A stretch of 64,000 bases of DNA from Anolis carolinensis (lineage: Eukaryota), in contig NC_085846.1 of assembly GCF_035594765.1 (NCBI RefSeq), positions 93,483,190-93,547,189 on the forward strand. Direction: 5' to 3'. Positions 1-64,000 of the stretch are shown here, piece after piece; the stretch's first letter is position 1; the number at the start of each line of letters is the position of its first letter. Position numbers and translations under genes: made by a program. Below the pieces are notes generated by a model that searched no databases, was not told the DNA's origin, and saw only the letters and a list, made by a program, of their open reading frames with translations.

Positions 1-1151
1 GGGCAATTTTTCCATGTAAACTAATCAGATATTTGAGCCAAAATCCATGAAGTTGATCACTATCAGGCGATGTCCAGTTCTTAACTTTTTGCACTTGTTT
101 GCTGATCATTTCAGTTGTTATTTCCATCTGTTCCATTTTGTTCTGTGAGAATTTTCCTTCAAATTCCTTTATCCACCCAGCGTTTTTGTTGTAGTTCTTA
201 TTATTTTCCCAAAGCTCTTTCCAGAACTTAGTTGTTGCAGTTTACTCCGGCTTTATGGTTCTCTGGCTTTATGGCTTTATGGAATCATCCAGTATAGACA
301 AAATCAACTGTTTCAATCAGACTCTGGTAGAATCGTCTTTGGTCTGATTGAAACAGTTGATTTTGTCTATACTGGATGATTCTGGCTTCATATCTTTCAA
401 TTTTTCTGGCTGTTTCTGTAATTTGTTCTTTCACGATTTCCAAAGATTCTTCAATTTTTCTGGTGTACAGCCAGTACTTTCGGATCAGGTATTGCTTGAT
501 TTTGTCATTCTTCAGTTTCTTCTCTTTCATATTTTTCAGGTTACTTGCATCTGATTTAAGTTTTTTGATTTTCAACTCTAGCCTGACCTTCCACTTTGGT
601 TTTCCAGTTGATTTTCTTTGGGGCTGCCTTGGTTGTAGGAGCCCAAGCTCTTCTGTTACTATCTCTGCTGCACTGTAGGCATACTGGTTTGTTTGTTCAA
701 TTGATGTTATTTGGACAGTGGAGAATACTGTATTCACATCTTTCATGAGAGGCGCCAGGTGTCTCTTGGGCACTGTTGTTAGAGTTGGGAGTCGCTTTCT
801 TATTGCATTTGCTGCAGCATGAGCCATGATTTTATCCTTGAGCTCTTGTTGTCTTGCTGTCAAGGTTCCTGGTGGTTCAACAGGTGTTTCAAGTGCTGGT
901 TCTTCAAATTCTTGCAAAAGCTCCACACTTTCTTCTGGTTCAATCTGTTCCACCCTTCCAAGTGTTGCTGGAGTCTCTGCTGTTGTCTGTGCTGTGGTCT
1001 GATGGTAATTTGCTTTGCACATTTTCTGAATTTCTTCGAGTTCAATTTCACTGAACACTTTGTTTCTGATTATGAATCTTCGTTGGTCAACCAGTCGGGG
1101 TTCTGTTATCTGTGAGTCAGGGTACTCTTGTTTCCAGTTGATGCATCCTTT
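1..1151 (-). mobile_element. R4-clade (Dong/Rex6-like) non-LTR retrotransposon, ORF middle part; continues beyond window start; disrupted
   Basis: ORF 285..1238 (WKQEYPDSQITEPRLVDQRRFIIRNKVFSEIELEEI...KPKWKVRLE...KIERYEARIIQYRQNQLFQSDQRRFYQSL) has the R4/Rex6 N-terminal motifs; 1-250 on the minus strand reads into the pre-RT motif (KNWTSPDSDQLHGFWLKYL). Interrupted by a CR1 at 1152 and by a fold-back scar at 282-382. Confidence 0.8.
282..382. repeat. Perfect 41-bp inverted repeat (19-nt spacer)
   Basis: 282-322 is the exact reverse complement of 342-382. Confidence 0.95.
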
Positions 1152-2621
1152 CATAGAATCATAGAATAGTAGAGTTGGAAGAGACCACATGGGCCATCTA
1201 GTCCAACCCCCTGCTAAGAAGCAGGAAATCGCATTCAAAGCACCCCCGACAGATGGCCATCCAGCCTCTGCTTAAAAGCCTCCAAGGAAGGAGCCTCCAC
1301 CACGGCCCCGGGGAGAGAGTTCCACTGTCGAACAGCTCTCACAGTGAGGAAGTTCTTCCTGATGTTCAGGTGGAATCTCCTTTCCTGTAGTTTGAAGCCA
1401 TTGTTCCGTGTCCTAGTCTGCAGGGCAGCAGAAAACAAGCTTGCTCCCTCTTCCCTATGACTTCCCTTCACATATTTGTACATGGCTATCATGTCTCCTC
1501 TCAGCCTTCTCTTCTGCAGGCTAAACATGCCCAGCTCTTTAAGCCGCTCCTCATAGGGCTTGTTCTCCAGACCCTTAATCATTTTAGTCACCCTCCTCTG
1601 GACGCTTTCCAGCTTGTCAACATCTCCCTTCAACTGTGGTGCCCAAAATTGGACACAGTATTCCAGGTGTGGTCTGACCAAGGCAGAATAGAGGGGGAGC
1701 ATAACTTCCCTGGATCTAGACGCTATTCCCCTATTGATGCAGGCCAGAATCCCATTGGCTTTTTTAGCAGCCACATCACATTGTTGGCTCATGTTTAACT
1801 TGTTGTCCACGAGGACTCCAAGGTCTTTTTCGCACACACTGCTGTCAAGCCAGGCGTCCCCCATTCTGTATCTTTGATTTCCATTTTTTCTGCCGAAGTG
1901 AAGTATCTTGCATTTGTCCCTGTTGAACTTCATTTTGTTAATTTCGGCCCATCTCTCTAGTCTGTCAAGATCGTTTTGAATTCTGCTCCTGTCTTCTGGA
2001 GTGTTAGCTATCCCTCCCAGTTTTGTGTCGTCTGCAAACTTGATGATCGTGCCTTCTAACCCTTCGTCTAAGTCGTTAATAAAGATGTTGAACAGAACCG
2101 GGCCCAGGACGGAGCCCTGCGGCACTCCACTTGTCACTTCTTTCCATGATGAAGACGACGCATTGGTGAGCACCCTTTGGGTTCGTTCGCTTAGCCAATT
2201 ACAGATCCACCTAACCGTAGTTTTGTCTAGCCCACATTTTACTAGTTTGTTTGCCAGAAGGTCGTGGGGGACTTTGTCGAAGGCCTTACTGAAATCCAGG
2301 TACGCTACATCCACAGCATTCCCTGTATCGACCCAACTCGTAACTCTATCGAAAAAAGAGATCAGATTAGTCTGGCATGACTTGTTTTTGGTAAATCCGT
2401 GTTGACTATTAGCAATGACCGCATTTGTTTCTAAGTGTTCACAGACCACTTCCTTAATGATCTTTTCCAGAATTTTGCCTGGTATTGATGTGAGGCTGAC
2501 CGGATGGTAATTGTTTGGGTCGTTCTTTTTTACCTTCTTGAAGATAGGGACCACATTCGCCCTCCTCCAATCTGCTGGGACTTCTCCCGTTCTCCAAGAA
2601 CTCTCGAAGATAATTGCCAGT
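1152..2621 (-). mobile_element. CR1 LINE, 5'-truncated, young; RT and C-terminal part of ORF2 intact
   Basis: Uninterrupted 470-aa ORF 1235..2647 with RT motifs ([29 protein letters not shown]); CR1 3' UTR ending in (ATTCTATG)n tail at ~1152-1168; inserted inside the R4 ORF. Confidence 0.95.
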
Positions 2622-2995
2622 AGTAGCCACGCTTTTTTGGTAGCCACGCTTTTGAGGTCCAGATTTGTAATAGCATTTCATAACTGTGAGGTTTTCTGGC
2701 ATTGTATATTTCTTCCGCTTCTGTGACTGTTCATTTGTATTTTGATTCCGCAGCCCACTTGTCGATGGATGTCCAGAATCAGCAGCATCCACCGCGGTCC
2801 TTTTTATCCTGGGCGACGACCGAACCAGTATAGATTTTGTTTTGGTTTGATTCTCCATAATGCTAATGGGTTAGGTGCTCTTAGTTCCACTCCTCAGCTG
2901 AGACCTCTCTGGCTTAGTTGGACCTGCCGGTAGTTACACTACCGCCAGCACAGCTCTCAGCATCATTGGAACAGTTAAGCCCCCCCCCCCCTCCC
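2622..2995 (-). mobile_element. 5' end (5' UTR + ORF start) of the same R4-clade element
   Basis: ORF from ATG 2858 (MENQTKTKS...[28 protein letters not shown]) joins the sequence left of the CR1 (...RMHQ/WKQEY); the UTR runs to a G-run/(TG)n at ~2981-3012. Confidence 0.75.
2884..2975 (-). ncRNA. Candidate structured RNA element (kink-turn + multi-way junction) in the R4 5' UTR
   Basis: Minus strand: UUCC-AAU-GA-U-GCUGAGA ... UCUCAGC-U-GA-GGAG forms a canonical K-turn; it encloses CUGGC/GCCAG pairing and a GGUAG-UGUAA-CUACC hairpin. Folded by eye only. Confidence 0.5.
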
Positions 2996-4895
2996 ACACA
3001 CACACACACACAGTTGCTTGGCTGGTTTAGAGAAAATATGCTAAAAAGGAGAAAAAATACAGAGGTATATATGAAATAATTGAAAGTAGGTTGCCTATTA
3101 TTAACGAACCATGATACAGAAAGGTTGAAGACGGTTGCTTTTATGCACTACATTCTGCTTATTCTAAGACTCATTTTTTCAATTAGGCATCCCTTTAAAT
3201 TCTGGACAGCTTTCATCTTTTTTTCTCACCAAAATATGGACAGCTATTTCTTAACTTTCTCAAAATCTGTATGTTTTTTTTTTAAAGAAATGTTTTAAGT
3301 CTGTCTGGGTTTCACCATACTCTTTATTTTTGGTAGCAGACAACAGGCTCTATGATTCAGGTCAACAAACTGTCTTTTTGAAGCTATTAAAATTTATCTG
3401 TCATTATTCACTCGATATCCATGGACAAAATATCAGTTACATAAAATGTCAAGTAATAACATAAAATGTAGATGAGCGGAGAAGCCATATCCACAGGATA
3501 TTACAAACCTCTGAAATCTATGAGGAACTTGATAACACATGTATAAAATGATGGAATTCAGAGTTAAAATCAGATCTAAAACAGAATAACTAAAATTAGA
3601 ATTTAATCAATGTACAGATATGCTATTCAAAATGAAGGAAATGAAATTCAGGCATAATCTTTCACATGACTACTAATTATTGCCTGGTGTCCTATAGTCA
3701 AAATGCTAAGTATACTCATGGCTGCTCCCTCACTTTTTCTGACTGAAAATATTTATTTCCTTTCTATTAAAACTACGTTATGACTCTTGTACCTGCAGGA
3801 TTAGAATCCAAGGTTTCTTCTACCCACGTATGGCTTTTCTAGGAATCCTCTAGGAAGGTATCCTCTCTAGAAACTTGCTAGGTCCCTCCAGGGCAAGTCT
3901 GTTATCATAGACTTCTTTTGGAGTACCTAGCTAATTGCTAGAGATGATACTCTATCGTAAATTCTGACAAAAGTCATTCACTTAAATAGGGGTCACTATT
4001 ATCCAGTTTCTTGTTTCCATGGTAAGCTCACAAACATTATATCCAGGGTACTGGATTTTTAGTGCTCGCTCTACTGCCAACCCTCTACTGCCAACTTCAA
4101 AAGTACATACAGCTACACTTTAGAATCTCTGTTAGCATCACCTTGTTTTTCTTTATAAAAAACACATTTATTTAAATCAATTATTAAAGACAAGAACTAC
4201 AAATTTAGCAAAAGTTAAGTGTTTCACCAAAGGGCAACACTTAAGCTAAACACAGTTGCTTGGCTGGAATCATCATTATCATCATCATCATCAACAGCAT
4301 CATCATGTGTATTCATATCCTGCCCTATCTCCCCGAGGGCAATTTAGAAACTATTCAGTCATTAGCTTTTCTGGAAGTCTAAACATAGAAGATAAAACTG
4401 TTTCCTTACTCCTAAGCCACAAACCACGCTTTTGGAAACTTTATAGTTACAATCCTATCCCAATGAAAGGTTCTGTGTTTCCTAATTTATGTTTCTCATT
4501 CTGAGAAACTAATGTAGTTACAAGAATCCAAACATATAGAGTATCTAACAGCAATGGATATCTGTTCCAAAGGAGATTAAGAACTTTCAATATGACCCCC
4601 AAAGCTCCAGATTTTGGGTTTTACAATGAAGGGTACAAGAATAAAAACATTTATGACACATACACTGTGGTGAGTAGATAAAGAGTTGAGTTTGAACTAA
4701 AATACTTCTTCGGCCAGCAGGCATTTCGGGAGGTGTGAGTGGGATTTGGGGGGGGGGGGGGATGTGAGTTTTAAAGTGTATTTGGTATTTGGTATATTTT
4801 AATCTGTTTTTACCACCCTGTTACTATTTAATTGTTTTGTAACTTTTGTATAGAGCTTTTTAAACTTGATTAAGTGTGGGATTGCTAGCCGCCCT

Positions 4896-5124
4896 GAGTC
4901 CCTACAGGGAGAAAGGGGGGAGGGGGTTAAATAAAGTTAAGAATAATATTTTTAAAAAATACTTAAGTATAAGTCTTGGCACTGTGAAGTCACATGACAG
5001 CTTCCAAGGATAGAGTCCCCACAGGGAGAAAGGTCGGGTTTAAATAAAGTTAATAATAATTTTAAAAAATACTTAGGTATAAGTCTCATCACTGTGAAGT
5101 CACATAACAGCTTTCAAGGATAGA
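4896..5124. repeat. ~115-bp tandem duplication including an L2-type 3' end
   Basis: GAGTCCC...CAGGGAGAAAGG...AAATAAAGTTAA...CACTGTGAAGTCACAT...CAAGGATAGA occurs twice in tandem. Confidence 0.8.
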
Positions 5125-6064
5125 TGAGTCATCTCCCATGTGGAAACTATTTACAACATAATGCACAAGGTTGTTGCAAAGAAAAGATAACATCAGTCCC
5201 CTTGGGGAATCCCTACCTATATTCCTATTGCTGCTGGGCTTGTGTTTGCTTACTTGTTTGCTTTTTGCTGGCCTGTTAGACAAGTCAAACTTGTGGCTAT
5301 CTGCTTTGAGCCCCTTTGTGCAGATGTCAAGAGTGTACCAAGCAGCAGTAAAGGATGTCTCATATCTCCTTCCTGATCCAAAACAGGAATTGGCTCTCTT
5401 GCCTAAGCTGCTCTAGATGCTTTGGACAGGCAGCTTCTCAACAGTCGTTGAGATTATATATTAATATACATTCCATAATCCACAAACATATGAAACAGAT
5501 ACAAAGAATAAATAAGAGGACAGATAATAAGGAAGGCAAGTGGGATATCGTCTTGATAAAGATCTGAGAAGTTCCTTATACATTGTTAAACCTCAGATTA
5601 AAAGGTTTTTCTGCTTAAGGCAACAAGCATTTCCAAAACCCTGTTCTGAAAAGCTGGATAATCCATACATGTGACAGCACAAAAACCATGAATTTGAAAT
5701 AATAAACAGAATGTACATGCCTGATTTTTTACAAAGAAGAAGTATGTCCATATTATTTTTAAATCATTTGTCTTGTGGTATAATGAATGACACTAATAAA
5801 TTCAAAATAAAAAATGCTTTGAATGCAAAACTATTTGCACTGTTTTTGGATCCTTACCTTAACAATGATGCATTACAGTTTACATGCAAAACAAAATACA
5901 TTTGAACACTTGCTCATCAAAAAGAGCTGCTAAATACATTTGCTATGCTGTACATAAGTACATAACTCAGAACAATCTTAACCATATTTTGAATAAACCA
6001 TGAGGAGAGGCGAGGAAGAAATAAATTATTATTTAAAAGAAAAGAATAAAAGCACAATACTCAC

Positions 6065-6252
6065 CCTAATATTCTATTCATGCCATGCCTAGCTGCATAA
6101 TGTAATGGAGTATTATGCTGGTACGGCTCTCCATAAGAAATGTTAGGATCTAGAGATTCTTTTAGTTGAGGGTTGCTCTCATATATTTGACAGGCTAAAC
6201 TTTCGTCTCCATTTATAAGTGCTTTACGGAATTTAGTAGTTGTATTTCCCAT
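6065..6252 (-). CDS. ANKIB1: ANKIB1 first coding exon (ankyrin repeat and IBR domain-containing RBR E3 ligase); whole exon 6065..6330
   Basis: [63 protein letters not shown] matches the ANKIB1 N-terminus; acceptor tttctttcag at 6331-6340, donor GTGAGT at 6064; head-to-head with KRIT1 as in mammals. Confidence 0.95.
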
Positions 6253-9200
6253 GTTGTCATCAATGAGGTGGGGGCTTCTTCTGTTCCCCTTCAATCACTT
6301 GGTGCAAAGGCCAACAACATATTTTGCGTTCTGAAAGAAAACAAACAGTATTACAGGCTGTGTTGCTGTGGCATCTTCGTAAGTACTGATGAAAGTGAAT
6401 CCTTAAAGAAAACCGCAGCTCAAAATGAATCATTGTTCTTATTTGGAGAGAGGAAGAAATTCTTCTTCTGAAGTCTACATAGTTTGACCACTGCTCTGTT
6501 AAACTATAACATCTTTACTACATAAACATGGTAAAACAGCCTTTCCAAATATATACTTTGGACCCTAACTAGTGGAAAAACACATAAGAATAACATTTCC
6601 TTCAACCTCATCTTCCAAGACAAATTTCAAACTATAGCATTTTTAACAGTAACAAGTAAATGGAATTGAAAATTCTAGTTACACAATAACCTAAAAGACT
6701 AGGTAAAGTGCTTCAAAGTAAGATAAAGAGTTTATACCAGAGTAAAGCCTCCAGAATTTTATCATGAAAGAAGCAACATTATTTAGGACTGCTGACTTTT
6801 TTTGGATGCCACTGTAAAGAAAACCTTCAAAATAACTCACTGATTCCTAACATGGACAAATTGACAGCAGAATTTGTTCAAAGGGTGTTTTCCCTCTGAG
6901 GCTCAGAAAATGTGGCTTGCTTAGTCATCCAATGGGTTTCTGTGGCTGAGTGTCAATTCTAACCCTGGTCTCCCAATGTCCTAATTCAACAATCAAATGA
7001 TTAAAGTCATCCCTCTGTGTCCACAGATTCTTTGTCTAGACTCAACTATCCAAAACTTGAAAATAAACAAAAAATTCCAAAAGCAAATCTTGATTTTACT
7101 ATTTCATATAAAGGAGACCGTTGTATATAATGGAACTTTAGTACTCAAGGATTTGGTATCCACATGGAAGGTGTTGGAACCAAACTCCAACATATACTGA
7201 GGGCCCACTATGCACCATACCGACTCTCATCTAGTCCATTATTGAGTTTAAACTAACATTTCTAGAGCATCAATTGAACTAGATGAAAACAGAAATAGAG
7301 TTGGGTATAATCAGTATACTGATGACATTACATCGACTGCCAATTAGTTCTTCAGCTGTCCCATACAGATACTAAAAGGACAGGTGAAACAAAGGAGAAA
7401 CTGACACCAGACCACAGAATAACTATCATGGGGTATACCAATTGCTCTCAGGACTATCCTCTGTAAATGGCCATCTAGACAGACAGGTAAAGTCATTAGT
7501 TGATAGGTGATCACTCGAAGAACCAGTTATAACCTGTTCTTCTTTGTGATTGCTGTGATTTATATAAATGGGAGAACTAGTAAGCTACTAACCATAAGAA
7601 AAGGGGGTGTTATGCCACACAGGAAAAAAATGCTACTTTCTCAAATAAAATATGTTTGAGACCCAGTATCCAGTCTATAGTGACAAATGAATATTTGAAA
7701 CAATAAAGCAGTCTTACAGATATCTTGCAGAAGTATACCTCTCAGAAAAGCCTCCAGTGCTACTAGAGCATTAGAGAATGCTATGTTCTCGTTTCAATAG
7801 GAGACTGCTTGCCAGCAAATTTATATGCCAGGTGAAAAGTCACTGCAATGTATTTGGATTGTTTCTGCAATGACACAGGAAGTCCTTTCTTGGTGGATGA
7901 ATAATACACATATGATCATGAGTTCCAAAAGGAATCTGTACTATAAACATAGAAAGTTCAGCTGAATACTGACCACACAACTGCCCTGGAGGACCTAAAC
8001 ATTCCTAGAGAGGTATTTTCTCTGGATATTCTTTGGGCCTCCAGCATGACTATGGTCAACACAATTATAGACTTCCGCTGGGGGACCTAGACATTTGTAG
8101 AGAAGGCCTTTTAATCAAATTCACAAAAAATTGCATCTGCAACACTCAGTCCACAAATTTGAAGAGTTAGTTGTATTTCAACAACTATATAATATTATTA
8201 TGGAACTACCCTCACCTCTTGCCCAGATCAGGACAATGAAACACCACACCACTTTCATCATTTTTTCTATGTTTTTTTTCCTGCACATCAGTATTTGAAC
8301 AGTTCTACTTCAGTATATTGTTCTTTAAACTTTGAATATTTATTTTTATTTACTCTTTCAACTTTTCCTGAACCCTGTTGTGTCTATGGACATTCATCCT
8401 TAATAGCAGTTCTGTGGTATTGCGCTACTCCCCTTATTTTTAAAAAATGAAGTAATATAAACAAAAAACTGGAAATTGTAGTACTAATGCACAATGGTCT
8501 TTATTGGAATTATTGGGAAATCCAGAGTTCTCCCAACCCAAACACCAGCAGTAGTCTGGAGTCTCCCTGCTGGTGACTGCTTGAAATCCCCAACAGAGGA
8601 ACAATAAGACTGCATTAGTTGTGCTTCCAATATCACAACGATGCAGAGAAAGATACTTACATCCTAAGTGGCTACCAAACCATAGTGAGATAGGGGAGTG
8701 ATTAACAGATTTCAAGAGGGAAAGAATCCATTTCCAAAAGACCCAACAGCCAGGATGTATAAGTTTTAGACAAAAACAAGGCTAACACCGTGCAAAAACT
8801 CCTAAGAGAAGGGGAGTGGGGTGGGAAAAGATGAGAATGGAATCCTACAAAGTAAGGAAAAGAGATCATTAGAAACTTCTGCACATAAACAGGGAAAGCA
8901 TTGCTTGGATAAAGGCTTGAGCCAGATATTGCCATTCATATTCTCAGCAGTGATATAAATCAAAACAGACAATGGCAATGCTTATCAGACACTAGCAAAG
9001 CTGTCTGGCCTAGTGAAAACATGCAGTATCTACAGACTGGTTGAGTTGGCTAAGCTGTAAATGTAAAGGTTCCAACTCAATCCACTAAACTATGTATTCT
9101 TACAAGACCAAGTAATTCATATAAGCACAGCTATCATCTGATTATCAGATAGAGCCAGGCTTTAATATAGAGTTTGTAAAGCAGATTTGAAGTATATTGC

Positions 9201-9516
9201 TAAAAGGACTTGTTTTAAAGTAGATTTCTGGCAGAAGCAAAGACAGATAGGAATGTTTGGATTATAAATACTCTAATTTGATTATGGAACATATGGCAAA
9301 TTAACCTATCACCAGCAATAAGCTTTGCAAAGGAAGCAAATGACAGGCATGGCTCAAGGAAAACAAGGAAAGTTGTGAGAACAAACAATAAGAATTTGTG
9401 TTTTCAGGAACCACTTTACTTGTAAACTCGTAAACCACAAAAAATACACACTCAGATTTTAATGTTTTAAATGTACCTTTACTCGCATAAAACTACAACA
9501 AATAATTCTAACATAG

Positions 9517-9730
9517 AGCTAGAATGTTGTAATGGTTTGAGCATTGTGGACTATGAATCTGGAATGACAAGGATTTGAATCCACACTTGGTAATGGAAAC
9601 CTACTGGGTGATCTTAGGAAAGTCACACTCTCTCCAGAGACAAAGGTAAGCCCCTTCTGAACAAATCTTGACAAGATAGGTTTGTCGTAGTGCACCACAA
9701 ATCAGAAATTACTTGAAGGAACACAACAAA
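9517..9730 (+). mobile_element. Old tRNA-derived CORE-type squamate SINE
   Basis: tRNA-like head (GTAATGGTTTGAGC...GGATTTGAATCC), core GGGTGATCTTAGGAAAGTCAC, tail ACTTGAAGGAACACAACA; related copies at ~6880-6990 (-), ~53660-53870 (-), ~62270-62430 (+). Confidence 0.6.
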
Positions 9731-10006
9731 TAATTTGAATATTGTATGACCCAAAAGGCAGTTATATTCCCAAACTAAGACTCAACTACCTGTTTTAGCC
9801 ATACCATGTGCAATGTTTTTAGAATTTTTTTCTCTGAATGGCAGTCCTCAGTGCCATATTAGAGACTAATTTCTAAAACTTCACTTTAAAAAATAGTTTA
9901 TACTGTGGCACAATGAATGATGATTATATGTAAAACATAATTTCAATGTTTATTTGACCAATGGAACTAAGCACATGACTCTTTAGATATTGTCCAAATT
10001 TATCAA

Positions 10007-11215
10007 TAATAATAACAATAATAATAAAATTAAACTTTATTTATACCCCGCCACCATCTCCCTGCAGGGACTCGGGGCGGCTTACATGGGACAAAAGCCC
10101 GAACAACATAAGTGAACAAAATAAACAACAACATAAATACAATAAACAGTATAAAAAGATAAAAACAGTAATACAATGTAAAACGAGATTATAGTAACAG
10201 TTAATAATATCAGTCAACCACCAAGCACAGTTCTATCATCTACATAGGTGGAGAAACTGAAGCAGCAATGCAAGAATAAAATGATGGATTAAAGTGCATA
10301 GATGATAAGGACCTAATAAAATACAAGATAGAATTATAATACCATCTGGGGCTGATTATCTAATGACTGTCTCACTAAAGGCCAACCAAAACATCCAAAT
10401 CTTTAGTTGTTTTCTGAAGGAGGATAAAGAGGGAGCTAACCTAATTTCCCTGGGTAGGGAGTTCCAGAGTCAGGGGGTCATGGCCAAGAAGGCCCTCTCT
10501 CTCGTCCCCACCAGACGTATCTGTGAGGAAGATGGAAGCAAGAGGACGGCCTCCCCGAGAGATCGCATAGGTTCATAGGGGACTATGTGGTCACGAAGAT
10601 GGGCAGGTCCCAAACCATTTAGAGCTTTATAGGTGATAACCCGCACCTTGAATTGGGCCTGGGATGTTATCGGTAGCCAGTGGAGCTGCTTAAACAGGGG
10701 GATTGACCGCTCCCTACAACCAGCTCCGGTTAATAACCTAGCTGCCGACCATTGTACCAACTGCAATTTCCGGACCGTCTTCAAGGGCAGTCCCACATAG
10801 AGTGCATTACAGTATTCCATCCTTGAGGTAACTAGAGCATGGACCACCATGGTCAAGTCAGACTTCTTGAGATACACTCGCAGTTGGCGCACTAGCTTTA
10901 GTTGTGCAAAGGCCCTCCCGGCCACCGCCGACACCTGAGCATCAAGTGACAGCCATGAATCCAGAAGGACCCCCAAGCTGCAGACCTGTGCCTTCAGGGG
11001 GAGTGTGACCCCATCAAGCACAGGTAGCCACCCTATACCTCGATCGGTCGAACAACTGACCTGGAGGACCTCTGTCTTATCAGGATTAAGCTTCAGCTTA
11101 TTGGCCCTTATCCAACCCATTACAGTGGCCAGACACTGGTCTAGATCCAAGGGGCTTCCTTGGAGGTAGGTGGAAAGGAGTAGTAGAGTTGAGTGTCATC
11201 TGCATAGAGATGGCA
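10007..11215 (-). mobile_element. L2 LINE, 5'-truncated
   Basis: ORF 10470..11150 (WIRANKLKLNPDKTE...LHWLPI) is the L2 RT C-terminus, preceded by a YADD-encoding segment; L2 3' end (GCCGCCCCGAGTCCC...AATAAA + TTA tail) at ~10007-10086. Confidence 0.9.
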
Positions 11216-11243
11216 ACAATGGAAATTGTTTATTGGTTTGGTG

Positions 11244-11961
11244 CAGGGGTCCCCAAACTAAGGCCCGGGGGCCAGATGCGGCCCTCCAAGGTAATTTATC
11301 TGGCTCCGCCCTCATTTATAATATAATATTTTTATATCAGTTTTAATATAATATATTGTATATACATATAATATTGATAATATTATCATTTTATACAATA
11401 CAATACTAACAATAATATCATATAATAATATTAATTATATGTTATATATTACATATAATATTACAGTATAGTGGTATAGTTCAATATAGTATAATGCTAA
11501 TATTGTGCTATGCTAATAATATAATATATTGTATGTACATACAGCTACTCTGAGTTCCCTTCGGGGTGAGAAGGGTGGGATATAAATTTAGTAAATAAAT
11601 TTAGTAAATGAATAAATAAATAATTTTGGACTTAGGCTCGCCTAAAGTCTGAAATGACTTGAAGACACACAACAACAACAACAACAACAACAACCCTAAT
11701 TAACCTGACTATCTCATTGGCCAGAAGCAGGCCCACACTTCCTATTGAAATCCTGATAGGTTTATGTTGGTTAAAATTATTTTCATTTTTAAATATTGTA
11801 TTGTTCTTTCATTGTTATTGTTGTTGTTTTGCACTACAAATAAGATATGTGCAGTGTGCATAAGAATTTGTTTGGGTTTTTTTCCCAAATGATAATTCGG
11901 CCCCTCAACAGTCTGAAGGATTGTGGACCAGCCCTCTGCTTTAAAAGTTTGAGGACCCCTG
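11244..11961. mobile_element. Non-autonomous hAT transposon (OposCharlie1/Charlie-like TIRs)
   Basis: TIRs CAGGGGTCCCCAAACT / AGTTTGAGGACCCCTG; perfect 8-bp TSD GTTTGGTG (11236-11243, 11962-11969); AT-rich interior with a captured L2-type 3' end. Confidence 0.85.
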
Positions 11962-13600
11962 GTTTGGTGTGTGCATGTCTGTGGAAGGAAAGCTTAAAGG
12001 TATATCTGACTACATCCTCTGAAGTCTACAGATTTAAGCATTCATGTATCTCTTAGTCAGTAATACCCTGCCTAGAAAGCTAGTATAAAAACATAATGTG
12101 TCAAGATCTCAGTGAGTGGATAGCAAAACCTAGCTCAGGATTTCTTATTATTAATGGGGAAAAATTAATACGTTATGTTAAACTATGTGAAGTATGAAAG
12201 TTTTTTTTAACAGTCCTAAGAGGGGATTACCTATGTCACTGTGCCTGATGCTGAACAACCTGTTGTTTGTACCTTTAAAGTTGTCATTTTTAGCCTTCCC
12301 AAACTGGTGGTTTCCCAAAGATTTGGGTTACAAAACCACAATGCAATTACTGGTTAGAGATGGTAGAATTTGAACTTCAATAGATCAAGAAACCATGTTG
12401 GGAAAGTGTATCTTATTGTATCCAACAAACTGTCAATTCTGTTTTACAAATAATCTGTATCTCTCTTTTTTCCATCAATACCCATCATTCATGTTAACAT
12501 GATTGCTATATTCTGTGAACTCATTGTATTGTTAGGAGGTTAATATCCAATTAATTGTTCCAACATGAACCCCTGTAAAAATAGTGTGCCTTTTCTATCT
12601 TCATAAAGTATTCTTTGTTAATAGGTTTGGATTGCAGTAGGTTTATCTGATCCCTGGATTGGTAATGAGGGAACATCTAAAACCTTGGGGGGGGGGGGCA
12701 GTCTAGTCTCAACATTTTCATTACTCTTAATAAGGGAAATAATTATAATGAATATTTAATAATTAAGTAATTTTTTAAAGAAATTACCTTGAATTATTTT
12801 GGGGAAAAAAGCTTGGTTTTGCAGAGCTACAAATAGTTTTATGTGTGTTGATATACCAGATAAAATGAATACAACTCCTAAGATTGCACTTGTGGAAAAG
12901 CCACCTGCTACTATATATAAACGGGATTTCTGAAATGAAACAGTTGATTTAATTCAACACATTCAACATTCAAAACATTCATCAAATGCATGTGTTTAAA
13001 AGGGCTTGACCCAGTGGCACAGAGACTAAAATTAAAGTGTAATCCTATCCCTCCTCCTCAATCTTGATATCCTATTTTACTTAACTGGTTCTGATGTGCC
13101 TTTCAAAAAGACTAATCCAGTTTGCATTAGAGCACAGAATATAAACTAGTGTCTTATCCACCCTTGTTTTTCAGGCTGAGCTTTTACATGCTGCTCCCTA
13201 TCCAATCTCTTTTTGTTTCAATGCAATTTTTTAAAAAATTCAATGCAATTTTTTCAATGCAAGAGATTTCAATGCAATTTTTTTAAAAAAATCATTCATA
13301 TAAAACTGGGCCTACTCTCAGTTAAAAAGAAGTTCAACATCAATTGATTCCTTCCTTCTTCCTCCTTTCGAGTTGCCTACAACAAACAAGCAAAGCAAAC
13401 ATAACTTACACTATTTCCAGTCATCAGCAGTGAGTTTACAATAGTTTGATCTATGTTGCCTTTGACACTAATTGAATTGTAAACTAAAAGTTAATTAGTG
13501 AATAATTAATTTAATCCAAATTTTCTTCCCTCCTACTCCCACAACATTAAACCAAATTTATTTTTTCAAAAAGACACTCAACACACAGTGTTTGTGAGTA

Positions 13601-13923
13601 CAGTAGAGTCTCACTTATCCAACATAAACGGGCCGGCAGAATGTTGGATAAGCGAATATGTTGGATAATAAGGAGGCATTAAGGAAAAGCCTATTAAACA
13701 TCAAATTAGGTTATGATTTTACAAATGAAGCACCAAAACATCATGTTAGACAACAAATTTGTCAGAAAAAATAGTTCAATACGCAGTAATGTTATGTAGT
13801 AATTACTGTATTTATGAATTTAGCACCACAATATCACGATATATTGAAAACATTGACTACAAAAATGCGCTGGATAATCCAGAACGTTGGATAAGCGAGT
13901 GTTGGATAAGTGAGACTCTACTG
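13601..13923. mobile_element. Tc1/mariner (pogo/Tigger-like) MITE
   Basis: TIR CAGTAGAGTCTCACTTATCCAAC at both ends, TA target duplication. Confidence 0.9.
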
Positions 13924-15065
13924 TATTTGATAATTATTTCATATTGTTATTTTTTTAAGAACAGGGACAAGGAAGCAGATAATCAGAACAGATTCTTGAC
14001 CGGCAAAGGAAATGGAGGATGCAAACATGTTATACTTTCTCATATAGAAAATAACTTACCTAGAACAATTCCATACGGTTATCTCATAATCTACTACATT
14101 TTGCGAAGATTGCTCTGAAACCAAACCTCATTTCCGCAGGACTGTTTATACTGAACAAATACTTCTACCTCACTATGTGATTTCCACTCTATTTTAAAAT
14201 GTCACGTGTACAGTTCAGCCCTTAATGATGTTTTTGCCCATATATGCAGACTATTTGAGAGTAAGCTGCAATTAAACCAGGAAGTTTCAACCATAATATC
14301 CTGCTCCATCCATACAAAAAAACTGAATTATAGGTCTTTTGGGTTTTTAAGCCAAGATACCATCAGATGCAAACAAAAGTTCTTCTAGATCCTAGGAGGC
14401 AGAAAATTCACTGAACCTTATGTACTCAAGGGGCTCCATTCTACCTCAAGCACCCAAAATGGTTAGCCCCACTATCACACCACCCTGGTTGTTGCTGAAC
14501 TCTGCTCAGGCCAAAAAAGCAAGTGAGGAAAGATGGAGGGCTGCCCTTCTTTCTGGTTTGGGAAGGAAGGAGAAATGCTTCTTGCCTTTCCTTCTTCACA
14601 CTGAATCCTTAATATAAGCAAGTTGTTTTCCCTGCTCCCTCTAACCCCTCTTTAAGACCCCATTCTTGTTATTTTTCCATATTTATATTTTTTCTCTATC
14701 TGTATCTGTATAAAGGTAGACATTTTAAGATCAGTAATGCAATTTGCCCCCTCCCCCAGTAACCCCTCAAATAAACAGGTCTTTTCATCTTTAGCTCTTA
14801 CTATATGCATTTTAAAAAGGAGAGTCCCTAATGTTTACTCTCAACTTATCCACAGGACAAAGCAAAATCCATTAATTTTGGCCTGAAACCTTGTCCTCGG
14901 ATTACACGTGAAATTGACGTAATACACAAGTATTTAATGACCCATATTTTTTGGAATAATTTAATGGTTTGCTATGCCATTTTTTGCCTTTGGAAGCCAC
15001 CCTGAGTCTCTTAAGGGAGAGCGGGCAGGTTAAAAATAAAGATTATTATTATTATATTATTATTA

Positions 15066-15787
15066 ATGCAAAGATATAGAATGGAGTACACCTGGCTCGA
15101 CAGCAGTACGTGTAAAAAAGATCTTGGAATCCTCATGGACAACAAGTTAAACATGAGCCAACAATGTGATGAGGAAGCTAAAAAAGCCAATGAGATTTTG
15201 GCCCGGCATAAATAGGAGTATAGTGTCTAGATCCAAGGTAGTCCTGCTACCCCTCTATTCTGCCTTGGTCAGACCATACCTGGAATACCGTGTCCAATTC
15301 TGGGCATCGCAATTTAAGGGAGATGTTGACAAGCTGGAATGTGTCCAAAGAAAGGCGACTCAAATGATCAAGGGTCTGGAGAACAAGCCCTATGAGGAAA
15401 AGCTTAAAGAGCTGGGTATGTTTAGCCTGCAGAAGAGAAGGCTGAGAGGAGACATGATGATCATTTATAAATATGTGAGGGGAAGTCACAGGGAGGAGGG
15501 AGCAAGCTTGTTTTCTGCTGCCCTGGAGACTAGGATGCAGAACAATAGCTTCAAATTACAGGAAAGGAGATTCTACCTGAACATTAGGAAGAACTTCCTA
15601 ACTGTGAGAGCTGTTCAGCAGTGGGACTATCTGCCCCGAAGTGTAATGGAGGCTCCTTCTTTGGAGTCTTTTAAACAGACTGGATGACCATCTGTTCGGC
15701 GTGCTTTGAATGTGATATTCCTGCTTCTTGGCAGGGTGTTGGACTGGATAGCCCATGAGGTCTCTTCTAACTCTATGATTTTATGAT
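15066..15787 (+). mobile_element. CR1 LINE 3' fragment (older than the copy at 1152)
   Basis: ORF 15166..15687 homologous to the C-terminus of the 1235..2647 ORF; CR1 3' UTR and ATTCTATG-like tail. Confidence 0.9.
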
Positions 15788-16740
15788 GACGATGATGATT
15801 ATAACAGACAGTTTCGCCAATAGTGCTTCATACCATCAATAGATCACACACTATTAAAGGAGATCAGAGTGAATGCAGATCTGGATTCAGACAGTAAATA
15901 TTGATTCCAATAGTACAGTAGTATCAGTTCTTTTTTCTAAAGACTAAACAGCTGAAGAAAATAACAAAGGATATATCTATTATTGCTTTTACCACAGTAT
16001 ATAATCATAGTACCCCTTATACTATGGATGAGTAACCTTTGGACCACCATAAATTTTGATCTACAATCCCAATCAGCACCACCCATCATGAAGGACCATG
16101 GGAGATATAATTCAAAATACAGTATCTGAAAGTCCCACAGATGAGCTTAACAGAAAGCTAATGTCACTAATCTTTGCAATGTAATCCGCATGCTTTCTTA
16201 ATACTATAATATAGAAAACCTTACCAACATCACTGTGTACAAACATTTCCCATACAGATGTCAAAGCAGAAAAAAATTATATTACCTAAAACTGTGAATT
16301 TAATGCACACTCTTATGAACATAGCATAGTGATACTGCAAATCATACTATTAGCACATAAAGTGATAAAATTTAAGAATACGTATCTTAAAACTACAAGA
16401 CGATTTAGAAATTTTAATTGATCCAGGAAGGAAACAAAAACTAGAGCTACCAAACCAAAGTATCAATTTTCTCAACAATTATTAACATAGATTGTACCTC
16501 TATCACAGGTTGCAAAGCACTGTCACTGAGGAAGTTAAGATCAGTAGACACACAGAGCAATTGGCTGCAGTACTTTCCCTTCAGGAGCATTACTCTGAAG
16601 GAAATATCTTTGGTTATCCAATGGATGAGTCAGCAGATCAAAGTAACACTAAAGAGGCGCTTAAAATATAAGAAAAGCGAGAACTTGCCTGCACAGATGC
16701 AGCACTCTCAATTTTTCAATTAGAGCTGAAATGACTTAAA

Positions 16741-16812
16741 GACACCAGATCCTGTTTGATCTTGGAAGCCAACTAATCCCTGGTTGGCACTTGGATGGGA
16801 GAATATTCCTTG
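16741..16812 (+). mobile_element. 5S rRNA-derived SINE head (degenerate)
   Basis: GATCCTGTTTGATCTTGGAAGC...CCTGGTTGGCACTTGGATGGGAGA resembles 5S rRNA including box C. Confidence 0.6.
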
Positions 16813-18694
16813 CCTGAGAAAACTATGGTTGTCAGGCGATTTGAAGGCATGTGTATACACACCCAGCGCACTCAAGGCCAAAGGACAATCCATTCCCTAC
16901 CAAACTTTCTCTATGTAAGATCCCCTCTGCCCTATTGTGGAAGTCTTTCTTTGCACTGGAGTTCAGTGCAACATTATTATCATAATCCTTTGGATATGGC
17001 TTCTGAGATTCAGAATTCTGTAAGGTAGGTAAAGACAAACAATGATTACACAAGCTGCCTTCTGCTCAAACACTGGATACAAATAGACCAAGGTTACACT
17101 GCTGTTGCTAATGGATCTGATATTGTCTGTGGTTTACAGTCCTTTGTCTCACAAGGCCAAGAAGGGGAGTGACCTGTGCCCACACTGATATCCCTAGGGA
17201 CTAACTGATCATTTAATGCAGTTTGCAGCTAGATTCAAACTGTGGTGGCCAGACAACAAACACCCATGAAAGTGTGCAAAGCCCTAAATATGCACCAGTC
17301 TCTGTGATTTGTGTAATCACCATTTGGGTTTCAAACTAGTTCCAGGATTCCCTATGGAATCATCAACACAGCAAAACCACTTTTTTCAATACCAATCTGA
17401 AACTGCATTAAATGGTCGGTGTAGATTAGCCTTTGAACAACTCTGACTGATGAAGGAGCCAACGAAGCTTCAAAAGCTGGCATGAAGTATTTTGCACAAC
17501 ATTTATTATTGTATTCATTATAAACTATTGCTAATTAAATGTAGCTCTTTTACAGCATGGCTCTATGTATGGGTATTAAGAAATAAGCAGTCATTAATTT
17601 ATTGGGACTTAAAAAGTAATTCACAACAAATGCATACGCTTCAGCTAGTCTATTGTTTTACCTACTTACCACTTCAGTCAGACTCCTACATTACATAAAA
17701 GCCAGAAATTCAACATGAAATTCAATGTATTTCATCAGAATTAATGATGAATCCAAATTAGAATAAACTCATAAAGATTTGCAATATGTATATTGTGTAA
17801 GGTTCCATTGCAGAAATGTGATTCCTTCTTGTCTTCCAAATACGGCACAACCTCTGTACTGGCATCCACCAAACATGTCCTTTCTGTGAATTTATGTCCC
17901 CTAGGTGATCCTAGGGCATGCTTCCACTAGCCGTCCTCCAGGGTGAATCTATTTTAATCTCTGGTGGAAGTCATTCATTTCAGTAGTCTTGATTATTATC
18001 CATGGTTTTATATTTCCACATTACGTTCAGGAATGTATCCCTCATATATACAGGGGATATATACTATATCTCCAAAATCAAAGGAAACATGTCATCTGTG
18101 ATCTCATAATTTTGATAAGATATACTTGATTTAAGACACAACGGTATCAATAACTGAAAACATGGATAATAGTGACTCTTATACTTTGACTATATTTTGG
18201 CTGGAAGCATACCATAGAATTGCACTGGTAGACCTAGAGATGCCCACAAGCATTTTGGGGGGAGGGGGAATATTTTTTCGAGTGTGGGTAAGTGAAAAGC
18301 CATGGATATCAAATCCATGAATAGTGGAATAATTCTGTATATTTTTAGAAATGACTTCATATCTGTTATATACTCTTAGTCTTAATTGATTTTATAATCT
18401 AATTCATTGTGTTGCACAATATATTGGTACTTCATAAAATTTTAAGTCTGTGGAACCCTGCAGATATAAGATTGCAGCTATTCAGCTGACTAAAGAGATC
18501 GGTCACATAGCTAGCATTCCAACAAATGCCCTTGAACACCTGTCAGCATGTTAGCAAGTTCAAAAAAGCAAGAGATTTTAGATCTTCAAGAGATGAACAA
18601 ATTATACAAAACATTTTATTAGCATTTAAGGTTCAGTGCACAGTTATGTTTGCAATGATAACTGAGCAAATTAATGTTTTGTAAGCCACTCTGA

Positions 18695-18994
18695 GGGCCC
18701 TTCCAGACAGGCCCTATGTCCCAGGATCTGATCCCAGGTTTTCTGTTTATCCCAGATTTTCTGACAGTAGGTAAGGTAAAGGTTTTCCCCTGACGTTAAG
18801 TCCAGTCATTTCTGACTCTGGGGGTTGGTGCTCATCTCCATTTCTAAGCCGAAGAGCCGGCGTTGTCCATAGACTCCTCCAAAGTCATGTGGCCGGCGTG
18901 ACTGCATGGAGCACCGGACGAACTCATATAAAGCAGTTTAAAGCAGAAAACCTGGAATCAGATCCTAGGATACAGGGCCTGTCTGGAAGGGTCC
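18695..18994. mobile_element. PIF/Harbinger-like MITE containing a Sauria SINE 3' fragment (minus, ~18770-18914)
   Basis: TIR GGGCCCTTCCAGACAGGCCCT / AGGGCCTGTCTGGAAGGGTCC, 3-bp TSD TGA; the insert is the reverse complement of the Sauria SINE tail (ACCTTT). Confidence 0.75.
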
Positions 18995-19694
18995 TGAGGG
19001 CCTCTGTAGCTGAAGAGTGAGATAGAAATACTCTAAATATAAATAAATAATAAATAAAGACATCTACTTCCTCTCTGCTAGAATATTCAGATGAACTGAA
19101 TATTACAAGTGAACTATATTTGTCCATTAGATGCATCACACTGTACTCATGTGCTTCCATTCTAAACAATGCTCCCTGTCTGAATGCATGCTGTGTCATA
19201 AGACTGACTTCTGTAATAGAGAAGTTTCTCTATATACAAACTGGAAATTCAGATTGGTGGAATTATAATAGTTTTCCTAATGTTCCATTTAATCCCAACA
19301 AAGGGAATAGGAAATCATTCTACCACCAGCTTCTTTCCCAAACATAGTAAACTTTTAATTTAAATAAGTTCCTTTGGAAAAGGCTTTTTTTTTCAGTAGT
19401 GTGGAAAATGTAAAGTTTGTATAAGTTTGTACCATTGTGAATGAGCATTCAGGAGTGAAAGTATTAAAATGTAACACTACCTTGAGAAACCGGGAAGCCA
19501 AAGTGAGATGTATTGTTTATACAACACAATATTCTTTAAACTTTGTCTTCTAAGTGGCCAGACGAGCACTGCCTCCTTTTAAAGCTCTTGTTTATAAAGA
19601 TTTATTCTCATCTGCTCCTGTGTAGTGTCCTTGGTCATTAAATTTTAGTATGAAAAAAATCACAGTACATTTTATTTTTATAGTAAATAACAGA

Positions 19695-19930
19695 GGGGCA
19701 GTATGTTAGCCTGCTGCAGCCAAAAGCAAGAATTCCGTGGCAAGCTAAACCTTAACAGATTTATTATGGCATGGACAGGAGAAGTTAGCATCCAGAAGCC
19801 AGTGAGAGAGCATTTCAATCTCCCCAAACATTATGTAAGATTGGACATTTACCAATGTTTTAACAGATGGAAACCTCCAGTATGATACTGTTAAATTAGA
19901 TATTATGTGAAGATTTAATATTATCACATT
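19695..19930. mobile_element. Penelope-like element fragment
   Basis: Translation KPVREHFNLPKH resembles the Penelope/Neptune GIY-YIG C-terminal motif. Confidence 0.5.
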
Positions 19931-22339
19931 TGGGCTCAGAAGTAATTAGCTGATTACAGGAAATAGCTGTTTATTGTCAGAGGTGAACACACATTCTTCC
20001 TCTTGCCTTCAATTAATCAGTTACTGGTAGGAGTTCACACATATGTCCCAATTGTATCCCACTTTTGACTTGTTATTGTTTTCATTTGGATTCTAAATAG
20101 AAATTCAATTCCTTTTCTGCAATACTGAGACTTAAGGCTTTATTTTGCAACATTTTGCTAGTAATTTTCTGAAAGCATTACTAGTTCCTGTATATGTACC
20201 CAACTAATGACAACATGCAATGTTTCTAACAGATGTATCACGAATGGTAAAAGCTGGACAGGTTTAAATCTGCTTTTAAAACTTCATATCTAATAAAAAA
20301 GAATCTGATTAACTGATGTTTGTGCCATTAAGTCTAATGACAACTATGCTCCTTTAACATTATAGCTGATGTTGGTAAAGAGACTAATGTTTAGGCAATA
20401 AAACATTCCGTCTTCCATGTTTACAAAACACAGAAGTCTAGCTTAACTGCATTACAGACTGCACTTCACCTTGGCTAAACTATTCACACGTACTGAAATG
20501 TTTAATCATATTAAATATAGAGGTGTAATTAGTACAGAATTTAGTTCTGTGAGAAGATGAACAAGAAGAACCAGATGAAGACTGCCTTGACACAGAGTTG
20601 GGAATGGTACTCTGGCTTTATGACATAAATTCTATACGATATAGAGATCCAGGGATAACTTTTGCATTTTCATGAGGTGATCTTCACAGGCAGTGCAGCT
20701 ATTGATTTGTTGTAGTTAAACCCTGCCACCATTGCTACATGTCTCCCAAGGGTCTCCTTTTCACTAGATATTATGTTATATAAATAAATTTTGGCATTTT
20801 AATGCCAAACAGAACAGAACATCAAGATTTAAAAAAAAACAGCAATTGTGTCACTGGTCTAAGCAGACTCAGGCCATAGCCAAAAGAAAAATCTACTTGG
20901 TGAGGTGTGCCTGAAACAACCTCACTACACAAGCCTTTTAGATCAAAAGCAACAACCTAATAAAAAGGTGGCTACTTTTCTCAGCCAAAATAGCCAACTT
21001 TGAGAGGGGTTTTTGGAATACAGGTGGATATGGATAAAAGAACATAACCTTTACTCCATCTACCACAGGTTTATTCCAAATCACCTTCCCAAAGCTATTC
21101 TTTCTCTGAAAAACAGCTACTGGGCTTTTTAGACATATGTGGCTATGCCCTAACAGGTTAATGACAACCTTTTATTTAGGATGCATTCACACTGTAGAAT
21201 GAGTGCAGTTTGCCATGGCTCAATATTATGGAATCATGGGATTAATAGTTTGCTGAGGCACCAGCACTCTTTGCAAGTGAAAGTTAAAAGCTTCTATAGT
21301 GTAGATGATCTTGACCACAATCTGCATTTTATCCATTTGTAGAAGTACAATCCAGGAAAAACAAGATTACGATTGCACTAATTATATCAAGAGGCCTAAC
21401 TTGACAAGTAAACACTGAGTGGATAACAACCCAATGGGCATACTGTATTTAGCATTGGTTTTGTATTTATTCTTCCACATATAAAAGGACACACTCTAAC
21501 AAATCTTGTTAATTTTCTTTTCCTGTCAGAATCACCAATGCAGAACCAAAGGCTTAAAATTGCCTGTGCATCTACACTAGAAAAGAGGGTATGTATGTGG
21601 AAGGCAGGGGCGAATTCATCACTCATTGAATCTGCAATAATAAGAGAAAGCGGTTTGCTATATTTTACATGGTAAACTGATTTTCTGTGTGAGCTCAAAT
21701 AGTCACTTCTGAAACCAGATTCCAAAATTCCTGGACCAGCTCAGCTCCATCACATAGGGAGACACCTTTCCCCAACTACCACATATATATCCCACATTTA
21801 AAAGAGATCTGTCATGACACAACATCTGCATGAAATGTGTGTACTCTCTCCTGAAAGATGACAAAGTGACAACCAGTTGCAACTCCATTCTCCATTTGCC
21901 CAGAAACCAGAGGTCTGCCTAAATCCATGAGGACTTTTCCTTCTGCCTGCCAGCTACTGCAGATCCTTTCAGGAAACTCTCTTTCTACAAAATGTATGTA
22001 CCTTCTCTTCTCCAGCAACTCCCAGAAATTAATGACACGAAAGCAGGCATCCCTGAGCCTGAATCACAACAACTTCATTTCCCCAAGTCTTACTTAGCTC
22101 AACATCCCCCAGTATACTCACCAGAGAAATTGGATATTAGGATCTATAACTAAAAAGGGAGTTGGAAGTCATTTCTAAACAATGCAGTAGTCTGCATAGT
22201 TTATATGCTCCTGCGATAGTAGTTTCTTTTCTACTATGTTTGTATGTTTTTGATCTGTTAATAAAAACTTGAGCAAATTCTGAAATACTCTCAAAATAAT
22301 AATCTGTCCAGTGAGACAATACTTTCACTGCTAATCAAG

Positions 22340-22556
22340 CAGGCCAACTGCAACATTCACACTTGCCTCAGGCAGACAAAAGTTCTTTCCCCCACCCTGA
22401 ACCTTCCACAGATATATAAACCTCCCATGCCTAGTTTCCAATATACCTCACAAGCACTGAGGATAACCACCATAGATGTGTGCAAAATGTCAGGAGAATG
22501 CTCCTGGAACATGGCCATACAGCCCGTCCGGCCATGAAAGCCTTCGACAACACAAT
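22340..22556 (+). mobile_element. Penelope-like terminal-repeat fragment with a decayed minimal hammerhead
   Basis: Shares GCAACATTCACACTTGCCTC...CAGAC...AGTTCTTTC with 63960-64000; contains CTGAGGA (22457)...GCAAAATGTCAGG, a degenerate CUGANGA/GAAA core. Confidence 0.6.
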
Positions 22557-22793
22557 TTAGTATGCCCTTTTCCTTTCTGTTACTACTTGATTTCTTATGT
22601 GTGCCTGATGTAATCGGAATGCATGTGATTTTGAAAAATTGAACAAGACGAAAAATGAAAAGAAGCCCTCCCCTTTTCCTGTCACATGGCATTTCTATGC
22701 TGCAGAATGAATGCAGCTTGAGACTACTTTTTACTGCCATGGCTATAAGGCCCCGTGAGTTGTTGTTTTACAAGCTGCCCCATCACACTAGAG

Positions 22794-22927
22794 CAGTGGT
22801 TCTCAACCTGGGTCCCCAGATGTTTTTGGCCTTCAACTCTCAGAAATCCTAACAGCTGGTAAACTGGCTAGGATTTCTGGAAGTTGTAGGCCAAAAACAT
22901 CTGGGGACCCCAGGTTGAGAACCACTG
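22794..22927. mobile_element. hAT MITE with SPIN/Charlie-like TIR
   Basis: TIR CAGTGGTTCTCAACCTGGG / CCCAGGTTGAGAACCACTG; perfect 8-bp TSD CACTAGAG. Confidence 0.9.
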
Positions 22928-23143
22928 CACTAGAGCATGAATCCACTAAAAATCCGGTTTCTGCCTCCTGCAGAATTCTGGGGTTTGTAGTTTGGTGAGG
23001 CCCAGGACCTGTCTGGCTTAGCTGTTTAAAACCCTCTCCTTAAAGTGGATTTAAAGTGGATCCAAGTGTGATGAGGTCTTTTGCCATCTCTTGGGTCAGG
23101 ATTCCATAGCAATGAGCTGTGGCTGTTAAAAGTGGTGTCAAAC

Positions 23144-23334
23144 GGGCAAACTTGGGTCTTCCCTCCAAGTGTTTTGGACTCCAACGCCCACCATTCCCAA
23201 CAGCCTCAGGCCCCTTCCTTTTCCCCCTCAGCCGCTTAAGCGGCTGAGGGGGGAAAGGAAAGGGCCTGAGGCTGTTGGGAATGGTGGGCGTTGGAGTCCA
23301 AAACACCTGGCGGTCCAAAGTTTGCCCAGACCTG
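23144..23334. mobile_element. Palindromic hAT (URR1-like) MITE, left terminus clipped
   Basis: Near-perfect ~190-bp palindrome centred on CCGCTT|AAGCGG (23237/23238); same family as 59904-60104. Confidence 0.85.
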
Positions 23335-23479
23335 GTGTAGATGCACTCGTTTCAAAATGGGCATTCTCTTGCCTGGGCAAAGCACCCATTTCCTTTCCTT
23401 CCTTAATGGTCGCTGCAGAAAAAGACTCGAAGGAACTCTACAGAATGAAAGAAACGGTTTTTCCCAAATATACTCACAA

Positions 23480-23900
23480 GAGGCCCTCCTCCCCGGAGCC
23501 CGCCTTGGTCCATCCACGAAGCGGCCCTTCTGAGGGAAAGCGCCTTCTCACTCACTCACTCACTGCCTGGCACGGTTGCCTCTTCTCTCCTGAGGGAGGG
23601 AGACAGGGCTGGGCTTCCTGCAGAAGACCCTGGGAGAGGCCCCTTTGTTCTCCTCCCCGGCTTCGCCCAGAGAGGCCTGGCTCGGCTCCTCTCTCAGCGG
23701 ACCGCCTCTTCGGGAGCCTCCAAAACCACGACCACCGCGGCGTCACATCAACGGCCCAGGCCTCCGACCTGGAAGTTCCTCCGCAGCCGCGCCGGAAACG
23801 GATCTGCCGCCTCAGTCGCCGGCTGAAGGGGCGGGGAAGTGAAGTGGAGTGTGGAGGATGCTGCCCTGTCAGGAGGAAAAGGCTTCTGCGCCGGTAAGGA
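23480..23900. promoter_or_regulatory. CpG-island bidirectional promoter of ANKIB1 (-) and KRIT1 (+), with non-coding first exons
   Basis: CpG-rich island in AT-rich surroundings; ETS-like GGAAGT/CCGGAA, GC box GGGGCGGGG (~23828-23836), CGTCA half-CRE; plus-strand donor CCG|GTAAGG at 23894 (KRIT1 exon 1); minus-strand GTGAGT donors at 23563/23559/23555 and 23477 (ANKIB1 exon 1). Confidence 0.8.
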
Positions 23901-23931
23901 AAAGAAAGAAGAGGGTCTCTAGAAGGACTGA

Positions 23932-24197
23932 GGCCCCATCCACACAGCTGAATAATATCCCACATTATCTGCTTTGAACTGGAATATATGACAGTGTGGA
24001 CTCAGGGCCCTTCCACACTGCCATATAACCCAGAAAATCAAGGCAGAGAATCCCACAGTATCTGCTTTTGAGGCCTAGGCCCCTTCCACACAGCTGAATA
24101 AAATGCCACATTATCTGCTTTGAATTGGAATATGTGGACTCAGATAACCCAGTTCAAAGCAGATATGCCGGGTTATATGGCTGTGTGGAAGGACCCT
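23932..24197. mobile_element. Cluster of Harbinger-like MITE units
   Basis: Repeated GGCCCCTTCCACACAGC...ATCTGCTTTGAACTGG units; related copies at 25359-25524, 26343-26590, 59122-59422 and 61850-61980. Confidence 0.65.
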
Positions 24198-24221
24198 TAA
24201 TTGCCAAGGTTTAATGCTATA

Positions 24222-25285
24222 CAGTAGAGTCTCATGGAGCCTCCAGTGGCTCAGTGTGTTCAAGCGCTGAGCTGCTGAACTTGCAGACCGTAAGGTCCCA
24301 GGTTCAAACCTGGGGAGCGGAGTGAGCGCCCGCTGTTAGCTCCAGCTTCTGCCAACCTACCGTGTTTCCTCGAAAATAAGACAGTGTCTTATATTAATTT
24401 TTGCTCCCAAAGATGCACTAGGTCTTATTTTCAGGGGATGTCTTATTTTTCCATGAAGAAGAATTCACATTTATTGTTGAACAAAAAAAATGAACATTTA
24501 TTATATACTGTACAGTAGTTGTCATCGCAAATCAGCATAACCAGACAAACTCTGAATCCTATCCAAATTTTCTTGTTACTACCATTATTTCTATGTACAA
24601 CAATCTATGGTATGTACATTTACCAATCCTGCATGCTCTGATGTTCTGTTCGACGGGCATGCTTCCAAACAAAAACTTTGCTAGGTCTCACTTTCGTGGG
24701 AGGCCTTATATTTAGTAATTCAGCAAAACCTCTACTAGGTCTTATTTTCTGGGGATGTCTTATTTTAGGGGAAACAGGGTAGCAGTTTAAAAACATGCGA
24801 GTAGATCACTAGGTACTGTTCTGGCGGGAAGGTAACGGCGTTCCATGCAGTCATGCCGGCCACATGACCTTGGAGGTGTCTACGGACAACGCTGGCTCTT
24901 CAGCTTAGAAATGGAGATGAGCACCAACCCCCAGATTCAGATACGACTGGACTTAACGTCAGGGGAAACCTTTACCTTTTACCTAGAGTCTCACTTATCC
25001 AAGCTAAACAGGCCGGCAGAAGCTTGGATAAGCGAATATCTTGGATAATGAGGGATTAAGGAAAAGCCTATTAAACATCAAATTAGGTTATGATTTTATA
25101 AATTAAGCACCAAAACATCATGTTATACAACAAATTTGACAGAAAAAGCAGTTCAATGCGCAGTAATGTTATGTTGTAATTACTGTATTTACAAATTTAG
25201 CACCAAAATATCACGATATATTGAAAAAATTGACTACAAAAATGGCTTGGATAATCCAGAAACTTGGAAAAGTGAGACTCTACTG
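24222..25285. mobile_element. Tigger-like MITE hosting a Sauria SINE (24235-24983) that hosts a second Tc1/mariner MITE (24360-24779)
   Basis: Outer TIRs CAGTAGAGTCTCA/GTGAGACTCTACTG with TA; SINE flanked by 10-bp TSD TAGAGTCTCA; inner element TIR CCGTGTTTCCTCGAAAATAAGAC / GTCTTATTTTAGGGGAAACAGGG with TA TSD. Confidence 0.9.
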
Positions 25286-25674
25286 TAGTTTCCTAAGATC
25301 TGCAGTCAATCAATCCAACCTTATTTATATCCCGTCCCATCTCCCCATGGGGACTCATGGCCCTTCCACACAGCCCTACATCCTAGAACATCAAGGTAGA
25401 AACTCCCACAATATCTACTTTGAACTGGGTTATCTGAGTCCACAGTGTCATATCACAGTTCAAAGCAGATATTGTGGGATTTTCTGCCATGATATTCTGG
25501 GTTCTATGGCTGTGTGGAAGGGCCCACAGTTTGCCCCATCTCTTTGCGCGATTCGAAGCTAGCTCCAAAACTCACAACAAACTCCCATAAAAGCTAACCA
25601 AAGGAAGCCCTTAAAGTGCACCAGTGCTGTATAGTGTTTGTGGCCTCCAACGGGTTCCAATATTTCATATAGAA

Positions 25675-25803
25675 CAGGCGTGGGCAAACTTGGACCCTCC
25701 AGGTGTTTTGGTCTTCAACTTCCACAATCCCTAACAGCCGGCTGTTAGGAATTGTGGGAGTTGTAGACCAAAACACCTGGAGGGCCCAAGTTTCCCATGC
25801 CTG
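25675..25803. mobile_element. Short palindromic hAT (URR1-like) MITE
   Basis: CAGGCGTGGGCAAACTT...AAGTTTCCCATGCCTG; TSD ATATAGAA/CTATAGAA (7/8). Confidence 0.85.
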
Positions 25804-27580
25804 CTATAGAATAATCTACACTTTTGTTTCAAAATCGGCTTGGAGCTGCATCCAGTGGTCAATATAGATGGGGTCTAGATGGTTTTAACTGATCATAGAA
25901 GTAATAATAATAATACACTATTTACATTCCGCTTTATCTCCCCAGTGGGACTTAGAGCAGATTACAGCATACATATAAGGCAAAGATTCAATGGCTTTTA
26001 CACAACAACAATGGCATACAATACACAGACAAGGTCAAAGCCTTCCCCTTTTTATCTCCAGCATCTGGAGGCGATACTCAACTCCACCCAAGGGGAGGTG
26101 CTCTTGTTCCATTTTTCTGTGCCAATGAATCTGCTGTCCATAGACATCTCCGATCTTGTTGACGGCATGTCTGCATTGTTGCTGGCATGTTTTTTATCTT
26201 CCTGCCGAGGCGGTACCTGTTGATCTACTTGTATTGCATGCTTTCGAACTGCTAGGTTGGCAAAAACTAAGTTACAACACCAGACATTATATGACATGAA
26301 GTTAAAATTAAGCAGTTAAAAACACACATTAAATTATCTCACGGCCCTTCCACATGGCCATATAACCCAGAATATCAAGGCAGAAAATCCCACAATATCT
26401 GTTTTGAATTATCTGAGTTCACACTGCCATATATTCCAGTTCAAAGCAGATAATGTGGGATTTTATTCAGCTGTGTGGAAGGGGCCACAGTTTAAAAGCC
26501 AGCCTAGCCAAGTATCATACCCATCATATCAAGGCAGATAATCCCACAATATATGCTTTGAACTAAGTTATCTGAGACCCCTTCCACAAAAAAAAATGTT
26601 TAGAACAGTTGGATGAACAGATTATGTTACGACTCCCATTTTTGTGGGGAATACTTTGTTGAATTTACTATGGAAACAGAAAAACATTAATAGCAAACTG
26701 GATCTACTTTAGTTTGGACTAATAAATTGATTTTTACACTAGGTTTTTAAAAATCACATGGCATTTTTAAATAACTCATCAGTTATCACCTAGCAACTAT
26801 TTTGTGAATACCCTGTTAATTAAAGTTACTATTTAATTTATTTCTGACCTCATTGTTTATAATTCCCTCATCTAATCATGTATATATTATCAGTAACCCA
26901 ATATAATACAAGCATCTTATAAACTGGATTTCATTCCATAAAAGTTTATGTGATAGTAAAAGTGTTGCAAATTATTTTGCTGTAAGCTGTATTAGCACAG
27001 CAGTTATTGGAAGGGATATGGTGGGTGAATCCAAAATTACCCTACCCAGTATCTTTAAAAAAAAGAGAGGGGATTTGTTCTTACCCGCACATCTGGTAAT
27101 TTCAAAACTGAAAATGATGTAATCTCTTCAGCTCAGTGCACCCACTTCCCAGTTCGCTGTTGCAAGCTGCAAGGTAAACCCCAAAAGCTAAATATTGATC
27201 CAGCCTCAAAACCCAAGTCAGCTCTCTTCTGCGTGTACACTTCCTGACCAGCAAGGCCTTTTGTCTGTTTGTGGACACATTTTTATAGCACGTTATTCAT
27301 TTCTTGTAGGTTATTTTGAATTATTCTTGGTTTTTAAAAATACGTATGTTTGAAAAATATAGTGAAATTTATTTAGAAATTTCAGGCCAGTCCTCAAAAT
27401 ACCATATTTGGAACACAAATGCAGCTTTGTATTCTTTGTGCAAAAGAGAGAGTCGAGAAGTGTTATAGTTCTTAGCTGTAGTTTCTTAGCTGTTTTATTA
27501 CAAACCTGTTCAAACTAAATAATTTTTTTTGCTCATGGTTTTCTTCCTTAATTTTACCACTTACAAAGAAATATTGGTGA

Positions 27581-27712
<132 letters not shown>

Positions 27713-28149
27713 TGAACTGAAATAGCATGAGGAGAGGAGAGATTCTGTAATTGCATACAGTTATTGCCAGGGCTAGATATACTCATGACTACAAGTGCTG
27801 GGTGTATAATTCTTGGAATTTTCATTAAAAATTCAAACCCCAAACACTGGGTTGACTTACCAATGGGTCAGTTTAAGTATTCTACATTAACTCTTATCAA
27901 AAAAGGAACCATCCTCTTATCTTAGTAGGGCAGCAAAAGGGAAGAACCTGGGAGAGTGCCAAAGAAATACTGACCCACTTTACTTTCTCTACTGCAATGC
28001 AGTTTCTGGCCTTTTTGAATGTCTTGGTTGGAAAATGGCAGTGACCCATGGAGGCAGCACTGACCTTTTCTCTCTTTTCATGTGTGGTGATTAATTGCAG
28101 ATCACATGTTTTACATACTGAGGTTTTCAAATTCAGTTTCATGTCTATC

Positions 28150-28462
28150 TGTCCATTCCATAATAGTCCCATTGTTGTTGTCTTGCCATTTTATACCGCA
28201 CTTTATTGTCCATTCAACTTGAGATTTCCTTTTCCCATTTCGTAACACTCTGCATTTCGCCTGGGATCTACGAATTAGTCTCCTGTTTTTAACACTGTAT
28301 CCTGCTTGTTGATTTTAATGATTGTTTTTGTTGATGTTGATGTTTTTTACTGGGATAATTGTTTTATTGCTTTGTTACTGTTATTTGTTTATCGGGCCTG
28401 GCCCCATGTAAGCCGCCCCGAGTCCCTTCGGGGAGATGGGGCGGGATATAAAAATAAAGTTG

Positions 28463-28505
<43 letters not shown>
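28150..28505 (+). mobile_element. L2 3' end with (TTA)n tail
   Basis: TGTAAGCCGCCCCGAGTCCCTTCGGGGAGATGGGGCGGGATATAAAAATAAA followed by a (TTA) microsatellite; same 3' end as the L2 at 10007. Confidence 0.7.
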
Positions 28506-30527
28506 GTCCAGACAGAGCATGTAAAGACTCACATGAAACACTGGAGGGTTGCTGCTGGTCAGCGTATACAATACCAAGCTATATGTTTGGTACTATAGAC
28601 TGTTTTCATCTTTTTCTGTACTTAAAGACTGTATCATATAAGATTATTTCATGTAGCATTCGGTTTTGCTCAAAATAATTCTTCATCATCTGCTTGACCA
28701 TAGCATTTCTTGTCTGCTTTTCAAAGCCATGGTGTGACAAATGCACCATATGAGTTGCTGATAAATTATTCTTTACTGTTTTATTAGTTGTAATGTTGTT
28801 CGATGGAATTGTTTCATGCTGTCGTAGTGACACTACTAAGATTGTAATTTCAACAAGACATAGAGCTTGATTTTTTTTTAACAAAACTTGTCCAAAATAA
28901 GAATGGAAAAAGCTTGTGTGGTGTATGGGTAATGTGGTTTCCACAATTAGTACAAATTAGTACAAATGGCAGAGAGACCTTTACTTCAACTTCCTCTGAG
29001 ACCTGATCTGTTGCTCAAGTTCTGATTACTCTTCTGAATCCTCCTTGGCTAAAATTCACTGCAGGCATTGAATGCAAGCAACTCAGAGGACTAAGTTACT
29101 TGTCTTGAGTGATAGATATATTCTTAGCATTAGAAGAAATCTATGTAAAGGGTTTACGGAATAACTGGAAGGTATTTAAGTGGTGATGCACAACACACAA
29201 TGTGCCTGGAATATGTAGGGGTTAAAGTAGCTTTGGTCTTTTTGCAAGGAGGAATTTGAAAAGGATTACATCCCAACACAGTGTGAAGTATCAAGTGGTT
29301 GCATTCTCAACAATTGTGGCTACAGATGGGATCAGACTGACAGCACATCTAGACGTAACAGGATTTTTGAGAGGCGCAGTGTTGAGTCCACCAAGGGTTT
29401 TAAATGGGCTTGCAACTTGGGACTTAAATATTGGTATCCATGTGATCACAGATATATTGTTCCAACTATTACATCAGGTATATTTAAGAATATTAAATGT
29501 AAAAGGTTGTGTTTCTGGTAGCAGTCACTTCAACAAGAAGAATTGCAGAAACAGTGGCATTTTCTATAAACCATCACTCACAATAGAGCCAACCTTTCTG
29601 CCTAAATTGTTGCTTGGAGCTGTTTGGGCTAACTCTTTACACTCATACATTACAGGAAAAACTGGCATGTGCTGGATATGAGGAGAAATGTACAAATTTA
29701 CAGAGAAGATAGGCGATAGTTAAACAGAATCACTTGTTGTCTCCTATAGTCTTCAGTCTGTGGGAGGTAGAGCTTCTAATCAGATGTTAGCAAGAATAAC
29801 AGAATGTCTGATTCTGTGCTATGATTGTGGCAAGAAGTCAAGGCCTGTACATGTATGGACTCTCTCAATCAGATCTATAGTTACAACTGAGTTCTTTGAG
29901 ATTTGTACATTTCTTGAGGACATATGCAAGGATGCTGGATGAATGTTTCTAAGACACTAAGAGTAATACATTTCAGTCTGCAGAAGTGATGTTTGAACAT
30001 GGAGTTCTGTAACGCTTTTCAGGCAGCGACACACACCCAAAGAAAAATGAGACCATTAGCATTTCCATTCTTCATGGATTGCACCTCTACTGTCCATGAA
30101 GGATGAGGTGTTGCTTTTCCCAGTGAATACTCATTCTTGGGCATGTGAAAGAGCAATCCACACACCCCAAGTTGTGGCTCAACTAAGTTGCACAGGTGGG
30201 GCTATGTATTTCTTTCTTTGGGGGCACTGAAAATTTAGCATTTATTGTTTATACAATTGTGTAGCCTGCTATTTATGTGGCATAATATTAATATTGTTCC
30301 ATGCCATGACATTTTCATATTTTGTAAATCTGCTTAAAATCTATGTGCTTTACACAGATTCCTTCTGGAATATAGAACATTTAAGTCTAAAATAACTAAA
30401 TGAAGACAATGTAACTGGCTTTTAGTGAATCTCTTGAAAGGAGTAGTGTCAGTTCACTTTTTCCAATTTTCTTTCAACACTAAACAGGTATAACTTTATT
30501 TGTTGAGTTTGCAGAGAAAACTGATAA

Positions 30528-30827
<300 letters not shown>

Positions 30828-31136
30828 TAGAGCTTTCTTCCTGTATCATTGCTGATGGCACATAGCGCAATGAAGAAAACATCGTTTTGCATTCTCCAAC
30901 TGCTGTCTGAAATAGAAAGGTCTTATTTTTTTTTTTGGAGGATGAAGCTCTTAGTCTTGCCAATGGAAGGAGTGCTGGAGAAAGGTTTCTACTGCAAGAA
31001 AAAACTCTTTTGATCTTGTCAATGTTGATGAAGAGGGAGTCTGGGTCAGGAAAAACTTTTGTGAATAATATAGATTTTGACTCTATATGAAAGAGTAATT
31101 TCAGGTGTTTAACTGTGAAAAACTTATTATGTACAG

Positions 31137-31229
31137 GAAAACGGGTTCTGTTAATGAAGACATTTCCTCTTGATGGTGAGAAGGCAGGAAAGGATGCATC
31201 CTTTTTTGTTGTGCCAACAGTAGTAAAAG
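31137..31229 (+). CDS. KRIT1: KRIT1 coding exon 3
   Basis: GKRVLLMKTFPLDGEKAGKDASFFVVPTVVK; AG/GT; 93 nt. Confidence 0.95.
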
Positions 31230-31743
31230 GTAAATTTTATAGATGTATTTGTGTGAAAGATATATACATTTATTTAAAGAACAGCAGTATAATTTTCCCA
31301 AAATGTACACGAATTCTGTAATTCTCATTCTTAGTATTTAGTTTCAATGAGTACGGCTTATATAAAAGAAATATATATGGCTTTTTCAGATGAAATATTT
31401 AAAGGGCTCATTATTTAACATAAGAAAAAAAAATAGCAGCGCTGTCTGAGGTGGTAGAAGAGAGTTATGCTGGTTGCCATAGATTAAATCTCCTATTCAA
31501 TAACTGGTTAGGTTTAGGAGCCAAAGTCCATACAGAATTACACTGACAACTAATACGGGCTTTTGAAATTAAAACTGTATTTGTTCCAGTTACAAAATAC
31601 AGCAGTTTGACTATGGTGAAAATTAGAGGCTGCGATGAAGATTTGCGGAGAAATGTACTTTTGGAACATAGGAATCAAAATGAACTGTCATTTCTTACAG
31701 CCAGTATTTTATAACATGATAAAAGTGATGGTTGGATTATTAA

Positions 31744-31896
<153 letters not shown>

Positions 31897-32258
31897 TAAG
31901 AAATGCTTCAGTAGAACTATTTGCATTTTAATAAAACTAGACAAATACTAAAGACCAAAGAATTTTCGTACCATAATTTTTCAGAAAAGGATCTTGTTTT
32001 CTCTATTATTGTTAAAATAGACATCAGTGACATGGAATTTTGGTTTTAGGTTTTTGATTAATTCCTTACAAGAAATTGTATTTCTAGCAACTATATATTT
32101 TTAGTTCACTAGGTCTCAAATACCATGTTTAGATGGGAACAAATGAGATCTGATATTTTAATGTTTATTGTTTATGTATGGTTGATTTGTATTGTTTTAA
32201 AATGTTGTGAGCTGCTTTGGGTCTCATTTAGGGAGAAAACAGGGATATAAATAAAGAA

Positions 32259-32346
32259 TTATTATTGACACAACAACATAGTCTGACACAGCAAACAAGA
32301 TAGATATGCTGGATTTCATATCACAGAATCACAAGTTGAACACTTG

Positions 32347-32383
<37 letters not shown>

Positions 32384-32385
32384 TT
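32259..32385 (-). mobile_element. Short 3' end of an R4/Dong-like LINE inserted in a (TAA)n repeat
   Basis: ~85-bp unique segment flanked on both sides by TTA repeats, consistent with Dong-type TAA targeting; family assignment from recall. Confidence 0.45.
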
Positions 32386-32568
32386 ACCTATTTAAAAGAT
32401 TAACACAGAATTAAAGCCTTTGTGCTATCTTTAGCTTTGTGCCAACACCTATTAGACTGTATTGGTCATCAATACTTAAATGATGAATTAGAAAATGTAT
32501 ATCTTTATTAATTAAATTATATCACTATTAGTATAATATTACATTATCCCATTCTAATAGTTTGCTAA

Positions 32569-32901
<333 letters not shown>

Positions 32902-32946
32902 TAATATTCTTTGATATGTACTCATTTTATCATGTGGTATTTCTAG

Positions 32947-33234
<288 letters not shown>

Positions 33235-33298
33235 TGAATTTCCCCTTCAAAGTGTGTTGCCTCCCAGTATGAAATATGCCATCAGTGCATTATGTCTG

Positions 33299-34731
33299 TC
33301 TATATATATATATATACTGTATATAAAAGAGTGATGGAATCCCGGCGACCGACAAAACGACAAAACTACAGGCCCCCCAACCTCGAAATTTGACAACACA
33401 ACCCATCATCCACGCCTCTAGGTTGATACAACAGAAAGAAAAGAAAAATAAAGTCCTAATTAGAGGGAGAGGAATAATTGTTTTTATCCAATTGCTGCCA
33501 GTTAGAAGGCTAAGCTCCGCCCACTTGGCCTCCTAGCAACCCACTCAGCCCAGGGGACAGGCAGAGTTACACCTCACTTAGGCCTCTTCCACAGATTATC
33601 TAATTTGCACTGGATTATATGGCAGTGTAGACTCAAGGCCCTTCCACACAGCTATATAACCCATTTATAATCTTATATTATCTGCTTTGCACTGGATTAT
33701 CTTGACTCCACACTGCCATATAATCCACTTCAGTGTGCATTTTATACAGCTGTGAAAAAGGGGCCTCATATAATCCAGTTCTAAGAAGATAATATAAGAT
33801 TATCAATATACAGTAGAGTCTCACTTATCCAACATAAACAGGCCGGCAGAACGTTGGATAAGTGAATATGTTGGATAATAAGGGATTCAGGAAAAGCCAA
33901 TTAAACATCAAATTAGGTAATCATTATACAAATTAAGCACCAAAACATCATTTTATACAACAAATTTCACAGAAAAAGTAATTCCATGCGCAGTAATGCT
34001 ATGTAGTAATTACTGTATTTACAAATTTACCACCAAAATATCACAATGAATTTAAAACACTGACTACAAAAACATTGACTACTAAAAGGCAGACTGCGTT
34101 GGATAATCCAGACGTTGGATAAGCGAGATTCTACTTTAATATGAAATAATTACTATGATAGAATAATACAGAACAATATAATCTCTAAAACCAGGACAGT
34201 AAATAAAGAGCAACACTCTGAAAGCAGGGAAATTGGAAATTCCACAAAGGAAACAATCAGGGCCAGCTAACACAGACAAAAAATAATAAAAATATTGTAT
34301 ATTCACAACCTTTAGGAAATAATATCCCCTGATGGCGCAGCGTGTTAAAGCGCTAAGCTGCTGAACTTCTGGACCGAAAGGTCGCAGGTTTGAATTGGGG
34401 GAGCGGGGAGAGCCCCCACTGTTAGCCCAAGCTTCTGCCAACCCTAAAGTTCAAAAACATGCAAATGAGAGTAGATGAATAGGTACTGCTCCGGTGGAAA
34501 GGTAACGGTGCTCCATGTAGTCATCCCACATGACCTTGGAGGAGTCTACGGACAACGCCAGCTCTTCAGCTTACAAATGGAGATGAGCACCAACCCCCAG
34601 AGTCAGACACGACTGGACTTAATGTCAGGGGGAAACCTTTACCCTTTACCTTAACTACCACCAATTCCTCAATACTTTTTTTCCCATACCACCATATTTC
34701 ACCACAGCAACGCGTGGCCGGGCATAGCTAG
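33299..34731 (+). mobile_element. Non-autonomous composite Helitron
   Basis: 5' TC + (TA)n; 3' hairpin CCACAGCAACGCGTGG then CTAG (34728-34731) followed by T; no TIR/TSD; interior has Harbinger-like MITE pieces (~33580-33810), a Tigger-like MITE (33811-34135) and a Sauria SINE (~34326-34652). Confidence 0.8.
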
Positions 34732-34864
34732 TAAAGTATAATATAGGTTTAAGTTCAAATTTGTTCATGTGCATTAATTGAAAGCTGACTCATTTATTAT
34801 TCTGTGCATGTTACCATTCTCAGGATGTTTCAATTGGACAAGTTATATAACATTACTGATATAA

Positions 34865-35035
<171 letters not shown>

Positions 35036-35487
35036 TGAGTGCAGGACTTTGTGCAAATGAGCTGAGAAGGAATAGAGTCCTAATAAGAATGATCTATGTG
35101 TAAAAAAAAAAAAAACAACCATTCTCCAGTGTACTCAACAAGCAGAACAGAGGACACAGCTATGCAGATTACGCTGGGGGTTAGCTCAGTTTTCATTGGA
35201 TTCTGTGGGAAAAAGTGTGTCAGGAGAAAGTTGCACAGATACTCTTTCACTGTGGAGGAGGAGAGAGAAAAACTTGATTCATGTGATCTTCCTGGTATTG
35301 ATTTGCATTTTGAAACAAAGCAATATGAAAAGCAGAAATTGTACTTAGTACTTGGTGCGCAATCGATCATACAAGCTGTTTTATTTTTGTAGCAATACAA
35401 ACTGAAGATTAGGAATAAATTGAGTACTTCATTGTACTTCATTTTTAAAAAGATAAGGGGAACGTAGAAAGGCCAAAATTTTAGGCC

Positions 35488-35569
35488 GACTCCAGATAAT
35501 GGAATCATCAGGTTTAACTGCCTCAAAAATGAAATACAATCAAACCTGATGATTCCATTATCTGGAGTC
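35488..35569. repeat. Perfect 28-bp inverted repeat (26-nt spacer) in a KRIT1 intron
   Basis: GACTCCAGATAATGGAATCATCAGGTTT (35488-35515) / AAACCTGATGATTCCATTATCTGGAGTC (35542-35569). Confidence 0.9.
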
Positions 35570-35656
35570 AGCTTCAGATTTCCTTTCTCACATGTATGTG
35601 AAAGGAAATAGTTTACACCCTAAGTGAGTTAACAGTGTTGAAAGTTTCATTGGTAA

Positions 35657-36171
<515 letters not shown>

Positions 36172-36498
36172 TAGAATAAGTGAGAAAACCTTGCCAAAGT
36201 TTGAATTTTCAAGTGACCTTTGTACAAAATTATTTTGCAAAACTCAGATAATTTTTCAAATTTGAAGCTTGCATTGGAATTTCAAAAATTGCTTGCACTG
36301 CACTTTAGTGCTGTTTTTCAATGAAGTCCACATAAGATAAATATTTATCATGTTAATCTTTAATTAACTAACTAAATTAATGTATCCATGATTTTGTGCT
36401 GCCCTTTACGGTAGGTACACTGAGGGATCACTGCATATTCATTCTCCAAGTGGAGAAGGGCAGGTTACTTATTACACATTTTGATTTAATTATTTTAG

Positions 36499-36660
<162 letters not shown>

Positions 36661-37177
36661 TAATACCAATTTAAGAATGTTTTAGTTTTTCTAATACGTT
36701 ACACAAATATCAAGAGCTGCAGAAAAGATAGATGCCTCTAACAAAGTAGGCTTCTGCAACTTTGCTTTAATAACTTCCATTTGTTTCTTCAACAAGATGA
36801 ACTGTAATACTGAAGGGAACCTTCTTTTTAACATAGGGAACTGGATAAAGTACATGGGAAAACATTTATGCCCAGCTATCCCTTATTTCTCAGATAGAGA
36901 TTCTAGCCTGGTAAACTTTTAAGTACAAAAACTTATACAGTACTGCATACTTGAATCACTGCCTTAATGATTCAGGGAGAGAAGAGGCGTGAATTTAAAA
37001 CCTTTTTTGGTCATATGTACATCTAATGTCGAAGTAGAACTATTTTTATAACTATTGATTTCAAGGGAGAAGAAAGTACTTGACTTTCTAGAAAATCACT
37101 CCATAGTATGGTTTTCACACATAATTTATATGCAACTTGAAATATACTGTGTTGCCTTGTTTGCTCATTAACATTAA

Positions 37178-37366
<189 letters not shown>

Positions 37367-38043
37367 TGAAATAGCAGTAACATTGAACTTAGTATCCATG
37401 CCAGCCTTGTGATCTTGCACCCATCACCAGCTGGTGTGTGAAGAAACAAAGCTGATGAATTTATAACTGTAAAGCTTTAAAGACTCATTGTTTTGCCATA
37501 TATTCCTTTCAGTTAATTTGTACAGTTTGAATATCCTTTATTCAAAGTGTTTGGGACTAGAAGTGTTTCAAATGTTGGATTTTTTTAAATACCTGTATTT
37601 GCAATTCATATATGCCTCTCACAGTTTCACCGATCCTCATAATCTCTCCAGCCTCACATCTCATGTGCAACACAAATAGTGAACAAATAAGATAATAGCT
37701 TGAGAACAACACAAGGCTAGTAAGAGACTGGGGATCTCTTGCCAGCCATGATCTGTGAAATGGCAGGAATCCAAGCACAGTATTCAGTGGAAATCCATGA
37801 CTTCTGTCATTTCACAGATCCTCAGTCTCCCTCCAGAATTATGTCTGCTTTGTACATGAGGCACAAGGCAAGAGACTGAGGATCTGAAAAACAAACAAGG
37901 AGGAGCAATAGCATTGCAACCTCAGGTTGAAGCAGGCAAATGGTGGCAATTTTTTTGAAGTTTTCAGACTTTGGAATTTTGGACAAGGGAAGTTTGAATG
38001 GTGCTAGTGATAATAAAAAGCATTACAATTAATTTTGTTGTAG

Positions 38044-38211
<168 letters not shown>

Positions 38212-38645
38212 TAAGTCTATTTAAAATTATTTCAAAATTGGCTTGCTTTAAGGTAGAATTATTTTGAAATATCTGTCTATGACATCTTTTTGTGGGGTGG
38301 CTATTGCTGATTCTGATAGATGGAGTCAAGTGATCATCTGATCAGCAGATGACTATCTGATCAAGAAGATAGGTCAGCATATTATAAAGTGTGCATGTTG
38401 CTTCATTTATTTATTTATTTCCCACATTTGTGCCCCGCCCTTTTCACCCCAAAGGGGACTCAGGGCAGCCTTACAACAGGCAATGATTTGATGCCAACAA
38501 CATATAATTCCAAAAATATACAATTACAATTAAAATCCAAACAATTAAAAACAAAAATCAAATTTTAGAACAGTTTCTTTCTGTGGCCTCTTTTCTGATC
38601 ATTTGATTAAGTCAAGGATGTTTTATTTTACGCCTGCTGCACTAG

Positions 38646-38816
<171 letters not shown>

Positions 38817-39506
38817 TAAAATGATCATTTCTGGAATTTGTTAAGTATTAATATTACAGGGAAAAATAGACCATTGCTTATTATTGAGCCATTGTTGTTA
38901 GTGTATTACTTTTTAAAGAAAGAAATAAAAATTAACAACTCTCATATAATTCTATTATAAAAATTCATAACAAATTGATAATAAATGCTATGTATAGTTC
39001 TGGTATACCACAGTTTAGAGAGTTATTGTAAGCCTGGAATGTTCAAAAGACTTGACAAACTCCCTTTTGAGAAAAGTTAATTAGGGTTTTATTTGGGTTT
39101 GGTGGAAGGGCATGTCCTCATATCCTACTTTTACATTCCCATAGCTATGTGGCTTACCAGTGTGGAACCAGATCCTTTACTAGAGAGACCTTGGGTTTTC
39201 TTTTACTCACTTAAAATATATTAGAGAAGTCAAGGTATTATTTTATATCTTTTGACTTGCCCATGTTTCATGCTGCACAAAGTTAAACTTAATCATTATT
39301 TTTCCCTTGCTATAATCTTGTGAAAGTCTTTGACATAACTCATTCTGTACCAGTTCTGAATTAATTATATTTTGTATTAATTTCTGTGTATGTTGTGAAA
39401 TGTATTGTTCTTAAGCAGATGCATGTCTGTTTTTTATTCTGTCTAAGTAAACTGCATCCTATTGACAATGAAAACCTTATCTTCTTTGGGTGTGTCATCT
39501 TTCTAG

Positions 39507-39869
<363 letters not shown>

Positions 39870-40948
39870 TAATTATTCTTTTCAAACATCCATTGCCAAA
39901 CTCGGTGGCTATCTCTAAACCATCCAGTAAACCACATATCACCCCTGGAGACAAAGAAGGGCAAACATTTGATTCCATGGCTTGTAAAGTCTATTCTGCA
40001 GGAGTACTCTTCCTTCTCACCTAGCCTTATTTCTCCTAGCTTACTTTAACAATTTTTCCCATGCAGCCAGTTCCATTACTGTCTGTGTCCTGTTTAGCTA
40101 TGTCTGTGAAGATTCATTGATTCAGAAGTTGAGGTTAGAATTCATACAATTTTTGAAGTGAACCAATTGCTATCTTGTTCTAGATAATCTGCCAAAAGGC
40201 TCAGATCTATTAATTTGTAAGCATTTATTTATTTATTTATTTACAGTATTTATATTCTGCCCTTCTTGCCCCCGAAGGGGACTCGGGGTGGATCACAATG
40301 TACACATACAAAGCAAACATTCAATGCCATATGAACATAGAGACAGAGACAGAGGCAATTTTCTCTCATCTTCTCTCTTTCCCTGTCCATTAAAAGAAAA
40401 ATGGTTCAGTCTTCTTGGTCCACTGATAAAAAGATCAGAAGGCATGAGTAGCAGAAGCAATAAGTGGTTCTATATTCTATATAAGGATATTCACGCCTCC
40501 CAAATTCAAGCATTAAAGCAACCATGTGGATACAATACTTTAGAGCTGATAATGTTCCCTTCTACCTCAGTTAATGCTTGGTCACACTAGGAAGAGGAAA
40601 ATGGCCATATTCTGCCCACCAAAGGAGTCAGAATACCAGTTATTAAATAGTATCAGTAATATAAATTATTTAGCAAGAATGGTTTTATTAATCCCTAAGA
40701 TGCAGCAAAGCTGGGGCTCTAAAATGCACCAAAATTCTCTTTTCTTCTCTCTGGTAGTGAAGATCGCACGGCAGAATGAATCTGCTTCTTCAGCATTGAG
40801 TTCAAAAGTACAGGACAGAGATGAGCTCAGGAGACAAGTATTGCCTGGAGGAAGGAATTTCCTCCCCACCAAGTGCAGATGAGATTCTGCCTCATCCTGG
40901 TCTCCAATTGGCAGAAATGCAAATTAGGTTTGCACATTTATAGAATAG

Positions 40949-41137
<189 letters not shown>

Positions 41138-42502
41138 TGAAAATATGTATGTGTGTATGTTTGTTTTCTTCAAAATCTTCCCATGGCGTGATGGATCTAG
41201 ACCAAACTTGGTACACGTACACTTCTTTATCCAACTTAAAATATTGCCATAGTTTAAATTAATAAATCCACCCCTTTTGTTTGTTGCATTATTTTTAAAA
41301 TGAGGCCCATAAACCTCATACCGCTGCGTTCAGATGCAACCACAAGACAGCAGTATATAGATAGAAATGCCACCTTAGAGAGAGAGAGATGACAAATGAA
41401 AGAGGTCTAGAGCATCAGTAGAGAGATATTATAACGAACAAATTCCAGTCAGAAATGTTTGGTCTGATATCCCATTTTGGCTTCTTTTCCCACTTCAACT
41501 CTCCAAAGCTGCTCCTGAAAGTCAACAAACACACAAGAATATCCTAGGACTCAGGTAGAGAACTTCCACTCTGTGAATCAACTCCTACTTGCTACTCTGT
41601 TTCATAGACTCATTGAATCTTACAGTTAGAAAGGCCACAAGAGCTAGATAGTCCAACCTTCAACCATGCAGGAATGCATAGCCAAAACACCATTGAAAGA
41701 TGTCCATCCAACCTCTGTTTAAAGACCTCCAATTATTGATAATCTGCTCCTCCCAGGCACTTTTTTCTTATTTTAAGGATGCTCTGCATAATGCAGAATC
41801 TTTTTTCTTCTAATGTGTATCCATTATGTTGTGTTTTTGTCTTTGGAGCAACAGAGACCTACTGGATTTTTTAAAACCCAAAATAAAATTGTCTGGTCTG
41901 TGGGTATCTGCCAGGGTCAGTGGCAGCTATAAGATTCAACAGCCACTTTCATCCCACTATAGTGAATTTCAATAGACTGCACTCCAACCCTGAAATTAGT
42001 TTGGGTGCTGTAGAGATGCAAGACAATTTGGTCAGATAGTAGTCATGGAACACTAAATCCTTACCTGATAACAGGAAAAAGAACAAGAAGAAATGGAGGA
42101 GGAATAAACATGATTTGGAAGACAGGCAGAGACTAGAGAGTGAAGCTTCCTCACTCCCCCAAAGAAAGCTTGTCTAATGGTTTTCTTGCAGCTACCTAGG
42201 AATTATCTGAAAGAGACAGAAATACTGCATCATAGTAGAACAGAAACCTGGGAAAGCAGGAAACATATTCCTGCTTTCACCTAATTAGGAACAATTTCCG
42301 TTTCGTATGCTGTTCCTGAATCATATTCCAGAGCTTTCTGGAAGGGCTCATGACGCTCAAGATTGGCTTTTGGGGATATGAGGAACTGGAGGAGGGAAGA
42401 GTGCCAAAGCTCATTCATACAAGTAGACTCACGTTTACATAGCATATAACATGTCAGCCCTGCTTTTTGAAAAATCTTTTTTTTTTCCTCTTGTGTTTAT
42501 AG

Positions 42503-42571
42503 GCAGGTCTCGTTGTAAAACTGCTGATGAAATTAAGCAGTCAACTGATGCCTAGTGAAAGAAGTGACTGA
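42503..42571 (+). CDS. KRIT1: KRIT1 last coding exon
   Basis: AGLVVKLLMKLSSQLMPSERSD*; the 16 exons sum to 2211 nt = 736 aa + stop, the same length as human KRIT1. Confidence 0.95.
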   Translation, partial: AGLVVKLLMKLSSQLMPSERSD

Positions 42572-43312
42572 AATGAATGAATAATTGCAGATTCTGTGGT
42601 GTTAAGCAGTTTTATATATACAGTATGTAAAAAAACAATGTCCACATTAATTGTACAGGATGAGATATGTTATCTTATGCAAACATAATGTTATTTGTAA
42701 AGTGTACAGCAATTGTTTTGTTATACATTTTTGAAGTTTTTATTAAAGTCACAAAGACTAATCTGTGTAGAAAAAGTGTACATATAACCAATTGGATAAA
42801 TTAAAATACAGTGAAATGCATGGTAGCTATTAAGCACCACTGGATATAGTGGGTCTTACATTTATGTAAACATGTATAGGATTGGGCCATAAGTTTATTC
42901 TTGTTTCATTTTGTTTATAAAACCTTTGTTCCTAGGCTTCTTAACAAAAGCTCAGTGCCATAAGCTTCATCTGTAATAGTACATGAAAACTATTGCAGTC
43001 TAGCATATGTATGAAATCCACAAAACAATAGCTTCCAAGGAAGGAGTGTCACATTGACCATATTCAACTTCCCTCAGAAGAGGGAAGTGAACAAGCTTCC
43101 TTTGTCATCCATTAGTTGATATTCAGAAAAAAGAAGGGTATACCTTTTATGATACAGATACACATTTACTCAAAATCTTAAAATCTGAGGGCAATGTATT
43201 GCATTTTCCACATATCAGATAAGTACATTTCTAATTTATTCTCATTTTTCTGAAGAACAGCATTTTGTAAAATATTATTTGTATAAGAGTTGATGAAAAG
43301 TATTTTTTTTAA

Positions 43313-43318
43313 AATAAA
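43313..43318 (+). terminator. Likely KRIT1 polyadenylation signal
   Basis: AATAAA followed ~20-50 nt later by a GT/T-rich tract (GTTGTATTTAGTAGTGTTGTACTTTTTTG). Confidence 0.55.
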
Positions 43319-43558
43319 GTTATATTGACTAAGCCATTGTTGTATTTAGTAGTGTTGTACTTTTTTGCTTCTAATATCAGAACTCATTACAAGTATAATG
43401 AGAGGTATAGGAATTCTTCTGATGCTGCCATTTTCTTTTATGTGAATGTCGTAACACAAGATTTATAATAAACTGTCATTATGACCCAAGAAGGGAGATC
43501 ATCTGATATCTCCAATTAAAATAATGTTTCTTATTATAAATAAAACAATACAATTTAT

Positions 43559-44313
43559 TGTTGCACTCCAGGCCTGGAAACTCCTAAGATCACAGCACCA
43601 CATAAGAGTCCAAAATATAGGCAAACAGTTTATTGTAAAATATATCAAAAGTAAAAGCATAGGAAAAATGCAGGAATTGAGAAAGAAAGGGTATATCCAA
43701 AAGGTTTGGCAATAAGCAAAAATCCAATAGAAATCCACATGTCTCAAACAGATTCAAAGGTAATATAGTACAGAAATAGCCAAAAATCACAAGAACAGCT
43801 TAAGTCCACAATCAAAAAGTATCCTTAGTAAAACTTGATCATGAATAAAAAACAGGAACAAAGAAACTCCCAAGATACTTGAATCCCAAAACCAAAAGGC
43901 TTGACTTGAAATATGAACCAGAAACTCAGGCCTAGCTTCATATGCAACTTGTCTGAACTAACTTGAAAGTACACAACATGCCAATTAAAGCCACCCATGA
44001 AAGCATTTCATCTCCCTTGAATCTTTCCCCAACTTTCCCACACAAACGTTATGCCCTGCAATGCCTATTGTCTGCTCTGATCTGTAAACAAAGGCCTGTG
44101 TTGATTTCTGTATCTCCAGGTGTTTTTTCCTGGGAGGCTTCTGTATCACTCAATTCTCTGCTCGACTCCTCCTTATGTAATGTCTCTGGCTGTTCTACCT
44201 GACCTTGAAGGCCTGCACTTTCCCAGCCAGCTTTCTATTGACAGAAGCATCATTCCCTTGACTGAAATCCCACAATCCTCTCTAAAACATCAGTCTCAGG
44301 CTGATCTACAACA
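43559..44313 (-). mobile_element. Solo LTR (755 bp, Gypsy/ERV-type)
   Basis: Termini TGTTG...CAACA, perfect 5-bp TSD TTTAT (43554-43558, 44314-44318), minus-strand AATAAA at 43629-43634. Confidence 0.85.
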
Positions 44314-44927
44314 TTTATGCCTCCATCTTTTTGCTAAAAAAGCACACAAGGGAACTAGAATCCTCTACCAGGTAATATGATGTTCTTGAGTATGCTCTTA
44401 CCACACAAGCAGAAATTAATATACTGTACCTCTGTAAGGGATCTTCTTTAAAAAAAAACCTTGGCAGTAGTATGTCTCAAACATATTGGAATCAGTAGTC
44501 CACATCAACTCAAAGGGTAAGTTTATCTTGTTGAAGACAAAATATAAATAATGCCCTGAATTTATGTAGCAGCCACAAATGTGTAACCTGGAGTTACATG
44601 CTCATTACTTTTCCATATTCATGATGCTTATATAGCTTTTAGTTTAAAAGCTGTATATAGGGACTGTGAAAGTCCCCTAATACGCACTTACTGGGAAGAT
44701 GCTGCTATGATTGATGGGGCTCTGTTCCCATTGTTCAGAAAACATCTGGCTGCTGTTTCCACCCACCCCCTTTCACACAAGCAATCTCCAGCATGAAGGG
44801 AAACCTCGTTCCATTGGTGATCGCTCATGGAAGAGGGTGGAAATGGCAGCAGACATGAGACTTTATAGAAATTACAGAGGGATCTTGAATACGCAAATCA
44901 CAGTGCCTAAATACTGTGCATAACTGC

Positions 44928-44999
<72 letters not shown>
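44928..44999. repeat. Compound (TA)n(GA)n microsatellite
   Basis: Seen directly. Confidence 0.95.
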
Positions 45000-45003
<4 letters not shown>

Positions 45004-46815
45004 CTATTTATCTTTAACATTCTAAAGAATGATATCCGGGATGTGGAGGGCATTTCTACATATCTGGAGTCCCCCTAAACCCCATGGGTCAAAATTAAAA
45101 TTTGCAGTTTTCCCCCCAAAATCTTCACCTTCAAATGTCCCAAATGGCCTCTCTGGATCCAGAAAAGCTCAGAAATATGTCTTTCCGCTCCATAGAGAGC
45201 GCTTCAGGGTAAAAAAAAAGTTTGTTTTTCAGGAATAGGGACAGCCCCCCAAATTCACCTGGAGGATTGATACACCCCTCCCCAGTCTTCCACATTGCCC
45301 ACCTAAGATCAAAGGTGTACCATGCTAGTGGCTGCACTTTCTCTAGCTTTTATACAGCAAAAGTGATGGATAGAAAATTAAAAACTGCCAACTCTGAGCA
45401 CCGTAATTTTCCAGTGTCTTCAAGCATCGAATGCCCAGTGCTTCGCTGAAGGCCCTGCAAGCCAGGACCTGGCTGACCAAACGGCTCTGCCTTTCGTTTC
45501 ACTGTTTCTTTTGTTCCTGTGCAGCTGTACTGTTCCGTGCAATCTGAATGGACAAACGATACAAAACCACGAAAGAAACAGATGAAACAGGATTCGGGCC
45601 CAATCCCAGTAAACAACCAGCACTATGTTAAAACTATTGTCTCCCATCCCAGACAGGTATGGAGAAACTTTCCAGTTCCAAGCTGCTGAATCTTCATGAC
45701 TGAGCATGCATGCCACCACTGTCATATACAATAAACAATATAAAGATTAAGAAATTATCTTGATTATATGACAACAAAAACAGTCACCACATTATTAATT
45801 TGTGCAAGTGATGAAATGAATAAGCAACAGATAACCACCGTTTCTCATTATTTCTGCAACTGTGTACTTGTTTCCCAACAAGCCAGGCACTCAGTCAAAG
45901 AGAAAATCAGAAAAGTAACATGGAATTACGACAAATCTGTTCATATCTGGGATGATTGTATCAACTGATAATGGCATCTCAGTTAGCTGCATCGGGAGAA
46001 ATTGTGTCTATCAAGATAATTATCACTGTAATGCAAAACAAATGAGTAATAACTGATAAAAGAAATCTTGTAGGGCAAACTCACAAGTTGAGCGAGTACA
46101 ATCAAATATCTGTCATATCTCTAAGCAGAAGTAAAAACCAAGTTACTTGATGTGAAGAGTGAAATGAGCCATTTAAAACTGTTATGGAATGGAACTTGCA
46201 TTTGAATTGTAGTGGCAGTTGGGAATTCTGTTAAGCAAGATTAATTCGAGAGGAGTGTTAGAACAAGCTTTTTATACAACAATTTAAAACAAAGATCCTC
46301 AGAGAGCAAGAAACTCTAAAACTACAATCCGACATTTATGTGAGTAGGCATCATTCATCTCATATATAAATGAACGTAAAATTGCATTGTAAAGCTGAAA
46401 TCCTAAATGCCATTACTAAGGCCTAGGCTTTGCCAGACATTGTACATCTGTGTAAAAGTCTATGCTGCTGTTACATTTTCTAGGCAGGTATCTTGCTGCA
46501 GAATCTAGGCTTACAAACAAGGTATTGAAACAATATAGTAATAATCCAAAGAAATAATAAGATTTTAAAATATTTGCATTCTAGCCCCCCAAACATGTAC
46601 TGTGTTGGCTATTTTTTAAACATAATCTCAGCAGCTTTGGAGTGTAAATATTTAACTTTTGCATTACCATTTCACTAACTGTATTAGATGGGAGTTTCTT
46701 TATAATGAACACATTGTAGACTGTTTCACATACTTGTTTTTGTTTTTTTGTTTTGTTTTTCATTTTTTACTATCGAAGATTGGAACAAGCTTATGACTGA
46801 AATTTTATTTTGGAA

Positions 46816-48768
46816 ATGTCTGGTGAAAAAGAAGAAGAACAGACCGCTGATATAAATTTAGAAGGAATTATTGAAGCCTCTCCAGATGAAATTCCTGAGC
46901 CAAATGCAACATCAGATATGGAACAATCACAATTACCTACTGACATGACGGAGATTTCATCAACAACCAGTTTGCATAAAGAAAAATCAGGTGCTTCACA
47001 GGAAAAGCTGTCAGAAAGCTTTTTGGGGGCTTCTCAAAGAGATCCAGAAAAGGAAGCCTTACGTTCTGCAGAAAAACTAGAAAGCATTAAGAAGATATCA
47101 GAAATTTTGATGTCTGAAGCCAAAGATACAGAAATTATTGCTTACCTGTATGCTGAAGGATACACTGATCTTCCTCATGATTTTTTGGAAGGGCAAACTA
47201 GAAAAAAATTATTACATTCTATAGAGAGTGCTACAACACCCCAAAAGATATCCGCAGATATGCTGCCTGAAATGATGCTTGATGACTTCACAATTCAATT
47301 AAATGCAAAAGGACTACTTGAAATTCCTACAGGGGTATTGGACATGAAAATGTTAAATTACTTATACTTAAACAATAATGAAATCAAAATTATACCAAAA
47401 GAGATAAGGCAGTTGACAGGTCTAGAAATACTATCCATAGAAAGAAATCGGTTAACATCATTACCTCCTGAAATAGGCTTACTTCAAAATCTTAGAACTT
47501 TAAACCTCCGACATAACCAATTGACAGGGCTCCCAGACGAATTTTCACAACTTTCAGAACTTAAATACCTTCTGTTCAGTCACAACAACATAGAAAAATT
47601 TCCATCTGCTTTAACAACACTGAGAAGTCTGGAAGTTTTAGATCTCAGTGGAAATAAAGTGACTCTGATAGAGAATTTGACTGAAATGAAAAAGCTGAAT
47701 ATCTTGTATTTAAATGAGAATAAGATGAAAATATTCCCAAAAGCTCTCTGTTACCTTCCAAATATAAGTAAGCTCAACTTGTCAGAAAACCTGATCCAAA
47801 GTCTGCCAAAAGAAATTGAAGAACTAAAAACATTAAAAGAACTTTCACTAAGCAACAACAGGCTGATATTTCTGCCTATACAGCTTTTTCAGCTTATACA
47901 GTTAGAAAAAATGAGACTAGATTGTAACCAGTTAGAAAGCCTATCAGATAAAGTAGAGAACCTACAAAAGCTTCAGGATCTCAATCTTTCCAAAAATTTA
48001 TTTCAAAACATTACTGATAATATTTCCAAATGCACTATGCTGGAACGTCTCAACCTCAGTGACAACCAATTTAAAAAACTTCCCAACAATCTGTACCAAC
48101 TAAAATATTTAAAGGAACTCCACCTAAACAGAAATCAACTGATCTTGTTAGATGAACACATTGCATTCAACAAAGAGCTGTCCGTCTTAGAGGTTTCAGA
48201 GAATGCTTTAATGTACATCCCTGTTGAAATAAAAAACTGTACAGAAATCATTAAGATTGACTTAAGTTGCAACAAATTGGCCCTATTTCCAATGGGATTG
48301 TGTGCACTGGTAGCTCTTAGACATCTAAATCTCAGTGGAAATTATATTTCAGAAATAACTACTGAAATTTCATTCATCAAATACTTACAATATTTAAATT
48401 TAAGCAAGAACAAACTGCCTTCTTTTTCCATACATTTGTGCACTCTTTCAAGATTAAACTACTTAGACCTAAGTTACAACCAAATCAGCAGTATTCCAAC
48501 CAATGTGCAAAAAATGAAGTCTCTTCGAACTCTGCTCTTACACCACAGCAAATTTATTTTGTTTCCCAGAGAGTTATGTGCTCTAAATCAACTTAAGGTA
48601 CTTGATCTTTCTGAAAACAAGATACAGTTCATTCCCTCTGATATTAAGGATCTGGAAGAACTAAAAGAATTAAATCTGTCAAACAACAATTTTGCATCTT
48701 TTCCAGTTGAAATCTGCCAAATTTTATCACTGCAGAAATTAACAATATGCCAGAAAAATGGACTCAAG
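46816..48768 (+). CDS. LRRD1: LRRD1 large first coding exon (acidic N-terminus + long leucine-rich repeat array)
   Basis: ATG 46816 after acceptor at 46777-46778; more than 20 LxxLxLxxNxL repeats; donor AAG|GTAACA at 48769; position between KRIT1 and CYP51A1 as in mammals. Confidence 0.9.
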
Positions 48769-49750
48769 GTAACATGTTACTTAATATTTAGATATCCATG
48801 TCATACATACCATAACTTAAGGTCTATTGGGACTCATGAAATGGAATGCTCTGCCAGTAAAATTCTATGGGATTATATAGATGATGGAGATACCCAGCTC
48901 AGGAAGGGTGGGAGACACTGCTTTAACATCCAATTAGAATCATAGAATTGGAAGAGACACAAAGGCAATCCTGCCCGACCCTCAGCCATGCAGGAGCACG
49001 CAAAGCACTCCTGACAGATGGTCATTCCGCCTCTGTTTTAAAACTTCCAGAAAAGATTTTCAAGCAGAGCTATGCATGCTTGATATACTGCAGGCTGCTA
49101 TGCTATCAGAGAACTGCATAAAGCACATACAAGTGCACCTGGCAGTTATGATAATAAAACCAACAACAGTATTCCACAAACTGTTAATGCAGGCATAAAT
49201 AAACCTTACATCTGCATATGTCTATTTTTGTTTGCTGCAATGATTGCCATTCTCTTCTTCCTGCTCCAGCAATTAAAGCCTGAATGTCCTGGAAGATGTT
49301 CTTTCCTTAGTTGGTAAAGAGCAAGAGGATGTAGAAGCATCTGTGTCTCTGTTCAAACCAGATGATGTAATAATCTGGCAATAGCCAGATACTTCTGCAG
49401 TCCCTCCTTCTTCACTGGCTATGCATTGCCCATGCTCACTTGCTGCCTTCAGATGCAATGGAAAGTTTTGCCATACCAGTGACATTCTTGAGGAAAACAT
49501 TGTTTGCCTATATAGCCAGCTATTATTTCCGAAATTGGATGGAACACTAACTTCTTCTCTATCTGAGACAGCAAAACGTTTTGGGCAATGGTTTGATTGA
49601 CTTATTTGATGGCATAGATGGTTTATCTTGCAATTCCATTCTTCATACATACTACAGATCCAGATCCAACTGGGTTTTTGGTCTTGATATAAGTGACTTC
49701 TCCGTATAAATATTTAATGTTGTAACTATTTTGCCCTTTTGTATCCTCAG

Positions 49751-49949
49751 TTAAAATCACTTCCAGAAGAGATATCAAAATTGCTGGTCCTCAAAGAACT
49801 AGATATATCTTATAACGAATTACAAGAAATGCCAAAAAGTATAGGGGAAATCAAAACTTTGGTCACTTTAATAGCAAACAACAATTTCTTTAAAAAGCTT
49901 CCCTCGAGCTTTTCATCACTCCGTAATTTACAGCACCTGAATCTCAAAG
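49751..49949 (+). CDS. LRRD1: LRRD1 coding exon 2 (LRRs)
   Basis: LKSLPEEISKLLVLKELDISYNELQEMP...LQHLNLK; AG/GTAAGT; 199 nt. Confidence 0.9.
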
Positions 49950-50234
49950 GTAAGTGGTATGCGAAATATCACAGGGAAATTCAGACCTAAAAGTAATACA
50001 TATCTGATACAGTGGTTGTGCAGAATTAAATATCAACAAGTAGTAAATAAACAAAAGATTTTTGCATTTGGAATAGAAAGCAGCATCCAGTTGCATATTC
50101 TACCCATTCAGATCCCTACTTGGCACTGTATTTGGTGTATATGAGTGCATCCAGAAGAAGATAGTGTTCCACTGCTGTAATGTTTCCTAGATTAAAGTCA
50201 ATTAACATAGAGATGTAGAGAAGACAGAGGGGTT

Positions 50235-50460
50235 GGTTAAGGTTTATTACCTGTAACTGTGTTTCTTCAAGCGGTCATCTTCTTGGCAGGGGGTTGGACT
50301 GGATGGCCCATGAGGTCTCTTCCAACTCTATGATTCTATTACATTCATGAGTTTCTCTGTACCTGCACAGAAAACCTTTGGAAACTTCCAGAGCTAGATC
50401 TTTCTGGCTGAATTCACAGATAACCACTCAAAGAACCATAGTTCTAGGTAAGCAACTTGT
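50235..50460. mobile_element. DIRS-like inverted-terminus remnant with a ~60-bp CR1 3' tail inserted (50281-50339)
   Basis: TTACCTGTAACTG...TTCTTCAAGCGGTCATCT and AGATAACCACTCAAAGAAC...AGTTCTAGGTAAG are inverted relatives; the insert matches the CR1 3' UTR. Confidence 0.5.
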
Positions 50461-51760
50461 TTTCCCTTTTTTAATGGTCTTTGGGATCTGATATTTGTCG
50501 AGGAAAGATTCAAAGCCTTGATCTCATCAAATAGCTCAAGAAAGCTACATCTTTTCTTAAATAGACCAGTTTATGGCATCAACAAGTCCCCTGTCCTGCA
50601 AGTCCTCTGATGGCTAGAGTTTCCATGTGAACTCCACTGGCCTATGTTCCAGTCAACCAAAATGGAAACTGATGGAAGAACTGAAACAGACGGTACCCTC
50701 AGATTGACAGTATTAGGTGCCATCAGTGCATCTGACTCTTTTCAACAAGACAAAATGGGCAGGCTTGGACCTTTTCTGACAAGATGACAGATCACCTAGA
50801 AAAAAAAAAACATCAGTAGACTTGGATTTCTTTTTAGAAATCAAAGAATCACCAGAAGTCTGGGAGCACCAAAGAGTTCAGAGGGAGCCTGCATGGATTT
50901 GAACAGTGCCAGTGATTTTGAAAGGAGCCAGGCTGAATTCAAAGCTGATAGTACTGAGGTTCCCTGATGAGTGAGGAAAGTTTTGGCGATACTAACATCA
51001 TCCAGTACAGTACAATAGGTGGCAAAACTGATAGTACTGAAGCAAGTGCAGAAATGTCCATAGAGGCCATGAAAAGTGGCCAGTTTTAGATTGCGAGATC
51101 AACTGTATTAATAGCTAGCTGATTCTCAGAGTAGGACTTTATAACACAAAGCTATGGTCTGAAGGGTCTGGTGGGGAAAGGCTTGAAAATTAGAGTTTTT
51201 ATCCATAAACGTGTGCCTCCTCCAAGCAAAGTAGGCACTTAGCATGGCTCCCCATCTATAGATCTTCTCTACATAGAAGACAATATCTTAAAAGTATGAT
51301 GTTGATGCCATAAACCAGAGAAGCCTCAAGTAAAGAATAAGTAAAAAAAAAAAAGAGTAATAGATGTACAAGGTTCCCTACAATGCATCTACATTGAGAA
51401 GAAAGTGAATTAGATGGTTTGAGCAGGAAATGTATTGGGGATATGTGGTATAGGGGACCTTCAGCCAAAGAGATCCAGTTCTAAAAGATTCTGAAATTAA
51501 TCTGTGGAAATGAAGAGAATCCCATGTGTGAGTCACAGAGATGACAAAGAACAATGACTTCAAAGAGAAAATACTCACTTCAAATATGTGCAAATTTTCA
51601 TGTTATCTGCATTTTAAATGTATTTTATATTACTTATATACAGTTTTTAATTGCTTCCTCAAGAAAAATCCCTTTCACAGAAGCATCAATGGTTCTGATA
51701 ATCAGTAGAAATAAGATTAAATTGTGTATTTGTGACCAGCAATGTTTCAGTTTAATGTAA

Positions 51761-51982
<222 letters not shown>

Positions 51983-52512
51983 TAATTATCTCACAAAGTT
52001 GACTATCGAACATTCCAAACATAATTTTAAAAAACCTATAATGCATTAATGTCACCCAAATTTTTAAGAGTTGAGAAGCTTTCTTCATGCACCTCATTCT
52101 TGTTCTTTGATGGATCAGTTCTTACCATATTTACATTATCTTCTTTCACATACCTCAAATACTAAATGCTGCTTTGTTTGACCATCTGAAGTCTTCTAAT
52201 AGTAAGTATGTAGTAGACTAGATTGTTGTAAACAATGTGATACCAGTAATTGTTAGCTACTATCTACACATTTTTAGCTACACCAGCATTATACTATCTA
52301 GTTTTCTATCCAGTGCTTTGATGAAAGAATACAACTTGGCTAAGATCTATTTTGATCTGTTTTTCTACCAGTGGAAGTTATCTAAAGATTTCTGCTGAAG
52401 TTACCACCAGTCCTTAAAAGAACAGTGCCCTTTAGTATTGTATTTAGACTGAGCTCAATATCGTGATATACTAAATTGCAGCTCTGTAACACAATCAATA
52501 TGTTTATTCTAG

Positions 52513-52633
52513 AAAAGATCTTGGAGAAAGTATTGAAGACAATTGCTAACAATGTCCCCTTTGAACATTTTGAGTTTTTTTGTGAAAAGCTGCAGCTCCC
52601 GAGTTCTACCATCAAATCTATTGAAAACAACAA
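52513..52633 (+). CDS. LRRD1: LRRD1 coding exon 4 (death domain start)
   Basis: EKILEKVLKTIANNVPFEHFEFFCEKLQLPSSTIKSIENNK; 121 nt. Confidence 0.88.
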
Positions 52634-52778
52634 GTTAGTATATAATGTATTTTTCCTTAGAAGTGTTGCATTTTCTTTTAATTCAACACCTTACTAGATA
52701 TTTTGTGGTTTCACAGATTTATAGTTTAATTTATCTGGAGTTGGACAGTAATTTTCCTCTGTATACTTCTGTTATTAG

Positions 52779-52959
52779 GGGTCTTTCTTTAGAAGAGATG
52801 GTGACTGAGGCATTGAAGCAATGGAAAACTGCACACCCAGAACTGACTTTTGAGGACAAAACAGTCCAGTTGATTAGAATACTCACAATGGCTGGACTGT
52901 ATGACTTGACCAACAGAATCAAAGCTATAAGACTTTGTTCAAGAATTGTGAAGTTCTGA
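52779..52959 (+). CDS. LRRD1: LRRD1 last coding exon (death domain)
   Basis: GLSLEEMVTEALKQWKTAHPELTFEDKTVQLIRILTMAGLYDLTNRIKAIRLCSRIVKF*; the exons total 2616 nt = 871 aa + stop. Confidence 0.88.
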
Positions 52960-54489
52960 AAAGTAAATAACTTCAAGAATTTTTCTTAGGGGGGGAGAGG
53001 AGTGCATGCAAGCAAGATGTGTAAAGTTAATGTATCAGAACTTAATATGTGTTACTTAACATACCATAAATGCTTTCCTTTTTAAAAAAGCAGGCTGTGA
53101 TTTCTAACCAAGCCTTTTTTATAAATTCAGCCTTCAGCCTGAAAATGTATAATTGAGAAAACTGAGTGGAGCTACATAAAGATTTTTAGCTGATTCTATT
53201 GGGCAATTCCTAGGACCCAGGTATCATTTTAAGTATCTAGTACAACCCCTTTTAAGACACATAGTATTTGTTTTGTTTTCCCTTTCTTTATATGATTTAT
53301 GCACAATAAAAATTCCAATCCCTTCTTCATGCATATTGTCCCATTATTTATATAGATAGCCAGAAAAAGCAGTCTGGCAGGGGTGGATGAAATATTTTTT
53401 TCATATATCTTCAGCCTGTATATCTTAATAACAAGAGCACAATCTCTAATAGTTCCTGAAATCACTTTTAGTGCATTGTCTGTTCCACTCGCTTTGTTAC
53501 CTAGATACAAAGGACTCTGGACAGCATCATTCTAATGAAAGGCCTAGTCAGCAACTCACTGTTCAGAATATGTTGTTCTCCTTAACACTGTTTCTCTGAT
53601 AATTTCCAGCAAATGTAAACAAACCTGAATAATGTGACCTAGGAAAACAGAAATGGGCGTTGAAGTGTGCCTCCAAGTCACTTCTAACCTATGGCAATCT
53701 TAAGAGAGGCTTTCCTGGCAAGATTTGTTCAGAAGAGGGTTGCTATTCCCCTCCTCTTAGGCTGAGATTGAGACTTGCCCAAGGTCACCATGAGTTTCAT
53801 GGCTGAGCAGATTGTGGTCTCCAGATTCATAGCTCAATGGTCAAACCACTACACCATACTGGTTCTCCTAATCGTCCATATATATAATCAAACATGGTCT
53901 GAATTTAACATATTCCCCTCAAGTTAATAGAAGTGGAGACTAGGCTGTGTTCTTTTGGACTTGTAGAGTCAAGTAAAATACATTCCTTTCAATCCTCTTA
54001 AAACTGATTGGAACAAAATATTTTAGTGGATATGGGGCCTTTTGAGGAATGATGCACTAGATCATTTCTAAAAGTCGCAATCCCATGAATTTCATTGGAT
54101 TTCCTTAGGCTAGGACATGGTTTTGCCAATTCCTTCCTCTGAAATATAACCTGGAGCAAGGCTTTTAAAACTTTTTTTCATTTGTGACACTTTCAACCTG
54201 AGAAATATTTATTTAGCCCCAGATATATAGGTATATAAAATAGGTATAAAAATCAAGTATTCACTGATAACAAATCAGCATTTGCAAGCCTTGCTAAACA
54301 GACCGATTTTCCTTTTTATGAAGTACAACTAAAGCATTTTCTGCAGAGTCCACTGTAATCATGACAGGTTTTTGCTAACAGATTGGTGAAAATGGGTTTG
54401 ATTGGATTCCCCATGACCTGATCTGGCAAGCACTACGGTCACATGGAATACCAGAAGACTATGTAACATGGATAAAACTACTATACAAT

Positions 54490-54860
54490 AATTTATTTTA
54501 TTTATCATATTTGTATCTCGCCCATCTCAACCCTGAGGGGAACTCAGAGAGGCTTCACATATCAGCAACAATTTGATGCCTTAAAACATACAATTGGTAA
54601 AAACACATTAAAACAAAGAATTAAAACAAATAATAAGTTACAACAATGCTTAAAATCACATCATCCAAAGTTGTAGTCCAGAGACATTTCAAATTATCAT
54701 TGCATGAATTCATTGTTCATTTATTGTACTGCAGTTATTCTCCAAAAGATTGGTACCATAACCATGTTTTAACTTTCTCCCTGAAGGCTAAATGGGAAGG
54801 GACTGATCAAATGTTATTGGGGAGGGAGTTCCATAGCTGAGGGGCCACCACTGAGAACAA
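54490..54860 (-). mobile_element. L2 3' fragment
   Basis: (TAAA)n tail and GGGAGGGAGTTCCATAGCTGAGGGGCCACCACTGAGAA, homologous to the L2 at ~10450-10500. Confidence 0.65.
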
Positions 54861-54879
54861 CAAGTAATAACAAGTATGG

Positions 54880-55750
54880 TCCGCTGCTTTGCAAGGATTT
54901 CGAAATCACTGTTGGCATGCATCAGGGATTGGCACTCTCACCATTACTAGTTATACTCTGCATGGACACTGCTACAGCAAATTTGCAGACTATGCATCCC
55001 TGGACACTCCTATATGAAGTTGACATAGCACTCGGCCACCAAAAACGTGCAGCCCTCCCAGCAACAGCTGCAGACAAGTAGTGATAGACTCAGTGAAAAC
55101 GGACTTCAACTGCACATACCCAAAACAAAGTATCTGGAATGTGGTATTCAAACTGGAAAAACAATTCCAATGAATGGACAAGCGCTAAAGAAGCTAAACA
55201 CCTTGGGTCACTGGTCTCTGTAGATGACGACGCAATGCCAGACGTAGTCACGAATAAATGCAACCTGGTTGAAATGGCAGCAAACGACTGGCATTCTGTA
55301 TGATTCTAAAATGCTTGAACAACTCAAGGCTACGATCTACACTACAGTTGTTCACCCAGTAGCCCTCTATGGGGCAGAGTGCTGGCCAGCAACAAAGAAA
55401 TATGACCAAACCCTTCACATAATGGAAATGAAAATGGTCAGATGGACACTTGGTTTGATACTTCTTTACCATGTGCCAAATGATGACATCTGTCAAAGAC
55501 TGGGAATAAAAGTGATCAGCAAGATAATGAAGGAAGCAAGACCGTGGTGGTAAGGCCATGTCATGAGACAAGAACCAACATCAGCAGCTCAAACAGCATT
55601 ACATTTGGAGATTGCAGGACGACGACCACGTAGATGACCAAAGAAAAGATGGATGGACATCATTAACAAAGACATGAGAGCTGCCGACCTGAGACCAGGG
55701 AATGGCCAAAACAAAGCCCCGTGGAAACGACAGTCACAATGCTACCCCTC
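54880..55750 (+). mobile_element. Degraded RTE-clade LINE fragment
   Basis: ORF 55269..55553 (IYTTVVHPVALYGAECWPATKK...MEMKMVRW) is the RTE post-RT signature; degenerate LLYADD at ~55007; stops present. Confidence 0.75.
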
Positions 55751-55779
55751 TAAATACTTTAGAAAGAATTGGTGAAAAT

Positions 55780-56300
55780 GAGTGGCGTTCAGAAACCTTT
55801 GACTTAAACCAATATGCTTCGGGATTTAAGATCTACTGGGGAGGCCTTCCTCTCGACCCCACCTCTGTCTCAAGTGCGGCTGGTGAGGACGAGAGAGAGG
55901 GTCTTCTCAATGGTGGCCCCATGGCTTTGGAATGCCCTCCTGAGGGAAATCAGGCTAGCCCCTACCCCCAAGCCTTCTGCACACAAATGAAGACATGCTT
56001 TTCTGACAAGTCTTTGACCATATTTAGATTCTTTACTAATATAGATGAAGACCTTCAGATTCTTTAACAAGCACTTTACAAGACTGAAATCGATTACTGT
56101 TGCTCTCACCTGCAGCAATTGCTGTTTTTAATCAGGGGGCACTGTGAAGTTGTGATGTTTTATGTTGGCTACTTATTGTTTTATGTTATTGTTTTTAGAC
56201 TTTCTGTATTTTGCATATTGCACCTTGAGTGCTTTGTGAGCTGCCCTGAGTCCCTCTGGGAGATGGTGGTGTGGTATAAATAAAGTTTATTATTATTATT
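55780..56300 (+). mobile_element. L2 3' fragment
   Basis: GGTGAGGACGAGAGAGAGGGTCTTCTC... and 3' end GTGAGCTGCCCTGAGTCCC...AATAAAG + TTA tail. Confidence 0.65.
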
Positions 56301-56379
56301 ACTGCTGCTAAACTTTTCAGGGCTCCACAATTGAGTAAAAGGGATCTCATTAGATGTCAGGATCCACAGTTTAAGTAGT

Positions 56380-56476
56380 GGCCTATAGCACATGGTATTC
56401 ACTGGCAATCTCCCATCCAAGTGCTAACCAGGGCTGACCTTACTTAGCTTCCAAGATCAGACTGGGATCTGGTCCT
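56380..56476 (-). mobile_element. 5S rRNA-derived SINE head
   Basis: Reverse complement reads GATCCCAGTCTGATCTTGGAAGCTAAGTAAGGTCAGCCCTGGTTAGCACTTGGATGGGAGA, close to 5S rRNA boxes A/C. Confidence 0.7.
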
Positions 56477-57286
56477 TTAGTGGAGACATATATTCACAAT
56501 TTCACAACCATTTCAATGCATTTTGACAGCAATTAAAATGTCAAAAGCAATAGCCACCATGAGGGCTTTCTGCAGAAAAGCAAACACGATTATAGTACTC
56601 CAACACCCATCAATCCTCACCAATACAGGCATCTGGAAGATTATCCGATTCCCACCCGATTTAACACACGCTTTTGCCACTGAGAACAATGTCTTCCTAT
56701 GGGCCACGGCCATTTGGTTTAATACAGTATGAGCTGAGTACCTGCAGACTTCAGCTGGATCTACACTGCCATATAATGCAACTTGGAACTGCATCGAAAT
56801 GCATTATATGGGCCTACCAAGCATGGGCAAACTTCAGCCCTCTAGGTGTTTTGGATTTCAACTACTGGCTGTTAGAATGGTGGGAGTTGCAGTCCTAAAC
56901 ACTTGGAGGGCCCAAGTTTGCCCATGGACAAAAAATGTCATCTGTGTGAAGAACATCTTTATAAAAAGATTAGTTTGCCCATGCCTACACTGACCATATA
57001 ATGTAATTCCAAAGTGCCCTAAGAGAACATATTTTGCCTCGGATATGAGACACTCAGGGCTCTTCTTATCGGGCCTTGAAAAACAAGAAACTAGATAGAA
57101 GATGCTAGACACTCAGCTTCTGCGCTTGTGTTCTTTGAGGTTCCATCCTAGTGGACAACTGCAGGCCATAGGCTAGAGGATTATGTTAATCGGCAAACTA
57201 ATCAAGATGTGACAGATTGTTTATTGCCATATATGCGAGACAGAGTTGCTTGGGTTTTGTGCTCTTCCACTATGAGGCAACTATGA

Positions 57287-58948
57287 GGAGCCCCATGGCA
57301 AAGTGTGTTAAAGCACTGAGCTGCTGAACTTGCAGACCGAAAGGTCCCAGGTTCAAATCCCGGGAGCGGAATGAGCGCCTGCTGTTAGCCCCAGCTCCTG
57401 CCAACCTAGCAGTTTGAAAATATGCAAATGTGAGTAGATCAATAGATACCGCTCCGGCAGGAAGGTAGCGGCGCTCCATGCAGTTATGCCGGCCACATGA
57501 CCTTGGAGGTGTCTGCGGACAACGCTGGCTGTGCTGTCCTACTTGGCTTTCCCTCCCTTGCTTATTTCCTGGTTGCTGTTCTTGGGAGGAATGTTCCATT
57601 GGCTCTCATTTTGGGGGTGGAGCTTGGGACTCCCCTTTAGGTTTGGATGAGATGGTTCAGCCTGTGAGCTTGCCTCTAAGGCTTTTTCCCCTCCTTTGGC
57701 CATTTCAGAGAAAAACCTCTTAGAGATAGGTCATAGAATTTGGTCTGGGTTCTTTGACCTGGCAAATTCAAACAGGCAACATAAATCACGTACTTACCTT
57801 ATAGTCATATCATAGCTTTAGGTATTTACCTCAAAGATACCAAAGCTTATAGTTCACCTCGTACTTACCATCTTAGCTTATGTAATTACCTCATAGCCTC
57901 ATACTTACCATTACAGATAGAGCTCATCATAGCCACGTACTTACCTTACAGTTTACCTCATAGCCTTGTACTTACCTTATAGTCACATCATAGCTTTAGG
58001 TATTTACCTCATAGCCTCATACTTACCATTACAGATAGAGCTCATCATAGCCACGTACTTATCTTACAGTTTACCTCATAGCCTTGTACTTACCTGTAGC
58101 TTAGATAGTATACCTCATAGTAAAGTACTTACCTTATAGCTTATCACCTTATAGTTTACCTCAGAGTTATTATAGATAGTTCACTATAGCTGGTATTTAC
58201 CACATAGTTATAGCTGATAGTTTACCTCAGAGTCATTATAGTCATTATAGATAGTGCTTATCACAGCCTAGTACCTACCTTTCCTCATAGCTTGTGTGTT
58301 TATCCTTTATAGTCTCTATAGCTTTCATTCTCAATCAATATAGTTTTATTTCTGTATAATTTCAGTGATTTTACCTCATATTATTTCTAATACATTAAAA
58401 GGACTGTTTCCTGTTTTCAATAAACAATATTTTTGGTTATCTTTAATCAGCTTCTAGAGTATTTACTTTGGGGTTTGAGGTATAAATATAAGGTAAACTG
58501 AAGCCGCTTGGGTAGCCAGACCTAGAGATAGCCATTTTCCCCCAGCGTGCCTTCACAGTGATTTATGTCCTGCTCGGCCCTGCCGATTGAATTTGCCTAT
58601 AGAGAGTTGAGAGATAGTGCCCACTCCCTATCAGGAGTGTGTTAAAAAAGTCACTACATCACAGTGACAAGAAAACCTGCGTGGCCCCGCCATGTTTTTG
58701 GTTTGCCTATAGAAATCAAAGATAGTGCCCGCTCCTTTGAGCGTGTGAGTGAGAGAAAAGCACTGTTTCCACAGTGATATAGGTATCCTGTTTGGCCCTG
58801 CCATTTTGAGATTGCTTATTGTAAGATATAGAGCTCTCTCCCTGCTGTGTCTCCCTTCACACTGGCTCTTCGGCTTGGAAATGGAGATGAGCACCAACCC
58901 CCAGAGTCAGACATGACTGGACTTAACGTCAGGGGAAAACCTTTACCT
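57287..58948 (+). mobile_element. Full-length Sauria SINE split by a solo LTR
   Basis: SINE head 57287-57529 and tail 58862-58948 rejoin exactly (GGACAACGCTGGC|TCTTCGGCTT) when compared with the copy at 24235. Confidence 0.9.
57530..58861. mobile_element. Solo LTR (1332 bp) with internal tandem arrays
   Basis: TG...CA termini; 5-bp TSD CTGGC (57525-57529, 58862-58866); AATAAA at 58419 (+); GC/CCAAT-like boxes near 57597-57623; TACTTACC array 57790-58280; ~108-bp repeats 58570-58830. Confidence 0.8.
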
Positions 58949-59509
58949 ATAAGAGATCTAAGCTGCAGGGTGGGTCAGCCAAGCAGATAAACTTGTTTTT
59001 CACCCTACCTGAAGTCTGGTCCCTCACTCTCCATTCGCCAGAGAGACCCGGGAGGTGCGTGGGGCCTCCACATGGAAAGTGTCCTAAGAGAACATATTCT
59101 GCCTCAGATATGGGAAACTCAGGCCCCTTCCACAGTCATATAACCCAGGATATCAAGGCAAAAAAAATCCCACAATATCTGTTTTGAACTGGGTTATCTG
59201 AGCCCCCTTCCACACAGCTGATTAAAATCCCACATTGTCTGCTTTGAATTGGAATAAATGGCAGGATGGACTCAAGTAACCCAATTCAAAGCAGATACTG
59301 TGCGATTTTCTGCCTTGACACTCTGGGTTATATAGTTGTGCGGAGGGGCCCAGAGTCCTCATTGTCACATATTCCAAATCAAAGCAGATATTGTGGGATT
59401 TTATTTTGCTGTGTGGAAGCGCCCTCAATCTATACTATGAAGGAAACAGGCGCGCTTTGAGTGTGTGAGAGAGATATAAGATATAAACCAACATCTCTCT
59501 CCCTCAGCT

Positions 59510-59723
59510 TCCCTCCTCGCCTCTCGTGGTCAAGCCCGGCCTCGCGCGCGGGCGTTGATTGGCCGCCGCGCCACGTTCGTCAGATGGGCAGAGATCGGCT
59601 CAGCGCCGCCGGCGGCGCTGCTGATTGGCCGAGGCGCACCACCTCCTCTCATTGGTAGAGGCGCATCGCCTTCTCTGTAGTCTTCTCAGTGGAGGCGCGC
59701 ATCTTTGGCTGGCTGCTGAGGCG
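59510..59723 (+). promoter_or_regulatory. CYP51A1 CpG-island promoter with multiple inverted CCAAT (NF-Y) boxes
   Basis: ATTGG at 59558, 59624 and 59651; CGTCA half-CRE ~59578; CpG-rich; typical of SREBP/NF-Y-regulated sterol genes. Confidence 0.8.
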
Positions 59724-59885
59724 ATGGCGGTGCTCACTTTGCTGGAGATGGGCGGCTCTCTCCTGGAGAAGGTGGCCTTCGGCGGACCCATCTCCTTCCT
59801 CCTGGCCGCTTCGGCCTTCGCCTTGAGTTTGGGTTACTTGCTGCAGCTGGGCTCCAAAAACAGGCGTCAGTCCAAAGGGAACCAG
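59724..59885 (+). CDS. CYP51A1: CYP51A1 exon 1 (lanosterol 14-alpha demethylase, N-terminal membrane anchor)
   Basis: MAVLTLLEMGGSLLEKVAFGGPISFLLAASAFALSLGYLLQLGSKNRRQSKGNQ resembles the human CYP51A1 exon-1 peptide; Kozak GCGATGG; donor CAG|GTATGG; synteny. Confidence 0.88.
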
Positions 59886-59903
59886 GTATGGATGCATCTA
59901 CAG

Positions 59904-60104
59904 CAGGCCTGGGCAAACTCGGGCCTTCCTCCAGGTGTTTTTGGACTCCGAGGCCCACAATTCCTCACAGCCTCAGGCCCCTTCCTTTTCCCCCTCAGCC
60001 GCTTAAGCGGCTGAGGGGGAAAAGGAAAGGGCCTGAGGCTGTGAGGAATTGTGGGCCTCGGAGTCCAAAACACCTGGAGGAGGGCCCGAGTTTGCCCAGG
60101 CCTG
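59904..60104. mobile_element. Palindromic hAT (URR1-like) MITE, complete
   Basis: CAGGCCTGGGCAAACT...AGTTTGCCCAGGCCTG; centre CCGCTT|AAGCGG; TSD ATCTACAG/GTCTACAG. Confidence 0.9.
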
Positions 60105-60522
60105 GTCTACAGTGCAGAATTGACACAGTTTGACAGCACTTGTAACTGCCATGTCCTCAATGCAATGGGAGTTGGAGTTTGTTGAGGTACCAACCCTCTT
60201 TTTTGGAATTGGGATTTTTGGAATATTTGCATATGTGTAATATGTATACTTTAGTCTCTCAGTTAACCCGAACTCTCAAGATTCGAATAAATAATATCGG
60301 AAATTATGTAAAATGAAACCAGTTTTGTTGGAATGTTTACATGAAGTTAATTTAGCCTAATTTGCTTCAAATTATTGCATTTCAATATTAATATCAAGGC
60401 AATACAGAGCCCTTGGTATAGTATTATTTAGATCTATTTTATTAGTAACTCTCAAGCAACCAGAAACTACATTTATCTGGCACTTACCAATCCCCCCAAG
60501 TGTCACTTAACTGTATCTACAG

Positions 60523-60974
60523 CAGGCATTGGCAAACTTGGGTCCGCTGGGTGTTTTGGACTTCAACTTCCACAATTTCTGACAGTGGGTAGGCATGGAC
60601 AATTTGATCCCTCTGGGTGTTTTGGACTTCAACTGTCACAATTTCTGACAGCAGGCAGAGTTGGGCCCTCCAGGTATTTTGGATTTCGACTTCCACCATT
60701 ACTAACAGCCGGCAGACATGGGCAAACTTGAGCCCTCTAGGTGTTTTGGACTTCAGCTCCCACAATTCCTAACAGCAGGTAGGCATGGGCAAACTTGAGC
60801 CCTCCGGATGTTTTGGACTTACATAATTTTTAACAGCCGGTAGGCATGAGCAAACTTGGGTCCTCTGCGTGTTTTGGACTTCAGTTCCCCCAATTTCTAA
60901 CAGCCTACTGGCTGTTAGGAATTGTAGGAATTGAAGTCCAAAACGCCCAGAGGGCTTAAGTTTGCTCATGCCTG
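60523..60974. repeat. Tandem array of six URR1-like MITE left arms plus one right arm
   Basis: Units start at 60523, 60590, 60652, 60713, 60780 and 60841; right arm ends ATGCCTG at 60974; TSD ATCTACAG/GTCTACAG. Confidence 0.85.
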
Positions 60975-61669
60975 GTCTACAGTAATAAGATCTCATTATT
61001 GGATTGTGGTGGAATCTCCTTCTCAGGAGGTTTTTAAACAGGGGCGGGATGAAGTGCTTTGGCTTCATTTTTCTGTTTGGCGGAATGGGGTTGGAGCATT
61101 ATAGTATGGTTTTGGAGATGGGACAAAATTCTAAACACAAATGTATTTGCATGTATGTAAATCATAAGATATTTTGGAAACGGGAACCAAATCTAAGCAT
61201 GACATTCATTTATATTTCATATCCATGTTGTGCACATAATCTGAAGGTAATTTAATACACAGTCATGTTCTGCATAGAACAAAGCTTTTGTACATTAAAA
61301 CATTAAAAGCCCAAAAATATCACCACCTTAGCTGCCTATGAGGACTATTTGGGGTTTTGGAGACTTCCGTATTTATGGATAAAGGATCCATGGAATTCCT
61401 TGAAAGCAGTTCGGACTGTGTTGCTCTATGCCGAGAAACAATGTAATGCTTCTTTTATTTTTCAAATTGCTGATGCACCAGTGGTCACCTTATGAGCTGT
61501 TCCTTTTGAGCAAGCAAAAGCAAGCCACCCCTATAGACAGTTTTGGATTTTGGAGCATGTCAGCTTTTCAGATAATAAATACTCAACCTAGATTTCAATG
61601 TAATTTGGGATGCATAAGCCTCAAAAGAGACAATGTAATAAAAACTAAGATAACTTCTTCTGCTTATGT

Positions 61670-61770
61670 TGCCGGACTCCAACAAAAGCCCCTTCCATCA
61701 CAATTGCTGGACTCCTAACAAAAGCCCCTTCCATCACAAGTGCCGAACTCCAGCAAAAACCCTTTCCAAT
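61670..61770. repeat. Three-copy ~35-bp minisatellite
   Basis: TGCCGGACTCCAACAAAAGCCCCTTCCATCACAA and two variants in tandem. Confidence 0.85.
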
Positions 61771-63854
61771 AGAATCAGCTGTGGTTTCGTGATATGATTT
61801 GGCAGATTTTGTTGTTACTGAAGAAGAAGCAAAACAGCAAGACTAAGACTGGATCTACACTGCTATATAATCCAGTCTCTGGATCGACATTATCTGCTAT
61901 GAGTCTACACTGCCATATAATCCAGTTCAAAGCAGACAATCTGGATTCAGAAACTGGATTATATGGCAGTGTAAATGGGGCTGTAGTCTTCATAAATTCA
62001 TTTTGGACAGATAGGAAGGGACTACTGTAGATAAAACTAGCATCCTTTCAAAAACACTTTGATTAAAGTGGCCATGAATTAGTGGGGTGTGTCCTTGGCC
62101 TTGCCTAACGCAGGAGAAGGCATGGACATGTTTAGCTTACCGTCACATCCTGTTTTAAAGGTAATTTATTGTCTTGGTATCACAACGATCTGAGTAATTT
62201 AGGAGAGTGCAGAGGTGTTTGGTGTTATCTGATGAGGGTTTCTCAGGTTTAATTTGTCCCTGTGTACCACACAGGTATAGTTGGCCATGGAAAAGCCGCT
62301 GGGTGGCCTTTGGCAAGTCACACTCTTAGCTTAGAGGATGGCAGAGACAAATTTCCTCTGAACACATAGTGCCAAGAAAAAACTTTCCAAGTCAACATAA
62401 ATGGGAAGGCACACAACAACAACAACAAATCTACTTATGACCCTGAATTGTATAGAGAAAAATAGCCCTAAATATTAGACTTGTGCACAGATTCATTTTA
62501 GCCATTTGCCTTTGCCTTCTTTGGACGCGCATAATATCAAGGGCTCTGTTGCCTTTTTTTTTTTTTTTACTGAGCCAGACCACGTGGCTGCCAGTTGCGG
62601 CTACCTTCTCCTCTATTCGGGATCATGTGGCGTGCGGAAAGGTGCCGTGTACTCGCATAGGGTTTTCCTGTGAGCCCTGCCTGTTGGGTCAATCAGAATA
62701 AAAGAAAGCTGTGATGTGCCTTACACAAGCTGTGTGTATTTAATGGGATGAGCACCTCAATTGCTCAGAAAGTGATGCTTCAGTCTGATTGCTTTAGCCT
62801 TTGCCTTGGCTTGTCTTCTCTTTAGCATTTAATCTTTTTGATTTTCCTTTATTTTCTGGATTCTTTATTTAGTGGAACTGGGAGTTGAAAAGTGCAGGTT
62901 GTGTGGTATTTGTAGGTGTGCTTTTTTTTAAGGGTGGCTCTGAGGGCCCTTCCACACAATCTTATAACCCAGAATATCAGGGTGGGGCCACTGGGGGATA
63001 CCTTTTTGGGAATTTTTGAAAGGAAATTTATTTCTAGAAAGAAATAAAATTCCTAAAAATCAGGGAATGGCCCAAACGTTATGAAACTTGGTGGGCCATC
63101 AGTGGTAGATGTGGTAGGTTCAGTTGAAATTCACAAGCCTACTAAACATCACTCTTTGTAATGGCAAATTTGAGCAGTGACTTGTAATTAGGTCAGTGAC
63201 ACAACCAGGGTTGTCGAGAAATATGGAAGGAAAGGAAATAGCACATATGGTGGGCCATCAAGGTTTGTGTAATTAAAAAAAAACCTTAAGGAAGGAGTGT
63301 GGAACTGTTCTCCTTTGGATAGTGTTGGGCTACAGTTACCATCAATTACTTTCCATTGGCTATGAGTGCATCTACACTGTAGAACTAATGCAATTTGACA
63401 CCACTTTAATTGTCATGCTATGGAACCCTGGGGTTTGTAATTGTTGCAGCAAATTATTGGGGTTCTTTGTTCAGCAACAAACCAACCCCCTTCTTCAGCA
63501 GAATCACTCCCCCTCTGGTTAAGAAGTAGACAAGCACAACTTGAATCTTTGGTAGAAAACTTTATACAACAGTATTTATATATCTCTAGCAGATGTTCTT
63601 GACTCTTCTCTAGCTCTTCTTTCCAACACTCCCAGTCAGTTCATACCTTCTCAATAGTATTAGCTTCTCTCTGGTCATCTTCATTAATCCTTCAAACTTT
63701 TAATCTCCATCTTCAACAGCTCAATACTTTGACAACAACAACAACTACTACTACTATTTCTACTACTAACAGAAGCTTGTGCTTTGTAATGTTTGGTGTG
63801 GCACCAGCCCTCTTTGGCAGAGAAAGCTAAAGACCTTGTAAAACTACTAAATGT

Positions 63855-64000
63855 TGCAATTAATCACCTTGATTAGCATTGAAAAACCTTTTAGCTTCAA
63901 AGCCTGGCTGATTCTTGCCTGGGGGAATCCTTTATTGGGCAGGAACAAGGTGATTAATTGCAACATTCACACTTGCCTCCAACAGACGAGAGTTCTTTCT
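63855..64000 (+). mobile_element. Penelope-like element fragment running off the window
   Basis: Shares sequence with 22350-22390. Confidence 0.55.

What the first reader, a model, noticed from the sequence alone, without database searches (positions are those of the whole stretch)
2884..2980. Kink-turn-containing structured RNA at the 5' end of an R4-clade retrotransposon (candidate ribozyme or RNP module)
Seen: the minus strand, about 25-120 nt upstream of the ORF AUG (2858), reads GCUUAACUG UUCC AAU GA U GCUGAGA GCUGUG CUGGC GGUAG UGUAA CUACC GGCAGGUCCAACUAA GCCAG AGAGG UCUCAGC U GA GGAG UGGAAC. UUCC/GGAG, a 3-nt AAU bulge, tandem G.A/A.G pairs, a U.U pair and a 7-bp helix (GCUGAGA/UCUCAGC) form a box C/D-style K-turn (AUGAUG...CUGA). 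It closes a compact junction with CUGGC/GCCAG, a 5-bp hairpin and possible UGC/GCA tertiary pairing. Known: K-turns bind L7Ae-family proteins (SNU13/15.5K), and many non-LTR elements carry 5' self-cleaving ribozymes (HDV-like in R2/R4/RTE, twister in some RTEs). This motif fits neither fold. From memory, similar GAGCUAUGC...CAGG..CAC.CA....AGGUC strings occur in RTE-clade 5' UTRs (BovB, Expander/Rex3); this is unverified. Inference: a possibly cross-clade RNA module for 5'-end processing, SNU13-dependent capping/trafficking or translation initiation.
Basis: partly seen in the sequence, partly recalled or inferred. Interest (0 to 1): 0.8.

Follow-up and report, generated by a model that had tools for sequence, protein, structure and literature searches.

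The report
Delta-type ribozyme with kink-turn arm
The kinked RNA structure is one arm of a larger hepatitis-delta-type fold at the exact front end of thousands of jumping-gene copies from two distant retrotransposon groups, where it likely cuts the element's RNA free, although the copy in this window has lost the front half of the fold.

Summary
The K-turn is real, but it is not a stand-alone motif. It is the enlarged P4 arm of an HDV-like double pseudoknot. The window copy has lost P1a/P2a/P3/L3 to a (TG)n/G run, which hid the fold.

Intact copies in this genome (an R4/Dong-like LINE, two RTE families) and RTE families among 87 metagenome loci show covarying P1, P2, P1.1 and K-turn stems. The catalytic-position C is present in 76 of 81 loci. 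Element 5' ends fall on P1 position 1 (20 of 30 R4 copies).

Atypical features: pyrimidine1-G37 instead of G1, purine22-pyrimidine38 in P1.1, and a K-turn in all nine families parsed, while the distal junction varies. The box C/D sequence is not conserved, so SNU13 specificity is unsupported.

HDV-like ribozymes in R4/Dong and RTE are known. This build has no Rfam match and was not found in ten paper searches, but Ruminski 2011 could not be read. Cleavage is inferred, not tested. The scan holds two other HDV-like variants and no look-alike of this sequence. Verdict: new variant of a known kind.

The parts
2995..3012 (-). (TG)n run lying where intact copies carry P1a, J1/2, P2a, P3 and L3; the window copy has lost this half of the fold
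2980..2986 (-). P1 3' strand (7 G, part of an expanded G run); G2980 is position 37
2978..2979 (-). P1.1 3' strand: C2979 (position 38; pairs with L3 G22 in intact copies) and U2978
2889..2972 (-). Enlarged P4 arm: K-turn C-stem 2972-2968/2893-2889, bulge 2967-2965, G.A/A.G, U.U, NC helix 2961-2955/2903-2897
2904..2954 (-). Distal P4 domain: helix with a G.G mismatch and a bulged G, side hairpin 2943-2929, GGCA linker 2928-2925, 3-bp triloop hairpin 2924-2916
2881..2888 (-). J4/2; C2884 is the predicted catalytic C (C75 equivalent), followed by U-A-A
2873..2880 (-). P2 3' strand: G2880 (position 79), bulged A2879, 2878-2873; its partner is absent in this copy
2632..2858 (-). Start of the R4/Dong-like ORF (AUG at 2858)
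1152..2631 (-). About 1.5-kb insertion of another LINE's RT-encoding 3' part (CR1-like; label recalled) that splits the R4 ORF
1..1151 (-). Continuation of the decayed R4 ORF; the element runs about 2.2 kb beyond the window's left edge

Best explanation
The K-turn stem is the P4 arm of an HDV-like nested double pseudoknot at the exact 5' end of an R4/Dong-like LINE and of many RTE LINEs, and this fold likely self-cleaves to release the element RNA from read-through transcripts. Shown: the covarying P1, P2, P1.1 and K-turn stems, the conserved C-N-A-A in J4/2, 5' junctions at P1 position 1, and loss of the 5' half in the window copy. Inferred: C75-dependent cleavage 5' of a C1-G37 pair; the cleaved fold then likely protects the uncapped end and may aid translation (AUG 14 nt after P2). 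Inferred with less confidence: the K-turn is architectural and bends P4 so that its distal domain packs back against the core (about 0.5). Alternatives for the K-turn are a host L7Ae-family binding site (about 0.35) or neutral (about 0.15). The window copy is predicted to be inactive.
For: Features not in the search pattern: P3/L3 motif in 60 of 74 metagenome loci vs 58 of 1512 flank windows; C at position 75 in 76 of 81, G37 in 81 of 83, U20 in 81 of 84. RNAalifold, unguided, recovers P2, P3 and the K-turn C-stem. One copy per family, 9 families, against 20000 family swaps: P1 55 of 63 Watson-Crick pairs (swap mean 40.1; 0 reach it), P2 44 of 54 (21.9; 2), pair 16-79 9 of 9 as C-G, U-A or A-U (3.9; 37), P1.1 9 of 9 as G-C or A-U (5.0; 233), C-stem 40 of 45 (26.0; 0). 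5' junction: 20 of 30 young R4 copies begin with exactly the 7-nt P1a after a non-C base (A 8, U 12, G 0); 21 of 24 copies of an RTE family with varied flanks match at least 6 of 7 P1a bases. Dong self-cleavage was confirmed in vitro, and R4, Dong and RTE cleave at their 5' ends (PMC3774820 passages).
Against: No cleavage test. Position 1 is C in 7 of 9 families and never G paired with U or C, whereas the cleavage site is labelled G1 in known members (PMC10879173 passage); a lower rate for pyrimidine1 is recalled, and the paper was not held. P1.1 polarity is inverted relative to HDV/CPEB3 (recalled). A single origin of the A-U P1.1 variant is not rejected (p-AU 0.09). P3 covariation is not significant at family level (2173 of 20000). 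I chose the P1 offsets by best pairing, and P1 is poor in some family-A copies and in L086. No Rfam HDV-like model matches.
Confidence: 0.78

Rival explanations
1. The fold is HDV-derived but no longer catalytic, or only weakly so. It serves as a cap-like shield or a protein-binding platform, and the precise 5' end comes from transcription starting at the C run.
For: Atypical pyrimidine1-G37 pair. The HDV fold is proposed to stabilise R2 RNA as a cap substitute (PMC11331408 passages). A C-rich start resembles TOP-type starts (recalled).
Against: C75-N-A-A, U20 and G25 are kept. P1a covaries with P1b and includes purines. No extra G at the 5' junctions (0 of 20 and 4 of 24), which a reverse-transcribed cap would be expected to leave (recalled).
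Confidence: 0.13
2. One reading: the K-turn plus junction is an autonomous module, either a new ribozyme class or an SNU13-dependent capping or trafficking signal.
For: The distal domain is well conserved between the R4 family and RTE families A-G. The K-turn is present in all 9 families parsed. The window family has a box C/D-like sequence.
Against: In the full-length loci examined the module sits between P1.1 and J4/2 of the HDV fold. Distal conservation in the metagenome set is partly built in by my pattern. Two RTE families in G000 keep the HDV core and the K-turn but lack or replace the distal parts. The box C/D letters are not conserved. Element ends lie about 45 nt upstream of the K-turn.
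Confidence: 0.07
3. There is no selected structure; the pairings are chance or shared ancestry.
For: Single-sequence z-score is only -1.39; related sequences inflate shuffle tests.
Against: Several pair types per position in P1, P2 and the C-stem across families that are only 48-68% identical to the R4 copy.
Confidence: 0.02

Closest known systems
HDV-like ribozymes at the 5' ends of non-LTR retrotransposons (R2, R4, Dong, RTE/drz-Agam-2, L1Tc)
   Same: Helix order P1-P2-P3-P1.1-P4, 7-bp P1, 7-nt L3 with U20 and G25, C in J4/2, and cleavage site predicted at the element's 5' end (PMC3774820, PMC4908430 passages).
   Different: Pyrimidine1-G37 and purine22-pyrimidine38 pairs; a 76-96 nt P4 region with a conserved K-turn, whereas P4 is highly variable in R2; short J1/2, whereas the large drz-Agam-2 insert is in J1/2. 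The B. mori Dong junction primer starts the element with G. No Rfam match.
K-turns: box C/D, U4, Kt-7, Kt-23
   Same: 3-nt bulge, G.A then A.G, flanking helices. Family variants include U.U, A.G and the A.U 2b.2n type described for Kt-23 (PMC2790904 abstract).
   Different: Embedded in a ribozyme P4. The 3b.3n pair is not fixed: some types are predicted to fold in ions alone (A.G, C.A) and others not (U-A, C-G, G.U), by the rules in PMC4382518 (passages).
Twister T-variants of Perere-3 (RTE)
   Same: Self-cleaving motif at an RTE 5' end (PMC8501958 passages).
   Different: Different fold; no Rfam twister match; no conserved U-A cleavage loop or twister P4/L4.
Conserved RTE 5'-UTR domain of Kojima 2018 (Ceph-domain 3' half; also in Ingi-3_AC and R4-1_ADi)
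   Same: RTE 5'-UTR sequence shared with an R4 element, so cross-clade sharing has a precedent.
   Different: That domain lies in the middle of the UTR, not at the 5' end, and no structure is given in the parts read.

Membership tests
HDV-like ribozyme | Nested double pseudoknot P1, P2, P3, P1.1, P4 in the right order | tested here: met
   Intact family copies. Absent in the window copy itself.
HDV-like ribozyme | L3 with U20 and G25 (reverse wobble) | tested here: met
   U 81 of 84; G 66 of 81, A 11; feature from PMC3774820 passage.
HDV-like ribozyme | Catalytic C in J4/2 | tested here: met
   C 76 of 81, followed by N-A-A; C in 9 of 9 family representatives, where the parse required it.
HDV-like ribozyme | Element 5' end at the first nucleotide of P1 | tested here: met
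   20 of 30 R4 copies; 21 of 24 RTE copies.
HDV-like ribozyme | G (purine) at position 1, paired with U or C37 (typical of known members) | tested here: not met
   C1 in 7 of 9 families, G37 in 9 of 9 and 81 of 83 loci; hence filed as a variant, not a plain member.
HDV-like ribozyme | P1.1 as pyrimidine22-purine38 (polarity recalled) | tested here: not met
   The pair exists but is G-C (52) or A-U (4) of 60 loci.
HDV-like ribozyme | Mg2+-dependent self-cleavage lost on C75U | not testable with these tools
   Needs a bench assay.
K-turn | 3-nt bulge, G.A and A.G (or A.U) pairs between two helices | tested here: met
   1b G 76 of 84, 2b A 83 of 84, 1n A 77 of 81, 2n G 72 or U 10 of 83; C-stem 5 of 5 pairs covary.
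Box C/D K-turn | Box C and box D letters with U.U at 3b.3n conserved | tested here: not met
   U.U in 3 of 9 families; box-like only in the window family.
K-turn | Binding of L7Ae/SNU13 | not testable with these tools
   Needs gel shift or FRET.
Twister / T-variant | Twister core with two pseudoknots and a U-A cleavage loop | tested here: not met
   No Rfam hit; candidate positions vary in alignment A1; core features recalled.
R4/Dong clade (host element) | Single ORF with RT, C-terminal zinc knuckle and restriction-like endonuclease, no APE; (TAA)n target | tested here: met
   1137-aa ORF in L163; RVT_1 and no Exo_endo_phos; best PDB hits are R2 proteins; TAA repeat upstream of 21 of 30 copies. 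CCHC and PD..D motifs read by eye.
R4/Dong clade (host element) | Placement in an RT phylogeny with named R4 elements | not tested
   No named reference sequences were fetched.

The most novel reading that the evidence does not exclude
An undescribed, widespread subclass of delta-type ribozymes that cleaves before a pyrimidine (C1-G37), carries an obligatory kink-turn arm through which a host L7Ae-family protein or a docking distal domain switches cleavage on, and has moved as a 5' module between RTE (APE) and R4 (RLE) retrotransposons.
Probability: 0.2. Interest if true: 0.85.

Novelty: new variant of a known kind. Interest (0 to 1): 0.6.

Why it matters
If it cleaves, it widens the HDV-like class in two ways. 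Searches built on G1, a C-G P1.1 and a short P4 would miss it, yet the queries for three such families in this one genome drew about 2000, 2700 and 1800 candidates. A conserved K-turn inside a small self-cleaving ribozyme offers a testable route for host-protein control of retrotransposon RNA processing. It may explain why bipartite RTE elements keep their 5' ends while RTE-derived SINE bodies do not (question raised in PMC5786205). It may also bear on the design of RTE-based gene-insertion templates (PMC13708176 passages); whether those elements carry this fold was not tested.

Tried and rejected
Rfam: no relevant hit on window 1-8000 (E<=10) or on 11 loci with intact or near-intact modules (E<=1). 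Viral contigs: 0 pattern hits and no R4 relative, so no second R4 5' end could be compared and the direction of any swap is untested. Prokaryote genomes: 2 hits; L130 is a chance match (no model hit) and L131 is an RTE fragment in a MAG. Twister, pistol and hammerhead readings were rejected by eye from recalled consensus features and by the absence of Rfam hits. An 8-bp P1 with a target-derived G1 was rejected: the base before P1a is not G-biased, and the P1.1 covariation fixes the 7-bp register. RNA evidence: no RNA holder listed; all 24 runs are contigs. A tree of the RNA module is mostly unresolved (4 of 17 branches supported). Papers not held: Ruminski 2011, Webb 2009, Cerrone-Szakal 2008. 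Family C was dropped because its representative did not parse.

Full report
Observation. The quoted sequence and K-turn pairs are in the window as stated. Folded alone, the stretch is unremarkable (z -1.39), and Rfam gives nothing there. The case rests on comparison.

Host element. The window lies in G000 (1.85 Gb, 211 contigs). The 5' region drew 2004 candidates, of which 40 were scored and 30 fetched; all 30 carry the motif. A full copy (L163) has one 1137-aa ORF with RT, no APE domain, a C-terminal CCHC and PD..D motif read by eye, and R2 proteins as best solved relatives. Twenty-one of 30 young copies follow a TAA repeat. This fits an R4/Dong-like element; no RT tree with named elements was made. 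About 30 of 150 scored copies have an open frame of 1130 aa or more (counted by eye), so the family is young. The window copy is decayed: a 1.5-kb LINE fragment splits its ORF at 1152-2631.

Other copies extend about 30 nt further 5' than the window copy, which has a (TG)n/G run there and no replacement partner within 400 nt upstream. An exact pattern for the intact front half gave 400 matches (209+191, possibly a ceiling; control 0). This is the HDV-like nested double pseudoknot (helix order from PMC4908430, first quarter read; numbering recalled).

Other families. Of 56 loci with at least 500 nt downstream, 20 have an APE-type ORF start within 900 nt and none has the R4 N-terminus (Pfam on three). 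The rest are non-coding or decayed. Core features outside the pattern came along: P3/L3 in 60 of 74 loci with enough flank vs 58 of 1512 control windows, and C75 in 76 of 81. G000 itself holds two more RTE families and an old family with no ORF hit. The two RTE families keep the core and the K-turn, but one lacks the side hairpin and the other replaces the distal domain. The K-turn is therefore the constant part of P4, and the strong distal conservation in the metagenome set is partly an effect of my pattern.

Covariation. On 24 of 94 parsed loci, chosen for diversity, 94.4% of cells pair, 25 of 39 pairs change on both sides, 0 of 500 shuffles match, and slid controls reach 31.5-46.9%. All 8 P2 pairs and all 5 K-turn C-stem pairs covary. 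MAFFT misplaces P2b of L122, and relatedness inflates such tests. RNAalifold finds P2, P3 and the P4 stems unguided. With one copy per family (9 of 10 parsed), P1, P2, pair 16-79, P1.1 and the C-stem beat family swaps and P3 does not; the P1 offsets were picked by best pairing. The A-U form of P1.1 occurs in three families, but one origin is not rejected (p-AU 0.09).

5' ends. Twenty of 30 young R4 copies start with exactly the 7-nt P1a, preceded by A or U and never G. In an RTE family with varied flanks, 21 of 24 copies match at least 6 of 7 P1a bases, preceded by A 8, U 8, C 4, G 4. Two unrelated elements thus end where an HDV-like ribozyme would cut. This is the main indirect evidence for cleavage.

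Departures. Position 1 is a pyrimidine paired with G37, and P1.1 is purine22-pyrimidine38. Known members are labelled G1 (PMC10879173 passages); the usual C-G P1.1 is recalled. P4 in R2 ribozymes is highly variable (PMC3774820 section 16), whereas here it has a K-turn in every family parsed. The 3b.3n pair is U.U in 3, C-G in 2, and A.G, U-A, G.U and C.A in 1 each of 9 families; 3 have U at 2n, like Kt-23 (PMC2790904 abstract). By the rules in PMC4382518 (passages) some would fold in ions alone and some would not. This argues for a generic K-turn held by tertiary context or protein, and against a fixed box C/D signal.

Mechanism. Shown: structure, conservation and end position. Inferred: read-through transcripts self-cleave before C1, giving a uniform uncapped 5' end that the fold protects. 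L162 sits directly behind the 3' tail of another copy, which would give such transcripts. More weakly inferred: the kink folds the distal arm back on the P4-P1.1-P1 stack and may offset the atypical first pair. The R4 module is 48-68% identical to those of the RTE-type families, while the B. mori Dong primer begins with G. A 5'-module swap from RTE to this R4 lineage is plausible but untested, since no other R4 5' end was obtained.

Prior knowledge. HDV-like ribozymes in R4, Dong and RTE are published (PMC3774820 passages and sections 16 and 18; PMC5786205 parts 2-3; PMC6765202, PMC7761336, PMC13708176, PMC11331408 and PMC8501958 passages). Ten full-text searches listed no paper whose title or abstract describes a K-turn in such a ribozyme or this polarity; the few papers holding both terms were seen only as listings. 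Ruminski 2011, the paper most likely to show RTE structures, was not held, and supplements were not read, so prior description is not excluded. Rfam has no match to intact copies. Earlier scan notes list two different HDV-like variants and no look-alike of this sequence.

Verdict. A real feature and a new variant of a known kind; likely catalytic in intact copies and inactive in this one. Interest 0.6.

Noticed in passing
L063:855-935, L067, L077, L122 and others, directly after P2b: 67 of 74 metagenome loci carry a second conserved element after the ribozyme. It has a short hairpin and a covarying stem-loop whose loop could pair upstream as a pseudoknot, just before the ORF. It is absent from the R4 family, L086 and L104. 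Candidate translation-initiation element.
   Followed up: partly
L165-L179 (G000): An old family with no ORF hit (55 candidates) carries the same fold. L3 position 22 is U; P1.1 would be U-A if P1 is 6 bp, but the register is ambiguous.
   Followed up: partly
L195-L219 (G000): An RTE family (2705 candidates) keeps the core and an A.G-type K-turn but has a different distal P4. Only 2 of 25 loci show an APE hit, so many copies may be internally deleted.
   Followed up: partly
L220-L244 (G000): An RTE family (1813 candidates; BovB-like by recall) keeps the core, the K-turn and the triloop hairpin but lacks the side hairpin.
   Followed up: partly
window 1152-2631: A CR1-like RT fragment (label recalled) is inserted in the same orientation into the R4 ORF.
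   Followed up: partly
L162:2-168 and L163: R4 copies sit directly behind the 3' tail and TAA repeat of another copy of the same element.
   Followed up: no
L131: An RTE fragment with the full module lies in a bacterial MAG contig, probably mis-binned eukaryotic DNA.
   Followed up: no
window 10470-11195, minus strand: A 241-aa open frame with a weak RVT_1 match, a remnant of another LINE.
   Followed up: no

Follow-up and report, generated by a model that had tools for sequence, protein, structure and literature searches.

The tandem array of TACTTACC motifs upstream of a CYP51-like gene in Anolis carolinensis is a family-wide trait of a BEL/Pao LTR and not a feature of the host or of a single locus. 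In the window, by which the whole 64,000-nt stretch of DNA analysed is meant, the array is best described, in a judgement somewhat above even, as a variable-number repeat at the start of R in a likely self-primed LTR, whose likeness to U1 snRNA is probably a by-product. Six lizard BEL families carry, with good probability, a self-priming signature resembling that of Tf1, and by analogy the BEL/Pao family of the window likely primes reverse transcription with its own RNA.

The preliminary description had placed eight exact copies of TACTTACC at 57791, 57862, 57902, 57938, 57969, 58020, 58087, and 58126, and all these positions were confirmed; a ninth copy lies away from the array, at 17663. The count of 9 in the window compares with 1.66 ± 1.23 expected from 100 shuffles, a statistic that overstates the evidence because the array copies derive from one unit by tandem duplication, and the eight cores therefore represent one origin, not eight. 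Near-matches were also present as described (TATTTACC three times, TAATTACC and TACCTACC once each), together with a 10/11 match to the U1 5' end at 58086 (GTACTTACCTG) and a 118-bp duplication, for which TRF gave a period of 118 with 95% matches and identity at 74 of 75 positions between 57901 and 58019. The array units are strong donors when read on the minus strand: the array of donors reported there was recovered as eight sites within 57800-58281 scoring at least 8.5/11 against the donor consensus, and by this scoring the minus-strand cluster is the densest donor-like one of the whole window. The proposed identity of the plus-strand motif with U1 held for the 8-nt core and ended there, the flanks being different. 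No U1 snRNA match at E ≤ 1 was obtained across 56000-60000 in an Rfam search, and the Rfam matches on the window were of hairpin type only, all below the gathering score.

The array lies in an insert that spans 57530-58861 between two CTGGC copies and interrupts a SINE; both flanks of the insert match one contiguous SINE copy elsewhere in the genome. The parts of the insert are the following:

57525..57529, no strand: left TSD copy CTGGC, 5 bp, inside the SINE (from the sequence; flanks match a contiguous SINE elsewhere)
57530..58557, plus strand: BEL/Pao LTR, TGTG...CACA, 1,028 nt (family copies end at the same points)
57779..57789, plus strand: predicted self-primer, 11 nt complementary to 58558-58568 (complementarity; RNA folding)
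57790..58290, plus strand: variable-number repeat array of the R region, containing 8 TACTTACC cores, unit 1 starting at the predicted cut site
58419..58424, plus strand: AATAAA, likely the LTR poly(A) signal (position shared across LTRs)
58471..58500, plus strand: stretch of U5 containing two weak donor-like sites and showing partial complementarity to array units
58558..58568, plus strand: primer-binding-site (PBS) position, without TGG, complementary to the element's own LTR
58558..58850, plus strand: start of the internal leader, with three repeats of ~108 nt (58558, 58664, 58774)
58854..58861, plus strand: 8 nt identical to the LTR end (relatives run on into the leader here, the window does not)
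58862..58866, no strand: right TSD copy CTGGC (from the sequence)

The AATAAA reported at 58419, after the array, is present, and such a signal lies 90-155 nt upstream of the LTR end in 18/18 LTRs compared. The insert had been taken for a solo LTR. Its LTR origin stands; it is not solo, since 304 nt of PBS, leader, and an LTR-end-like 8-mer precede the second CTGGC. The window copy is internally deleted and has no coding part: besides the LTR, it retains 293 nt of leader and 8 nt that repeat the end of the LTR. These 8 nt, at 58854-58861, are likely a 3' LTR remnant left by the internal deletion. The third leader repeat (58774) starts with the exact complement of the primer of an older subfamily. 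PBS-like units were found tandemly repeated in leaders, both at 58558-58850 of the window and in loci L144 and L127.

Exact LTR end motifs of the family occur 78 and 122 times genome-wide. Both ends were present in 47 distinct copies, among which a TSD of 5 nt was seen in 35 and one of 6 nt in a single copy; of the 11 remaining copies without such a TSD, 6 continue into the leader as in the window. Flanks and nested insertions are common to many of the loci L063-L078 (contigs C17-C19, C26, and C88), which indicates segmental copies of one insertion. In L004/L035, an LTR with PBS is followed by an inverted partial second LTR. A candidate full-length element at C1:150932358-150942011 was rejected, being one LTR split by an insertion. 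The LTR orientation was checked on fuller copies, namely L092, a two-LTR copy with a 5-bp TSD, and L045, in which a gag-like frame is present and a purine tract precedes the 3' LTR; the gag, the polypurine tract, and the primer site agree that the sense strand is plus. The purine-rich GAGCGGGGAG stands immediately 5' of TG in both copies.

Peptidase_A17 was found above the Pfam cut-off in L084 and L090, both of which bear the internal region of the window LTR family. The gag of the family is 24-29% identical to intact BEL polyproteins carrying Peptidase_A17, DUF5641, and DUF1759, and the gag of a sister family is 53-54% identical to it. By these protein matches, the window LTR family is assigned to BEL/Pao (Belpaoviridae). 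Its LTR has TG..CA ends, a length of 1,028 nt within the 0.2-1.2 kb range, and a short TSD, and it shares with Belpaoviridae (Semotivirus) the TG..CA LTRs of 0.2-1.2 kb, the polypurine tract, the 5-bp TSD, and, in relatives of the window element, a gag-pol with the order PR-RT-RH-IN. DIRS/Ngaro, Transib/RAG-like, and MITE readings were ruled out by the 5-bp TSD, the TG..CA ends, inverted ends of only 4 nt, and the Pao domains, and membership of the Tf1/sushi chromoviruses (Ty3/gypsy) was ruled out by pol domains of BEL/Pao type. No intact autonomous member of the window family was found among the 150 scored of 1,314 candidates. In the non-autonomous L090 (5562-6710, minus strand) and L092 (2437-3903), a captured host-gene piece with Pfam matches to lipoyl, E3-binding, and 2-oxoacid acyltransferase domains, which we take to be PDHX/DLAT-like, replaces most of pol. 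The ORFs of L126 and L138 (1,454 and 1,439 aa) still have their gag and integrase ends, and no RT or Peptidase_A17 match was detected in them. Deleted BEL forms appear to be mobilised in trans, because the LTR pair of L126 is 100% identical although RT and Peptidase_A17 were undetected.

The evidence for self-priming comes from the primer site. Immediately 3' of the LTR, the 11 nt at 58558-58568 are perfectly complementary to 57779-57789, a segment that adjoins array unit 1 on its 5' side. With a 2-nt bulge, this pairing may continue as far as 57776, and the pair probability predicted for the primer helix in the folded window RNA is 0.91-1.0. In total, 21 loci were examined for LTR pairs, 19 of which had them; 17 of these and the window were tested (n = 18), L130 and L141 being left out as deleted or cut off. 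A Watson-Crick run of 9-11 nt starts at the first base after the 5' LTR in 17/18 elements, and the exception, L132, has 8 nt, its LTR end having been set one base too far. Control positions gave mean runs of 4.3-5.2 nt and maxima of 6-10, with maxima of 9-10 in 3/18 elements. Pairing at the first eight positions holds throughout 14 copies representing six families (with one G-U in two of them); in these copies, a TGG start at the PBS occurs in none, and the complement is contiguous in the DNA in every case, so that the PBS does not require an exon-exon joint. Own primer/PBS pairs scored 9-11/11 and cross pairs 2-9/11, a single cross-family pair having reached 9/11. A compensatory change distinguishes homologous LTRs, namely those of the window (ACATAAATCAC/GTGATTTATGT), of the older copy L093, and of the sister copies L169 and L170, and L133 and L138, whose proteins are 81% identical, have different matched primer/PBS pairs. 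The primer/PBS helix was predicted in 6/6 folded RNAs (p 0.73-1.0), closing a loop of 768 nt in the window copy and of 330-770 nt in uninterrupted copies. Self-priming is proposed because six families each pair the PBS with their own LTR, using different letters.

Priming by a host RNA (a tRNA fragment or other), with the LTR complement being either what remains of an inverted duplication or a structural hairpin, is highly improbable. The ICTV report gives Belpaoviridae a PBS of 18 nt for tRNA-Arg or tRNA-Gly and calls their replication poorly understood (PMC8742986), and the leader of the window element does hold a longer inverted copy of the primer region (inverted repeat I1). However, for each of the six different PBS, the match to its own LTR begins with the base that follows CA, and none of the six families has a PBS starting with TGG, by which a tRNA-type PBS, as described for Belpaoviridae, is judged missing.

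Other sources of the primer were considered and rejected. A spliceosomal cut would be marked by GT after the primer, which is present in only 2/6 families. An LTR intron ending at AG|G before the primer was inspected by eye, and the upstream sequence is purine-rich in three families with no consistent donor. The PBS of L138 (L138:2024-2835) is itself U1-like (GTACTTACG), and its primer has the sequence of a perfect donor, which overlaps a branch-point motif, TACTAAC. Inr-like motifs were seen by eye 55-80 nt upstream of the window primer, and because of them it is possible that, unlike in Tf1, the RNA does not start with the 11 nt of the primer.

In Tf1, 11 bases pair with the PBS, and cleavage by RNase H falls between the 11th and the 12th base (PMC7175516). 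By analogy, the RNA of the lizard element would loop back with 57779-57789 pairing with the PBS, RNase H would cut after C57789, and the 5' piece from the cut would prime minus-strand DNA; the remaining RNA would then begin at G57790 (GUACUUACC). The predicted cleavage site is thus 57789/57790, and the array units begin at that base. More tentatively, the first bases of the cut RNA may have been re-copied repeatedly by mis-registered first-strand transfer or by slippage, which would yield units starting at that G behind varied spacers. We consider the chances evenly balanced that the array arose by copying anchored at the predicted cut site.

Several counts bear on this origin. In 49/58 arrays, the 9-mer GTACTTACC directly follows the primer, and the base before the core is G in 97/102 contexts, with a mixed base preceding that G. 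The 5' breakpoints of the repeats peak at the G before the core (30/157, the next highest being 11), whereas 3' breakpoints never rise above 14; the 5' peak is partly circular, as any conserved 9-mer with varied flanks would produce one. Repeat D7 begins exactly at 57790. Moreover, family L126 has an unrelated 16-nt array that is also located at the cut site (TRF start 13, cut site 15). The array might instead be an ordinary slippage minisatellite that grew from a short unit spanning the primer junction, its position having nothing to do with strand transfer. Units of 13 nt such as GTACTTACCTCAC do reuse the last letters of the primer, and the two LTRs of the single element L129 (94% identity) differ in the length of their variable-number repeat, which points to instability outside first-strand transfer as well. 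This explanation appears improbable, given that, in 139/159 internal units, the sequence to the left has no base in common with the primer and that arrays of two unrelated families start at the cut site. Selection on the motif also fits the data, because 58/159 internal units share only the 9-mer with unit 1.

The array was found to be preserved in other copies of the family, at least three cores being present in 54/58 distinct arrays. The number of cores per array had a median of 7 and a range of 0-19 in these 58 arrays, about eight of which are segmental duplicates of one insertion. Triple-core matches numbered 399 (overlapping) genome-wide versus 53 for the reversed control. A search for other TE families with TACTTACC arrays yielded no candidate, since all of the 100 matches listed out of the 399 resemble the window family, and the U3 of this family preceded the array in 10/10 further loci checked. 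The array is absent from five other BEL families, among them the sister family, which has homologous LTR landmarks; ACTYACC after the integrase end occurred in 0/30 other BEL loci, and an R array detectable by TRF is absent from four of six BEL families. Within the window family, the exact 8-mer persists amid diverged spacers in 102 distinct contexts, and does so even in copies of ~74-80% identity.

This persistence, together with the strength of the minus-strand donors, is what favours a selected role in splice-site mimicry. A self-primed LTR could have an array selected because its sense units mask the element's own U5 donors or block U1, or, in the antisense version, because U1, recruited by the donors, would steer antisense transcripts into splicing or cause them to be retained in the nucleus; jointly, the two versions are considered unlikely. 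The U5 stretch and the array are complementary in inverted repeats I2, I5, I8, and I12, MFE helices also pair them, and in the predicted window MFE structure array units pair with U5 at p ~0.95. In addition, the sister family also has the AG|GTA site in U5 and the pyrimidine-rich acceptor ahead of its gag ATG, and foamy viruses switch U1 access through RNA structure in R (PMC3694450). On the other hand, the array is missing from the five other families and the core flanks follow the cut site and not U1: the A of U1 before the core occurs in 4/102 contexts and its final G, two bases after the core, in 7/102. An equally good donor, GTGAGT, was hardly sampled (3 variants versus 407 exact cores). 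R-U5 pairing as the function of the array was rejected, as 6/40 shuffles paired as well in the window and from 1 to 32/40 did so across seven LTRs. The RNA data were unstranded contigs of uncertain type from 6 distinct runs, uninformative on RNA ends and splicing; in them, array donors were used by none of the 15 joints listed of more than 1,500, and no GT-AG joint with an array or U5 donor was present among 15 listed of 18, the joints in both lists being SINE or array-length differences.

The suggestion that the LTR, if transcribed on the plus strand, acts as a splicing-control device was therefore borne out in part. The LTR sense is on the plus strand and the element RNA would carry U1-like 8-mers; the splicing-control role was unsupported, in view of 0/30 other BEL loci with ACTYACC, a sister family lacking the array, and flanks that are not U1-like. 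The U1 likeness of the array is probably incidental. A combined reading, in which the bases at the start of the cut genome turned into a U1 mimic, were multiplied, and were kept by selection, coupling priming to splice or poly(A) control, is speculative and rather unlikely; if true, the array would mask its own U5 donor on the sense RNA, make antisense transcripts U1 substrates, and also mark in the genome where RNase H cuts. As a separate observation, L169, L170, L167, and L168 have a strong donor ~47 nt from the pyrimidine-rich acceptor before the gag ATG, and this acceptor is also kept in the leader of the window family.

The neighbourhood of a CYP51A1 gene had been proposed for the array. 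CYP51-like exons do follow, the first of which is given below, and the Pfam p450 match reached only E = 0.005, below the cut-off; the CYP51 name of the downstream gene is our assumption, from sequence motifs.

59724..59885, plus strand: first coding exon of the CYP51-like gene (context)

A host use, with upstream-antisense RNA of CYP51A1 stabilised or spliced through the array donors into a lncRNA towards LRRD1, was the other suggestion made for this array, and it is very unlikely to apply. The donors are real on the minus strand, about 1.3 kb from the CpG island, and a minus-strand AATAAA at 58345 stands just before them. However, the array arrived with a lineage-specific insertion into a SINE and is older than that insertion, and an earlier minus-strand AATAAA at 59400 intervenes between promoter and array, 1.1 kb before the array and preceded by no strong donor. 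As regards the host gene, nothing unusual emerges: between LRRD1 and CYP51A1 lies a deleted transposon copy that is probably inert, although it may affect promoter activity or polyadenylation there. Two long palindromic MITE-like elements occur at 59150-59430 and 59907-60105, one upstream of the CYP51-like promoter and the other just inside intron 1, and the promoter-side palindrome gives spurious miRNA-family matches in Rfam. The promoter also contains a 27-nt tandem duplication (59624-59676) with an inverted CCAAT box in each unit. A weak 5S rRNA-like match at 56380-56493 on the minus strand (28 bits, below the gathering score of 38) is possibly a SINE head.

The closest known parallel is found in Tf1/Tf2 of Schizosaccharomyces pombe and the Tf1/sushi group, which, according to parts of PMC7175516 and PMC6317226, likewise have ~11 nt of LTR complement to a PBS directly after the 5' LTR and, as in the window family, no tRNA TGG at the PBS. 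The likeness is known from sequence complementarity, and the cleavage site in the lizard elements is predicted. Unlike the self-primed Ty3/gypsy elements of Tf1/sushi, the lizard elements are BEL/Pao (Peptidase_A17, DUF5641, and DUF1759), and they differ from Tf1 in a loop of 330-770 nt in uninterrupted copies and in a repeat array beginning at the predicted cut site. Tf1/sushi, Tcn1, and TAR/Houba/Osr-1 are named as self-primers in PMC6317226, PMC5006619, PMC3601003, and PMC5445492; for the plant Ty1/copia elements TAR/Houba/Osr-1 and for Tcn1, self-priming was inferred from the same kind of complementarity (PMC6317226, in part), in other superfamilies and hosts than here. U1 suppression of LTR poly(A) sites in foamy virus and at the HIV-1 major splice donor resembles the present case in having U1-related motifs near a poly(A) signal, and R-region structure could gate the motifs of the window array in the same way. 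Those viruses have single sense-strand donors, whereas the sites of the window family are antisense, multimerised, and confined to one family.

A BEL/Pao family of 397 copies has been reported from the anole (PMC3118150, in part). Term searches found no mention of PBS, priming, or tRNA in the accessible parts of two BEL/Pao papers (PMC554778 and PMC3118150). No literature report of BEL/Pao self-priming was found, and an earlier description is possible in Frame 2001 (Suzu), Butler 2001, or Repbase Reports; none was found of U1-like LTR arrays in a search that lay outside subscription papers and Repbase Reports. If the proposed self-priming is true, BEL/Pao would be the third LTR superfamily among self-primers, and this mode of priming would explain why PBS searches based on tRNAs miss such elements. 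Several of the six families are young and expressed-looking, and six co-varying primer/PBS pairs in one vertebrate genome make priming directly testable. Arrays that start at the predicted cut site would, moreover, let that site be read from the genome sequence.
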